A model generated the notes under the pieces. The model saw nothing but the letters and a program-made list of their open reading frames with translations. It made no database searches and was not told the DNA's origin. Shown here one piece after another: positions 1-64,000 of a stretch of DNA of 64,000 nucleotides; position 1 is the stretch's first letter; the number at the start of each line of letters is the position of its first letter. The stretch covers positions 44,216 through 108,215 of the forward strand of contig RDOA01000010.1 in assembly GCA_011364925.1 (NCBI GenBank), written 5' to 3'. The translations under genes were made by a program, and so were the position numbers. This stretch comes from Promethearchaeota archaeon (GTDB taxonomy: Archaea > Asgardarchaeota > Lokiarchaeia > Sigyniarchaeales > SOKP01).

Positions 1-969
1 ATGTTATTCAATGAATTAGGAGCTTCTAAAAAGTCTAAAGAAGTCGAACTCGAACCATTTCAGTATGTTGATCAAGAAGATAAAATAAATATGGTTTATA
101 AACTAGTTCCATTTGGAGGAAGTTATCTTTATTCCTTATTATTAAGAAATGAAAGCACCGCTCCTATAACAGAAGTTAAAATTAGAATTATTATCCCAGA
201 TTTTTTTATTTTAAATAGAAGCACTCCACCGACATTAACCATTGAATCACTTGATCCTAATGATGAAAATGATGAAGATGAGATCAAAGAGAAACAAATT
301 AAAATGGAATTTGAAGTTTTAAATGGTAATTCCCAGAAACAAATAAACCTGTATCTTTGTCCATTGCTTTTAGAAAAAAAAGGTAGAATTAGATCGTTTA
401 TAACTTTTGTTAATAATAGAGATTTTATAAGAGCAATTGATACTGATACAATTAATTTTGAGCTAGATCCCTTTAGTATTGAAAGAAAAATAATCCCTCA
501 ATCGGAAATTAAAAGATTTTTAGAAAAACCATGGACAAAAAAAGCAAGTAAAAGTATAGGAATTGGTAGTGACGGAGTATTAGACGAGAATTACTTCTTT
601 GAACAGATAGTTAAAACGATCCAAGATAGTAATTTCCAATTAATTGTTAAAAATCAAATTAATAGAATTGGTTGGTTCTACGGCACTGATCTTGTGTCAG
701 GAAACGATGTCTTGGTAATTGGACAAGTGTTAGAAAAAAAAATAGAATGGCTAGCAGCTTCCTCTAATCCTCACCTCCTCATCTCAATTTTAACTAACTT
801 TGTTAATAGCTTCAAACGCGAAATGATATTAAATGGTCATATTATATCATCAGCTCAAGTATATTCATTAGAATGTAAGTATTGCGGGAACATTTTACCC
901 TATTTTCCAGAAAAAGGCAAATCTATTGAGTGTAATAAATGTAATTATGAACAAGTTGTTTGGAGTTAA
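1..969 (+). CDS. 5'-truncated hypothetical protein: Ig-like sandwich + platform-like region + C-terminal Zn ribbon
   Basis: ORF runs from the window edge; C-terminal CKYC...CNKC Zn ribbon; beta-rich N-terminal part. Confidence 0.75.
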   Translation: MLFNELGASKKSKEVELEPFQYVDQEDKINMVYKLVPFGGSYLYSLLLRNESTAPITEVKIRIIIPDFFILNRSTPPTLTIESLDPNDENDEDEIKEKQIKMEFEVLNGNSQKQINLYLCPLLLEKKGRIRSFITFVNNRDFIRAIDTDTINFELDPFSIERKIIPQSEIKRFLEKPWTKKASKSIGIGSDGVLDENYFFEQIVKTIQDSNFQLIVKNQINRIGWFYGTDLVSGNDVLVIGQVLEKKIEWLAASSNPHLLISILTNFVNSFKREMILNGHIISSAQVYSLECKYCGNILPYFPEKGKSIECNKCNYEQVVWS

Positions 970-1400
970 CAAAACAATTTAAAATTACATGCAATTCTTA
1001 ATTTCAATAGTTCTTATTTCATTAAAATTTTCTAATTTTATGTTTCAAATGACCAAAAACTTCGTTAGATAGCGTCTCACTATTTGATAATTTTTGTAAT
1101 TTCTTCTCAATTTTTTACCAATTTCATAATATCTTTAGATTCAAATAGAGTTATTAAGTATTTATATCCAAATTTTAATGAAATTCGAAATTTGGTAAAA
1201 GAACTCTATGTTGCACGAAATGAATCAATAATAAGATCGGATTTTTGTCGTGAAATTTTTTTCTAATTTTTCCTTCGAACATTAAGCTCTAATCAAAATC
1301 TTTAAATATGTAGAAGATGATATCATATTTAACTAACTCTTAAATTATAATAAATTCATACAAAAATAAAAGTTAATTACCTATTAGTGGAGGAATAAAA

Positions 1401-1610
1401 ATGGCTGAATATATTTCTTGGTCCCCAATTAGACGACTCATGAAACACAACGGTGCTATTATCGTTGCTCGAGATGCAGTGGACGAATTAGTAGATTGGA
1501 TGAGTGCTTCCGCAGTGAAAATTACCAAATCTGCTTTAACCTTAACCAAGCACGGTAAAAGGAAGAAAGTCACAAGGGACGACATTTTACTCGCTATTAA
1601 GTACTTCTAA
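1401..1610 (+). CDS. Archaeal histone (HMf-like histone fold)
   Basis: 69 aa; PIRRLMK...VARDAV...KRKKVTRDDILLA histone-fold motifs; GGAGG SD upstream; T-rich tract downstream. Confidence 0.93.
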   Translation: MAEYISWSPIRRLMKHNGAIIVARDAVDELVDWMSASAVKITKSALTLTKHGKRKKVTRDDILLAIKYF

Positions 1611-1903
1611 GTAATAGCAAATTTTATTACCGACAATCATTTAAATTAATTTTTTCTTTTTTTTTGTCTCTTTATTTTAAAAGCACAGATATAGAATAGT
1701 GTTGCAAAATTTAAAAAACTAAGATAAATCGCAGTTCGATTTACCTTAGAAAAAAAGATATATGGTGTTAAAACAACCCATAATTCAAATAGATATGTCG
1801 ATTTATAAAAATATGTTTTACTGTTTCAAATACAATTTTCAATTTGGATTATAAAATATCAGTTGAATATAATAATTTCTTCAGTATTGCATTTAAGTAA
1901 TAA

Positions 1904-3289
1904 TTACGACCCGTTAAACTGAGGGAGCCATTGTTTCTCCGCTTCGAACATTTCGTCAACCATGTCTCTAATTTCTTTAGGAGAGCAAACGCTTGCAGTG
2001 TTAGGGTCTAGTAGAATTGCGTGATAAATCCTTTCTTTATCCAATGTTAATTGTCCCTCAACAGCAGCTTTCTGTACCATTATATTAGAGATACATAACC
2101 CTTGGCAAACGGTGGGAAGATTTATTCCTCCTTGTGGATGTAAACCATGGTAATCTGCGAATATAGGTATTTCTACGCAGCAATCTTTTGGTAAATTTGT
2201 AATTAAAGATCCATCTTTATTCATAACGTTACCGTTAAATTTGAATGGGGAGTCTGTTTCGATAGCGTTGATTATATGAGAACCGTATTCGTAGGATGGT
2301 ACTTTTTTTAAACTTAATCTTTTACTTTTCAATCTACGTTCAAACTGTCGCTCCATTCTTAAAGCGTTTTTTACCTGCATTCGATAATCTTCTGCTTGTA
2401 ATAGGCTATCGTGTCCTGATTCTATACCCTTATATTTTTCTAATAAATCGCTTCTTTTACGATAATAAGGTAGATACTCACTAAGGTGTCCTGATGATTC
2501 CGTCATAAAATAACCCGTTGCTTCCATCATGTCCCACCGAATAAGATCCCCTCCTATAATATTTGGATTAGCTTCATGTTTTTTGTATAAAAGAGGGTAA
2601 GCGTTCTTCCATGGAGCGTTGGAGGAGTTAGACTGTCGATACCACAATTCAAGGAACCAGGCCATATGGTTAATCCCCGCACATAGAAAGCTATAATTTT
2701 CTGGTCTAACTCCAATCCAATTCCTTAACGACATACTCGTTCCTTGAACTCCGTGACAGAGACCAACAGTTGAATCGGGATTAATTGAATTACAATACCA
2801 AACATTCATTACCATTGGATTTGTATAGTTAAGAAAAAGAGGTTTTCCTTCCCGGCTTTCAGAGTTGAAACCTACTTCATTAATTAATTCAACTATTTGC
2901 TTAAGCACGGGAGCATTACGTAAAAATCTGAATACACCTCCCGGACCTAACGAATCGCCTATGCATTGAGATACACCGTATTTCCAAGGGATTTCAATAT
3001 CTTTCTGAAACGCATCTAAACCTCCAACATGTATCGCACTAATAATGAATTTAGCATCAGTGATTGCCTTTTTTAAATTTGTGGTTTTTTCAAACGTAAC
3101 TCCTTCCAATACCTTAGGATTCAATTCTTTATATTTATTCATTAGATTATACATCAAATCTAATCGATGCTCATTAATATCTTCAAGATAAATTACCGTA
3201 TCTTTTTGTATTGAGGGGAATGTTAGCATGTCAGTAAGAATATTCTCACCAAATACTATTGAACCTGCTCCGATAAATGCAACTTTCAA
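1904..3289 (-). CDS. melA: Glycoside hydrolase family 4 (alpha-galactosidase/alpha-glucosidase)
   Basis: KVAFIGAGS NAD-binding motif, GDSLGPGG, NYTNP, GLCHG, GINHMAW; TTG start at 3289 preferred over the GTG at 3298. Confidence 0.9.
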   Translation of the reverse strand: MKVAFIGAGSIVFGENILTDMLTFPSIQKDTVIYLEDINEHRLDLMYNLMNKYKELNPKVLEGVTFEKTTNLKKAITDAKFIISAIHVGGLDAFQKDIEIPWKYGVSQCIGDSLGPGGVFRFLRNAPVLKQIVELINEVGFNSESREGKPLFLNYTNPMVMNVWYCNSINPDSTVGLCHGVQGTSMSLRNWIGVRPENYSFLCAGINHMAWFLELWYRQSNSSNAPWKNAYPLLYKKHEANPNIIGGDLIRWDMMEATGYFMTESSGHLSEYLPYYRKRSDLLEKYKGIESGHDSLLQAEDYRMQVKNALRMERQFERRLKSKRLSLKKVPSYEYGSHIINAIETDSPFKFNGNVMNKDGSLITNLPKDCCVEIPIFADYHGLHPQGGINLPTVCQGLCISNIMVQKAAVEGQLTLDKERIYHAILLDPNTASVCSPKEIRDMVDEMFEAEKQWLPQFNGS

Positions 3290-3418
3290 AATTATCACTT
3301 TAATTTATGTTATGAGATTGAAAATAGGTCAATGGATAAAATTTTAACCATTAAAATTATCTAAAAATAAGTATTTTAATAAAAGGATACGACAGTATTT
3401 AAATAAAAATGTTAACTT

Positions 3419-5002
3419 CTAGGCTTGTTCGCTTACTTCTTTAACGATTTCTGGTTTGATTGTCTTATCTTCTAGACTTTTAAAAGATTTCTCAATAACG
3501 GGCTTTTGAACAGAAAAATTTATATCTTTCATTAATTCCTTTTTATTTTTTAACTCTTTAGATATTACTTTAGTCGTGATACCTTGACTATACAGCATTG
3601 AAAGCCCACCTAAGATGCCTTGTTTTATCAACCTTCCCATACAATTAAACATCCAATTAAATTTACCGACAGGATTTAAATATTCTTTTGCTCTTTTTAG
3701 TATCCATCCTTTTAAGTAAAATGCGGCGTAACCCTCTGCTACAAGACGATACATTTCTTTTGAGGTTAAATCTGGAGTTCCCATCATTGGATGGAATAGA
3801 TCGTAAAACTTGTAATTATTTGCCGTTATTCTTCCTTGGGATTTCATTTCTTCGTAAAAGTCCGTCCCGGGAAACGCTGTAATTGGTGTAAACTGAACGC
3901 AATCTAAGTCCAAATCGATTGTATTCTGAATATTTTGCCGAACCATGCGTTTTGTTTCACCAGGAAATCCAATTATAACTCCCCCAAAGATCGATATCCC
4001 TCTATCGCGCAAACTTTTCACTACTTGTTTAACCATAGCAGGTGTTGTATTTTTCTTATTCATTGCGTTTAAACTCTGTTGATGAACCGATTCTATTCCC
4101 AGAAAAATTTGTCTAAAATTAGCTTTATAGAGTTTATCAATCAATTCTGGGTTTCTGTAAAGGGTATCGACGCGAGATTGGCAGGAAAAGTGCATTTTAT
4201 TATGAACACCCGCTTTCATAATGGTATCCAATATTTTATGAGTTCTTTTCACATTGATAGTAAAATTATCTTCGCAGAAAAAAATGAAGTCGTTTTTCCA
4301 GTCTACGTCGTAAACCTCTCTCATGACTCTTGAGATTGACTTTGTTCTGTAAGTTGTAGCTTTATTCGTATTTCTCCACATTTTTATAATACAGCAAAAC
4401 TTACAATTATGAGGGCATCCACGAGAGGTCTCTACTTGGCGCGTTGAAGCTCCTAAATAAGTGTACAACTTTCCTTTTAATAGATCCCTTCTAGGCATTG
4501 GAAAATTATCTAAATTCGGTTCCAAATGCCTTTCATTATTATGTACAATTCTACCCTCTTTATCTTTGTAAGAGATTCCGTCAATCTCTTTGATTGAAAC
4601 ATTGTTTTTGTTGTTATCAATGTAATCAATAATTTCTTTAAATGTATGCTCTCCTTCGCCACGAACGGTAAAGTCTACAAAATCGTGTTTTGCTACGAAC
4701 TCTGGCACCAGAGTAGGATGATAACCTCCCAAAATAGTGGTACAACCTTGCTCTTTTGCCATTTTTGCTATATCCAAAGCAGAATATATCTGAGGCGTCA
4801 TACTTGTTATAGCTACTGCGTCATATCGATTCAAATCGCTGCGAAATTTATTTTCTCGAAATTTATCTATTTTGAAATCAAATAATTTTGCGTCGTGTTC
4901 GGGAACCGTAGCAGCTATCGAAATTAAGCTTAAGGGTGCGCCTGTTATGATAGCGTCTAATCCAGATTGTAATCTCGCGGGATTGATATATAAAATTTTC
5001 AT
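3419..5002 (-). CDS. Cobalamin-binding radical SAM protein (class B)
   Basis: N-terminal B12-binding domain (ILGGYHPT, VRGEGE); SRGCPHNCKFC CxxxCxxC motif. Confidence 0.92.
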   Translation of the reverse strand: MKILYINPARLQSGLDAIITGAPLSLISIAATVPEHDAKLFDFKIDKFRENKFRSDLNRYDAVAITSMTPQIYSALDIAKMAKEQGCTTILGGYHPTLVPEFVAKHDFVDFTVRGEGEHTFKEIIDYIDNNKNNVSIKEIDGISYKDKEGRIVHNNERHLEPNLDNFPMPRRDLLKGKLYTYLGASTRQVETSRGCPHNCKFCCIIKMWRNTNKATTYRTKSISRVMREVYDVDWKNDFIFFCEDNFTINVKRTHKILDTIMKAGVHNKMHFSCQSRVDTLYRNPELIDKLYKANFRQIFLGIESVHQQSLNAMNKKNTTPAMVKQVVKSLRDRGISIFGGVIIGFPGETKRMVRQNIQNTIDLDLDCVQFTPITAFPGTDFYEEMKSQGRITANNYKFYDLFHPMMGTPDLTSKEMYRLVAEGYAAFYLKGWILKRAKEYLNPVGKFNWMFNCMGRLIKQGILGGLSMLYSQGITTKVISKELKNKKELMKDINFSVQKPVIEKSFKSLEDKTIKPEIVKEVSEQA

Positions 5003-5140
5003 CGTGTTTCACATTTTTTTTTCCAGTTATTGAGCTAAACCGTATTGATATTGAACAATATTACTTCAAACTAACTTGAAAGAAGAGGTTAAGCTAAAAT
5101 TCGTTAGTTAATGATTAAAAAGTAATAATCATATTTAAAC

Positions 5141-5174
5141 TTGTTGAATCTACATAGTTATTGTTGAATCTACA
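5141..5174. promoter_or_regulatory. Tandem quasi-palindromic operator-like direct repeat (TTGTTGAATCTACA x2, 20-bp period)
   Basis: Exact 14-bp copies at 5141 and 5161 in a divergent intergenic region, directly after TTTAAA at 5134-5139. Confidence 0.5.
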
Positions 5175-5340
5175 ATAGCATTAACTTCTCTACAATTTAC
5201 ATATTAAAAGGGAAATAACAATAAAAATCAATTTATTTTAAAACAAAACTTTCAATTTTTATCTTCTATTCCAGCGTGAGATTAAAAAAAATCTCAACCC
5301 CCTCTAAATTATAAACTAACTATTCCAAATATTTTTTAAC

Positions 5341-7494
5341 ATGGTTAGTGATTATTTTAACCAACCTTTCTTGAAATGGAACAGAGTATTTTATCGACAA
5401 TACCAAAATAACATCGTTAATAAATGTAAGGGAAGAAATTCTTTAATAGTTTTACCAACTGGTTTAGGAAAGACAATCATCGGGGTTTTACTCATAGCTA
5501 AAACCTTTGAAAAATATCCAGAATCAAAAGTAATCATACTTGCTCCCACTCGTCCCTTAGTTTCTCAACATAGAGCGTCTTGTGAAGAATTTTTGGAGAT
5601 TAATTCAGATTCTATTGCTTCATTTACGGGTAAATTATCTCCTGACAAAAGAATTTTACATTTTAATAATTCTAAAATTATTGTTTCTACACCTCAAGTA
5701 ATAAAAAACGATGTCGAAAGAGGAAGATACAATCTAAAGCATGTAGCTTTAATAATTTTTGATGAAGCGCACAGAACTAGAGGGAATTATGCCTATTGTT
5801 TTATTTCTGCCGAATACGTTAAAACTTGTCAAGATCCACTCATATTAGGATTGACAGCTTCTCCAGGAAAGAGTCATTCTCATATCCAGCAATTGTGTAA
5901 CAATCTATACATTGAGAATGTTATATTCAAAACTTACGAAGATAAAGATGTAAATGAATACATATACGATATTGATACATATTTAGAATTCGTTGATTTA
6001 CCGATTAAGGTACTCGAATTAAGCGCTATATGGTATAATTTGTTTGAAAAATTTCTTCGTTTTTTTATAGAAAAAAAAGTAATTCCTCCTAATAAACGAT
6101 ATTTCTCGAAATCAGATTTCTTGGGAATTGCGCGAGATTTAACTCTCTCTCTTAAGTTCGAAAATGGTAATCTACCAGAGTTGTCTGAAGAAGATTATTA
6201 TAACATCTTAAATTTTCAATCACCACGTATTATTGACTTAGTAAAAGAGGGATCTTTAAACGTCCAATCAATCTATTCTTTTTGCTCAAGTTTTATCTCT
6301 TTACTCCACGGGAAGGATTTATTAGAGTCTCAAAACATCACTTTATTTTTAACTTTTTTAGAAAAGCTAGAATATAAAGCTAAACAGGACATTCTTTCTG
6401 CTAAAAGAATTACTAGCTCAGAACATTATAAATATATCAAAAATAATTTCCTGCGGGGATCTCTTGACGATTATACTCATCCAAAGATTCAAAAAGTATT
6501 CTCTATCATAAGAGAAGAGTTGGATAATCTTCAAAATACTAAAATAATCATTTTTACTCAATATCGAGAAATGGCAGAATTTTTGAAAGAAAAGGTTAAA
6601 CTCCATTTTGGAACTCAAGTTCATGTAGAAAAATTCATAGGTCAAGCTAGTAAAATTGATGATATAGGATTTTCCCAAGATCGGCAAATGGAAATATTAA
6701 AACAGTTTAAAGAAGGCGAAGTAGATATCCTTATAGCTACCAGTGTAGCAGAAGAAGGTCTGGACATACCTAATGTTGACGCAATAATCTTCTATGAACC
6801 AGTGCCATCTGAAATAAGGTTAATTCAAAGAAGAGGACGGACTGGAAGACACGCTCCTGGTAGGTGTTATATATTAGTAGCTAAAGAAACTATTGATATT
6901 CCCTTCTATAAAGCTGCCGATAGAAAAGAATCTGCAATGCACTGGGTATTGTCACATCCTAAGGATTTAGATTTATGTAAAATCGCAAATCGAGAAACAA
7001 TTTGTTTTAAGAATGAATCCACAGTAATATCAGAAATAGATTTAATTCAAAACTATCAAGAAAGGCGTGAAAAAGAAAAAGAACTTCTGGTAAATCGTTC
7101 AATTGAAGAAATTATCTCAGAGCTGGATAACTTTGTCCAGAGTAAAGAGTTCCAACAATTTAAAAATTCCGGAGTAACATTTTTTTCAGATGTTATTAGT
7201 ATGAATGAAATGAATTTAAAACGAGGTGTATTAAGAATAAAAGGTGCGAATAAAGAAAAAAATAAGAAAACAAACGAACGTAAAAGATACTTAAATAAAA
7301 ATGTGAAAACTCTAATTAGAATTGCAAAAACTTACTCTATAAATGGAAAAATACCACTTTCTGAATTTAAAGAGCTTGCTCAAGAAGAAGAAATAATAGA
7401 AAAGAAATTTTACACTCATTTTAATCAAGCGTGTCATTTGGGTTATCTTAAAAGAACTGCAGATGAAGTAGAATTCATTATGGACTATGATTAA
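5341..7494 (+). CDS. Hef/FANCM/Mph1-like SF2 DEAH helicase, no recognisable ERCC4 nuclease domain
   Basis: LPTGLGKT, APTRPLV, FDEAH, TASPG, ATSVAEEGLDIP, QRRGRTGR. Confidence 0.92.
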   Translation: MVSDYFNQPFLKWNRVFYRQYQNNIVNKCKGRNSLIVLPTGLGKTIIGVLLIAKTFEKYPESKVIILAPTRPLVSQHRASCEEFLEINSDSIASFTGKLSPDKRILHFNNSKIIVSTPQVIKNDVERGRYNLKHVALIIFDEAHRTRGNYAYCFISAEYVKTCQDPLILGLTASPGKSHSHIQQLCNNLYIENVIFKTYEDKDVNEYIYDIDTYLEFVDLPIKVLELSAIWYNLFEKFLRFFIEKKVIPPNKRYFSKSDFLGIARDLTLSLKFENGNLPELSEEDYYNILNFQSPRIIDLVKEGSLNVQSIYSFCSSFISLLHGKDLLESQNITLFLTFLEKLEYKAKQDILSAKRITSSEHYKYIKNNFLRGSLDDYTHPKIQKVFSIIREELDNLQNTKIIIFTQYREMAEFLKEKVKLHFGTQVHVEKFIGQASKIDDIGFSQDRQMEILKQFKEGEVDILIATSVAEEGLDIPNVDAIIFYEPVPSEIRLIQRRGRTGRHAPGRCYILVAKETIDIPFYKAADRKESAMHWVLSHPKDLDLCKIANRETICFKNESTVISEIDLIQNYQERREKEKELLVNRSIEEIISELDNFVQSKEFQQFKNSGVTFFSDVISMNEMNLKRGVLRIKGANKEKNKKTNERKRYLNKNVKTLIRIAKTYSINGKIPLSEFKELAQEEEIIEKKFYTHFNQACHLGYLKRTADEVEFIMDYD

Positions 7495-7597
7495 ATCGAA
7501 ATCTGTTAAATTTTCTTTTCAATTTTTAGTATAAAGTAACCTAAATGCTTATTAGCGCAAAATTCAAAGCTTAACTTAATAAAAATATATAAAAAAT

Positions 7598-9148
7598 TTG
7601 ATTAAATTGGGTGTTAAATCTTTACAAAGAAGAAAAGGGAAGAAATGGATTATACTTTATATCATTTACACTATAAATTTTCTGATTTTTTTGTTTTACA
7701 TTGTTTTACTTGAGCCATATTGGGGAGATATTAATTTCACAGTATCTGGTTGGATTAATTCTGATATTAATATCGTTCTGATTATTGCTCTTATTATTAT
7801 TATACCATTGGGTTATGGGGTGATATTATTAAGTTTTAAATTAAAAAAAATCATAAAACATAATGAAATAAAGCCCTGTCTCATAAACAAAATTGCACCA
7901 ATCGTCTTGTTGATTCTCTATAATTTCCTTATCATCTTATTACTTGAACTATTAGAAGATTATGCTAACGTTATATTTCAAAAGATTGAATACTATAGTT
8001 TCTTCATTTTTTTTGGCTTAGATATAACTTTAATTGCACTTTTATACCCTGTATTAAAAATATTTCGGCAACTAAAAAATCGTATTTTAAAAAGACATCT
8101 TAGTTCTGATAGAAAAGGGCTTACTATCTTAATCTGTACAATTGGAGTGTATATACTTGTATTTTCATTACCCTTAGTATTAATCCCATCAAATGTACTG
8201 TACTATAACTTACCTCCCGAGCCAAAATTAATTGCCCATAGGGGGGCTTCTCACCTTGCCCCAGAAAACACTATTAAAGCTGGAGAGGCGGCGCTTGAGT
8301 ATGATTTAGTTGAAGGATGGGAAGTAGATATTCAAATTAGCTACGATGGCGTTCCATTTCTAATGCACGACGACACCTTAACTAGAACTACAAATGTATC
8401 TGAACATTTTCCCTCTCGGAAGGATGATTATGCTTATAATTTTAACATTTCTGAGCTTAGAGAATTAGATGCAGGTTCTTGGTTTGTAAATAAAGATCCT
8501 TTTGGAGTAATTGCTAATGGTATTGTTCCAAAAGCAAAAGCTGAGACATTTAGAGGGATTAAAATACCTACATTCGAAGAAGTTCTAAATTTTACAAAAG
8601 ACAACAATTACATATTAGATTTTGATGCATATAGACCTCCTGTTAGTCATCCGTATCATGAGGATTTTTACGAAATTCTTATAAACATGACAATAAATTC
8701 GGGTATAAATCTAAGGAAAGTTATGATTCCTACTCAAAATAGTGAATGGATAAATCTAATAAATAATCTCGCTCCAGAAATTTTACTAGGATGGGGAGGG
8801 TCACCTAAGTTAGAAGAATATCAATCATCCTTGATAAATTATTCTTATATCAATACTGGTGACGGGTATTCTAACGAAGAATATCGAATTCTTAATGAAG
8901 CCAATATTAATGTTATGGTATGGACTATCGAAGCAGTAGAAAGGTTTTATCAACTTTGGTGTTTAGGAGTAGATTGGGTAAAGACAAACTCTCCATATAA
9001 ATTTAATAATTTAGATAGTACTTTCTTACATTTTCCAATAGGTTCATATACCACGATTTGGGTAGCATTAGGCATTACGGCTTTATGCTCAATTCGAATT
9101 ATTAAGACTGAGTTGATTGAAAAAAAGAAAATATTAAAGAACAAGTGA
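7598..9148 (+). CDS. Multi-pass membrane glycerophosphodiester phosphodiesterase (GDE2/GDPD5-like architecture)
   Basis: About 5 N-terminal TM helices; IAHRGAS..APENT, EVDIQIS.DGVPFLMHD, VMVWT, VKTN; one C-terminal TM; start uncertain. Confidence 0.88.
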   Translation: MIKLGVKSLQRRKGKKWIILYIIYTINFLIFLFYIVLLEPYWGDINFTVSGWINSDINIVLIIALIIIIPLGYGVILLSFKLKKIIKHNEIKPCLINKIAPIVLLILYNFLIILLLELLEDYANVIFQKIEYYSFFIFFGLDITLIALLYPVLKIFRQLKNRILKRHLSSDRKGLTILICTIGVYILVFSLPLVLIPSNVLYYNLPPEPKLIAHRGASHLAPENTIKAGEAALEYDLVEGWEVDIQISYDGVPFLMHDDTLTRTTNVSEHFPSRKDDYAYNFNISELRELDAGSWFVNKDPFGVIANGIVPKAKAETFRGIKIPTFEEVLNFTKDNNYILDFDAYRPPVSHPYHEDFYEILINMTINSGINLRKVMIPTQNSEWINLINNLAPEILLGWGGSPKLEEYQSSLINYSYINTGDGYSNEEYRILNEANINVMVWTIEAVERFYQLWCLGVDWVKTNSPYKFNNLDSTFLHFPIGSYTTIWVALGITALCSIRIIKTELIEKKKILKNK

Positions 9149-9162
9149 ATATTTGAAACTCA

Positions 9163-12100
9163 TCAAATCTTTTCGTCTTTTTTCTTCTTAAAAAGGAGGT
9201 ATCCTAGCACTATTAATGTCAGAACAATTGGAATAAAGATTGTCATTGGATTCTCTCCACTAATTCTAAATATATAGTAAGAAATTGTAATAATTGAAGC
9301 AAAGAAGGCGATGATTGAGCCATACTGGTTAGCAAGGTTTTTTAAACGCCTCATAAACATATAAACGCGAAAATTCATTTTCTTTATGACTTCTAACTCA
9401 TTTTCATTAAGGGATTTTAATATTTCAGGATTTTCGTAGTATAATCCGATCTGGGGATCGAATTTGCCACTTAATTTACCCGCGCTAATAAGTGAGATAA
9501 GATGCTTTTGAATCAACGGTTTTTTTATCTTTAATTCGTTTTGTAAAAAACTAAGGGTAAGATATTCGTTTGCTACAGCTTTCACTGCCATATCTACATA
9601 CGATTTTACGATTGATTCTTCCAAAGTTTTAACCTTTTCTCTTAGGATCTCATTGAATTCCTTGATAAACCGATCAAAGTCATTGATTATGTGTTGATTT
9701 TTGGTATCGAAATTATTAGAGTTTTTGATAAATTCCTTGTATAATTCCTTAATCCTCTTGTTAGTATTTCTAATTTCTTGCTCTATATACTTATTCTTTT
9801 TAGATACTCTAACATAAGCATGTCTGTATTGCTCCGTTTCAATGTAATCCTCTACTCGAGTTTGAAGGGTACCCAATAATTGACTTAGATGAATACTACT
9901 CTTATTTATCGTAGATAGCAATTTACTGCGATTAGTTTCAAGTTTTAACGAATTTATCGTTTCTTCAATTTGTTCCACTTTTTCACTAACAAGTTTTTTA
10001 ATTTCATTCTTCTTCTCTAAATAGAATTCTCTTGCTTCTGGTTCAAATTTTTTGGATTCAAAAGTTTTAGCAATTACTTCTTTAAGCTTTTCTTCTATTT
10101 TATCATCCGTTTGCTTTATTTTTATCTCAACTTTCATAATCCTATTATCGAGAATTTCCTTCATTTTTCCATAAAACTCGACTTTTTCAATATCCTCAGC
10201 TGTCTTTACAAAAGTATTTTCTATATCGATTTTTAAAGCGTTAAACTCGTTAACCATGAAAGATTCTAAATTCTTAAATAAGAGTAAATTTTCATTAATT
10301 TTTTCAATTGCTAATTCGTTGTTTTTCACAATTGCGATTACATTATTGCTCAATTCCTTGTTTTCTAATCGCTTTTCGTCTACATTTAATTCTTTAACCT
10401 TTAAATTATATTGCTCGCTTATTAATTTTTTAAAATTACTCATATCATTAATTCTATTTTGAATTTCTAAAAAATTAACTCCCAATGTTTTGTTTTTTAT
10501 GCATGAGTCGTAAAGCGCCAATAGTTGTCCCACTTTTTCCTGTGTTTGCTTTAATATTCTATTTTCCGTGTAATTTTTTAATTCTCTGTTCTTATGATAT
10601 GCATCCGTGTGAACTATAAGTTCTTTTTTATCTTCAAGTAAATCTCCTTGCAATTTAGAGACATCAATTAATTCTTTTATTCTAGGTATTACAACTTTAC
10701 ATTTTAATTTTAATTTATCAGCAAGCTTCTTTATATCAATCTTATCAGTGTTCTCTTCTTCGCTCATAAGATAAATTTCCTTAGAGATTATTCTATTTAC
10801 ATATTCGTCCTTTAACTTTGATACTTCATTGTTCAAGAAATTATCAAAATTGTTCCACTGAATTATCTTTATATAATTCTCTTCAGATTCATTATTAACG
10901 TCGTTTAAACTTGCTATTTTTTTAGAGAAATTCTTGTTATACTCACTAAATTCTATAATAATTGCATCGAACCCGCTTATCACATCTGGTATTTTATTAA
11001 CACGATTTTGGTCAATGTTAAATTTGTATTTTTCTAATTTATCTTTGAATAGTTGGATTGAATTCGATACATAATCATCAAAATCCTCTATTTTGGCTCG
11101 CTTTCTCTCTTCAATCACTTTTTCTTTTAGAATTTGGACCTGATCTGCGATAAGCTCAATAATGTTTTCCTCTAAGCTGTCCAATTTTTCGTTAAGATAT
11201 TTATAAAGTGGAAAGAGTTTTTGCTTAAAGCTTGTATTTTTCTTTACTAATTGTTTTAATTTGTGAATTTCCTCAGTTTTTTCTTTAAGCAAAATGTCTG
11301 ATTCAGTTTTGATGATCTTGAATGCATCCTGATATTGGTGATTAATGACTTGGTGCTTAGCTTTTTCTTTTATCGTTAATATTCCATATTGGATGTTGTC
11401 TTTAACATTTCCTATGTTTTTATTTAACTCGTTAAAAAATTGAAAGCCATTAGTGTATTCCGCAAAAATAGAATCGAAGTTTTCTTTAAATTCAACCCAT
11501 TTATGAATTATTTTCTTGTGGTTTTTAGCTATTTTATTCTCCTTAGAAGTTATTTGATGAGATACTTTGTAAATGACTCCATCATATTTACTAACAGTTT
11601 GAGAGATTCTATTAAACGCTTGAATAATAAGATCAAATTTTTCCTCATTATATCCTTTATCCAAGACTTCTACAATGTAATTCTTAAAAGAATCTACTTC
11701 ATGATTTATTTTATCTTGGATGTCATATATTTTTGTGTCCAATTCATCTAGTATGATGTTAAATTTCTTTAAACTCTCTTTTTCTTGAATCTCTTCTTGG
11801 AGATAGCTGTTTAATCCATTCAAGTGAGTTTGTAATAAAGAATAGGATTTATTCCATTGCGCTATTTCAGCACCAAGGGTTGCTTGGATATTAATATAAA
11901 TTAATTCTTGGTTGAAAGAGGATTCTATGTTTTCATTTAAGAAATCCGCTTCCATCAATGAATTTCGCAAGACATACTTTAATCTTTCTTTCGCGAAATC
12001 AACTTCATCTATTAGAAGATAAGATTCAATCTCTTCTTTAATTTGTGGAATAGTGTTTCTTAATTTTAATGTCATATTGTAAATGTCGTTTCTTATTTCC

Positions 12101-13575
12101 CTTAATTTAGCCTTTTCTTCGTATAACCTCTCAGTATTAATTTCATTATCAACGATAAGAATCTTTTTGAAAAGGTAATCCAAACAGAAATAATATTTGG
12201 TTTTAAATAAATAAGCTTTTTTTGCTTTAATTTGCCCCTCAAAAAAATGATTGCTTATCATATCATGAATTATTGGGAAAATATCTTCTTTTAATCTTAA
12301 AGATTCTTGTCCATCGGAAGCTCTATACTTTTTAAAAATATCAGAGAGCGGGACTACACTGTTACTATTAAGTTGTCTATAAATTTCTTCAATAATTACT
12401 CTCTTGCCTTGGCTTAAATTTTGAATATATTGGGTGAATTCTTGTGTATTATCAACTTCTTTTAAAGTGAAAGTGTAATTCAAATTGATATATAGCACGA
12501 TTTCCTCTAAACCATGCGTTAATCCAAAGGTACTTTTAACTTGGTTTAAATCGATGAATTTATTCGTTTCTAACTGTTTAAAAACGACTCTTTCAATCTC
12601 TTCAATGAAACGGGTCCAAATTATAGATAATAATATTACAAGTTGAGTTACTTCTCTTAGAATAATCAGATTCCAGCCAGTTGTGGCTCTAAAAATACGA
12701 TCTATTTTTTCCGTAATAAAAGAATACACTCTTGCAGGATTATAATCAATCAACCACGAATAAATGTGGAGAATGTTCACAATCCAGAAAGTTGTGTCAA
12801 CATCTTCTTCTTGGAAAATAAAACTAAACCCACCGCTTTCTTTTTGAAATTGATATAGAAATTGAATTTCTTTATCCTTAACTTCTGAATCTAAATCAAA
12901 GAATTTTAAGCTTAAAAGTTTGAACATTATCGAGGAATCTCTTTTCCTCTCTTTTAAGTACGTGCGAAATTGTTCCTTGAATACTCTAACATCTATTCCG
13001 ATAAGCAGAAGGCTTTCTATAACATAATAAAAAGTTTTTGCTACAGGACCGTCATTGCATTCTTCGCAACCCTTATCAAAACAGTGTAAGAATCCATTAT
13101 TTTTTTTATGCGCATAAATAAAATTCTTCAATTGTCGAACGATAACATCTTCACCCTTGGAGGAAAGATACTCGTTTAACGAACCTAATAATTCAAGACT
13201 GGCTAGAGCGTAATAAAGCGACCAAATATCTGGTTTACCTAACGAAGTTGGAGATGATTTAAAACCTAGTTGATCTTTTTCAATAATCTCAACTTCGCAA
13301 GATTTTATAAGTTTTAAGAAATCCTCACGAAAAACATCAATTTTTTGCTTGAGATATTTTCTAAGCAAAAGAAACCAATAAATGTTGTCCAAGTTTAAAT
13401 TAGACTCTGTAAGTAAGTTCTCATTATAATATCGATACAATTCTAAAACTTTCTCGTAATTACTCAAATAAATGTTCCCAATATCCTTTCTATTTTTTAA
13501 TAAATAGGATTTAAACGGTTCTTTCTTGAATTCCGTAATGTAGGGATATGCGGTCTTATTTTCTACTTGTGTCAA
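9163..13575 (-). CDS. 1470-aa protein: prenyltransferase-like repeats, long coiled coil, PCI/winged-helix-like domains, two C-terminal TM helices
   Basis: PDIWSLYYAL and FQKESGGFS..DVDTTFW repeats; heptad-rich centre; LSFLQNELKIKKPLIQKHLISLISAGKLSGKFD resembles a PCI winged helix. Confidence 0.8.
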   Translation of the reverse strand: MTQVENKTAYPYITEFKKEPFKSYLLKNRKDIGNIYLSNYEKVLELYRYYNENLLTESNLNLDNIYWFLLLRKYLKQKIDVFREDFLKLIKSCEVEIIEKDQLGFKSSPTSLGKPDIWSLYYALASLELLGSLNEYLSSKGEDVIVRQLKNFIYAHKKNNGFLHCFDKGCEECNDGPVAKTFYYVIESLLLIGIDVRVFKEQFRTYLKERKRDSSIMFKLLSLKFFDLDSEVKDKEIQFLYQFQKESGGFSFIFQEEDVDTTFWIVNILHIYSWLIDYNPARVYSFITEKIDRIFRATTGWNLIILREVTQLVILLSIIWTRFIEEIERVVFKQLETNKFIDLNQVKSTFGLTHGLEEIVLYINLNYTFTLKEVDNTQEFTQYIQNLSQGKRVIIEEIYRQLNSNSVVPLSDIFKKYRASDGQESLRLKEDIFPIIHDMISNHFFEGQIKAKKAYLFKTKYYFCLDYLFKKILIVDNEINTERLYEEKAKLREIRNDIYNMTLKLRNTIPQIKEEIESYLLIDEVDFAKERLKYVLRNSLMEADFLNENIESSFNQELIYINIQATLGAEIAQWNKSYSLLQTHLNGLNSYLQEEIQEKESLKKFNIILDELDTKIYDIQDKINHEVDSFKNYIVEVLDKGYNEEKFDLIIQAFNRISQTVSKYDGVIYKVSHQITSKENKIAKNHKKIIHKWVEFKENFDSIFAEYTNGFQFFNELNKNIGNVKDNIQYGILTIKEKAKHQVINHQYQDAFKIIKTESDILLKEKTEEIHKLKQLVKKNTSFKQKLFPLYKYLNEKLDSLEENIIELIADQVQILKEKVIEERKRAKIEDFDDYVSNSIQLFKDKLEKYKFNIDQNRVNKIPDVISGFDAIIIEFSEYNKNFSKKIASLNDVNNESEENYIKIIQWNNFDNFLNNEVSKLKDEYVNRIISKEIYLMSEEENTDKIDIKKLADKLKLKCKVVIPRIKELIDVSKLQGDLLEDKKELIVHTDAYHKNRELKNYTENRILKQTQEKVGQLLALYDSCIKNKTLGVNFLEIQNRINDMSNFKKLISEQYNLKVKELNVDEKRLENKELSNNVIAIVKNNELAIEKINENLLLFKNLESFMVNEFNALKIDIENTFVKTAEDIEKVEFYGKMKEILDNRIMKVEIKIKQTDDKIEEKLKEVIAKTFESKKFEPEAREFYLEKKNEIKKLVSEKVEQIEETINSLKLETNRSKLLSTINKSSIHLSQLLGTLQTRVEDYIETEQYRHAYVRVSKKNKYIEQEIRNTNKRIKELYKEFIKNSNNFDTKNQHIINDFDRFIKEFNEILREKVKTLEESIVKSYVDMAVKAVANEYLTLSFLQNELKIKKPLIQKHLISLISAGKLSGKFDPQIGLYYENPEILKSLNENELEVIKKMNFRVYMFMRRLKNLANQYGSIIAFFASIITISYYIFRISGENPMTIFIPIVLTLIVLGYLLFKKKKDEKI

Positions 13576-13700
13576 CGAAATATAACCCTAAACTTCTTTT
13601 CTATAATAATAAAAATTTTAGAATTTATTTTTTTAGTATTGTTTTTTCTCAGTTGCTCCTAAAAAAGAAAAGAAAGTTGAAATAAAAAGAAAAGATTTAA

Positions 13701-15194
13701 TTATAAAGAGGGATCGCTATTAAAACTCCAAGTTGCACTAATCCCTAAATTATCGTGCATTAAGGGACTTTGAGTAGCTATTAATGGAGCGAATTGTCTC
13801 CAGGGTATAAAATTACTAGCATTATTAAACGCTATAGCCACACTTTTATTTTGATCTAATTGCTCCCAAAATTGATGAAAGAACCACGATCCAGCAAATC
13901 CATCTCCATTGAGATTGTTTATCCAGTACCATGAAAATACATTCGAAGACGAACTCACGAACAATGTGTTTGGTAAGTTATACCAGCTCGAACCGATGTT
14001 TTTATTTTGATTAAGAAAATTACCGCTAAAACAAGAATCCATATTTATCATCATACGCTCACAGGTGATATCATTTACTAAATCGTAAAACTCAAACTCC
14101 GTAATAAAGCTATTATCAGCTTCAAAATGAAATGTAGCGTTTCCATCACCTAAAACTTTGTTTGAACCATGATCAGTCATAAATATGATTAATTGATCTT
14201 TGGAATTGATCCCCGAAGCAAACGAGCCTGAAACTGTTACATTTAACTCTTTTTTAAACCGACTTGCATTGACATCGTTGTTTTCTACATCAATTACTGC
14301 TCCAATTAGATCGTTTAAAATCCCATCTCCTGCTTTTATGTCAATAACAGGATCATTAGTGTGATAAAGCATAAAAAAGATATTATCGTCTGTATATCCA
14401 TGTGATCTTAAAATCCAATATACGTGAAGAGCTTGAGCGGGAAATCCATCTGAATCAATTCTATTTGGAGGAGGATTTGGATCCGTTGGATTAGTAACGT
14501 TGACAGCTATCCATTTGTCTATTTTAACATCATCAAAGTAAAGTTCATCATTGTGAGTCATGTTGCCTTTTACTGATAAAACAAGCTGCATCTCCGTAAT
14601 AATATTACCAGATGCATTATTACATACGCCTGAAACATGTAAAATTTCCCACTGTCCAGCTGTTGTTAATAACCCACTTGACCAATCTGTTCTTATAACT
14701 CCACTTGTACCAAACCACCTTAAACCAACTCGAGCACCGGGATATTGAGCAGCAGTTGGTATAATAAATGTAGGTATATTTACCCAAGCTGACAGATTAT
14801 AATATGCGTATTCTATTAAGCTATGATAATTTGTCCAGTTATATGTGTATTCAAAATTTTGATATCCAATGGAGAAAGGAAAAGCGTTCGCAATCAAGTG
14901 TAAAGCTCCAGGATTTCCGTCCTTACCGGGAACACTATCAGGTCCACCATACATATTAGTTGCATTTGCTACCCATCTACCTGAATCACCACTAAAATTA
15001 GACTGAAAACCAGTATTGAAATCATCCTCTGATTCAGAAGCATAAAAATCATTAGCACTTCCAAGGATTATTGCTTTTCTTACGCCTTGTTGTGATGGAG
15101 GTGTTGTTGGTGGGATGCTTATAAAAATAAAAGCGATTATTATTATCCCTAAGAGCAATATTGCGATAACAGGAAGTATTATTTTCCATTTCAT
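13701..15194 (-). CDS. Membrane-anchored peptidase C13 (legumain/GPI8 family) with an inserted beta-sandwich domain
   Basis: N-terminal TM; YWILRSHGYTDDNI, IIFMTDHGS (catalytic His), INMDSCFSG (catalytic Cys). Confidence 0.82.
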   Translation of the reverse strand: MKWKIILPVIAILLLGIIIIAFIFISIPPTTPPSQQGVRKAIILGSANDFYASESEDDFNTGFQSNFSGDSGRWVANATNMYGGPDSVPGKDGNPGALHLIANAFPFSIGYQNFEYTYNWTNYHSLIEYAYYNLSAWVNIPTFIIPTAAQYPGARVGLRWFGTSGVIRTDWSSGLLTTAGQWEILHVSGVCNNASGNIITEMQLVLSVKGNMTHNDELYFDDVKIDKWIAVNVTNPTDPNPPPNRIDSDGFPAQALHVYWILRSHGYTDDNIFFMLYHTNDPVIDIKAGDGILNDLIGAVIDVENNDVNASRFKKELNVTVSGSFASGINSKDQLIIFMTDHGSNKVLGDGNATFHFEADNSFITEFEFYDLVNDITCERMMINMDSCFSGNFLNQNKNIGSSWYNLPNTLFVSSSSNVFSWYWINNLNGDGFAGSWFFHQFWEQLDQNKSVAIAFNNASNFIPWRQFAPLIATQSPLMHDNLGISATWSFNSDPSL

Positions 15195-15383
15195 TATTTT
15201 CGCACTTTTTTAAACAATTATCTTTTAGTTTAACCAAACTTAATTAGATTTTCTTAAAAGAGAAATAGATGAAATACTAATTTAAATCTTCACATGAAAG
15301 AGATGAACATTTAAAATTTCTCTTTCATTTATGACAATGATTTTGTGCTTAGCTTTAGATATTTATTAGGGGTTTGAATCATT

Positions 15384-16439
15384 ATAGGAACTGATAAAAA
15401 GCAAATAGGGTGGATGTGTAGCTATACTCCACTTGAACTGATCTATGCAGGAGGATTCCTTCCTTATCGCATCATTGGGCATTCTGAACCTCCACAAAAT
15501 GCTGATTCTTACATCCATTCAAATTTCTGTCAGTTTGTAAAGTCTACAATTGACGTAGCGATCAATGGGGGCTATAATTTTCTTGAAGGAGTAGTCTTTG
15601 TAAATTCTTGTGATGCTATGCGGCGCCTTCACGATGTATGGAAACGGTACGTCCCAACAAAGTTCATGCACATATTAGACATTCCAATGGGGACCTTATC
15701 CTTAGGAAAGCATTATCTCAAAGAAGAATTTAACAAACTCAGAATTGCGCTTGAAAATTACGCGTCAATTACAATTAATGATCAAGATATAGTAAATGCC
15801 ATTGAGCTACTTAACGAATCTCGTTTATTATACAACCAATTAAATTCCTTAAGAACAGAAAATCCTCCTAAAATAACAGCAACTGAATTAATGAACCTTA
15901 CTTCGAATTTCTTTAAAACGGACCCAAAAAATTGGAATGAGAAAACTAAAGGTCTTTTAGATAAAATTAACACATATCCTAATGTTCAAACTAGAAGTAA
16001 TAATCCTAGGGTTCTCCTATCGGGGAGTCCTTTACATGAAATAAACTTCATCTCTTTTATTGAAGATATTGGATTAAATGTGGTTTACGAGGATCTCTGT
16101 ACCGGCAGTAAATTTTTTGATCTAATCATAAACGATTCTAAAGATATATTAGGCTCATTGAGCGAAGCGTATTTAAATAGAACTCCATGCGCTCGAATGA
16201 TGAAACTTAAGGAGAGAGCCGATCAAATCTATAAAAACGCAAAAAAGTTCAAGGTAGATGGAATAATACATCATTCCTTAAAATTTTGCGATACTTACCT
16301 ATACGATGTCCCCGCGTTGAAAGCTTTATTGACTGAAAAAGGTTTAAATGTGTTATTCATAGAAAGTGATGGTGGACTAGGGAATATTAATCAAATTCGA
16401 ACCCGTATCGAGGCGTTTTCTGAGATTATAAAAAATTAA
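15384..16439 (+). CDS. 2-hydroxyacyl-CoA dehydratase subunit (HgdB/FldC-like)
   Basis: CSYTPLELIYAGG, NSCD, DLCTG, LKFCD, TRIEAF; the family-typical KQIGW lies upstream of the ATG at 15414, so the start is probably ATT 15381 or ATA 15384. Confidence 0.88.
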   Translation: MGTDKKQIGWMCSYTPLELIYAGGFLPYRIIGHSEPPQNADSYIHSNFCQFVKSTIDVAINGGYNFLEGVVFVNSCDAMRRLHDVWKRYVPTKFMHILDIPMGTLSLGKHYLKEEFNKLRIALENYASITINDQDIVNAIELLNESRLLYNQLNSLRTENPPKITATELMNLTSNFFKTDPKNWNEKTKGLLDKINTYPNVQTRSNNPRVLLSGSPLHEINFISFIEDIGLNVVYEDLCTGSKFFDLIINDSKDILGSLSEAYLNRTPCARMMKLKERADQIYKNAKKFKVDGIIHHSLKFCDTYLYDVPALKALLTEKGLNVLFIESDGGLGNINQIRTRIEAFSEIIKN

Positions 16440-16472
16440 ATAGAAAGGTGGAATAAAATAATCACAAGTAGC

Positions 16473-17678
16473 ATGTTAGAGAAATATTTTACCCAATTGG
16501 AAGCTAGTTTAAAAGCAAAACTTGAAGCAAAAGCCACTGCCCGTAGAAAATTTGTTTACGAAATAGCACGAATTGGAACGAGGATATTTGACGACAATTG
16601 GTCAATTGGTTGGACAACGGTATTTGTTCCATACGAAATCCTTACTTCGATGGGCGTTTCCGGTATGTTTGTCGAATTCTTTGGTGCAATGCTCGCGGGA
16701 ACTGGCATGTCAAGTAAGTATCTTGAACTCTCGGAGAGTAAAGGTTTTTCTACCGATAGCTGTTCTTATCATAGAACTATTATTGGGGCTGCTCTGGATG
16801 GACTCTTACCTGAACCAGATGTGCTTATTGGGGCAAGTATTCCATGTAATGGTGGAGTTAAAGCCTTAAAGCGCATTGGGGAAATCTTTAATAAGGAGGT
16901 ATTCATTTTGAACATTCCAATTGATATAACTCCAAAATCGGTCGATTACTTAACCGAGCAATTTGAGCAGATGATTGAATACATTGAAAACGAAACTGGT
17001 CGAAAATTAGACTACAATAAGCTTAAAAATTCAATTAGGTACAACAACGAAGCAAGAGAATACCTTGTAGAATTAAACAAATTATGTATGAATGTCCCAA
17101 GTCCTGCAAATTCAAATGATCTAAAAAATTTCATCATGATTGTATTACTCTTAGGAACAAAAGAAAGCGTAGAAGTCGCAAAATTATATCGGGACGAGTT
17201 TAAATCTCGAATTGAGCATGATTTAAAGGGAGCGACTGAAGAGAAATACCGTTTAATGTGGATTCAAAATAGAATTCAGTTTAAAACAGATATTTTAAGT
17301 ATTTTAGAAGAAAAATATGGCGCAAAAATAGTAATTGATGAACTCAATCATATATGGTGGGATTCTATGGATGAAAGCGACCCTTTAAGAAGCCTTGCGA
17401 AACGTATAATAACTCATCCCTTAGTCGGTCCAGCTGAAAGGCGACTCGAAGTTATTACCCAATTAGCACGGGACTATAAAATAGATGGCGCAATTAACCC
17501 TGCCCATTGGGGATGCCGCCAGTCCGCTGGTGCTAGAGTATTATTTAAAGACGCCCTTCAAAAAATAGGAATTCCGCTTATTCATTTAGATGTAGATTGT
17601 GTAGACGAAAGGAACTACGCACAGGGACAAATTATGACTCGCTTGGAAGCGTTTTTAGAAATGCTCTCGACCTACTAA
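16473..17678 (+). CDS. 2-hydroxyacyl-CoA dehydratase subunit (HgdA/FldB-like)
   Basis: DSCSYHR, IPCNG, HWGCRQ, DCVDERN, TRLEAFLEML; co-directional with the previous subunit. Confidence 0.9.
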   Translation: MLEKYFTQLEASLKAKLEAKATARRKFVYEIARIGTRIFDDNWSIGWTTVFVPYEILTSMGVSGMFVEFFGAMLAGTGMSSKYLELSESKGFSTDSCSYHRTIIGAALDGLLPEPDVLIGASIPCNGGVKALKRIGEIFNKEVFILNIPIDITPKSVDYLTEQFEQMIEYIENETGRKLDYNKLKNSIRYNNEAREYLVELNKLCMNVPSPANSNDLKNFIMIVLLLGTKESVEVAKLYRDEFKSRIEHDLKGATEEKYRLMWIQNRIQFKTDILSILEEKYGAKIVIDELNHIWWDSMDESDPLRSLAKRIITHPLVGPAERRLEVITQLARDYKIDGAINPAHWGCRQSAGARVLFKDALQKIGIPLIHLDVDCVDERNYAQGQIMTRLEAFLEMLSTY

Positions 17679-17745
17679 CTTTATCAATTATAGAAGTGCC
17701 AAAAATAGGTTAAAAAAAAGAGTGTTAAATTACTATTGATTTTTA

Positions 17746-18987
17746 TTAATATTCTTCATCCTTTATTTTTGAGGGAATTTCTTTTACTTGGCGGGCAATG
17801 TCTTTCGCTACTGATTCCCCTTTTTCCAATTCTTCCTTAGTAGGATGACCCTTAAATGTAATTGGTTCAATAATATCCCATTTCATATTTTCCGATAACT
17901 TTTCGAAGTCTCTTTGCGCTCCACCACTCCATCCAAATGAGCCAAAGTATAACACCTTTTTGTAGTATACATGCTTCTTTTGAAGTAATTCCATGAAATT
18001 CTTCATCGGTGGAAACATACTATATTCGTATGTTGGACATCCAATTATCAAACCTGCTGACTTGTATGCGCTTGCTAAAATGTACGAAGGATCTTCGTGA
18101 GGAACACGATGAACATTCATAGACACACCCTCACTTGCGATTCCTCTCAAAACTGAAGTTAACATCTTTTCGGTATTTCCATACATACTACCCCAAACAA
18201 CGCATATTTCAGGTTCCGCAAAATCTTGATTGTAATTAGCATACCGGAGATACTTCCTTACGACCACATCTGGGCTACTCCTCCATACTAAACCGTGAGA
18301 GGGGGCAATCGTTTTTATGTCTAAATCAGATAATGAATTTATTGCCTTTATTACATTAGGAGAAAACATAGCTATTATATTCGCATAATAACGTAGCATT
18401 TCACTTTCCCAATAAGGTTTTACAACTTCTGAAGTCTCATCGTCAAAAATACTACCTCTATGAACCCCAAATGCTCCAAACGCATCTCCCGCGAACAAAA
18501 TCTTGGATTCTTTTTCGTAGGTAACCATCGTTTCTGGCCAATGTACGTGAGGAATCTCAAAAAATTGTAGTGTTTTTCCCTTCCCTAAATCTAATTCATC
18601 ACCAGTTTTTACACTCATTACCTTATCCTTAATACCGTAAAAACCATCAACTAAATCTGAGCCTTTTTGTGTTGTCACAATTTCTGCATTAGGTGCTATA
18701 GACCGCAATATATAAGTAAATCCAGTATGATCCGGTTCAAGATGGTTTAAGATGATATAATCAATTTTGTTAGGTTCTATCGAAAGAGACTTGAGATTTT
18801 CCAAAAATGTAAGTGCAGCTCCTCCCCATTCCCTTACAAGTTCGACAATAGCAACTTTTTCTCCTTTAATGGCATATGCATTAAGCGCTACACCATTAGG
18901 AATGGGCCATATACCTTCAAATAAGTCTTCTGTATGAACATTTGCCCCAATCCAATGTATATCTTTTGCTAATTTAATAGGGACCAT
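17746..18987 (-). CDS. fprA: Flavodiiron protein (FprA, O2/NO reductase)
   Basis: NHLEPDH, HWPET, GDAFG, PSHG diiron ligands; flavodoxin domain SMYGNT, FGSFGWSG. Confidence 0.93.
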   Translation of the reverse strand: MVPIKLAKDIHWIGANVHTEDLFEGIWPIPNGVALNAYAIKGEKVAIVELVREWGGAALTFLENLKSLSIEPNKIDYIILNHLEPDHTGFTYILRSIAPNAEIVTTQKGSDLVDGFYGIKDKVMSVKTGDELDLGKGKTLQFFEIPHVHWPETMVTYEKESKILFAGDAFGAFGVHRGSIFDDETSEVVKPYWESEMLRYYANIIAMFSPNVIKAINSLSDLDIKTIAPSHGLVWRSSPDVVVRKYLRYANYNQDFAEPEICVVWGSMYGNTEKMLTSVLRGIASEGVSMNVHRVPHEDPSYILASAYKSAGLIIGCPTYEYSMFPPMKNFMELLQKKHVYYKKVLYFGSFGWSGGAQRDFEKLSENMKWDIIEPITFKGHPTKEELEKGESVAKDIARQVKEIPSKIKDEEY

Positions 18988-19061
18988 TTATAATCAATCA
19001 TTTTTATTTTTTATTATATTCAATTTTATATTTTTTTTATTCTAAAATAAATTATAGTTTT

Positions 19062-29300: not shown

Positions 29301-29540
29301 CGAACTTACTGCTCTAAAGTTAGCATCTATCTCAGGTTCTACGAACAATCCAAGATCATTATGATGAGTGCTTGTGAAATAAGTTGCTAAGTTTTTTGCT
29401 TGAGCAACGTTTTTCTCACTGATATAATAAGTCCAGTGAATGTTTATTAAGACTAGGGATAAAATCGGGGTTCCAATTAGTAAGATAAGGATGACGAGTC
29501 TCTTAATCCATTTTTTACCTTTTCGGCTTAATTTTGATAT
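26349..29540 (-). CDS. TM - prenyltransferase/squalene-cyclase-like repeat ectodomain - TM - ABC ATPase fusion (about 1063 aa)
   Basis: Many QNxDGGF...STY repeats; GESGAGKST, LSGGQ, LDEPTSGLD, ITH; frame open 64 codons upstream of the TTG at 29348, including a TM helix, to ATA 29540 after GGTGG. Confidence 0.85.
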   Translation of the reverse strand: MSKLSRKGKKWIKRLVILILLIGTPILSLVLINIHWTYYISEKNVAQAKNLATYFTSTHHNDLGLFVEPEIDANFRAVSSINYSFSNLYTPELINPNDNPHLVFNFRNFFFDYLFEKQNIDGSYSDIAGFGNMLSTYEALETLKIMNILYLESKILLGETENIANYLLDSLNGGGWGFRLTPLLNNSDIISTYCAIVSSYNIAKGNLLINQKIGEFINSTWTPLTGSYRLTNDSLMATPETTYYGVRAFLGMNMSYSLAELLDIGAYFSSHYSLIDGGYINPETGMSDVQTTYYSISTLSLLGLDLLINEDETLNFVLNCSNNNGGFGVRPNASISDFKSGWAAMKSIDILKNLTMLSNQKVNTINQISMGYYRWLHFYQARNGLFGQITIESNYFGILTYYNMGYLDSIDTPEFHFMKNSVLNFTVMCYNPSEGGFGSKPGQNATLFSTYCGLNLLQMIIPISRPWFPSYYLNLTQYYLASLQNADGGFKAGQNVNYILSLFGAYSIIFTDLINTNVSTMESTYWAVKSLDLINGLDRISYTNFSHWVRSCQNADGGFSIFVGFHSDIISTYYGLQLFTEDYVNGPMSKISVIEFLKQSQNSDGSFSLIPMMGQFLALPSSFITTFMASKSLYDYNFQPEDIQGALLWFADCISSSTGGVGDNPSFGADLRNIPYGIIIIDELKYDQSFNSKPWNTLLVYILLTEAGLITILIALKIRQKLSLIKRIAEKLGYGEKISPAYLRRFPAINCENFNVFAGGKLIVDSVTMKVDHGQILGILGESGAGKSTFVKGLLGMRKVTGFCQIFGLNINKRTSKKIRPIYGYVPQDLGKIYHNFTVLDNLLSFGSQYGLSEREIISRSRRLLRNLEIEDKTNELVRNLSGGQKRRVSIAIGLIHSPIFLILDEPTSGLDPIIRENLWLALTKINEQFGTTLIVITHYPEESRFCNRVAIFGRNRGVIDFGKPKNLLAQLPGKGRSIEVYFKEIKENVIQKLETIEGIESVLENKAGTEYSLLTNLSVKDLIAKIELEVGKDSILDIKQIDSKMEQFFRYKLIEVPKVGEL

Positions 29541-30541
29541 TGAGGACCACCATTGTTAATTAATTCAATTTGGGTTTGCACTTTTTCCTTAGTTTCTTCT
29601 TCTTGAATTCTGATCTGAAAGTACCTTCTAAAGTTAGCAATGTCCCTGCTCATAGAAATAACTTTATACTCTTTTTCAAAAAGGAACTTCATAAACTTTG
29701 GTAAATTTTCATCAAATTGATCCATAAGTACTTCTATAGTTTCGTTTCCAACTCTTAGCACTTTTTTAATAGATGGATACCCCTGAATTACATTTATAAT
29801 TTTTTGATTAAGATTTTCGATTGAGATTCTTGCCACCAGACCATTACTCGGCAGTGAGCTTATCAAATTTTGAGGGGTATCAAATTCAAGCAATCTCCCT
29901 TCCCTTAGGATTGCTGTTTTGTCACATATCAGTGCTGCTTCTAAATCGTGCGTTATAATAAACATCGTGGTATTCAACTGCTGGTTTAGCTTCTTTAAGT
30001 AACTCAATACATCGTAGCGTCGTGATGCATCAACTCCAGTTGTTGGTTCATCAAGAAATAGAACGTCAGGACTATGGATTAACCCAATTGCCATTGAAAG
30101 GCGCTTTTTTTCGCCACCGCTCATTTTTTTTACTCGTTTTTTCCAAGTATCTTTAGGGATATCCAGAATTTTAAATAATTTTTCTGCCGTTTTTTTAGCT
30201 TCTTTTTTATCCATACCGTAAGTAGATGTAAAAACTTCAACGTTTACCATAGGAGTTAGCTCAAAGTATAAATTCAATAGTTCTAATTGAGGTACATATC
30301 CGATATTGCTTAGTATCTTTGAATGATTAGCTTTCTTACTCGGATCTAAGCCCGTCACAGATACTGTACCATTCCAATTCTTTTTTTCAATTTGACATGT
30401 TAAAACTCTGATTACAGTCGTCTTTCCAGCCCCAGAAATGCCGAACATGCCGATAATTTCCCCCTTTTTGACACTAAAAGACACATCATGAACAATATGT
30501 TTTTTACCAAATATTACGTTTAAATCTTCGACTGAAACCAT
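29528..30541 (-). CDS. ABC-2 exporter ATP-binding subunit
   Basis: GISGAGKTT, MSGGE, LDEPTTGVD, ITHD. Confidence 0.93.
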   Translation of the reverse strand: MVSVEDLNVIFGKKHIVHDVSFSVKKGEIIGMFGISGAGKTTVIRVLTCQIEKKNWNGTVSVTGLDPSKKANHSKILSNIGYVPQLELLNLYFELTPMVNVEVFTSTYGMDKKEAKKTAEKLFKILDIPKDTWKKRVKKMSGGEKKRLSMAIGLIHSPDVLFLDEPTTGVDASRRYDVLSYLKKLNQQLNTTMFIITHDLEAALICDKTAILREGRLLEFDTPQNLISSLPSNGLVARISIENLNQKIINVIQGYPSIKKVLRVGNETIEVLMDQFDENLPKFMKFLFEKEYKVISMSRDIANFRRYFQIRIQEEETKEKVQTQIELINNGGPQYQN

Positions 30542-30571
30542 TGTTTTACCAGATAATTCAGTAATCTCCTT

Positions 30572-31783
30572 TTACACCTCGTATTTTCTTCTTTGGAATA
30601 TAATATACGACAAACCTACTAAGATTAAACTTACTCCTAATAATGCGAAAAAGTCAAAACCGAATACTGATCTTCCTTTAGTGATTATACTGTTTATTAG
30701 AGGGCTTCCGTGAGATAACGGAAGTATATACGCGATGACTTGCAAATAAATAGGCATTGCTTCGATCGGTATAAAGATCCCACTCAAAAGAATCAATACT
30801 AGAAATGTAGCTAAAAACAATTGGTTTGCTTGCGTCTTAGTTTTACTTACTGAGCTAATAAATATCCCTAATGTGAGTCCTGTAAATCCCAAGATAAACA
30901 ACGCGAGGAATAAATCAAGAAATGACCCTACTAAATATAATCCAAATGCCAATGCAGTAGAAATAAGTGAGAGATTTTGGATTATTAGAATACTGATGTA
31001 AGTTAAATATTTCGCTGTAAGAATTTCGAGCCTCTTAACCGGAGTTAGAAGCAATCTAGCAACTGGTTTCTCTTGCACAACTATTAAAATCGTTGAAACC
31101 ATGCCCACTCCTATTATCATGAACGAAAGAACGAGGACTATCATATAATTATAACTAAAGCTATAACCTTCAGGTATAGAAAATTCTTCATAACCTTTTA
31201 TTTTAAATTGAGGAGATAAATTATTTTGAAAAACAAATATTTTAATGGAGTCGTAAACCGCGTTCAAACTTACTTGGATTTTTTGGATGTCAGACGAGTC
31301 TGTTACACAGTCTATTAAACCAGGATATCCCCATTCAATTAACTCCGAGAAATCAACGGGAATTGATATTATAACTTTTATCTGTTTAGCAGTTAAAAGA
31401 TTTCTCGCCGTTTCCATTGCGTAGATCTCTTCAGTAGCATTAAAAAATTGGACAAGATTTAATAAATTTGAGGCATTTACAGCTTCTACATACTTAAGGT
31501 TATAATCGTCTAATGTGGATTCGGTAAAATTATTTTCGTCAATAAAGACATTTGAGTCATAGGATACCACTACGCAATTAATTGGTTGGACGGTAGCTCT
31601 AGGATTGCCAGAAGTTAAACCTAACGCAAGGATTACAAGAGGAGGTACAATTAATGCTATAAACATGTTGAATTTATCTGTCCAAAGGAGCCGGAACTCT
31701 TTTTTAATTTGCTTAAGTAATCTGACTAAGCCATTTTTCAATTTAAAGCTCCGCTTTTTATCTTGACTCTCTCTCCGATTGAT
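30572..31783 (-). CDS. ABC-2 permease with extracellular domain
   Basis: KKEFRLLWTD, RLLLTPV, LSGIFIPIE.MP, PLSH; probable ATC start 7 nt after GGAGGTG (ORF track start 31822 lies inside the upstream gene). Confidence 0.88.
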   Translation of the reverse strand: MNRRESQDKKRSFKLKNGLVRLLKQIKKEFRLLWTDKFNMFIALIVPPLVILALGLTSGNPRATVQPINCVVVSYDSNVFIDENNFTESTLDDYNLKYVEAVNASNLLNLVQFFNATEEIYAMETARNLLTAKQIKVIISIPVDFSELIEWGYPGLIDCVTDSSDIQKIQVSLNAVYDSIKIFVFQNNLSPQFKIKGYEEFSIPEGYSFSYNYMIVLVLSFMIIGVGMVSTILIVVQEKPVARLLLTPVKRLEILTAKYLTYISILIIQNLSLISTALAFGLYLVGSFLDLFLALFILGFTGLTLGIFISSVSKTKTQANQLFLATFLVLILLSGIFIPIEAMPIYLQVIAYILPLSHGSPLINSIITKGRSVFGFDFFALLGVSLILVGLSYIIFQRRKYEV

Positions 31784-31787
31784 TTTG

Positions 31788-32939
31788 TCACACCTCCAAT
31801 TTTTTAAATTTATACGAGACATACGCTGCGAATAAGAAAATCATAGAAATTAAGAGAAGAGAAAGTACGTGCTCCAAATTTAAACTTAAGCCTCTCAACG
31901 TAACATCAGTAATTAAAATAGATGCATGACTTAAAGGAAAGAGGTCTGCAAGGAATCGCGCTCCACCTAACGATTCTGCTGGTAGAAGCGTCCCTGAAAA
32001 TATAATCATGACAATAAACATCATCAAATACATTTGATTAGCTCCTTGTTCCGTTGGACTAATTGCCGAGATAAATAGACCAATTGCAACCCCGCTAAGT
32101 CCTATCATGAGTAAAATTAGGTAAAACGAAAAAAGAGATCCTAAACTGTATAATCCAAAAAATGCCGTCATTACAAATATTTCTGTAGATTGCAATATCA
32201 TAATTACCGTATTTGCAATTAATTTACTAAAGAGAATATCTCTCTTTGATGTAGGTGTAATAAGCATTCTTGGAAGTGGTCCTTCAGCTACTATTGATAA
32301 AGATGTTAGGTTCATTGTTGTGCCCACAATAATAATTGGTAAAATTAAAGAAAGAGAATAATTAAGCAGTTGGGATTCCCAGGAAGGGACTCCAAATTCG
32401 AGATGTGGAACCATAATAGTAAAATTTTCTAACATACCTGTTGCTACTCTAAAAAGAGAAATTGGTTCTTGAAGAGACACCTCAATCGCACTCACAGCAG
32501 TTCGATCAGAACCGTCAATATAATAAATCAAAACAGGATTGGAGTTATTTGCAATTGACTCTGAGAAATTCTGAGGAAGCACAATAAATACATCTATGAG
32601 GTCGTTTTTCAAAAGTGTAAGACAACGATTAATTGCGTGATTATACTCTTCACTGTTCGTAGCATTAAAGGAGCGATAAAGGTCCCAAGTTGTCGTGTTA
32701 TATTTAATTATTGAAATAAATACTTCATCATACTCAGATGAGTTTGATGGGAAATTCTCGTAGGTAGGCATCTCATCTTGACTAATAATAGCAGCGGTAA
32801 AAAATTTAGTTGGACCCACACCTGTAGTAAGTCCAAAGATAACAATTAATATCATAGGAATTACAAACAATAGAATTAGAGTTCTTCGATCAGATCTAAT
32901 CCTATTAAATTCTTTTTGGATTAATCCAGATAAAGTCAT
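31788..32939 (-). CDS. ABC-2 permease with extracellular domain
   Basis: QKEFNRIRSDRR, RMLITP, FSGTLLP, FPLSHA. Confidence 0.92.
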   Translation of the reverse strand: MTLSGLIQKEFNRIRSDRRTLILLFVIPMILIVIFGLTTGVGPTKFFTAAIISQDEMPTYENFPSNSSEYDEVFISIIKYNTTTWDLYRSFNATNSEEYNHAINRCLTLLKNDLIDVFIVLPQNFSESIANNSNPVLIYYIDGSDRTAVSAIEVSLQEPISLFRVATGMLENFTIMVPHLEFGVPSWESQLLNYSLSLILPIIIVGTTMNLTSLSIVAEGPLPRMLITPTSKRDILFSKLIANTVIMILQSTEIFVMTAFFGLYSLGSLFSFYLILLMIGLSGVAIGLFISAISPTEQGANQMYLMMFIVMIIFSGTLLPAESLGGARFLADLFPLSHASILITDVTLRGLSLNLEHVLSLLLISMIFLFAAYVSYKFKKLEV

Positions 32940-33088
32940 TTAGCCTAATTCTCACTAATTCTAATGTTGAATATTCAAGATTTTACTATTAACTAACAAA
33001 ATATATGGGCTTGTGTAATAAAAAAGTTATTGCCAATCTTGTTAAGGATTTAATTTTTCGGAATAGACTTGATGGAATTGTTTTCCGC

Positions 33089-33613
33089 TTATGAAGGGAA
33101 ATCTTTCAATTTCAATATAGTTCTCCTTTCTTTGTCATCCTCAATAAATCTTCGAAAAATTTCATTATTATCGTCAATAAATTCCCAAAATTCTTCGTAA
33201 ATTTCCTGTAATGTCATTTTATGTTTCTTATTGAAGTACTCCTCGAAACTATTAACTCTATTCTTGTAGTCTGGTTTCTTTTTAATTTCTTTTGAAGAAT
33301 CTTTATCTGATGCACTAGATTTATACAGCTCTAAGCTATCTACAAAATGATCTTTATAGGTTGGCTTTAGTTTGCTATCCTTTTTAGTTTCTTCTGAATT
33401 CAATTGGTAATCCACCTTTTGATACCCTCGAATCGAGAAATTTTTATCTATAAATAATTGAAAATGATGTTTGCATACTCTATTTTGAGGAACTGAAATA
33501 GTCGTTAAACGAGAGGTCTGGTCTACTATCGATTTGGGAACCTGAATTACTCTTCTGGCTTTACAAACGGGACATATAACTTCAATATACCTATTAACTG
33601 TTATAGCTTCCAT
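33089..33613 (-). CDS. Hypothetical protein with N-terminal Zn-finger (CxxC...CxH)
   Basis: CPVC...VCKHHF...D..F.IRGY; N-terminus resembles 58007-58855. Confidence 0.7.
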   Translation of the reverse strand: MEAITVNRYIEVICPVCKARRVIQVPKSIVDQTSRLTTISVPQNRVCKHHFQLFIDKNFSIRGYQKVDYQLNSEETKKDSKLKPTYKDHFVDSLELYKSSASDKDSSKEIKKKPDYKNRVNSFEEYFNKKHKMTLQEIYEEFWEFIDDNNEIFRRFIEDDKERRTILKLKDFPS

Positions 33614-33779
33614 TAGAAGATCAATAACTAAGATGTTTTTTCGTCTATCAATTTGTCTGCATCTTAGAATTTAAATTCCCCTAATTTCGAAAAGCTGAAG
33701 TCTCCAGCTTTAAAACTAAATTTTAATTTCAATAAATAATATTCTTTAATATATTCCTTTATTGTTGAGCTATTAAATC

Positions 33780-35180
33780 ATGAGCAATCAAAAAACCAGT
33801 ATGGATGTTTTCTTTAATCCCAAATCAATTGCTATTGTAGGCGCTTCAGAATCTTTCAAATTTGGATATACGATGACAAATTATTTGTTGAGCTCTGAAT
33901 TCAAATCGTATCCAGTAAATAATACTAAAGATTTTATCTTTGGTCATAAAGTGTTCAAAAACATTAAGGATATTCCAGACGATATTGAATTGGTAATTAT
34001 AATTGTAAAGAATGAAAGCGTGCTTGAAGTTGTAAAGGATTCCGTCCAAAAAGGAGCTAAAGGAATTATTATAGAAACAGCAGGCTTTTCAGAAACTGGA
34101 ATTGAAGAATTTTCGAAAATCCAAAAGGAAATAGAGATAATTGCAAATGAATCGAATGTGAGAATAATTGGTCCAAATTGTGTGGGGGTAACAAATTTTA
34201 TTAACAAATTTTCAACAGCAGATATAGATTTCGATGAATCTATGGAAGAAGGAACTATTTCTGTTATAGCGCAATCAGGTGTGTTAGGAAATATATTTAT
34301 TGAATGGTCAGCGAGTCAAAAGATCGGTTTTTCAAAAACTGTTACGCTTGGAAATAAAATTGATGTTGATGAAGTTGATATGTTGGAATATCTTGAGAAA
34401 GATGTGAATACGAATGTAATTACAGTTTATCTTGAAGGCGTAAAGAGAGGACCAAAACTTATAGAAGTATTAAAAAAAATGACTAAACCAGTGTTGATCT
34501 TAAAAAATGGTCGCAGTGAAATAGGATCTAATGCGATAAGGAGTCACACTGGCTCAATTGCTGGAGACGACAAAATCTATGACACGATTTTCAAACAATA
34601 TCCCGGTATCTACAGAGTAAATAATTTTTACGAGATGTTTGATATTGCTCAAGTATTTGCTACTCAGCCTTTACCTAAAGGAAAGAATATAGCCATAATT
34701 ACATCCTCTGGAAGTTTAGGAATTCTGGCATGCGATGAAATCGAGAGACTTGGTCTAAATCTTGCAGTTTTAGATGATTCAACCATCAAAAAAATGAAAA
34801 TTTTGGCCCCTAATTGGACTTCATTGAAGAATCCTGTTGATTTGGGACCTTCTTTATTTATGAATTTTAACCAAATATTAGATGCTGTATTAAACGATAA
34901 AAATGTGGATGCGTTATTACACATTTTCGCAGTCCCTCAAAAACCAATAAAAACGTTTTCTTTACCAGTGAAACCACACTTGAGAGAATTAAACAAATTA
35001 TCAACTAAATTGGAAAAGCCTGTTATTACATGTGTATTTGGTTCCCGCTGGATTGTAGATTACTTTTTAAAAGATTCCTACAAATACAAAATACCAATAA
35101 TGGCTCAAATAAGCCACGCGATAAAAGCATTTAAACATATGTACGATTTTGGCATATCTAATAAAAGTAATAAGTCATAA
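33780..35180 (+). CDS. acdA: Acyl-CoA synthetase (ADP-forming) alpha subunit
   Basis: FNPKSIAIVGAS, GPNCVG, AQSG, SHTGSIAG (phospho-His), NPVDL. Confidence 0.9.
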   Translation: MSNQKTSMDVFFNPKSIAIVGASESFKFGYTMTNYLLSSEFKSYPVNNTKDFIFGHKVFKNIKDIPDDIELVIIIVKNESVLEVVKDSVQKGAKGIIIETAGFSETGIEEFSKIQKEIEIIANESNVRIIGPNCVGVTNFINKFSTADIDFDESMEEGTISVIAQSGVLGNIFIEWSASQKIGFSKTVTLGNKIDVDEVDMLEYLEKDVNTNVITVYLEGVKRGPKLIEVLKKMTKPVLILKNGRSEIGSNAIRSHTGSIAGDDKIYDTIFKQYPGIYRVNNFYEMFDIAQVFATQPLPKGKNIAIITSSGSLGILACDEIERLGLNLAVLDDSTIKKMKILAPNWTSLKNPVDLGPSLFMNFNQILDAVLNDKNVDALLHIFAVPQKPIKTFSLPVKPHLRELNKLSTKLEKPVITCVFGSRWIVDYFLKDSYKYKIPIMAQISHAIKAFKHMYDFGISNKSNKS

Positions 35181-35306
35181 ATCAAGGTTATAGAGTTATC
35201 TTAATTTAATTCCAAAAACTGGACCCCATTTTTTTTATAATCAAGATTAAACTCCTTTTAATTAACATTATAACATAAAAAACTACATTACGAAAAGTGA
35301 CTAATA

Positions 35307-35840
35307 ATGGTTGATTGGGAACAAGTTGCAGAAACTGCATTAATCTATTGGAATCAATTTGTTGATTGGTTTTTAGGAATGCCTATTTACGCTCAAGCTT
35401 TATTAATTATTGGGGCTGTAGCCGCTCTAGTTCTCGCAGTTATTATTGTGTATTATCTACTTAAAGGTGCAGCATATTTAGTATATTACATCTTAAAGGG
35501 AACTTACCTATTAATTAAAGGAATCTTTCTTGGTATATTCAAACTCTTTGAAGCACTCTACTATTTAATTTCAGGAAAACCTAGACCTGTTAAAGAACCT
35601 TCAGATAAGAATTGTTGCGAACAACCAGAAATACCCCAAGATTCTCCCCTTGAACAAGAAATAATCTTACCATCTCAAAATGAAATTCAATTGGTTCAGC
35701 CAGATGCTATTTTTTGCAGTGAATGTGGAACTCAATACACTGAAAGAATGATTGAACAATTAAAAGTAAACGGAATTGCTTACTGCGTTTATTGTGGAAA
35801 AGGCTACAAAGCTATTGAAGCTGAAGTCGCGTCTCAATAA
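35307..35840 (+). CDS. Membrane protein with C-terminal Zn ribbon
   Basis: Long hydrophobic segment; CSECG...CVYCG. Confidence 0.75.
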   Translation: MVDWEQVAETALIYWNQFVDWFLGMPIYAQALLIIGAVAALVLAVIIVYYLLKGAAYLVYYILKGTYLLIKGIFLGIFKLFEALYYLISGKPRPVKEPSDKNCCEQPEIPQDSPLEQEIILPSQNEIQLVQPDAIFCSECGTQYTERMIEQLKVNGIAYCVYCGKGYKAIEAEVASQ

Positions 35841-35860
35841 TTTTTTTTCCTTTTTTTTAT

Positions 35861-36739
35861 TTACTTTAGTTTTTTTTCTAAAAGAACAACAGCAATAGGT
35901 TTGTCTTCATCTTCCCAAGATGGATTTTTAAGTCCCAATTGTTTTATATTCATTAAAGCTTTACTTTGGCAATAGACCACGACCAAGTTGATCTCTTCCT
36001 TGTTTAGTTCGTGGTCAACAGTATAAGAGATTAATTGAGAAGCGGCTTTTGGATCGCCGTAAATTATAATCCATACCTCATTCTCTCTGGGTTTTTCAGG
36101 CAAAGACGTACTCTGAATATCTATTTTATGCAAGATCGCAGCTGAGTTTGTCAACCATAAGGAGTCTTTATCTTCTAAATCGGTTAAAGGGATGAAAGAC
36201 CAACCTATATTTAGTTCATTTCCAACTCCTATTCCAATTCTTTTATAAATTTCTTTAGCCTCTACAATTGAAATCCTACGGATATTAGAGACATCATAGT
36301 CAGTGAGGTTAAGTTCTTTAATATCATTTTGTAATACCTCCATCCTCTTCTTTTCCTTGAAGTCGTAAAATTTCGCTAGGGCTAAAGAACCAAAATTTCT
36401 GGAAGATGTATCGTATTGAGCAACTCTGGCACCAACTTTGGTTGCATAATCAATAGCATATTTCAATTGTTCGCGTCCAATTCCTTTTTTTTGATAAGAA
36501 ACTTTCACTCGACCACCTTCTAGCCAAACAATTCCATTGGAATACATTTTTACCCGTCCAAATCCAACTAATTCTTTCATTTCCTCATCAAGAAAAGTAC
36601 CATAGGCTAGATGGTTTTTCTCATTTAACCATCGATCAATAACATCAGGAATATAATCATCACCCTCCCATATGTCCTTGCTGATGTCTAAAATTGCTGG
36701 AATATCTTCTACTGTTAATTCCCGGAAATATAATTTCAT
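35861..36739 (-). CDS. GNAT-family N-acetyltransferase
   Basis: IWEGDDYIP, WLEGGRV...YQKKGIG acetyl-CoA motif. Confidence 0.88.
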   Translation of the reverse strand: MKLYFRELTVEDIPAILDISKDIWEGDDYIPDVIDRWLNEKNHLAYGTFLDEEMKELVGFGRVKMYSNGIVWLEGGRVKVSYQKKGIGREQLKYAIDYATKVGARVAQYDTSSRNFGSLALAKFYDFKEKKRMEVLQNDIKELNLTDYDVSNIRRISIVEAKEIYKRIGIGVGNELNIGWSFIPLTDLEDKDSLWLTNSAAILHKIDIQSTSLPEKPRENEVWIIIYGDPKAASQLISYTVDHELNKEEINLVVVYCQSKALMNIKQLGLKNPSWEDEDKPIAVVLLEKKLK

Positions 36740-36788
36740 AATTGCAGCTTGAATTAAATCAAAGTGGTATAAAAACTATAATTCAAGA

Positions 36789-37373
36789 CTACTTAGAAAG
36801 CTTTTTGTAAAGGGTGTAGTATAAAATAAAGACTAAACCAGTATGAAGTATAATACAAGCAAAGATTCCAAGACTTAATAGAATAAATCCGTTATAAATT
36901 CCTAATAGAAATGAGGTTATAAGATAAGAAATCAAGATTGCTTTATCTTTAAATTTAAACCAAATATGAACATGATAAATTGAAAAAACGATACTCGAAA
37001 GTACAACTGCTAAAATGAAATCTACCTTTAATTCATTCAATAATATTCCAATAAGATAATAACGAAAAATTAGTTCTTCCATTACCATGGTCAATGGAAA
37101 GAAAATAACCAGTGTTGTTATACCTTCTCTCTTCAAAAGAGTGTTAACGACATCGTGTTGTCTCATCGCCTCTTTACTCCTTTCACTATATCCAAAAGTT
37201 TCCATCAATTTTCCTAATCCTAATAAACTTAGAAAGCCTACAATTAAAAATAGCACTATGTTAATTGATAGTTCACTTACAAAAAGAAAATCAATGTAAA
37301 CACCAAAAAAAATCGGAACGATTAAAAGGGCTACAATAACAGCAATTATAAGATGTTTTGTTCCAAACGCCAT
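36789..37373 (-). CDS. CPBP (CAAX protease Rce1-like) intramembrane glutamic endopeptidase
   Basis: EELIFR, FSIYH, ILH motifs; ATG 37373 after AGGAG preferred, since the ORF-track start overlaps the divergent gene. Confidence 0.88.
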   Translation of the reverse strand: MAFGTKHLIIAVIVALLIVPIFFGVYIDFLFVSELSINIVLFLIVGFLSLLGLGKLMETFGYSERSKEAMRQHDVVNTLLKREGITTLVIFFPLTMVMEELIFRYYLIGILLNELKVDFILAVVLSSIVFSIYHVHIWFKFKDKAILISYLITSFLLGIYNGFILLSLGIFACIILHTGLVFILYYTLYKKLSK

Positions 37374-37471
37374 ATCTCCTAAAACTTTCAAAGTTATTAA
37401 ATTAGATTTAATTAGTTGAAGGTATCTAATAATATATATTATTTTAGTCAATAAAAACAAGGATTTAAGAC

Positions 37472-38989
37472 TTGACAGAATTATATCAAAAACTAGAAAA
37501 AATAGTTTCAAAGAACTATATCTCAGATAGCATTTACGTAAGACACGCTTATTCGAGGGTTGTAGATCCCGTATTACAAGGAGTCCCTGATATTGTTATT
37601 AGACCAAAGGACGCACAAGAAATTTCTGAAATTCTTCAGGTTGCTAACGAAGAAAATATAGCAGTTATACCTCGCGGTGGTGGAGATTGTGAGTTTGGAG
37701 GTAGCAAACCTATTGAAAATAGTGGAATCGTCTTGGATTTGAAGCGAATGGACAATGTAGTCAATCTAGATCAGGATAATCTTATTGTAACTGTAGAAGC
37801 AGGTATATCCTGGGGCAAATTAAACGATTATTTATGTAATTTTGGGCTATATACTGGTTGTTTAGGCCCAGGATCTGGGTTAACTGCTTCTGTCGGAGGC
37901 GGCATCTCTCATCAGTCAGTCGGAGGTGGAGGATGCGCTAAATATGGGTCGTGTACAAATCAATTAGTTTCTTTAGAAGTGGTTCTACCTACAGGGCAAA
38001 TAATTGAAACTGGTTCACAAGCAAATAAACATTCAAAATTTCCCTTTAATAGATTTGGAAACGGTCCTGATTTTGCAAGTATATTTTGCGGCGATAACGG
38101 CATTTTCGGGGTGAAAACTCAAATATCATTGCAAGTGTTTCCAAAACCCCCTTTTGCGAGTTATAAAACTTTTCTAATGCCTCGCAAATCAGAAGAGGTT
38201 TCAGCTAAAATCTTTACGGAAATGAGGCTTAAAGGGATTGATGTTTACGATTCGATGTACTTTATGGATTTATTAGTCAGAGTTGGAACAGAAAAGGGAA
38301 TTTTTCCCTTATGGGACAATCTAAAGAGAAAAAGGGGCATAATGTTTTATACGGTAGAAGCTAATAGCGATAAAGAACTCGATGGAAAGGTCAATCAGCT
38401 AGACAAGATTTTTGAAAAAAACAAATCAGAAGAATTAGGTTCAGAAATAGCAGATGGAAATATAGGGAAATGGCATTATGAAGATCAAGGGCACTGGTTA
38501 ATTGCGCATAATTTATGGGGGCTAATCCCCGGCTTTACAGCCCTAGATGCTGAATGCCACACTCCTATTTCTACATATCCTGGGATTTTAAAAGACGTAG
38601 ACCTTTGGGATGTAGAACACGCTAACGAGATGGAACAAATATTAGAAATTGCAGGAATGAGGCCAATAACAGGATCTGGCCCAATAATTTTAATTGGTGA
38701 TCACAACGTCGAGCTAACAACGGGATTTACGAGTTTTGAAAGTTATATTGACGGAGAACATTATGAAATCATAGAAGAACTAAACATTAAGCTTTGGAAA
38801 TCGCTCCTTGAAAGAATAACCAAACATGGAGTAACTTGGTACATGTTAGGAGATATCCTTAGTCGACTTTTAGTTGAAATTGGAGCATTTCAACCAGAGT
38901 ATTTACAATTTTTAACCTTAGTTAAAAAAACTCTTGACCCTCGATTTATTTTAAGTAAAGGAAAGTTTAATTTCTGGGGGGATACTTAA
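37472..38989 (+). CDS. FAD-binding oxidoreductase (GlcD/VAO family), paralog 1
   Basis: PDIVIRP, PRGGG, VEAG, GDNGIFGV, KKTLDP. Confidence 0.92.
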   Translation: MTELYQKLEKIVSKNYISDSIYVRHAYSRVVDPVLQGVPDIVIRPKDAQEISEILQVANEENIAVIPRGGGDCEFGGSKPIENSGIVLDLKRMDNVVNLDQDNLIVTVEAGISWGKLNDYLCNFGLYTGCLGPGSGLTASVGGGISHQSVGGGGCAKYGSCTNQLVSLEVVLPTGQIIETGSQANKHSKFPFNRFGNGPDFASIFCGDNGIFGVKTQISLQVFPKPPFASYKTFLMPRKSEEVSAKIFTEMRLKGIDVYDSMYFMDLLVRVGTEKGIFPLWDNLKRKRGIMFYTVEANSDKELDGKVNQLDKIFEKNKSEELGSEIADGNIGKWHYEDQGHWLIAHNLWGLIPGFTALDAECHTPISTYPGILKDVDLWDVEHANEMEQILEIAGMRPITGSGPIILIGDHNVELTTGFTSFESYIDGEHYEIIEELNIKLWKSLLERITKHGVTWYMLGDILSRLLVEIGAFQPEYLQFLTLVKKTLDPRFILSKGKFNFWGDT

Positions 38990-39033
38990 CTATAATTAAT
39001 AGAACTAATCAAAAAAGTGTGAGATGGACATAA

Positions 39034-40551
39034 TTGTCTGAAGTATATCAAAAGTTAGAAAAAATTGTTGAAGGAAAGCACATTTCCAAGGACCTATATG
39101 TAAGACACGCCTATTCAAGAAATGTTGATCTCGTTCTACAGGGTGTGCCTGATATCGTTATTAGACCTAAAGATGCTCAGGAAGTTTCAGAGATTATGAA
39201 AATCGCTAATGAAGAAAACATACCCGTGACACCACGAGGAGGCGGAGACTGCGAGTTTGGTGGCAGTAAGCCCATTGGTAATGGCGGAATTGTATTAGAT
39301 ACTAAAAGAATGAATAAGGTTATCAATTTAGATCAGGATAATTTAATTGTAACCGTTGAAGCTGGAATATCATGGGGTAAGCTAAACGATTTTTTGTGTA
39401 ATTTTGGGCTCTACACGGGTTGTATGGGTCCTGGGTCTGGCATGACTGCAGCAGTGGGTGGGGGGATTTCTCATCATTCTGTAGGAGGTGGAGGGTGTGC
39501 TAAATATGGTGCATGTACGAATCAATTAGTATCTTTGGAAGTAGTATTACCAACAGGCGATATAATAAATACAGGTTCCCAGGCTAATAAGTATTCTAAA
39601 TATCCCTTTAATAGGTTTGGCAACGGTCCTGACTTAGCGGGATTATTTTGTGGCGATAACGGAATATTTGGCGTAAAAACACAAGTCTCGTTGCAAGTTT
39701 TTCCAAAACCCCCTTATGCCGCTTATAAGACTTTCCAATTACCTAGAAAAGAAAGAGAAGTCTCAGCAAAAATCATGACCGAGATTCGGCAGAAAGGAAT
39801 TGAAGTATACGATCTAATGTTTTTAATGGACCTAATTGTTCGTTTGGGTTGTCAAGAAGGGATGTTTCCGTTTTGGGAAAACTTAAAAAAGAAAAGAGGA
39901 GTAATCTTCTACACAATCGAAGCAAATTCTGAAGTTGAATTGGACGAAAAAGTAAAACAATTAGACGAAATAATGGTAAATAATAAAACAGAAGAGCTGG
40001 GTCAAGAAATTCAAGATGGGAATATAGCAAAATGGCATTATGCCGAGCAAGGACACTGGCAATTCTATCATAACTTATGGGGAATATATCCGTCAATGCA
40101 ACCATTAACGGCTGAATGCTTTTCTCCAATTGGGTTATATCCTAATGTATTAAATGATATCGATCAGTGGGATATGGAGCATAACGAAGATATGCAAAAA
40201 ATATTCAATATTACCAAAATTAGGCCTATAGCTGGGAGTGGACCCGTCCTATTAATCGATGGTAATAATGTGGAAATTACATGCGGGTTTACAAGCTTTT
40301 GGAATTATTATAATGGTGAAGTTCACGACATTATCGAAGAAACGAATTTAATGTTATGGAAATCGCTATTAGAAAGAGTGACTAAACATGGTTGTCAGTG
40401 GTACATGATGGGGGATTATATGTCGCGGTTAATGGTAGATATTGGAGCTTATTCTGAAGAATATTATAATTTAATGAAATCAATAAAACAGGTTTTAGAT
40501 CCAAAAATGATATTAAGTAGAGGAAAATTTAATTTTTGGGGTGAAAAATAA
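39034..40551 (+). CDS. FAD-binding oxidoreductase (GlcD/VAO family), paralog 2
   Basis: Colinear 505-aa tandem paralog of 37472-38989. Confidence 0.92.
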   Translation: MSEVYQKLEKIVEGKHISKDLYVRHAYSRNVDLVLQGVPDIVIRPKDAQEVSEIMKIANEENIPVTPRGGGDCEFGGSKPIGNGGIVLDTKRMNKVINLDQDNLIVTVEAGISWGKLNDFLCNFGLYTGCMGPGSGMTAAVGGGISHHSVGGGGCAKYGACTNQLVSLEVVLPTGDIINTGSQANKYSKYPFNRFGNGPDLAGLFCGDNGIFGVKTQVSLQVFPKPPYAAYKTFQLPRKEREVSAKIMTEIRQKGIEVYDLMFLMDLIVRLGCQEGMFPFWENLKKKRGVIFYTIEANSEVELDEKVKQLDEIMVNNKTEELGQEIQDGNIAKWHYAEQGHWQFYHNLWGIYPSMQPLTAECFSPIGLYPNVLNDIDQWDMEHNEDMQKIFNITKIRPIAGSGPVLLIDGNNVEITCGFTSFWNYYNGEVHDIIEETNLMLWKSLLERVTKHGCQWYMMGDYMSRLMVDIGAYSEEYYNLMKSIKQVLDPKMILSRGKFNFWGEK

Positions 40552-40553
40552 AG

Positions 40554-41786
40554 ATGAGTGAGTTAAAACATTTAAAGAGTCAATGGGAAGCTGTAATGAG
40601 TTGTATGGGATGTGGTGATTGTGGATACGCAATTCGACCAGCAGTGGATAGATATTTAACTTGTCCCGTGAAGGAAGCTAAAGGTGGCGAAGGTTTCGAG
40701 ATTTACTTTTCACGAGGAAGGATGAATGTCCTTAAAAGCTTGTTACTTGGACAAATCCCTCTTTCAAAAGAGCTGGCAGATTTTGTTTACCAATGTAGTG
40801 AATGTGGAAACTGTACAGAAGTGTGTCACATGTCTCAGAATGAATATATCGTTCTTAACACATCTAAATGGATAGATCATGTTAAAGTTTGGGAAGCGTT
40901 ACGACAAGATTTAATCGAAGCAGGTTTTGCTCCCCTTGATAAACATGGTAAACTAATCGATTATATGAACGATGTTTCTATGAGAAATCCATATGGTGAG
41001 GAAGAAGCTAATAAATTCGCGTGGATTTCCGAATTTCCCGAAATTAAAGAAGAAGGTGACTTAATATTATTTGGAGGGTGTACAATGCCTCTACGACAGG
41101 TCGATACGTTAAAAAGCATGATGAAAATTTTTAAAGCAGCTGGAAGAGAGATTGCCATGTCTAAGAATGAGTGGTGTTGCGGTTCTATAGCGTTAAGGAT
41201 TGGAGACCAAAACTCGCTTATTGATATCATTAAACACAATGTTGAAATTTTTAAGGAAATGGGAGCGCAAACAATTTTTACGGCTTGTGCTGGTTGTTAT
41301 AGAACGTGGAAAAAAGATTATCCTGAACTATTAGGAGAAGAATTACCGTTCAAAGTAAAACACATAACGGAAATATTGACCGAAATGCTCAATAATAACG
41401 AGATACCGTTCAAACCGGTTGAGGGTTCGGAAACAGTTACATGGCACGATCCCTGCCATCTAGGAAGACATATGAATCTATACGAGATACCTAGAGACGC
41501 TATACTTAAAATACCGGGATTAAAATTCAAAGAAATGAAAAGAAATCGAAATAACTCTTGGTGCTGTGGAGCTGGAGGAGGCGTAAAAAGTGAGTTTCCA
41601 GATTTAGCACTTGACATTTCAACGGAAAGAATTAAGGAAGCAATAGATACAGGAGCGCAAATTTTAACTACGAGCTGTCCGTTTTGTATCGGTAATTTTA
41701 GCGATGCATATAAAGAAATGGAGCCAAAAGATCAAGAAAAAATCAATATAATAGATATAATTGATCTAATTGCGGGCAAGATCTAA
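40554..41786 (+). CDS. Fe-S oxidoreductase (GlcF/HdrD-like CCG protein)
   Basis: CMGCGDC, CSECGNCTEVC, WCCG, WHDPCHLGR, CCGAGGG, SCPFC. Confidence 0.92.
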   Translation: MSELKHLKSQWEAVMSCMGCGDCGYAIRPAVDRYLTCPVKEAKGGEGFEIYFSRGRMNVLKSLLLGQIPLSKELADFVYQCSECGNCTEVCHMSQNEYIVLNTSKWIDHVKVWEALRQDLIEAGFAPLDKHGKLIDYMNDVSMRNPYGEEEANKFAWISEFPEIKEEGDLILFGGCTMPLRQVDTLKSMMKIFKAAGREIAMSKNEWCCGSIALRIGDQNSLIDIIKHNVEIFKEMGAQTIFTACAGCYRTWKKDYPELLGEELPFKVKHITEILTEMLNNNEIPFKPVEGSETVTWHDPCHLGRHMNLYEIPRDAILKIPGLKFKEMKRNRNNSWCCGAGGGVKSEFPDLALDISTERIKEAIDTGAQILTTSCPFCIGNFSDAYKEMEPKDQEKINIIDIIDLIAGKI

Positions 41787-42569
41787 TCTTATTTTACACT
41801 TTCCTATTTTATATTTAATCCTTGGAATTTAAACGATTTTTTAGTATCAAGCATAAATTTATTACATATATAAAAATATTAGGACAATTTTAATTAAAAT
41901 TGCTTTAAATAAATCAGATAATTTATATTTATATCTTTTAAAGCATACAAGACTTTGAGTGATTATAATGGTTCAAAAGGCGATGATTAATGTTTATCCT
42001 ATTAGATACAATAACCGTAATTTAGAATTTCTTATGATAAAAAGAGCTACAGTTAGCTATAATTGGCAATGCGTATCTGGTTCAGTAGGGGATACTATGG
42101 GGGCACTTGATCACCCGAAAGGAGAAAGTCCTCTTGAGTGTGCAAAAAGGGAACTTTTTGAAGAAACAGGATACACCCATACTCTTATACATGCTCTTAC
42201 TATTCCTCAAGAATTATATATCGAAAATGAAGATGATGATGGAGAGAAATCTCCTCCAGACCTTCAAAGAGAACTAAAAGAAATTACATTTTATAATTAC
42301 ATAGCCCTTATAGAACAACCTCAGGATCCAATCTTGAATCCTGCCGAACACACAGATTGGAAATGGTGTAGCTTTGAAACTGCATATACGATAATAAAGT
42401 GGGCAGTGGAAAGAAAGTTGCTACGATATGTCTATAATTACCTTAGAATAAATCCATTAAAGTGGTAAACAACATAATGAACTATGCTAAGAAGAAATAT
42501 AATACCGGAAGAAAGACTTCTTCCGATAATATTATAGATATAATTGATCTAATTGCTAGCAAAATTTAG
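41745..42569 (+). repeat. Direct repeat of the 3' end of the Fe-S gene flanking the NUDIX gene
   Basis: Exact ATAGATATAATTGATCTAATTGC at 41751-41773 and 42534-42556, with degenerate similarity continuing beyond. Confidence 0.8.
41968..42468 (+). CDS. NUDIX hydrolase (NudB-like)
   Basis: EFLMIKR, WQCVSG, GESPLECAKRELFEETG, EHTDWKW. Confidence 0.88.
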   Translation: MVQKAMINVYPIRYNNRNLEFLMIKRATVSYNWQCVSGSVGDTMGALDHPKGESPLECAKRELFEETGYTHTLIHALTIPQELYIENEDDDGEKSPPDLQRELKEITFYNYIALIEQPQDPILNPAEHTDWKWCSFETAYTIIKWAVERKLLRYVYNYLRINPLKW

Positions 42570-42698
42570 ATTTTTTTTATATTTTTCTTTTTTCTAGTTA
42601 CTCCTTCTAGTTTAAGCGATTTTACCGGTTTTGATTTATCAATTGGAGTATTACACGACCAACACACATTTTCAAAAAAAAAAATGGCACACAGTTAT

Positions 42699-43373
42699 TC
42701 AAAAGAAAATAAACCAGATTAATTCGAGAATTGAAGCAACTGCTGATAAACTCGTAGCAACAAGAAAAATTATTGAACAGAAAAGTAACGTTTTTACTTT
42801 TATTTTAATAGCATATATCAGAAAGAAGACGCTTGAAATTACAGTGAAAATAGGAATTATAGCCCAAACAAATTCCATAATTAAAAAATATATATAGGGA
42901 AATGGATTAGAAATGTGATAATAAGCAAGAATGTCTAGCAGAAGGTAATTACTATATATTAGTATTGAAATTGCCCCAAATATAACCCAAAAGATACCAG
43001 AAAACATCAAAAATTTGCCATAATTTTGCTTATTTCTTGTCCCTAAAAATAGGAATAACGCTCCAAAAGTAGTTAGTGAAACTAAATTCGGGAGCATTTG
43101 GATCAATACTACATAAAAAATTGGCCTTAAATAATCTAAGAATACGGAACCCCCTAAAACTGTTAACAAATCCAAAATGCGTTCATTTACAACTAGAACT
43201 AGTGCTTCAATGAGTCCAATATATGCAAACACCACAGAATTATTAATTGTATTATTTTTTCTAATACGCGAACTACCAACAATTATTAAACCTATGGCTC
43301 CTATAACTTGAAGGAGGATTGCAATAAAACGCGATATATTTACGATATCATAAAGCTCAAACTGAAGCAACAA
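42699..43373 (-). CDS. Multi-pass membrane protein (paralog of 43422-44075)
   Basis: Shared QxIG..GLI.VGSSR, PN..SL.TFGALFL, NYGK.LM, YA.KI. Confidence 0.75.
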   Translation of the reverse strand: MLLQFELYDIVNISRFIAILLQVIGAIGLIIVGSSRIRKNNTINNSVVFAYIGLIEALVLVVNERILDLLTVLGGSVFLDYLRPIFYVVLIQMLPNLVSLTTFGALFLFLGTRNKQNYGKFLMFSGIFWVIFGAISILIYSNYLLLDILAYYHISNPFPYIYFLIMEFVWAIIPIFTVISSVFFLIYAIKIKVKTLLFCSIIFLVATSLSAVASILELIWFIFF

Positions 43374-43421
43374 GAACTCGGTGTCACCTTTTTATTTTCA
43401 TCTATTTCTCATTATTAATTT

Positions 43422-44075
43422 TTAAATATTTAAAATCATATGTTGGACCAGTGAATTAACGAAGAATAAACTTGATGCAACTAACAAAAATATTGAAGAG
43501 AAAAATAATACTTTTTTATCTATTTTAGACGCATATATCATAAAAAAAACACTTGATGTTATCATGAAAATCGAAGCAATCGGTATTATTATATACGCGA
43601 GTTGAAGCTCTTGAAGAGTAATAGTGTAAGGTAGGTTTGACAAAAAAGTTATGCTATACGGTATTATTAAGATTATCCCACAAACAATCCTGAAAATAGC
43701 AGAAAGCATTAACAATTTGCCATAATTTCGTCTATTGCTAATCCCTAAATATAGAAATAAAGCTCCAAAAGTAATAAGTGAAATGATATTAGGAACTAAT
43801 CTGTATAATGCGTCTTGCATCGCTAATAATTGCAAGGTAAGGAAACCCTGAATTCTATAAATCAAGTAATAAATACGTTGATTAATAACAAGATATATTA
43901 TTTCAACGGCTCCGACAATAATCAGTATAACAGACTTATTAATTGTGCTCTCTTTTCTAAATCGAGAACTACCCACGAGTATTAACCCTAAAAATCCTAT
44001 TGCTTGAAATAATACTATTATAAAACTCAATATTCCTCTAAGATCTATTAAAGTCTCGAACATGTCAAATAGCAA
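43422..44075 (-). CDS. Multi-pass membrane protein (paralog of 42699-43373)
   Basis: About 6 TM helices; colinear with its neighbour. Confidence 0.75.
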   Translation of the reverse strand: MLFDMFETLIDLRGILSFIIVLFQAIGFLGLILVGSSRFRKESTINKSVILIIVGAVEIIYLVINQRIYYLIYRIQGFLTLQLLAMQDALYRLVPNIISLITFGALFLYLGISNRRNYGKLLMLSAIFRIVCGIILIIPYSITFLSNLPYTITLQELQLAYIIIPIASIFMITSSVFFMIYASKIDKKVLFFSSIFLLVASSLFFVNSLVQHMILNI

Positions 44076-44353
44076 GGTTTCATATTCACTTCTTTAATTC
44101 TTTTGGCTAGATTAATTTTAGAGATCATTATTTTTAAACATTATCTTTACCCAAATCTTAATTGTTTATTTTATTGAGCAAGAATTTTTGAAAAAGAATA
44201 ATGAAATTCTATTAGGATCTCAAGAGATACCTTATTTAAAATACTTGGATTATTGGATTAGAATCTCATTTTTTTCAATATTTTTTGAAAATTTGATTAA
44301 ATTATAAAATCTTAAATAAAGATTTTTCTTACTATTAAAAGGAGGTGAAATTT

Positions 44354-44695
44354 ATTTCGCGTAAATTTATGAAGAACAGTTATGTCATATTCTTCAGTTT
44401 AAGCGTTCTTTTACTTATAACTGGATTTGTGATAACAACTGTAGCCAATATTATTCCTAGCATTGATTATGGAGATCCCGGGCATGACGAATATGTCTAT
44501 TTAATGACAGTATTATCTTCGACCTCAATACTTATACAGAATATAGGAATTGTTTTATTCTCGGTTGCAACATTTTTAGGAGCAGTAACGGCTGAATCGC
44601 TTTCAATAGAAGTAAGGCGAGCATTAGCGATTGCGTCGGGAATAGGAATTGTCGCACTAGTATTATTCAATAGGTTAATCTTATATTTCTTCTAA
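44354..44695 (+). CDS. Small 3-TM membrane protein (paralog of 44706-45065)
   Basis: Shared TGFV, IPS.D.GDPG..EY, NIG, ATF.GA.T, ALVLFN; probable ATT start after GGAGGTGA. Confidence 0.72.
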   Translation: MSRKFMKNSYVIFFSLSVLLLITGFVITTVANIIPSIDYGDPGHDEYVYLMTVLSSTSILIQNIGIVLFSVATFLGAVTAESLSIEVRRALAIASGIGIVALVLFNRLILYFF

Positions 44696-44705
44696 GGTGA
44701 TCTAC

Positions 44706-45065
44706 ATTACCAACTCAGATAAGCGAGCCAATTTTAAGAAATTTTATGTAATTATCTTTCTTCTGGGAGCAATTTCGCTGCTAACTGGATTTGTTTTAAC
44801 GAGCTTAATCGATTTCATTCCAAGTGTTGATATTGGAGACCCTGGTCGAGAGGAATATCTAGAATTGATTGCGAATTTAGGAACCATGTCAACGCTTTTT
44901 ATGAATATAGGGTTAGGACTCTTTCTAATGGCTACTTTCATTGGTGCAACGACAGATAAACGATTCTCAACAGAATTGAAAAAGGGTTTGTTGATAGCGT
45001 CTGTTTTAGGAGTTTCGGCATTAGTACTCTTTAATTATTTGTATTTGTATTTCAGAATCACATAA
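44706..45065 (+). CDS. Small 3-TM membrane protein (paralog of 44354-44695)
   Basis: Colinear paralog; probable ATT start after AGGTGA. Confidence 0.72.
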   Translation: MTNSDKRANFKKFYVIIFLLGAISLLTGFVLTSLIDFIPSVDIGDPGREEYLELIANLGTMSTLFMNIGLGLFLMATFIGATTDKRFSTELKKGLLIASVLGVSALVLFNYLYLYFRIT

Positions 45066-45144
45066 GATCAATGGATTTAAATATCTTTTTTTTTCTTATT
45101 TGAAGATTGGTAATATTCAATAATCACAAATATTTTTCATACAC

Positions 45145-45837
45145 ATGGGGAATTTTGATAAATATCTTCAGCCAACTGAATTTTTCGATTTCAACAAAAA
45201 ATTCGTCCGAGAAAAGGCTTTTGAAATTACCAAAGGGTTAGAAACTGATAAAGAAAAAGCAATAGCCCTTTTTTATTGGGTAAGAGATCAAATTAAATAC
45301 AATATGCACACATATATTCCATCCATTAAAGCAAATTTCAAAGCAAGTGTAACTTTAAGAAGAAAGAATGGTTTCTGCGTCTCTAAATCTGTCTTATTAT
45401 CTTCTTTTGCCCGCACAATTGGAATCCCCGCACGAATTCATTTAGTTGATTTGATAAATCATAAAATCTCTCAAAAAATCATAGATTTCATGGAAACGAA
45501 CGTAATGCACTATCATGGGTATAGTGAACTGAACCTTAACGGTAGATGGATAAAATTGACTCCTTCTTTTGACCAAGCAACTGCAATAAAAGGAGGATTT
45601 CTTCCCATGTGCGAATTTGACGGCGAGCATGACGCAGTTTTTCCTCCTTATGATGAAGAGGGTAGAAAATTTGGAGAATATCTTCAAGATCGAGGAACAC
45701 ACGCAGATTTGCCTCTTGATGATATTGCGGTGGTGTTTTATGAAAAGTATCCTAAATTTTACAAATACATCAAAACTGGAGAGATGGAACCCGTAAAAGA
45801 TAAAACATTAACTTATAAAAAGATAAAACAATTCTAA
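45145..45837 (+). CDS. Transglutaminase-like cysteine protease domain protein
   Basis: FYWVRDQIKY, GFCVSKS (Cys), GIPAR, YHGY (His), RWIK. Confidence 0.88.
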   Translation: MGNFDKYLQPTEFFDFNKKFVREKAFEITKGLETDKEKAIALFYWVRDQIKYNMHTYIPSIKANFKASVTLRRKNGFCVSKSVLLSSFARTIGIPARIHLVDLINHKISQKIIDFMETNVMHYHGYSELNLNGRWIKLTPSFDQATAIKGGFLPMCEFDGEHDAVFPPYDEEGRKFGEYLQDRGTHADLPLDDIAVVFYEKYPKFYKYIKTGEMEPVKDKTLTYKKIKQF

Positions 45838-46757
45838 CTAAAATAACTTTCTGTTAAACCTAACTCTCGTAAATAAATTTTATATCTACCTAATTTACCC
45901 CCGTAATTTCCTGCGGAAATTTTTAGCAAACCTTTCATATTAGATATACCCTCAATAGTTTTTTGCATCGCTAATTTCACATCTTCAAGTTGAAGGCCAT
46001 TGAACACTATTTCTGGTATTGATTTCACTCGCTCTGGGACTTTAAATTCGGTGGGAGATAATTTATCCTTAAGCGTAGGGCAGAAAGGGTGATTAGTTGT
46101 TGGTCCAATTTCAGGATATTTAGTGTCGGGTGGAACAGGTTTAGAACCTGCTGAGCATACATCAAAAGTTGTGCATACATTATCAATCTCAGCCAGAATT
46201 TTCACAGTTTCTCTTCCGATCTTAATCCCAGAATCAACAGAGTCACAAAATAACCAGAGATTCCCTCCCATAACGCCTTTAGCGTAAGAGATATTTTCTT
46301 CAATTAGAAAATCGTGTCCCATCATGATTGGAATGTTAATTAGTTTTCTATTAAATTTTTTAACAATCCACTCGTATCCATCTCCGCAATGTCCCACATT
46401 ATTCATTATGTTGAAATTAAGATTAGTTTTCTCGGGATAATAATCAAAAACTGCTGTTGTTGGAACAACGAGAATACCTTGTCTCACTCTGCGGCCAAAT
46501 TGTTCGTAAAATTTAGCTGTAGCTTTCTTTCCCGTTCCAGTCACCCATAATTGAACGATTGCTCCTATTCTTTCATCAATTGTTTCTTTTTCAGTAAGCC
46601 AACGAACTATACCGCCTTCCGCATCCCCAAAAACAGTTGAAGGAAGCGCAGTAAAAGCGTTTACAGCTCGAGTTAAGAATTCTGCGTCTTTGGCAGTAAC
46701 CATTAATTGAACGACTAATCCTTCAAATGCTTCGCAATATGTATCTACAATTTCCAT
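45834..46757 (-). CDS. ftr: Formylmethanofuran--tetrahydromethanopterin N-formyltransferase
   Basis: IVDTYCEAF, GDGYE, GVMGGN, AGSK, TTNHPFCPTL, EIVFNG, ISAGNYGGKLG. Confidence 0.93.
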   Translation of the reverse strand: MEIVDTYCEAFEGLVVQLMVTAKDAEFLTRAVNAFTALPSTVFGDAEGGIVRWLTEKETIDERIGAIVQLWVTGTGKKATAKFYEQFGRRVRQGILVVPTTAVFDYYPEKTNLNFNIMNNVGHCGDGYEWIVKKFNRKLINIPIMMGHDFLIEENISYAKGVMGGNLWLFCDSVDSGIKIGRETVKILAEIDNVCTTFDVCSAGSKPVPPDTKYPEIGPTTNHPFCPTLKDKLSPTEFKVPERVKSIPEIVFNGLQLEDVKLAMQKTIEGISNMKGLLKISAGNYGGKLGRYKIYLRELGLTESYFS

Positions 46758-46902
46758 TATTTCCACTTCTTGCTTTTCTCTAATGACTCTCCTTTTATAA
46801 TAGTTGAATTATTTAGAACAAATAAAAATATAAAATCAATCGCTTATTAACTAGTAATTAATAATAATTTTAATCTGTAAAATTATAAAGAGAATCAGTA
46901 TC

Positions 46903-47826
46903 ATGCCAGTTGGAATATATCTTTACGAAATTGACGAATCCTTTGGACCAAATGTATTGGCGGAGTACTATTTAGCAAAAGAATATAAAGTAAACCAAGC
47001 AATTTTAAAGGATTTTGAAGATAAACACATCCAAAAAGAATTTTCTACTACATTATTTTGGCTTGAGGACTTAAGGTATTATTCGTCAAAAATGGATGCG
47101 AAGTCTATCGAACGAGATAATTTATTTTTAGGATTCGTTCTAAAACAAGACGAAGATTTAGTTTCTCTGAAAAGTATTCTGGAAAACATCGCAACTAAAG
47201 TTGTCAAGGATTTCTCAAAAGATAAAAGTGCTTTAGAAACACTTCTGAAAAAGGAATTTGATTCTATTTTCACCTTAATGGAAAAATTAAAGGAACCAAG
47301 CATGGTAAAAGAAACTATTAACGATATAACAAAAAAAATGTTGGATGATGGTAAACTAACTGAAGCCAGAGAATTAATCGACTTAGGTGAACAAATTCCT
47401 GAGAAGTTATCTGATGAAATTAAATTTGCTGAACAACAACTAATCGAGGGTTTTTATAAAAAAGCAAAAAAAAGCTTTATTAAAGCCGCGGAATTAGCAG
47501 AAACCATTCAAGAAATGGATATCGTCGCGTTTTTAAGGAACAAAGCCGAACAGGTCGGAAAGTTCCCAGAATTAATTAAAGAGAAAGAAACCAATCTTAA
47601 AGAAATAGAGAGTAGGATTGAGGCGTTACATAGTAATAAACTTCATCTTTACCACGAATTATTAAAACCTTTAGATAACTTAATTAATATCGCAAATTCT
47701 TTTGAAGAACATGAAAAAACGATAATATTAGCTGAGTTCTTAAAAAGTAGCAAAAAAGCAGATGAGTTAGCTAAAGAATTGTTCAATATAGATAAAAAAC
47801 TGAAGGATTTTCTACAAAAATTATAA
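46903..47826 (+). CDS. Hypothetical protein, N-terminal longin/uDENN-like domain + helical bundle
   Basis: MPVGIYLYEIDESFGPNVLAEY resembles the uDENN/longin F-D-x3-G-P start; helical C-terminal part. Confidence 0.6.
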   Translation: MPVGIYLYEIDESFGPNVLAEYYLAKEYKVNQAILKDFEDKHIQKEFSTTLFWLEDLRYYSSKMDAKSIERDNLFLGFVLKQDEDLVSLKSILENIATKVVKDFSKDKSALETLLKKEFDSIFTLMEKLKEPSMVKETINDITKKMLDDGKLTEARELIDLGEQIPEKLSDEIKFAEQQLIEGFYKKAKKSFIKAAELAETIQEMDIVAFLRNKAEQVGKFPELIKEKETNLKEIESRIEALHSNKLHLYHELLKPLDNLINIANSFEEHEKTIILAEFLKSSKKADELAKELFNIDKKLKDFLQKL

Positions 47827-47851
47827 AAAAAGTCAAAAAAAGACAGAATGT

Positions 47852-49672
47852 TTATTCTTCAGGTTCTTCTGAGGCTTCCTCGACTTGTGGTGGGGTATAT
47901 TCTCCAATATCTGGGAAAATGATTTTTGCTAATTCCCAACCTTCTTTTGATGGATATGTTAAAGCATTAGCTATCAATGTTTCACCTGTTTCGTTTGTAA
48001 ACTCAACTTTGTGAATTTCTGGATTATTCTTTAGAATTGATTCAAATTTAGCACCACTGCTTCCAGTTGGAACTATCAAAATTGCTGAGTCTATTGCTTT
48101 TTCATCAATAGCATCTTTTAATCTCTTAGCTGCGTAGTACCCTGCGACACCAGCACTTCTATCAAATGTTTTAATCGATGGAATTTCTAATCCCCATTTT
48201 TTACCGCTATACTCTACAAGTGCAGCTAAAGTTTGGCTTCTTTTTCCCATCATAAATTTATACTCCATTTGAGTGCTGAATTTCTTTTTCTTCTCTTCAC
48301 CTGCTTTTATAACGCTTTTTAAAGCTGCTCCCGCGACCGATGCTGGATTCACGTCTATGACATATTCTTCCTCTGCTAATATCTCTTCAATGGTCTTTTT
48401 AACGACATCTCTAGGTTTCGAAAAATCGACGATTTCTTCTGCTTCTTCTCGTCTAGGAGGTTTTGCAGTTGCTACTATATCTGCACTAGCTTCCAACAGT
48501 TCTTCTACGCTCATTTCCTCCGTGACCACTTTTTCGATGAACCTTCTACAGAGTTTTATCGAATTTCTAGGGTTTCCTTGGGTTTTTTCGTATATGATTT
48601 CGATTAATTTCTCGTTTAATGGGAATAATGGATACAATGGTGGACTTAAATTGTTATCCTCCCAAAACGCTTCCATCGACTTACTAAAGAAGATTTTCAA
48701 GTCATTTAAACTAAACGGCTTTAGTTCTTCCTCAGGTTCCATTCTTGATCTTAAAGGGGGATCAGCAATTTCTAAAATTCGTGGCCATATTTCTTTTAAC
48801 ACGGCAATGATTATAACCAATCCTTTAACTTCGTTATATAGCCTCTTCAAAATTTCGAGAAACTTTCTTTCAGCAGCTTCACCGAGCATTCTGTAAGGAG
48901 ACTCTAACTCATCGAAATAAAGGATCAAAACGCGATCCAAGTTTTCGGTTATAATTTTAATCATAGCTAAGCAAACATCGTCTTCTTCAACCACGGAGTT
49001 TATACCAAGATCGTTTAGTTCTTCTGGCTCAAGATCTTCTCCTAATAGCCATCTTTCTGCCAATGCTTTTTTAGTTTTATCTAATTGGTATGTCACTAAA
49101 GCTTTAACACAATCAGCAAATACACCGGGGAATTCTCTTATCCCTTTTTGAATAACTTCTTCAATTTTAGGTTTTGTAAATATCCCTCCCTTTTTACCTC
49201 CCCACTTTTCTCTTACCAATCTTTCTGAAACGATATCTAAGATTTCTGGACCGACTTCTTCTATTAAACAGGTGTAAACATGCAATAATACTCTAATAGA
49301 TGCAGGGGGACTAGGGATATAAATTATTGTCCAGTCTGTAGGTTCTAATTGACTCGTGTCTATTTCTTCTTCTTCGGCAGTTTCCTCTAATTTTTTTCTG
49401 TTTTCTCGTTCTTTATCTTTAAATGAGTGATAAGCGTGAGTTTTTCCAGTTCCAGCAGAACCTAAAATAGGGATTAATCGTGCAGATCTATCTCTATAAG
49501 TTTGACGTACTAATCTATACACTTCTCTGTCAATATAACTTCTTGGTCGAGAAATGTCAATTTTATCTGGTATATCACCTCGACTCACGAAATTTGAAAA
49601 AGGTAGAACGGGTGCTTCTCGTAATACATCCAGATACATTTCCTTATCGTCGTCTGAGAGTTCAGAATACAT
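47852..49672 (-). CDS. AAA+/P-loop ATPase (BrxD/DUF2791-like) with C-terminal alpha/beta domain
   Basis: GSAGTGKT, AERWLLGE, LYFDELE, LRSRM, GNPR. Confidence 0.8.
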   Translation of the reverse strand: MYSELSDDDKEMYLDVLREAPVLPFSNFVSRGDIPDKIDISRPRSYIDREVYRLVRQTYRDRSARLIPILGSAGTGKTHAYHSFKDKERENRKKLEETAEEEEIDTSQLEPTDWTIIYIPSPPASIRVLLHVYTCLIEEVGPEILDIVSERLVREKWGGKKGGIFTKPKIEEVIQKGIREFPGVFADCVKALVTYQLDKTKKALAERWLLGEDLEPEELNDLGINSVVEEDDVCLAMIKIITENLDRVLILYFDELESPYRMLGEAAERKFLEILKRLYNEVKGLVIIIAVLKEIWPRILEIADPPLRSRMEPEEELKPFSLNDLKIFFSKSMEAFWEDNNLSPPLYPLFPLNEKLIEIIYEKTQGNPRNSIKLCRRFIEKVVTEEMSVEELLEASADIVATAKPPRREEAEEIVDFSKPRDVVKKTIEEILAEEEYVIDVNPASVAGAALKSVIKAGEEKKKKFSTQMEYKFMMGKRSQTLAALVEYSGKKWGLEIPSIKTFDRSAGVAGYYAAKRLKDAIDEKAIDSAILIVPTGSSGAKFESILKNNPEIHKVEFTNETGETLIANALTYPSKEGWELAKIIFPDIGEYTPPQVEEASEEPEE

Positions 49673-49874
49673 ATAAATCTTCTCTTCTTAATTATTCTTA
49701 ATTTACTTGGATTTTATATAACAATTATTTTAGTTGGAATAAATTTATTAAACTTAACAATTTTTTCTAGATTATAAGCTATTATATATCTAGCTTTAGT
49801 ATACATATTTAAATTTAGATTTAAAAATTTATTTGTAATTAATATCTACATATATTTTACAAGGAAGTGAAAAG

Positions 49875-50519
49875 ATGTCGGGAAAAGACGATTATGATGA
49901 CGAAGATGACGAAGATGATGAAGATAAATATGACGATTTTTCTGAAATGTTCAAGGGTATAGGAGATCCAAGCAAAATATTTGGAAATTTCGACCCCGCT
50001 AAATTGCTCAATTCGAAAGAGTTTCAAAAAATGTTTAGAGAAATTTTTAAACAACTCGCGAAGAACCTACCAAAAGAATTGCAAGGGCTCTCTCCGGAAG
50101 AAATTACGAGAGAGTTTATGAAAAGGGGGCCAATTATGTATGGTTTTAATATAGGTTTCGGTCCGGATGGAAAACCCATAATGGATTCGTTTGGTAATCT
50201 CGAAAAGGAGCCAATTTCAGGTGAACGAAAAATTAGAAAAACAAGAGAGCCGCTTGTAGAAGTAAATGAAGAAGCGGATCAGATTATAATTATTGCCGAA
50301 ATGCCTGGAGTTAGTAAAGAAGATATACATTTAAATGCTACAAATAGATCTATTACTATTTCTACTGAAAAAATAGCTCAAGGTAGGACTTATTTTAAGG
50401 AAGTCGAATTACCCGCACCTATAAACTCAGACTATGCAAAAGCACGCTATACTAACGGTATCCTTGAAGTTCGGTTAAAGAAATTAAAAGAAAAAGGAAA
50501 ACCAATTGACATTGAATAA
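49875..50519 (+). CDS. hsp20: Archaeal small heat-shock protein Hsp20
   Basis: GPIMYGF..GPDGKP...FGN, REPLVEV, AEMPGV, YTNGILEV. Confidence 0.93.
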   Translation: MSGKDDYDDEDDEDDEDKYDDFSEMFKGIGDPSKIFGNFDPAKLLNSKEFQKMFREIFKQLAKNLPKELQGLSPEEITREFMKRGPIMYGFNIGFGPDGKPIMDSFGNLEKEPISGERKIRKTREPLVEVNEEADQIIIIAEMPGVSKEDIHLNATNRSITISTEKIAQGRTYFKEVELPAPINSDYAKARYTNGILEVRLKKLKEKGKPIDIE

Positions 50520-50644
50520 TGCTTTTAAGTTTATAGATTAACATTATTGAACCTAAAAAGCAATTCAATCCGGTTAACGGATATATTAGCAAATTTCCAA
50601 AAAAAATTAAGAAAATTTTAGAGGAATTTAAGAAAATTATTGTT

Positions 50645-50664
50645 CGTGAAACACCAATTTCACG
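50645..50664. promoter_or_regulatory. Inverted repeat CGTGAAA-N6-TTTCACG next to a TATA-like box
   Basis: Perfect 7-bp arms immediately before TTATATATA, upstream of the VOC gene. Confidence 0.4.
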
Positions 50665-50750
50665 CCCTTATATATATTTAGGTATACTATTCTAACTCAT
50701 ACCCTTATAATATATCTATATTATTGATTTAATTTTCAAAAGATGATAAT

Positions 50751-51158
50751 ATGGTTGATGAGATAGAACAGAAGAGTTTAATTCGAAAAATCGATTGTAT
50801 TAGGATACCAGTATCCGATCTTGAATCAGGACTAAGATTTTATAGTGATTCCCTTGGTCATGAACTAATTTGGCGTACGGAAACGAGTGCTGGTTTACGA
50901 ATTCCTGAGAGTAAAGCAGAATTAGTGATACATACAGAACAAGATGAGTTTGAGGTTGATCTCACAGTAAATTTGGTAGAGGTTGCAGCCGAACGATTTG
51001 TGAAAGCTGGAGGATCAATCGTTACAGGACCATTTGAAATTCCAATAGGGAAATGCGTTATAGTGGAAGATCCCTGGGGGAATAGACTAGTCTTTCTTGA
51101 TAATAGTAAAGGAACCTTTATAACAGACGATTACGGCAAAGTTATTGGCTTGCATTAA
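50751..51158 (+). CDS. VOC/glyoxalase-family protein
   Basis: IPVSDL..GLRFY...LG, AGG.IV.GPFEIP.G, DPWGN. Confidence 0.88.
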   Translation: MVDEIEQKSLIRKIDCIRIPVSDLESGLRFYSDSLGHELIWRTETSAGLRIPESKAELVIHTEQDEFEVDLTVNLVEVAAERFVKAGGSIVTGPFEIPIGKCVIVEDPWGNRLVFLDNSKGTFITDDYGKVIGLH

Positions 51159-51185
51159 GAAATATTGAAGTTATAAGAGCCTTAA

Positions 51186-52136
51186 CTAGGCCTGTTTAAG
51201 AATATTTTCTTTTATAGTTTCAATGAAAGCATCATTCAATATGTTAGTTCTTTTGAAGATTGGAGAGTACTTAAAACCTGCTCGTTCGTTATGACCTCCT
51301 CCATCAAAATTTCTAGCGAACTCTCTACAGTTAATAAAATCGCTATAGATAATGATGTCGTTATTTCGTGTATCAATACCTATGAAAGCTTTTGCATTGG
51401 TGTATTTTTGCTTTAATATTCTAGTTATTCTCCCTCCCCCAATTTTTGCCCAAGAAACAATTACATCACCAAAAAATTCCACTGGAAGAACAATTGAGCG
51501 ATTTAAGGACGAAGCAGATTCTTCCTCAAGCCATTTATTTAAAATGCTTAATTGTTCTGTAAACCATGGATTATCGAAGTCACCAAGAGAAAGTAATCTT
51601 ACGATTTCATGCTTATTTTGATCGTTTTGGGCTCCTCGATTGAAACCGATTATGGATTGAATATCTGAAGCTTGTTTATGCTGATCTGTTCTAAAATCTG
51701 TATCTCTTGCAAAATCAGCGATTTTAGACGCGACTTGGTCATCTCTTAAGTAGTGTTCTTTCACAATTTCAGCAGCGCATCTCTTTGGATCGTTTATGTA
51801 GATGGAAATTAGGTTCTTAATTTCTCCTTTTATTGATGGATCTACAATGTGGTGATCAAACCAGCATATCGTACACCCTTTACTCTTTGCCTCCCCAAAG
51901 AGAGGAAAGACTTCTTTAAATGAATCGTTAAAACCCATATCGGAAATAATCAACTGCGAAGGAACCGATTCCTTTTTTAAAATGCTTTTAATTTTTTCAA
52001 CAAAATCAGTGTAATCTGCAAAAAAATAATTAATTTCGCCACTCTGGATTTCGGCTTTTAAAGTAAAATAACGCTGAATAATTGCTTGTGAACCTAATCC
52101 GTCAAGATCGTGTTCATGGGTCAGTGATACTATCAT
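51186..52136 (-). CDS. DHH/DHHA1-family phosphoesterase
   Basis: THEHDLDG, ISD, FDHH, GGGHNERAG. Confidence 0.9.
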   Translation of the reverse strand: MIVSLTHEHDLDGLGSQAIIQRYFTLKAEIQSGEINYFFADYTDFVEKIKSILKKESVPSQLIISDMGFNDSFKEVFPLFGEAKSKGCTICWFDHHIVDPSIKGEIKNLISIYINDPKRCAAEIVKEHYLRDDQVASKIADFARDTDFRTDQHKQASDIQSIIGFNRGAQNDQNKHEIVRLLSLGDFDNPWFTEQLSILNKWLEEESASSLNRSIVLPVEFFGDVIVSWAKIGGGRITRILKQKYTNAKAFIGIDTRNNDIIIYSDFINCREFARNFDGGGHNERAGFKYSPIFKRTNILNDAFIETIKENILKQA

Positions 52137-52201
52137 TCTTAATAGGATAACCCCAGAAGATTAATTAAACGATAACAGTACTTTTATTTTTCAATTTTTA
52201 A

Positions 52202-52654
52202 TTAAAATAAATCTAAATAAGGTTCGACTTTTTCCCTACTTCCGTTAGCGCATACAAATTCAAGAATCTTCTTTGCTAACTCTTTTTTCTTTTCGAAATA
52301 GATTTTCATGTATTCTTCTCGGGTTTTATCAGGATATCTTATTTCTAACGCCGGATCTCTTCTCGAACACCCACCACGACGCATACAACAATACGATATT
52401 GATCCAAAACATACAAGATCAGAATCCCAATCGTTTTCTTTGGAAAATTCCTCTTTAATTTTTATAAAATCTTCTTGACTCAGCCCTATCTCCTGTAAAG
52501 CTTCATCTCTACGACATTTATAACCAAATGTTAGTGAATGCCCTGGCTTACAGCAGAAAGTCAATCCTCGACAATCAGCATCCATACAAATATGAATCGG
52601 AGCATTTTCCCACCCGGGTATGTTACGAAGTTTGTCTGGATCTAAATCGACCAT
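52202..52654 (-). CDS. Stand-alone methanogenesis marker 9-like Cys-rich domain protein
   Basis: APIHICMDADCRGLTFCCKP...CFGSISYCC...C.RRD. Confidence 0.75.
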   Translation of the reverse strand: MVDLDPDKLRNIPGWENAPIHICMDADCRGLTFCCKPGHSLTFGYKCRRDEALQEIGLSQEDFIKIKEEFSKENDWDSDLVCFGSISYCCMRRGGCSRRDPALEIRYPDKTREEYMKIYFEKKKELAKKILEFVCANGSREKVEPYLDLF

Positions 52655-52778
52655 AGTTAAAATCTAAGATGTATCGTTAAGTTGTAATTTAAAATCTTTT
52701 AAAAGATATTAATTTTCCACCTTATATGTCTTAAAATTTTCATTCGAGTAAATAAATTGAACTTATAAAATATAAGAG

Positions 52779-52937
52779 GGCCCGATGCGGGAATTGAACC
52801 CGCCTTTCCCCAGTAATAAGGATATTCTTACACTTCTAGGGATTCACATAAGGGAATTTAGTTAGCAGCACATAACTTGTCCCCAATATTAGTTGGATCG
52901 ACTTTCTCTTTCCACTAACCACTATACGAACCGGGCC
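52779..52937 (-). tRNA. trnH: tRNA-His(GUG) with encoded G-1 and three BHB introns: 52889-52914 (22/23), 52849-52878 (32/33), 52806-52835 (45/46)
   Basis: Spliced sequence G GCCCGGT TC GTAT AGTGGTTA G|TAT T GGGGA C|T GTG AA TCCCT AG|AG GCGGG TTCAATT CCCGC ATCGGGC C folds as a cloverleaf with G-1:C73; each junction has a BHB. Confidence 0.93.
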
Positions 52938-52961
52938 AATGTAAAGTTTGTTAAGAGTATG

Positions 52962-52969
52962 TTATATAA
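52962..52969 (-). promoter_or_regulatory. TATA box of the tRNA-His gene
   Basis: TTATATAA 25-32 nt upstream of the tRNA 5' end. Confidence 0.6.
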
Positions 52970-53004
52970 TATAGCCTATTAAAAAAAAATTTTCTGTTTT
53001 GTTT

Positions 53005-53589
53005 TTATTTTCCTTTTACTTTAATCGTTGAAAGGAGATAGCTTAAAAATTGATTAATGGCATCTTTTAAATCTCCAGAATTATCAATAATAATGTCAGC
53101 GTAAGAATAAGTTTGGTTTTCTTTTGCTCTTTGAATTCTTTCCTCTAATCTCCTTCCGCTTTCTCTTGCGCGTTCCTTAACTCTTTTAAGCGTAATTTCA
53201 AAAGGAACTTCTATAAAAGCAACTACCATATTTGAATAGATTTCACGAGCTTTTTGTACAATTAATCTACTGACATTAACTAGGACGGGATGACCTTTTT
53301 TCAACCATTCATCAATTTCTATTGGAACACCATAATCAAGACCGTAAATATGCCATTCTAATGCAAATTTTCCTTGCGATGACATTTCTTTAAATTCTTC
53401 TGGCGAAATTGCTATATTGCTTTCAGTTTCAGAAGTAGGTCTCGTTATAAATCTTTGGGCAAGATATAGAGGTTTTAATTCTGTAGGGAATCTTTCTTTT
53501 AAACCCCTCATGATAGAATCTTTACCAGATCCGGAGTTACCTACAATTAGAACTAACAATCCAGGAAAATTCTTTTCATTTTTATTCAA
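53005..53589 (-). CDS. phnN: Ribose 1,5-bisphosphate phosphokinase
   Basis: VGNSGSGKDS, RFITRP, FALEWHIYGLDYG, VNVSR, IDNSG. Confidence 0.88.
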   Translation of the reverse strand: MNKNEKNFPGLLVLIVGNSGSGKDSIMRGLKERFPTELKPLYLAQRFITRPTSETESNIAISPEEFKEMSSQGKFALEWHIYGLDYGVPIEIDEWLKKGHPVLVNVSRLIVQKAREIYSNMVVAFIEVPFEITLKRVKERARESGRRLEERIQRAKENQTYSYADIIIDNSGDLKDAINQFLSYLLSTIKVKGK

Positions 53590-53723
53590 GAGCGTTCAAA
53601 AGAAATCAAATTTGCATCTTTATTAAGTCTATTCCCATTCTCCCATTTTCAAATTATTTTAAAAACATTTTTAAGAATATATTGTGTTATCCATAATGTA
53701 AAAGCGATATTCGTTCGTAAAAA

Positions 53724-54137
53724 ATGCCTAAGAATAAAGAAAATCCCGAAATTTCAGAAGTCCCAGAGAGTTATCAGCGATATTTAGACATTATCTTTAA
53801 TATATCGAAAAAGAAAAAAGGAGGATGGGTAATGAATAAAGAGATTGCTGAAAACCTCCAGGTTGAGCCGGCCTCAGTTTCTGGGATGCTTAAGAAATTG
53901 AAAAGAAAGCATCTAATAAAATGGGAACCTCGAAAATCTATTAGACTTACTGAAAAGGGAAAAAGATACGCGTTACAATTGGAAGAGACTCATGATTTAC
54001 TGCGAATCTTTTTTAAAGACATTTTAAAAATTGAGGATGAAGAAATTGTCGAGAAAATTTCGTGCGAGATAGAACACCACATAACTCAAGATGTAAAAAC
54101 ATCTCTTCGCGACTTTATTTTAAAAAATCATGATTAG
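53724..54137 (+). CDS. DtxR/MntR-family metal-dependent regulator
   Basis: YLDII, EIAE.L.V.PASVS.ML.KL, LTEKG, CEIEH. Confidence 0.9.
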   Translation: MPKNKENPEISEVPESYQRYLDIIFNISKKKKGGWVMNKEIAENLQVEPASVSGMLKKLKRKHLIKWEPRKSIRLTEKGKRYALQLEETHDLLRIFFKDILKIEDEEIVEKISCEIEHHITQDVKTSLRDFILKNHD

Positions 54138-54181
54138 GTTTAATTATAATTGATGCTTTTTTGATTTAATATAATTTTAAA

Positions 54182-54946
54182 ATGATTTTGGTCATGCCCG
54201 TAACATTAAGTCAAAAGATAAAAGTTGTAGAAGAATATTTTCAAGGATTTACTAATTATCTTGAACTTGAAGACTTTCGTTCTTTTCTATTATTGACATT
54301 AACTAGCCAAGCTCCAATGAATATTATGGCTCAACTTGGCTTAGGTGGGAGTAAGGATGTAATTAATTTACCTTACGATCCTGATGCTAAGATATATTAC
54401 CATAAAATTAACTTGATGACATCAACTTCTTTAGTATTATATGTTAAGTCTGATCCAATTACAGAAAAGTTCGTGTTGGAAAAGGATGATGAAACTTTTA
54501 AAAAATTCTTAAGTTTGAGTGAAATCGAACTTGCTTTTAGAGGTAAAGAAAAATTCTTATTTCCTAAGATCAGCGATTGCAGCATTTTAGGCGATTCCAA
54601 TCTTAATATTAAGATTGATGATTTATTTCACGACTTAAAATCATTTATTTCCTTTACTCAACCTAATGTCCTTTTCGTAATGGAAGCCTTAGATTCTTCC
54701 AAACCTGATTTACTATTCACGTTTAACATGATGCCCCAATTGCCAAACAAATTAGACGAAAATATGCTTCAAGTTGACGTTTTTTTAGATAAAGATAAAA
54801 AAACGCGCAATATTAACTTTTTAAAGCGAGAAAAGGATTATAATATAACTTTTCTAAAAGATATAAAAGAGATGAGCCATGCTGAGCTTTATACATCGGC
54901 ATTTTCTCTGATTCTGCATATTAAATCGCTAAATCCACCAAAGTAA
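54182..54946 (+). CDS. Hypothetical protein
   Basis: 254-aa ORF filling the gap; no motif recognised; ATG 54194 is an alternative start. Confidence 0.7.
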   Translation: MILVMPVTLSQKIKVVEEYFQGFTNYLELEDFRSFLLLTLTSQAPMNIMAQLGLGGSKDVINLPYDPDAKIYYHKINLMTSTSLVLYVKSDPITEKFVLEKDDETFKKFLSLSEIELAFRGKEKFLFPKISDCSILGDSNLNIKIDDLFHDLKSFISFTQPNVLFVMEALDSSKPDLLFTFNMMPQLPNKLDENMLQVDVFLDKDKKTRNINFLKREKDYNITFLKDIKEMSHAELYTSAFSLILHIKSLNPPK

Positions 54947-55126
54947 ATTAAATCACTAATTTTTCTTATATATTAATGAATTAATGAGTCTTATTCGTAA
55001 AAGATTAAGCAGTTAACACCATTAAGGTATTAATACTCTTAATTTATAAATCATCCGACGAAATATGATAATTAATCAGAAAATAATATCGTCGTATTTA
55101 CATTATAAATAAATTAAGGGTTGAAT

Positions 55127-55327
55127 ATGATGAAGATAATTACAATAAACTTACCTGAGAAGTATTTAGAGGCAATTCAAACTTTAAACGATTTAGGAGT
55201 ATATCCTAGCAGAAGCGAAGCAATAAGAACAGCATTAAGTGAGTTTTTAGAGCACGAGTTAAAAATGTTCGACAATTTGGAGGAAAATACATTTAGAATG
55301 CTTATCAGGAGCAATAAAAAAAACTGA
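55127..55327 (+). CDS. CopG/ribbon-helix-helix transcription factor
   Basis: MKIITINLPEKYL...G.YPSRSEAIR.AL. Confidence 0.9.
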   Translation: MMKIITINLPEKYLEAIQTLNDLGVYPSRSEAIRTALSEFLEHELKMFDNLEENTFRMLIRSNKKN

Positions 55328-55362
55328 TATCTTTTTTCTCTTATTTTTTTATTTCTGATCTT

Positions 55363-55827
55363 TTAATCTACATTTACTACAATTTTACATTTGTTACATC
55401 TCTTTGCTCCTCTAAATAGTGGATTTCCACAATCTGGGCAATGATATCTTTTCCTTTCTTCTTCCACGAATTTCTCTGTACCATACTCGCGCCAGAATGG
55501 AATCGCTCTAAGAATAACCTTTTTACCTACTGGAATTGGAAAATTTTCAACAAATTTACAAGGAAAATCATTGCATTGATAACAACCGTCTATATTCCGT
55601 TCTTTGCAACATTTCTTAATCGGGCATGCTCTACATACTGGAAAGACAATATCGTCAGATAGGCATCCTGTACATGCGATGTCGCCAACATCCTTTGCAA
55701 AGGCTTTATAAACAGGTAATAATTTCTCTTTAAATTTAGTGTTGTTTTCTTGATGAGCAATATATATCGAACACACGCCACACCATAACCCACACGGTGC
55801 GAGTAATTCTTTTTTCACTTGAGTCAT
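55363..55827 (-). CDS. DUF3795-like Cys-rich protein
   Basis: APCGLWCGVC, CTGC, C.IKKCC, CYQCNDFPC, CPDCG, CNKC. Confidence 0.82.
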   Translation of the reverse strand: MTQVKKELLAPCGLWCGVCSIYIAHQENNTKFKEKLLPVYKAFAKDVGDIACTGCLSDDIVFPVCRACPIKKCCKERNIDGCYQCNDFPCKFVENFPIPVGKKVILRAIPFWREYGTEKFVEEERKRYHCPDCGNPLFRGAKRCNKCKIVVNVD

Positions 55828-55969
55828 TTTTTCAATCACAATATCTTTTATAGTTTATGTAAAATATTGTCTTTATTAAATTTAAGATATTAAATTTAAA
55901 TTGGAAAACAATCTAATACACAACATAATTACACAATTAATTTTCATTCGAACAGAGTTTGAACCTAGC

Positions 55970-57022
55970 ATGAAGATTGCTCGATATTATAGTAATAATG
56001 ACGTTAGACTTGACGAAATGCCAAAACCATCAATTGGACCAGGAGAATTATTAGTGAAAGTCAAGAAATCAGGAATTTGTGGTTCAGATGTGTTAGAATA
56101 TTATCGATTTGCAAAAATGAAAAAATTAGGCGTAGATAGTTTAATTCTTGGACATGAGATTGCTGGAGATATTGTAGAGGTAGGAACTGGTGTGAAGGGA
56201 TATAAAATAGGAGATCGTGTATTTGTTTCTCATCATGTTCCGTGTTTTAATTGCTATGACTGCGACCACGGACACCATACTGCGTGTGATCTTCTCCATA
56301 ACACCAATTTTGACCCAGGAGGTTTTTCCGAATTTGTAAGAATCCCACACATAAACTTAGAAAAAAGAGGCGTGTTTGTTTTAGACGATTCCGTCTCTTA
56401 CGAACAAGGAGTATTTATAGAACCACTTGGGTGTGTTTGCCGAGCACAAAGATTAATTAATGTTGGAAAAGGTCTGACGGTTTTAATATTAGGAAGCGGA
56501 GTATCAGGAATCCTACATGCCCAACTTGCTAAACTTAGAGGAGCCAAAAAAGTCTTTGCGACTGACATTAGCGATTATAGGTTAAATGTAATAAGTAAGT
56601 TTGGAGCTGATAAAACACTTCATGCTAGTGAAGATATTCCTTCAAAACTTCTAGAACTCAACGATAATAGATTAGCCGATATAGTAATTGTATGCACAGG
56701 AGCTTTATCAGCAGCGAAACAAGCGTTAAAGTGTGTAGCCGCTGGAGGAAAAATTCTATTTTTCGCAGTTCCAGGTCCTGGTGTCAATTTAGAGGTTCCA
56801 ATAAACGATTACTGGAGAAACGAGATAACAATTACTACTTCATACGGTGCTGCGCCTGACGATCTCCAAGAGTCCTATGTGTGGATACTATCTAAAAAGA
56901 TTAATGTTGCCGATTTAATCACTCATAGATTTCCTCTAAATAAAGCAGGTGAGGCTTTTAAAGTCGTAACTGAAGCATCAGAATCGTTAAAAGTGATTAT
57001 CGAACCTACTATAGAAGAATAG
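55970..57022 (+). CDS. Zn-dependent medium-chain alcohol/polyol dehydrogenase
   Basis: GICGSD, LGHE, CFNCYDC...C, EPLGC, LGSGVSG; ATG 55970 preferred. Confidence 0.9.
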   Translation: MKIARYYSNNDVRLDEMPKPSIGPGELLVKVKKSGICGSDVLEYYRFAKMKKLGVDSLILGHEIAGDIVEVGTGVKGYKIGDRVFVSHHVPCFNCYDCDHGHHTACDLLHNTNFDPGGFSEFVRIPHINLEKRGVFVLDDSVSYEQGVFIEPLGCVCRAQRLINVGKGLTVLILGSGVSGILHAQLAKLRGAKKVFATDISDYRLNVISKFGADKTLHASEDIPSKLLELNDNRLADIVIVCTGALSAAKQALKCVAAGGKILFFAVPGPGVNLEVPINDYWRNEITITTSYGAAPDDLQESYVWILSKKINVADLITHRFPLNKAGEAFKVVTEASESLKVIIEPTIEE

Positions 57023-57085
57023 ATCAACTCTAGTTAAAAGTTTTTTTTTAAGAGGGACATTTTTTTTAAAAAAAGGAAAAAAAAG

Positions 57086-57868
57086 TTATAATCCTACTGG
57101 ACCTTCTTGATATATTTCATAAGCTTCATCAATGGATGCATTTTCGTGCACAATCGCTCTAACTGCTTTAATCATGCCTATAGGTTTATCAGATTGAAAA
57201 ATATTCCTTCCCATGTCTACTCCAACAGCCCCAGCATTAATTGCATTCTTAGCCATTTGAAGAGCTTCTTTTTCAGGTGTCTTTTTCCCTCCAGCGATGA
57301 CTACAGGCACGGGACAAATGCCAGTAACGTTTTCAAAGTTTTCGCAATAATATGTCTTGACAAATGTAGCACCTAACTCTGCTGCCATTCTGCTAGCCAT
57401 TCCCAAGTAACGATCGTCTCGCACCATCTCTCTTCCAACGGCAGTAACCGCTAATGTAGGTATGCCGTATTCTTGCCCCCAATTAACAAGTTTGGATAAG
57501 TTCATCAAGCTTTGCTTTTCAAACTCTCCTCCAACAAAGATCGAACAAGTAATCGCTGAAACATTTAATCTTATGGCCTCTTCAATTGTTACATTGATTT
57601 CCTCGTTTGAAAGCTCTTTTAACATACTCGCTCCTGCTGATACCCGTAAAACGATTGGAACATCGAAATCAGGTGATACACAACTTCGCAACATACCACG
57701 AGTAAGCATTAAAGCGTCTGCGTACTGAAAAAGTGGGTTTAAATCGCCAAAGCATTTTAAAGAGCCTGGAATGTTTCCAAAATAACCATGATCTACAGCG
57801 AGCATAACACATCGTCCTGATTTAGGCTTTATGATTCTTGATAATCTATTTTGCATTCCCCAATCCAT
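57086..57868 (-). CDS. lsrF: LsrF-like thiolase (DhnA class I aldolase fold)
   Basis: MDWGMQNRLSRI, MLAVDHGYF, AELGA.FVKTYYC, VVIAGGKK, GVDMGRNIFQS. Confidence 0.9.
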   Translation of the reverse strand: MDWGMQNRLSRIIKPKSGRCVMLAVDHGYFGNIPGSLKCFGDLNPLFQYADALMLTRGMLRSCVSPDFDVPIVLRVSAGASMLKELSNEEINVTIEEAIRLNVSAITCSIFVGGEFEKQSLMNLSKLVNWGQEYGIPTLAVTAVGREMVRDDRYLGMASRMAAELGATFVKTYYCENFENVTGICPVPVVIAGGKKTPEKEALQMAKNAINAGAVGVDMGRNIFQSDKPIGMIKAVRAIVHENASIDEAYEIYQEGPVGL

Positions 57869-58006
57869 TTAAATATCACTTTAATCTGTTTTCATAAATA
57901 ATTTTGTTTTGTTAAAGTTTGAAAAATATAAATTTATTATCTTTTTTGTACTTTTCTCTAAAAAAGTTTAACTTAAAAGAAGAAGGATGAATGAAAAAAT
58001 GCTCTA

Positions 58007-58855
58007 TTAAATCTTAAGCCTATTGCTTAGATTCTCTGGAAATCTTCGCTTGATAAATTCCTTTATTAAATAGACTCGTTTCTTGTTTATTGTAGATACT
58101 ATCAATTTTTCTTTTAAATGTTTCATTAAATCCTTTTCACTAATTTTATTGCTGTTCTCTAAAAGCACTTTAGCGAATTCGACATCCTTAATAAATTGGT
58201 TTATGTATTGAGTTAAATACTTCAATTGCTCGTTTTTATTATTTACTCCTAAAGCGTTATCCAATATTGATTTTTCGAAGTCACAGCTTATCATCCATGG
58301 TCTTTGAAGGACTTGTTTGCGATTAGTGATTAAAAATGCGTTCGTATGAGTTTCTTTAAATGCTGTATAAAAGAAGTTTTCATTAGTAAAAACATACGAA
58401 TCGAATTCAACATCCTTTATCGCATTATCATTTCGGTACTGGAGAGGGATTAATCTATTAAACATTTCATCTAATTGTTCTAAATCGATGTTTATTTTTT
58501 CACTTCTCACGACAAAAGAAGGATAATCAAATAATTTAGCGTGGATTAAACCAACTACACAGTTAAATCCTAAAACATCAATTAATTCCTCCAATGTTAA
58601 ATCGATTATTTGCTTTGACAAGTTTCCATCTTGATCAGAAGAGACAGAAGTATCTATAATATCATATCCAACAATCGATCCCTTAGTCGATATAAATACT
58701 ATAAAATCGTGTTTAGCGCATACTGCTCCCTGTGGGACTTTAACTTTCACTGTACCAAACTTTTTTTGATGGAATAACGATGCCGGAACTTTTATTTCCT
58801 TTTCGTCTCCACATTTTGGGCATGCGACTTGAAATTCTTTCAAATCAGTACTCAT
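58007..58855 (-). CDS. Hypothetical protein with N-terminal Zn-finger (CxxC...CxxH)
   Basis: CPKC...VCAKHDF...IVGY; related to 33089-33613. Confidence 0.72.
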   Translation of the reverse strand: MSTDLKEFQVACPKCGDEKEIKVPASLFHQKKFGTVKVKVPQGAVCAKHDFIVFISTKGSIVGYDIIDTSVSSDQDGNLSKQIIDLTLEELIDVLGFNCVVGLIHAKLFDYPSFVVRSEKINIDLEQLDEMFNRLIPLQYRNDNAIKDVEFDSYVFTNENFFYTAFKETHTNAFLITNRKQVLQRPWMISCDFEKSILDNALGVNNKNEQLKYLTQYINQFIKDVEFAKVLLENSNKISEKDLMKHLKEKLIVSTINKKRVYLIKEFIKRRFPENLSNRLKI

Positions 58856-59088
58856 TCAAACCTCAACCTCAATTCTTATTTTCTTATTTGAACTATCTTA
58901 CAAGAATGAAAATTTAAATCTAAAAAATATATTCATATTTTTCTCGACAGAAATAGTAAAAAAGTTTTCTTTTAAAAATTTAAACATTTCTTCACAAGAA
59001 TTATAATTTTTGCACACACTTCAATAATAATATAAGTAAAACAGCATAATCAACTTTATAAGCATAAAACTATTAAACGCGAAAAATT

Positions 59089-59298
59089 ATGAAGATAATC
59101 GCTATAGATAATATCCTTTGCATAAAATGTAGGGATTGTGTTGAGGAATGTCCCGAAAACCTTTTTTATTCTCCTCCCACTAAAATTGGTGAGAAAAGAA
59201 AGGTTTTTTTTGAAGATCCAAACAATAAATGTACATTTTGCGGGCAATGCATTGATATTTGCCCTACTAAGGCAATACAGTTCCAAATTAAAGACTGA
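59089..59298 (+). CDS. 2[4Fe-4S] ferredoxin
   Basis: CIKCRDCVEECP and CTFCGQCIDICP. Confidence 0.9.
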   Translation: MKIIAIDNILCIKCRDCVEECPENLFYSPPTKIGEKRKVFFEDPNNKCTFCGQCIDICPTKAIQFQIKD

Positions 59299-59438
59299 AA
59301 TTTTACTTAGGTTTTATGACATTTGAGTATGTGGAATAGGAATAGCTTTTTTAACTCTGAAATTCAATAAAAGATTAAGCAATTATTTATTATTTTCTCA
59401 ACATATCCTCAAAATCTGCTATAAAGAAAGTGAAAATC

Positions 59439-60716
59439 ATGGAAATAAATATTACGCAAGAAGATTCGAAGTATATGCGGGGATTTATCCAAACTATTAT
59501 TGAAAAATGTGGTCCAAGAATGCCATGTAGCCCACAAGAGGCTCAGGGCGCTGAAATTATCAAAGAAGAATTAGGCAAAGTATGTGATGATGTAATTCTA
59601 GAACCTTTTTCATGTAATCCCCGCGCGTTTTTAGGGTACATCAAAGTTGATATTGTGTTAGTCCTCTTATCGTTTGTCTCTTTTTTCTTGATTCCACTCA
59701 ATTTGTTTAATTATTGGGGCTATGTTATGGCGTTTTTGATTTTTAGTCTCAATTTAATTTCATTCTTGATTCTATGGAACGAATTTTTTAATTATCGAGA
59801 GTTCATAGATCCTTTATTTAAATCAAAAAATTCCCAAAATGTAATCGGGAAGATTTACCCGAAAGAGGAGACTAAAAAAATTCTAGTTTTCTCCGGTCAT
59901 CACGACAGCGCGCTACAGTTTAATTTATTAACTCATTTAAAAATAGGGTATCCAATTATCATTTTTTTAGGTTTGGTTGTTATGATGATATGGTTAGTAT
60001 CATCTTTACTTATAGTACTATTAACTTTAGTTAACTTGTTTTTCTACAACAATTTTTTCCTACTCGCTTTAATCCTGTTCATACTAGGTGTCCCTGCTTT
60101 TATAGGACTCTTCTTTTTTGTTTCCTTTGGAGAAAAAGCTAACAAAGTACCGGGAGCTGTTGATAATTTAAGTGCAGTAGCAATTGTACTAGCTATAGGT
60201 AAATACTTAAAGGAAAACAAAGATTATATCCCTTCACATACAGAGATCAGGTTGATTTCTTTTGGTTGTGAAGAAGCAGGGTTACGAGGAGCTTACCGTT
60301 ATGCGAAAAACCATTTTGACGAATTAAATGAATTTAATGCAGAATGTGTAAATATGGATGGGATTCAAAGTAAAAATAATGTTTCTATTATTGATTTTGA
60401 ACCTTCTACGAGAACTAAACATTCAGAAATAGTTGTCGAAAAAATAACTCAGGCAGCAAACTCCTCAGGAATCAAAGTGAAATCCTCTGCTTTAGGAGGC
60501 TCCAATATTCTAGAGAAAGTAATTGGGCAAATAACTGGTGGAACTGATGCTACAGCGTTTTCAAAAGCAGGGATTAAAGCGGCAAGTATAACCGCAATGG
60601 ATTTGAAAAAAATGCTGAAACTGTATCACCAACCTACGGATACTTTGGATAAAATCGAAAGTGAATCTCTTGAGAGCGTATTAAAAATATGTATTGCTTA
60701 CATTCTCAGTGAATAA
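59439..60716 (+). CDS. Membrane M28-family metallopeptidase
   Basis: SGHHDS, GAVDNLSAV, GCEEAG, NMD, TDA, YHQPTD; four TM insertions. Confidence 0.9.
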   Translation: MEINITQEDSKYMRGFIQTIIEKCGPRMPCSPQEAQGAEIIKEELGKVCDDVILEPFSCNPRAFLGYIKVDIVLVLLSFVSFFLIPLNLFNYWGYVMAFLIFSLNLISFLILWNEFFNYREFIDPLFKSKNSQNVIGKIYPKEETKKILVFSGHHDSALQFNLLTHLKIGYPIIIFLGLVVMMIWLVSSLLIVLLTLVNLFFYNNFFLLALILFILGVPAFIGLFFFVSFGEKANKVPGAVDNLSAVAIVLAIGKYLKENKDYIPSHTEIRLISFGCEEAGLRGAYRYAKNHFDELNEFNAECVNMDGIQSKNNVSIIDFEPSTRTKHSEIVVEKITQAANSSGIKVKSSALGGSNILEKVIGQITGGTDATAFSKAGIKAASITAMDLKKMLKLYHQPTDTLDKIESESLESVLKICIAYILSE

Positions 60717-60769
60717 TGATAAAAAGGTAGTTTAAAGTTAGAAGAAATCGTTTTTAGAACAAATTACTT

Positions 60770-63388
60770 TTACTTTTCTCTTACCGTGAGTTTAACTAAT
60801 AAGATTCCTAAAACTGTAGGAATTATTCCTACTCCTATGATTGTGAACAATAAAAAATTTAAAACGCTGTCGAATGAACCATAGGTAAACAACCGCCCTA
60901 AACTATCGATTAAATAATGGAGAATAATGGAAGGGATTAAACTCTTAGTCTTAATGAAAAGATAACCTAAAAGAGAGCCTAAAAGTGAGGCGTAGATTAC
61001 TTGCAAGATTACTTGTATCCCTGTTAAAACCAAATCGTATCCTGCTAATATGGCTAATAAGTTAAGAAAATGGAATAACCCAAATAATATAGATACGAAA
61101 ATTATTACTTTAGTTCGAGAATATTTCCTTAAATTCATAGTAGTAAATACTCCTCTAAAAGAAACTTCTTCCCATATTCCTGGAATCAACATTAATATGA
61201 AAAGAAACCATCCATAGATGGAAACACTACGACCTGGAGTGCCAAAAATTACATCGAAATCGAGAACAAAATCCCCTAAAATATTACCTGTGATATAGGT
61301 GCTGGTGAAATAAATTATTGAACAACCAATTCCTAGAAAGATATTACGTACCAGTTTTTTATCAGTTTTTAAACCAATAGTTTTAATGTAATCCTTAATC
61401 GATTCTTTCTCATTAGGAAGACCTAATAATCGGCGAACGACATACATCCAAAGTAATGCCATTACGCTAAATGTTACGATAAAATCAACAAAAAGAATTA
61501 CTATAAAGGGGATATGTTCGATAAATGGAAGGAGTGGTAATTCAATCAACCCTGGTAGAAATAAAAACCCCGCGTATAAAGGCAAAATAATTAATGTTCC
61601 AAACAGCGGATACTTTCTCATAAGTTCTCTGATGCTTATAGTTCGTTTTTTTCCCAATACTTTTGGAAACATACTATTAAAAGAGAGTAATAATACACCT
61701 AAAGCAAGGGCTCCACCAATGAAATTTGCTAAGAACATCATGGATGGACCAAAAATTAACATTATCCCACCCATTATATTGAATGCGAAGAAAATAAGAT
61801 ATTCAACTATAATCATAACAGCCCATTTTTTAATTTTTTTCTCGGGATTCAATTCTTCTACTACAAATTTATATTTCATTCTTCCAAAGAACCTAATTTT
61901 CATTTGGAACATAGATATTAATAGCGTTAATATAACGGGATAATAAGAGATAAACGCCATTAGATAATTCCAAAAATCTGGATTTCCAATAAATAAAGTA
62001 AGAGGCAAGAAATAAGATATTGTTTGAATTGTTCCTAATAATATTAATTTCGCTTTTGCCTGGTCGCGAGTTCTTATTGGTAAGGAGGAGAGAATTGATG
62101 CTCCAGTATCTTCCATGTTTAAAAATCCTGATGTAAGCATCATAGAGATCATAGGTTGGTACATGGTAATAAGTAACCAAGTTACGATAAATCCACCTAT
62201 AAAAGATTCCCCTAATCCAGTCGGAGTGAATAGAAGAGCAATTAAAACCACCATTGGTAAAATAAAAGGCATAATTATGAACATAAAAGTCTGTATATCT
62301 CTTGTGGCAGTAGATAAATCTTTTCGCATATAAGCCTTTATGGGAGTTCTTACGTCAATAGTGACTTCAACAGATTTTTCGTGAATCTTCTTTTTAGGTT
62401 TTGCGTATTTTATCTCGAGAGATGCTGAGGAAGTAACCGTTCTCATGGCTTTTAGAGCTTTTCTATATGTAAACAATGTTAACAATGCGAAAAGAATCAT
62501 ACCGATACTAACAGTTAACCATAATGACAAAGAAAAACTTGTAGGATTTATAACCATAGTCATGAAGAATCCCGGAGCAAAAGGAAATGGTATTATTGCC
62601 ATAAAAAATTTAACACCATAAGGAACTTCTGATGATACCAATGAACTAAAAAAGCCTCCCGCAGAAATCATTACCCACTGAATTAAAAAAGAGGCAGAAA
62701 ATATTGCAATTATATAAGCCAACATAGTAAAAACGCGGATTAAGGTAGCTTTTTTAGATGCTGCCTCACTAACTTTCAATACTCTACTGATTCTTCCTGC
62801 TATCAACACAAGTATGCTAAAAGAGAAAAGCACATTTAAAATTGAAAGCATCGTAGCGATTAAAGTCAAGATTAAATCGAAAGACATAACAAATATAATA
62901 ATAGGAAATGAAAGAATCATAATGATAAGTCCTATATCCATATTATGAAGAACTGTCATGAAGCCCAGTTTCCTTAGTTTATTCTTTGAAATAGGCAAAG
63001 TTTCGTACCATCTGAAAGCATCTCCAGACATCATAGCACCAATAGGAAACATTCCAAGCATCGTAAGATAAACTACCTGCATAAAAAAGTAAGCGCCAAA
63101 GAGAATGCTACCTGGAAGTAAGACTGATTCTGGAGTAATTGATGGTTTGTTAAACGAAATTATGACTTGAATATATGTAATTATTGGTAAACCAACAGTA
63201 AAAAAAAGCATTACAGCAAAAGCGAATTTCATCGCAATTGCTTGTTGTTTTATAGCGCCTTTGTTCTTTTTATACTTTTCTAGTAGCCTTGCTTGGTTGG
63301 CCCCAGATGAAAGAACTTGCGATTCCATTACAATTTCGAGATTAGTATATTTCGCAAGTTTATAGAGTCCTAATTCCCATTTAACCAT
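60770..63388 (-). CDS. ABC exporter permease-like protein fused to a C-terminal CPBP protease
   Basis: ETLPIS, MRKDL...RD, SSLPI permease motifs; WEEVSFRG, FGLFH, ILHYLID CPBP motifs. Confidence 0.85.
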   Translation of the reverse strand: MVKWELGLYKLAKYTNLEIVMESQVLSSGANQARLLEKYKKNKGAIKQQAIAMKFAFAVMLFFTVGLPIITYIQVIISFNKPSITPESVLLPGSILFGAYFFMQVVYLTMLGMFPIGAMMSGDAFRWYETLPISKNKLRKLGFMTVLHNMDIGLIIMILSFPIIIFVMSFDLILTLIATMLSILNVLFSFSILVLIAGRISRVLKVSEAASKKATLIRVFTMLAYIIAIFSASFLIQWVMISAGGFFSSLVSSEVPYGVKFFMAIIPFPFAPGFFMTMVINPTSFSLSLWLTVSIGMILFALLTLFTYRKALKAMRTVTSSASLEIKYAKPKKKIHEKSVEVTIDVRTPIKAYMRKDLSTATRDIQTFMFIIMPFILPMVVLIALLFTPTGLGESFIGGFIVTWLLITMYQPMISMMLTSGFLNMEDTGASILSSLPIRTRDQAKAKLILLGTIQTISYFLPLTLFIGNPDFWNYLMAFISYYPVILTLLISMFQMKIRFFGRMKYKFVVEELNPEKKIKKWAVMIIVEYLIFFAFNIMGGIMLIFGPSMMFLANFIGGALALGVLLLSFNSMFPKVLGKKRTISIRELMRKYPLFGTLIILPLYAGFLFLPGLIELPLLPFIEHIPFIVILFVDFIVTFSVMALLWMYVVRRLLGLPNEKESIKDYIKTIGLKTDKKLVRNIFLGIGCSIIYFTSTYITGNILGDFVLDFDVIFGTPGRSVSIYGWFLFILMLIPGIWEEVSFRGVFTTMNLRKYSRTKVIIFVSILFGLFHFLNLLAILAGYDLVLTGIQVILQVIYASLLGSLLGYLFIKTKSLIPSIILHYLIDSLGRLFTYGSFDSVLNFLLFTIIGVGIIPTVLGILLVKLTVREK

Positions 63389-63400
63389 AGTTAAAAGTCC

Positions 63401-64000
63401 TTAATTTCTTTCGTTAAATGACTTTCTTAGCTTCTTAACTATTTCATTCACGCTAACATCTTGTTCTGTTAATCGCAAAAACACGTCTTCTAGATTAGCT
63501 CCTAATCTATCTGCCTGTTGTCGTAGCTCTTCCATAGTTCCAATACCAACTAATTTTCCTTTATTCATTATTGCGATCCGATCACATAACTCTTCTGCAA
63601 TTTCCATGATATGTGTCGAAAACAGCACTGCGCCACCATTTTCGATATGAATATCCAAAATTTCTTTTACAACTTTAACAGACTTCGCATCAAGACCAGA
63701 TAAAGGTTCGTCCATGATGAGTAAATCTGGATCATGCAAAATTGCTGAAATAAGCTGAATTTTCTGTTTATTTCCATGGGATAAAGTTGCAACTAGTTGT
63801 TCATAGTACTCTAAAGCTTCTAAACTCTCCAAGTATTCTTGGGCACGTTTTGAGGTTTCCTCGGCATTTAAGTTACGTATTGAGGCAATAAAATTGAACA
63901 AGTCTTTAGGTGTAAGGGATTTAAAAATTAGGGGTTCCTCACTAACATATCCAGTTCGACGTTTTATTTCTACTTCTTCTATTTCGGGATTTAATCCCAT
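63401..64000 (-). CDS. ABC transporter ATP-binding protein (5'-truncated by the window edge)
   Basis: LSHGNKQK, MDEPLSGLD, STH; Walker A lies outside the window. Confidence 0.9.
   Translation of the reverse strand: MGLNPEIEEVEIKRRTGYVSEEPLIFKSLTPKDLFNFIASIRNLNAEETSKRAQEYLESLEALEYYEQLVATLSHGNKQKIQLISAILHDPDLLIMDEPLSGLDAKSVKVVKEILDIHIENGGAVLFSTHIMEIAEELCDRIAIMNKGKLVGIGTMEELRQQADRLGANLEDVFLRLTEQDVSVNEIVKKLRKSFNERN

Follow-up and report, generated by a model that had tools for sequence, protein, structure and literature searches.

Where is the tRNA-His gene of a marker-complete Asgard genome in which standard scans recognize none? The question arises from a window of 64,000 nucleotides (contig RDOA01000010.1, positions 44,216–108,215; coordinates below are those of the window unless another locus is named), which belongs to a Promethearchaeota (Loki-type Asgard) MAG of 3.9 Mb in 112 contigs, low in GC (~33%), 100% complete by markers and with an estimated contamination of 4.2%. 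On the minus strand, at 52779–52937, the original prediction placed a tRNA-His gene broken up by three introns of the bulge-helix-bulge (BHB) type, 26, 30 and 30 nt long, at the sites 22/23, 32/33 and 45/46. These boundaries proved exact, as judged by identity to an intronless orthologue and by covariation, and the locus is very probably a functional single-copy tRNA-His(GUG) gene with three BHB introns that are removed by splicing. Any statement below on transcription, on cleavage and ligation, or on an order of intron removal is deduced from sequence.

When the unspliced window is scanned, ARAGORN reports no tRNA and Infernal with the Rfam models reports nothing at the gathering threshold; with E values of up to 10 allowed, Rfam yields only a 17-nt fragment of the T-arm, under the tmRNA model. 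The expectation that standard scans may miss the gene thus holds for both programs. Another intact tRNA-His supplying the function had been named as part of what would count against the gene; none came up in the host genome with BLAST (precursor as query), ARAGORN, the Rfam tRNA model or a degenerate pattern of the 5′ exon, and within the assembled DNA of the 112-contig MAG the gene would be single-copy. An ARAGORN call of ‘tRNA-His(atg)’ with a 47-nt intron (G000:C86:7472-7607, G000 being the host genome) was rejected, as it has A73 and no G-1; it is probably a different multiply interrupted tRNA, tRNA-Glu. In the whole host genome, ARAGORN detects 23 tRNAs and the Rfam tRNA model 24 above the cut-off, and introns appear to conceal much of the tRNA set. 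Automated annotation would call this marker-complete genome tRNA-His-less and, with only 23 or 24 tRNAs detected, tRNA counts are misleading as quality criteria for Asgard MAGs.

Gene layout and the predicted spliced product

Two minus-strand ORFs leave a gap of 350 bp in which the locus sits. In minus-strand orientation, from 52937 (G-1) to 52779 (C73), it starts with GGCCCGG and ends with ATCGGGCC, and the three introns, which make up more than half of its 159 nt, divide it into four exons of 23, 10, 13 and 27 nt. Exon 1 (52915–52937) comprises G-1, the 5′ strand of the acceptor stem, the 5′ strand of the D-stem, the D-loop and G22; after G22 comes intron 1 (52889–52914, 26 nt, site 22/23). 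The 10 nt of exon 2 (52879–52888) run from U23 to C32 and contain the 3′ strand of the D-stem, U26, the 5′ strand of the anticodon stem and C32, which is followed by intron 2 (52849–52878, 30 nt, site 32/33). Exon 3 (52836–52848), from U33 to G45, carries U33, the anticodon GUG, A37 and A38, the 3′ strand of the anticodon stem, and A44 and G45, with intron 3 (52806–52835, 30 nt, site 45/46) inserted after G45. Exon 4 (52779–52805), from A46 to C73, supplies the end of the variable loop, the T-arm, the 3′ strand of the acceptor stem and the discriminator C73; CCA is not encoded. Since the exons are colinear on a single strand within 159 nt, the gene is neither a split nor a permuted tRNA gene.

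An A/T-rich region upstream (52962–52992, minus strand), in which a TATA-like stretch accompanies a motif of the AAATTTTTTTA type that is conserved in the family, is a probable archaeal promoter. A motif of this type lies ~35–50 nt before G-1 in most of the 63 orthologous loci described below; its conserved form is AAATTTTTTTA(G/T)A, it falls at about 52977–52992 in the window, and it is a probable BRE/TATA element. Downstream of C73, nearly all orthologues have a pyrimidine- and T-rich trailer, here CUCUUAUAUUUUA with its T-tract (52766–52778, minus strand), which is a probable terminator.

When the three inserts are removed in silico, the result is a 73-nt RNA that ARAGORN identifies as tRNA-His(GUG) and that RNAfold folds into a perfect cloverleaf with an eighth acceptor pair, G-1:C73. 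The features that identify a tRNA-His are all present: the GUG anticodon lies within a 7-nt loop with U33, and G-1 (the G at 52937) pairs with the discriminator C73 (the C at 52779), an arrangement retained in all 24 distinct spliced orthologues. A genome-encoded G-1 paired with C73 is the prokaryotic form of tRNA-His. The variable loop has 4 nt, AGAG, so that the Levitt pair at 15/48 would be G15/G48; in some orthologues, the loop is AGAC and the pair would be the usual G15/C48.

The most direct evidence for the exon boundaries comes from an intronless gene of a same-genus species, L027:1181-1253 (found also in L072), which is identical in every letter to the predicted product and scores 55.4 bits with the Rfam tRNA model RF00005, compared with a cut-off of 29. 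Exon 1, for instance, matches the first 23 nt of this gene without a mismatch. The comparison fixes the intron boundaries independently of any motif, to within one base: for intron 2, the boundary is unique, with no shift that keeps the same product, and introns 1 and 3 allow a shift of no more than one base, the central helix of the BHB being paired only in the register originally predicted.

Bulge-helix-bulge motifs and the fold of the precursor

The definition of a BHB motif used here is a central helix of 4 bp with one 3-nt bulge on either strand, each bulge being cut between its second and third bases. All three introns have this form, with the bulges lying exactly at the boundaries set by the comparison, and the helices and bulges that had been listed for them are all in place, each central helix being paired at 4 of 4 positions: GGUU/AACU with the bulges AG|U and AA|U in intron 1, GGGG/CCCU with AC|A and UA|U in intron 2, and CCCU/GGGG with AG|A and AA|A in intron 3. 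The inner helix (h′) has 3, 4 and 4 consecutive pairs in introns 1, 2 and 3, respectively; for intron 3, the 4 contiguous pairs extend, by reading, to 8 bp if a 1-nt bulge is allowed. Four base pairs make up the outer helix (h) of intron 1, compared with a single pair in introns 2 and 3. With both helices, intron 1 therefore belongs to the strict hBHBh′ form; the relaxed HBh′ form applies to introns 2 and 3, which have h′ and essentially no h.

Chance is a poor explanation of these pairings. When each intron was shuffled 200,000 times with the exons kept, the observed central helix and h′ were matched at frequencies of 9e-4 (intron 1), 2.4e-3 (intron 2) and 2.8e-4 (intron 3). The BHB pairings, moreover, covary among relatives. 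In the 14 orthologues with an intron at 22/23, 89% of the cells are paired, compared with 27–58% when the partners are slid, and 26 cells are double changes; for 32/33 (19 distinct orthologues), the figures are 90% against 41–59% with 39 double-change cells, and for 45/46 (30 distinct orthologues), 88% against 37–54% with 25 such cells. None of 500 shuffles reached the observed value at any of the three sites, with the proviso that these counts overstate independence because the sequences are kin. The h′ helices covary at all three introns, with many distinct pair types among the orthologues.

In silico folding gives the 159-nt precursor a strong structure, with an MFE of −53.6 kcal/mol and a z of −3.77. 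Its MFE fold consists of the acceptor stem, the T-arm and three hairpins, each formed by an intron and the adjoining exon strand, but the registers of introns 1 and 2 in this fold are shifted by one, that is, the exact BHB registers are not the optimum. Forcing a single BHB core costs 2–5 kcal/mol and forcing all three costs about 11, and the three cores fit into one nested fold of −42.8 kcal/mol. Because the BHB conformer is not the thermodynamic optimum, its recognition must rely on the enzyme.

In such a fold, splicing has to precede the formation of the mature D-stem and anticodon stem and, once either intron 2 or intron 3 is gone, the BHB of the other would compete with the 5-bp anticodon stem. 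It had been suggested that introns 2 and 3 each carry a mimic of the opposite strand of the anticodon stem. The pairing is indeed present, but it is no special device: the exon strand of the central helix always consists of the 4 nt at positions −6 to −3 from the 5′ cut, so that any intron at 32/33 pairs with 27–30 and any intron at 45/46 pairs with 40–43, and the competition follows from this geometry.

These elements combine into a plausible maturation pathway. The A/T-rich promoter of the gene itself would drive a precursor of about 160 nt or more in which only the acceptor stem and the T-arm have their mature form. The D-loop (18–20a) and the anticodon-stem strands 27–30 and 40–43 would each pair with a 4-nt intron segment, creating three coexisting BHB motifs in one nested fold. 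A two-subunit endonuclease, its catalytic subunit equipped with the crenarchaeal specificity loop, would cut each 3-nt bulge between its second and third bases, RtcB with archease would join the exons, and CCA would be added by the CCA-adding enzyme. The encoded G-1 would have to be spared by RNase P.

The orthologous locus and the history of the introns

Relatives of the gene were collected by BLAST, by an exact-pattern scan of the species' genomes and by a mismatch-tolerant scan of the family (135 genomes in 13 genera). The tRNA-His locus keeps its syntenic position throughout the family, among the same four neighbours (guanylate-kinase-like, unknown, DHH and DtxR-like). The 63 distinct orthologues contain between zero and four introns at about eight sites: 5 genes have none, 12 have one, 32 have two, 13 have three, and a single gene (L026/L069) has four. 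The most frequently occupied site is 45/46, with 34 introns, and three more listed at 48/49 probably belong here; where the variable loop differs, spliced alignment can misplace 45/46 introns to 48/49 or 49/50. Site 32/33 holds 29 introns and a 30th, in L033, that was misassigned to 28/29 in the alignment and is weak, with only 2 of 4 pairs in the central helix. These sites are followed by 58/59 (24 introns), 22/23 (16), 59/60 (7), 37/38 (4) and 20a/21 (1). In silico splicing brings every one of the 63 orthologues to 73 nt, giving 24 distinct products in which the changes in the acceptor and T-stems read as compensatory. Introns of the family tRNA-His genes are uniform in size: 81 of the 119 are exactly 30 nt long and 100 are of 29–31 nt. 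The 30-nt introns are built of 1 nt, a 23-nt hairpin, a 4-nt helix strand and 2 nt.

This comparative evidence bears on two readings in which the locus is no working gene. A tRNA-His pseudogene in decay, riddled with insertions while another gene decodes histidine, would explain why standard scans do not recognize the locus and why inserts account for over half of it; this is nevertheless very unlikely, given that the exons show 100% identity to an orthologue that is intact and intronless, the inserts fall exactly at the points where BHB motifs form and covary with their partners, several species keep the same three sites, and the scans of the marker-complete genome detected no other tRNA-His. 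Even less credible, to the point of being negligible, is an artefact of assembly or binning, i.e. a chimeric gene or a contaminant. The 4.2% contamination estimate gives this reading some footing, but the gene lies inside a 108-kb contig, the same flanking genes recur in dozens of independent assemblies, and homologues of the gene with three introns are found in at least six other species.

The intron sets change rapidly between close relatives. In a tree of the flanking proteins, the host genome falls in a four-species clade with four different intron sets, namely all three introns (the host), 45/46 only, 32/33 only, and 22/23 with 37/38. The four closest species in this tree are L001, L005, L028 and L010. 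The next clades out (L004/L036, then L007) have the same three sites as the host, and the introns of L004/L036 are visibly homologous to those of the host. Given the shared sites and the homologous introns of the outer clades, the three-intron state is probably ancestral in this subclade, and the reduced or altered sets of the sister species would be precise intron losses or replacements. The 32/33 intron of L028 is 63% identical to that of L008, which belongs to a more distant clade, compared with 33% identity to that of the host. Together with the four intron sets, this suggests that introns have been lost precisely and that alleles may have been replaced.

Intron 3 shows the opposite tendency. 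It is 97% identical to the intron of L005 and identical at 28 of 30 positions (93%) to the 45/46 intron of another genus (L048, L053), although the flanking proteins of these genera are only 49–67% identical and the upstream intergenic DNA is, by eye, unrelated. Intron 3 is old and slow-evolving, changing at an exon-like rate. There is no need to invoke its horizontal transfer between genera, an explanation that was weighed and set aside: the majority sequence type occurs family-wide and may simply evolve slowly.

Such conservation raises the question of whether the introns are kept for a role of their own, be it in the order of folding or modification, as a modification guide, or as a shield against integrating elements. 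Besides the exon-like conservation of intron 3 between genera, the sequestration of both anticodon-stem strands until splicing fits a role of this kind. However, close relatives manage with one or two introns at this locus or with none at all, no C/D-box motif was seen by reading in the three introns, and structural selection on a spliceable hairpin alone could slow the evolution of intron 3, so that a dedicated role is unlikely.

A tentative case, with the odds against it, can be made for the introns as members of one propagating class of 30-nt BHB mini-introns that could colonize any BHB-compatible site in tRNA and protein genes of Loki-type Asgard archaea and, at one and the same site, be swapped or replaced between species. 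The hints are the 30-nt length of 81 of the 119 introns, the four intron sets of the host clade, the 93% identity of intron 3 between genera, a shared sequence core and the build of an insert in a protein gene of the window. This insert (22438–22467, minus strand) combines in 30 nt a fully paired central helix (GTTC/GAAT, 4/4) with the bulges AT|A and TA|A and an h′ of 9 bp closed by a 5-nt loop, by reading the same build as that of the tRNA-His introns. The consensus hairpins of the 45/46 and 58/59 introns have a common AAGAA...TTCTT core and a purine-rich 5′ arm (0.75–0.81 purine); by reading, the insert at 22438 has the same core and purine-rich arm, which the 32/33 and 22/23 introns do not have. 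This similarity across sites is weak and the genome is AT-rich. A genome-wide geometric scan for 30-nt BHB modules returned 2016, compared with 1980 in a reversed-sequence control, which is no excess; with strict bulge letters and a 9/9 stem, the numbers drop to 5 and 1. Mini-introns are not countable this way in an AT-rich genome.

Splicing enzymes and known systems

The broad-specificity EndA that the introns had been predicted to need is encoded in the genome. Two paralogues of EndA are present, both of them containing the N- and C-terminal domains (PF02778, PF01974): the alpha subunit of 200 aa (L088:1453-2055, minus strand) and a second paralogue of 205 aa (L089:1198-1815, plus strand). 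The best match of the alpha subunit among solved structures is the catalytic subunit of the A. pernix enzyme (3p1z_B, E 3e-34). By alignment, its Y141, H149 and K180 correspond to the catalytic triad Y125, H133 and K164 of the A. pernix subunit, R173 and W197 are kept as well, and GISKPR aligns with DVEKPR of the A. pernix protein, K58 and R60 being the counterparts of K44 and R46 in the crenarchaeal specificity loop. In the 205-aa paralogue, the position of the catalytic His of M. jannaschii EndA is occupied by Ser, which fits a structural beta subunit. The subunit type, which had been proposed for checking, comes out as two paralogues with the triad in alpha alone and a predicted two-subunit (alpha-beta)2 endonuclease, the heterotetramer and the cleavage of relaxed motifs being assumed by analogy with the Asgard enzymes described by Kaneta et al. 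(PMC5829648), who assigned Asgard EndA to the (alpha-beta)2 type with the crenarchaeal loop. Mutagenesis of K44 in A. pernix EndA showed that this Lys is needed for cleavage at non-standard sites (PMC3241643). The RtcB and archease genes are divergently oriented neighbours (G000:C101:80571-82583).

As an essential single-copy tRNA requires three non-canonical cuts, two of them at relaxed motifs, a broad-specificity EndA is indispensable in this organism. The same dependence adds plausibility to the proposed splicing of comparable 30-nt inserts that lie in protein genes of the host. The support that the tRNA gene had been said to lend to the mRNA intron at 22438 is, to that extent, a reasonable inference, which falls short of a demonstration.

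Thermoproteales had been cited as the best-known case of triple-intron tRNAs. As described in PMC4090602 and a recent preprint (10.64898/2026.10.13.758758), through which the work of Sugahara et al. (2008) and Fujishima et al. [quoted passage not shown] They differ in belonging to another phylum, the present host being low in GC, and in that related introns recur across different tRNAs (transposition), whereas homology is demonstrated here only within the same site of the same gene. The best biochemical parallel for the enzyme is the A. pernix pre-tRNA-Thr with introns in the D-loop and the anticodon loop, for which Hirata et al. (2011; PMC3241643) showed experimentally that APE-EndA cleaves strict BHB as well as relaxed bulge-helix-loop motifs at non-standard positions. 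The catalytic subunit of that enzyme is the closest solved relative of the alpha subunit found here, with the loop Lys conserved; the tRNAs of that work, which concerned a hyperthermophile, had one intron or two.

The nearest precedent, however, is the interrupted tRNA genes of the Asgard archaea themselves. The incomplete predicted tRNA sets of Asgard genomes point to unidentified disrupted genes (Kaneta et al., PMC5829648). Valentin-Alvarado et al. (2024; PMC11291895) reported introns in 92–95% of the tRNA genes of Atabeyarchaeia and Freyarchaeia, more than half of these genes having several introns, many at non-canonical sites. For 90 Asgard genomes, Goswami et al. (2026 preprint, 10.64898/2026.10.13.758758) described up to five inserts per gene, D-arm introns that are missed by software, repeated gains and losses, and two EndA paralogues in most genomes. 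The present gene comes from the same phylum-level group and shares the multiple non-canonical BHB introns, the two EndA paralogues, the software-missed D-arm introns and the recurrent acquisition and loss of introns at a restricted number of sites. The two studies center on Jordiarchaeia and Atabeyarchaeia and do not name Loki-type lineages, to which the present host belongs, and the median intron length in the published Asgard census is 22–23 nt, compared with the 30 nt of most tRNA-His introns in this family. Heavily interrupted tRNA genes are thus already known from Asgard archaea, and the tRNA-His gene adds one more, its main value lying in annotation practice and in its context: zero to four introns at about eight sites among close relatives make up a natural series for the study of intron gain and precise loss in archaea.
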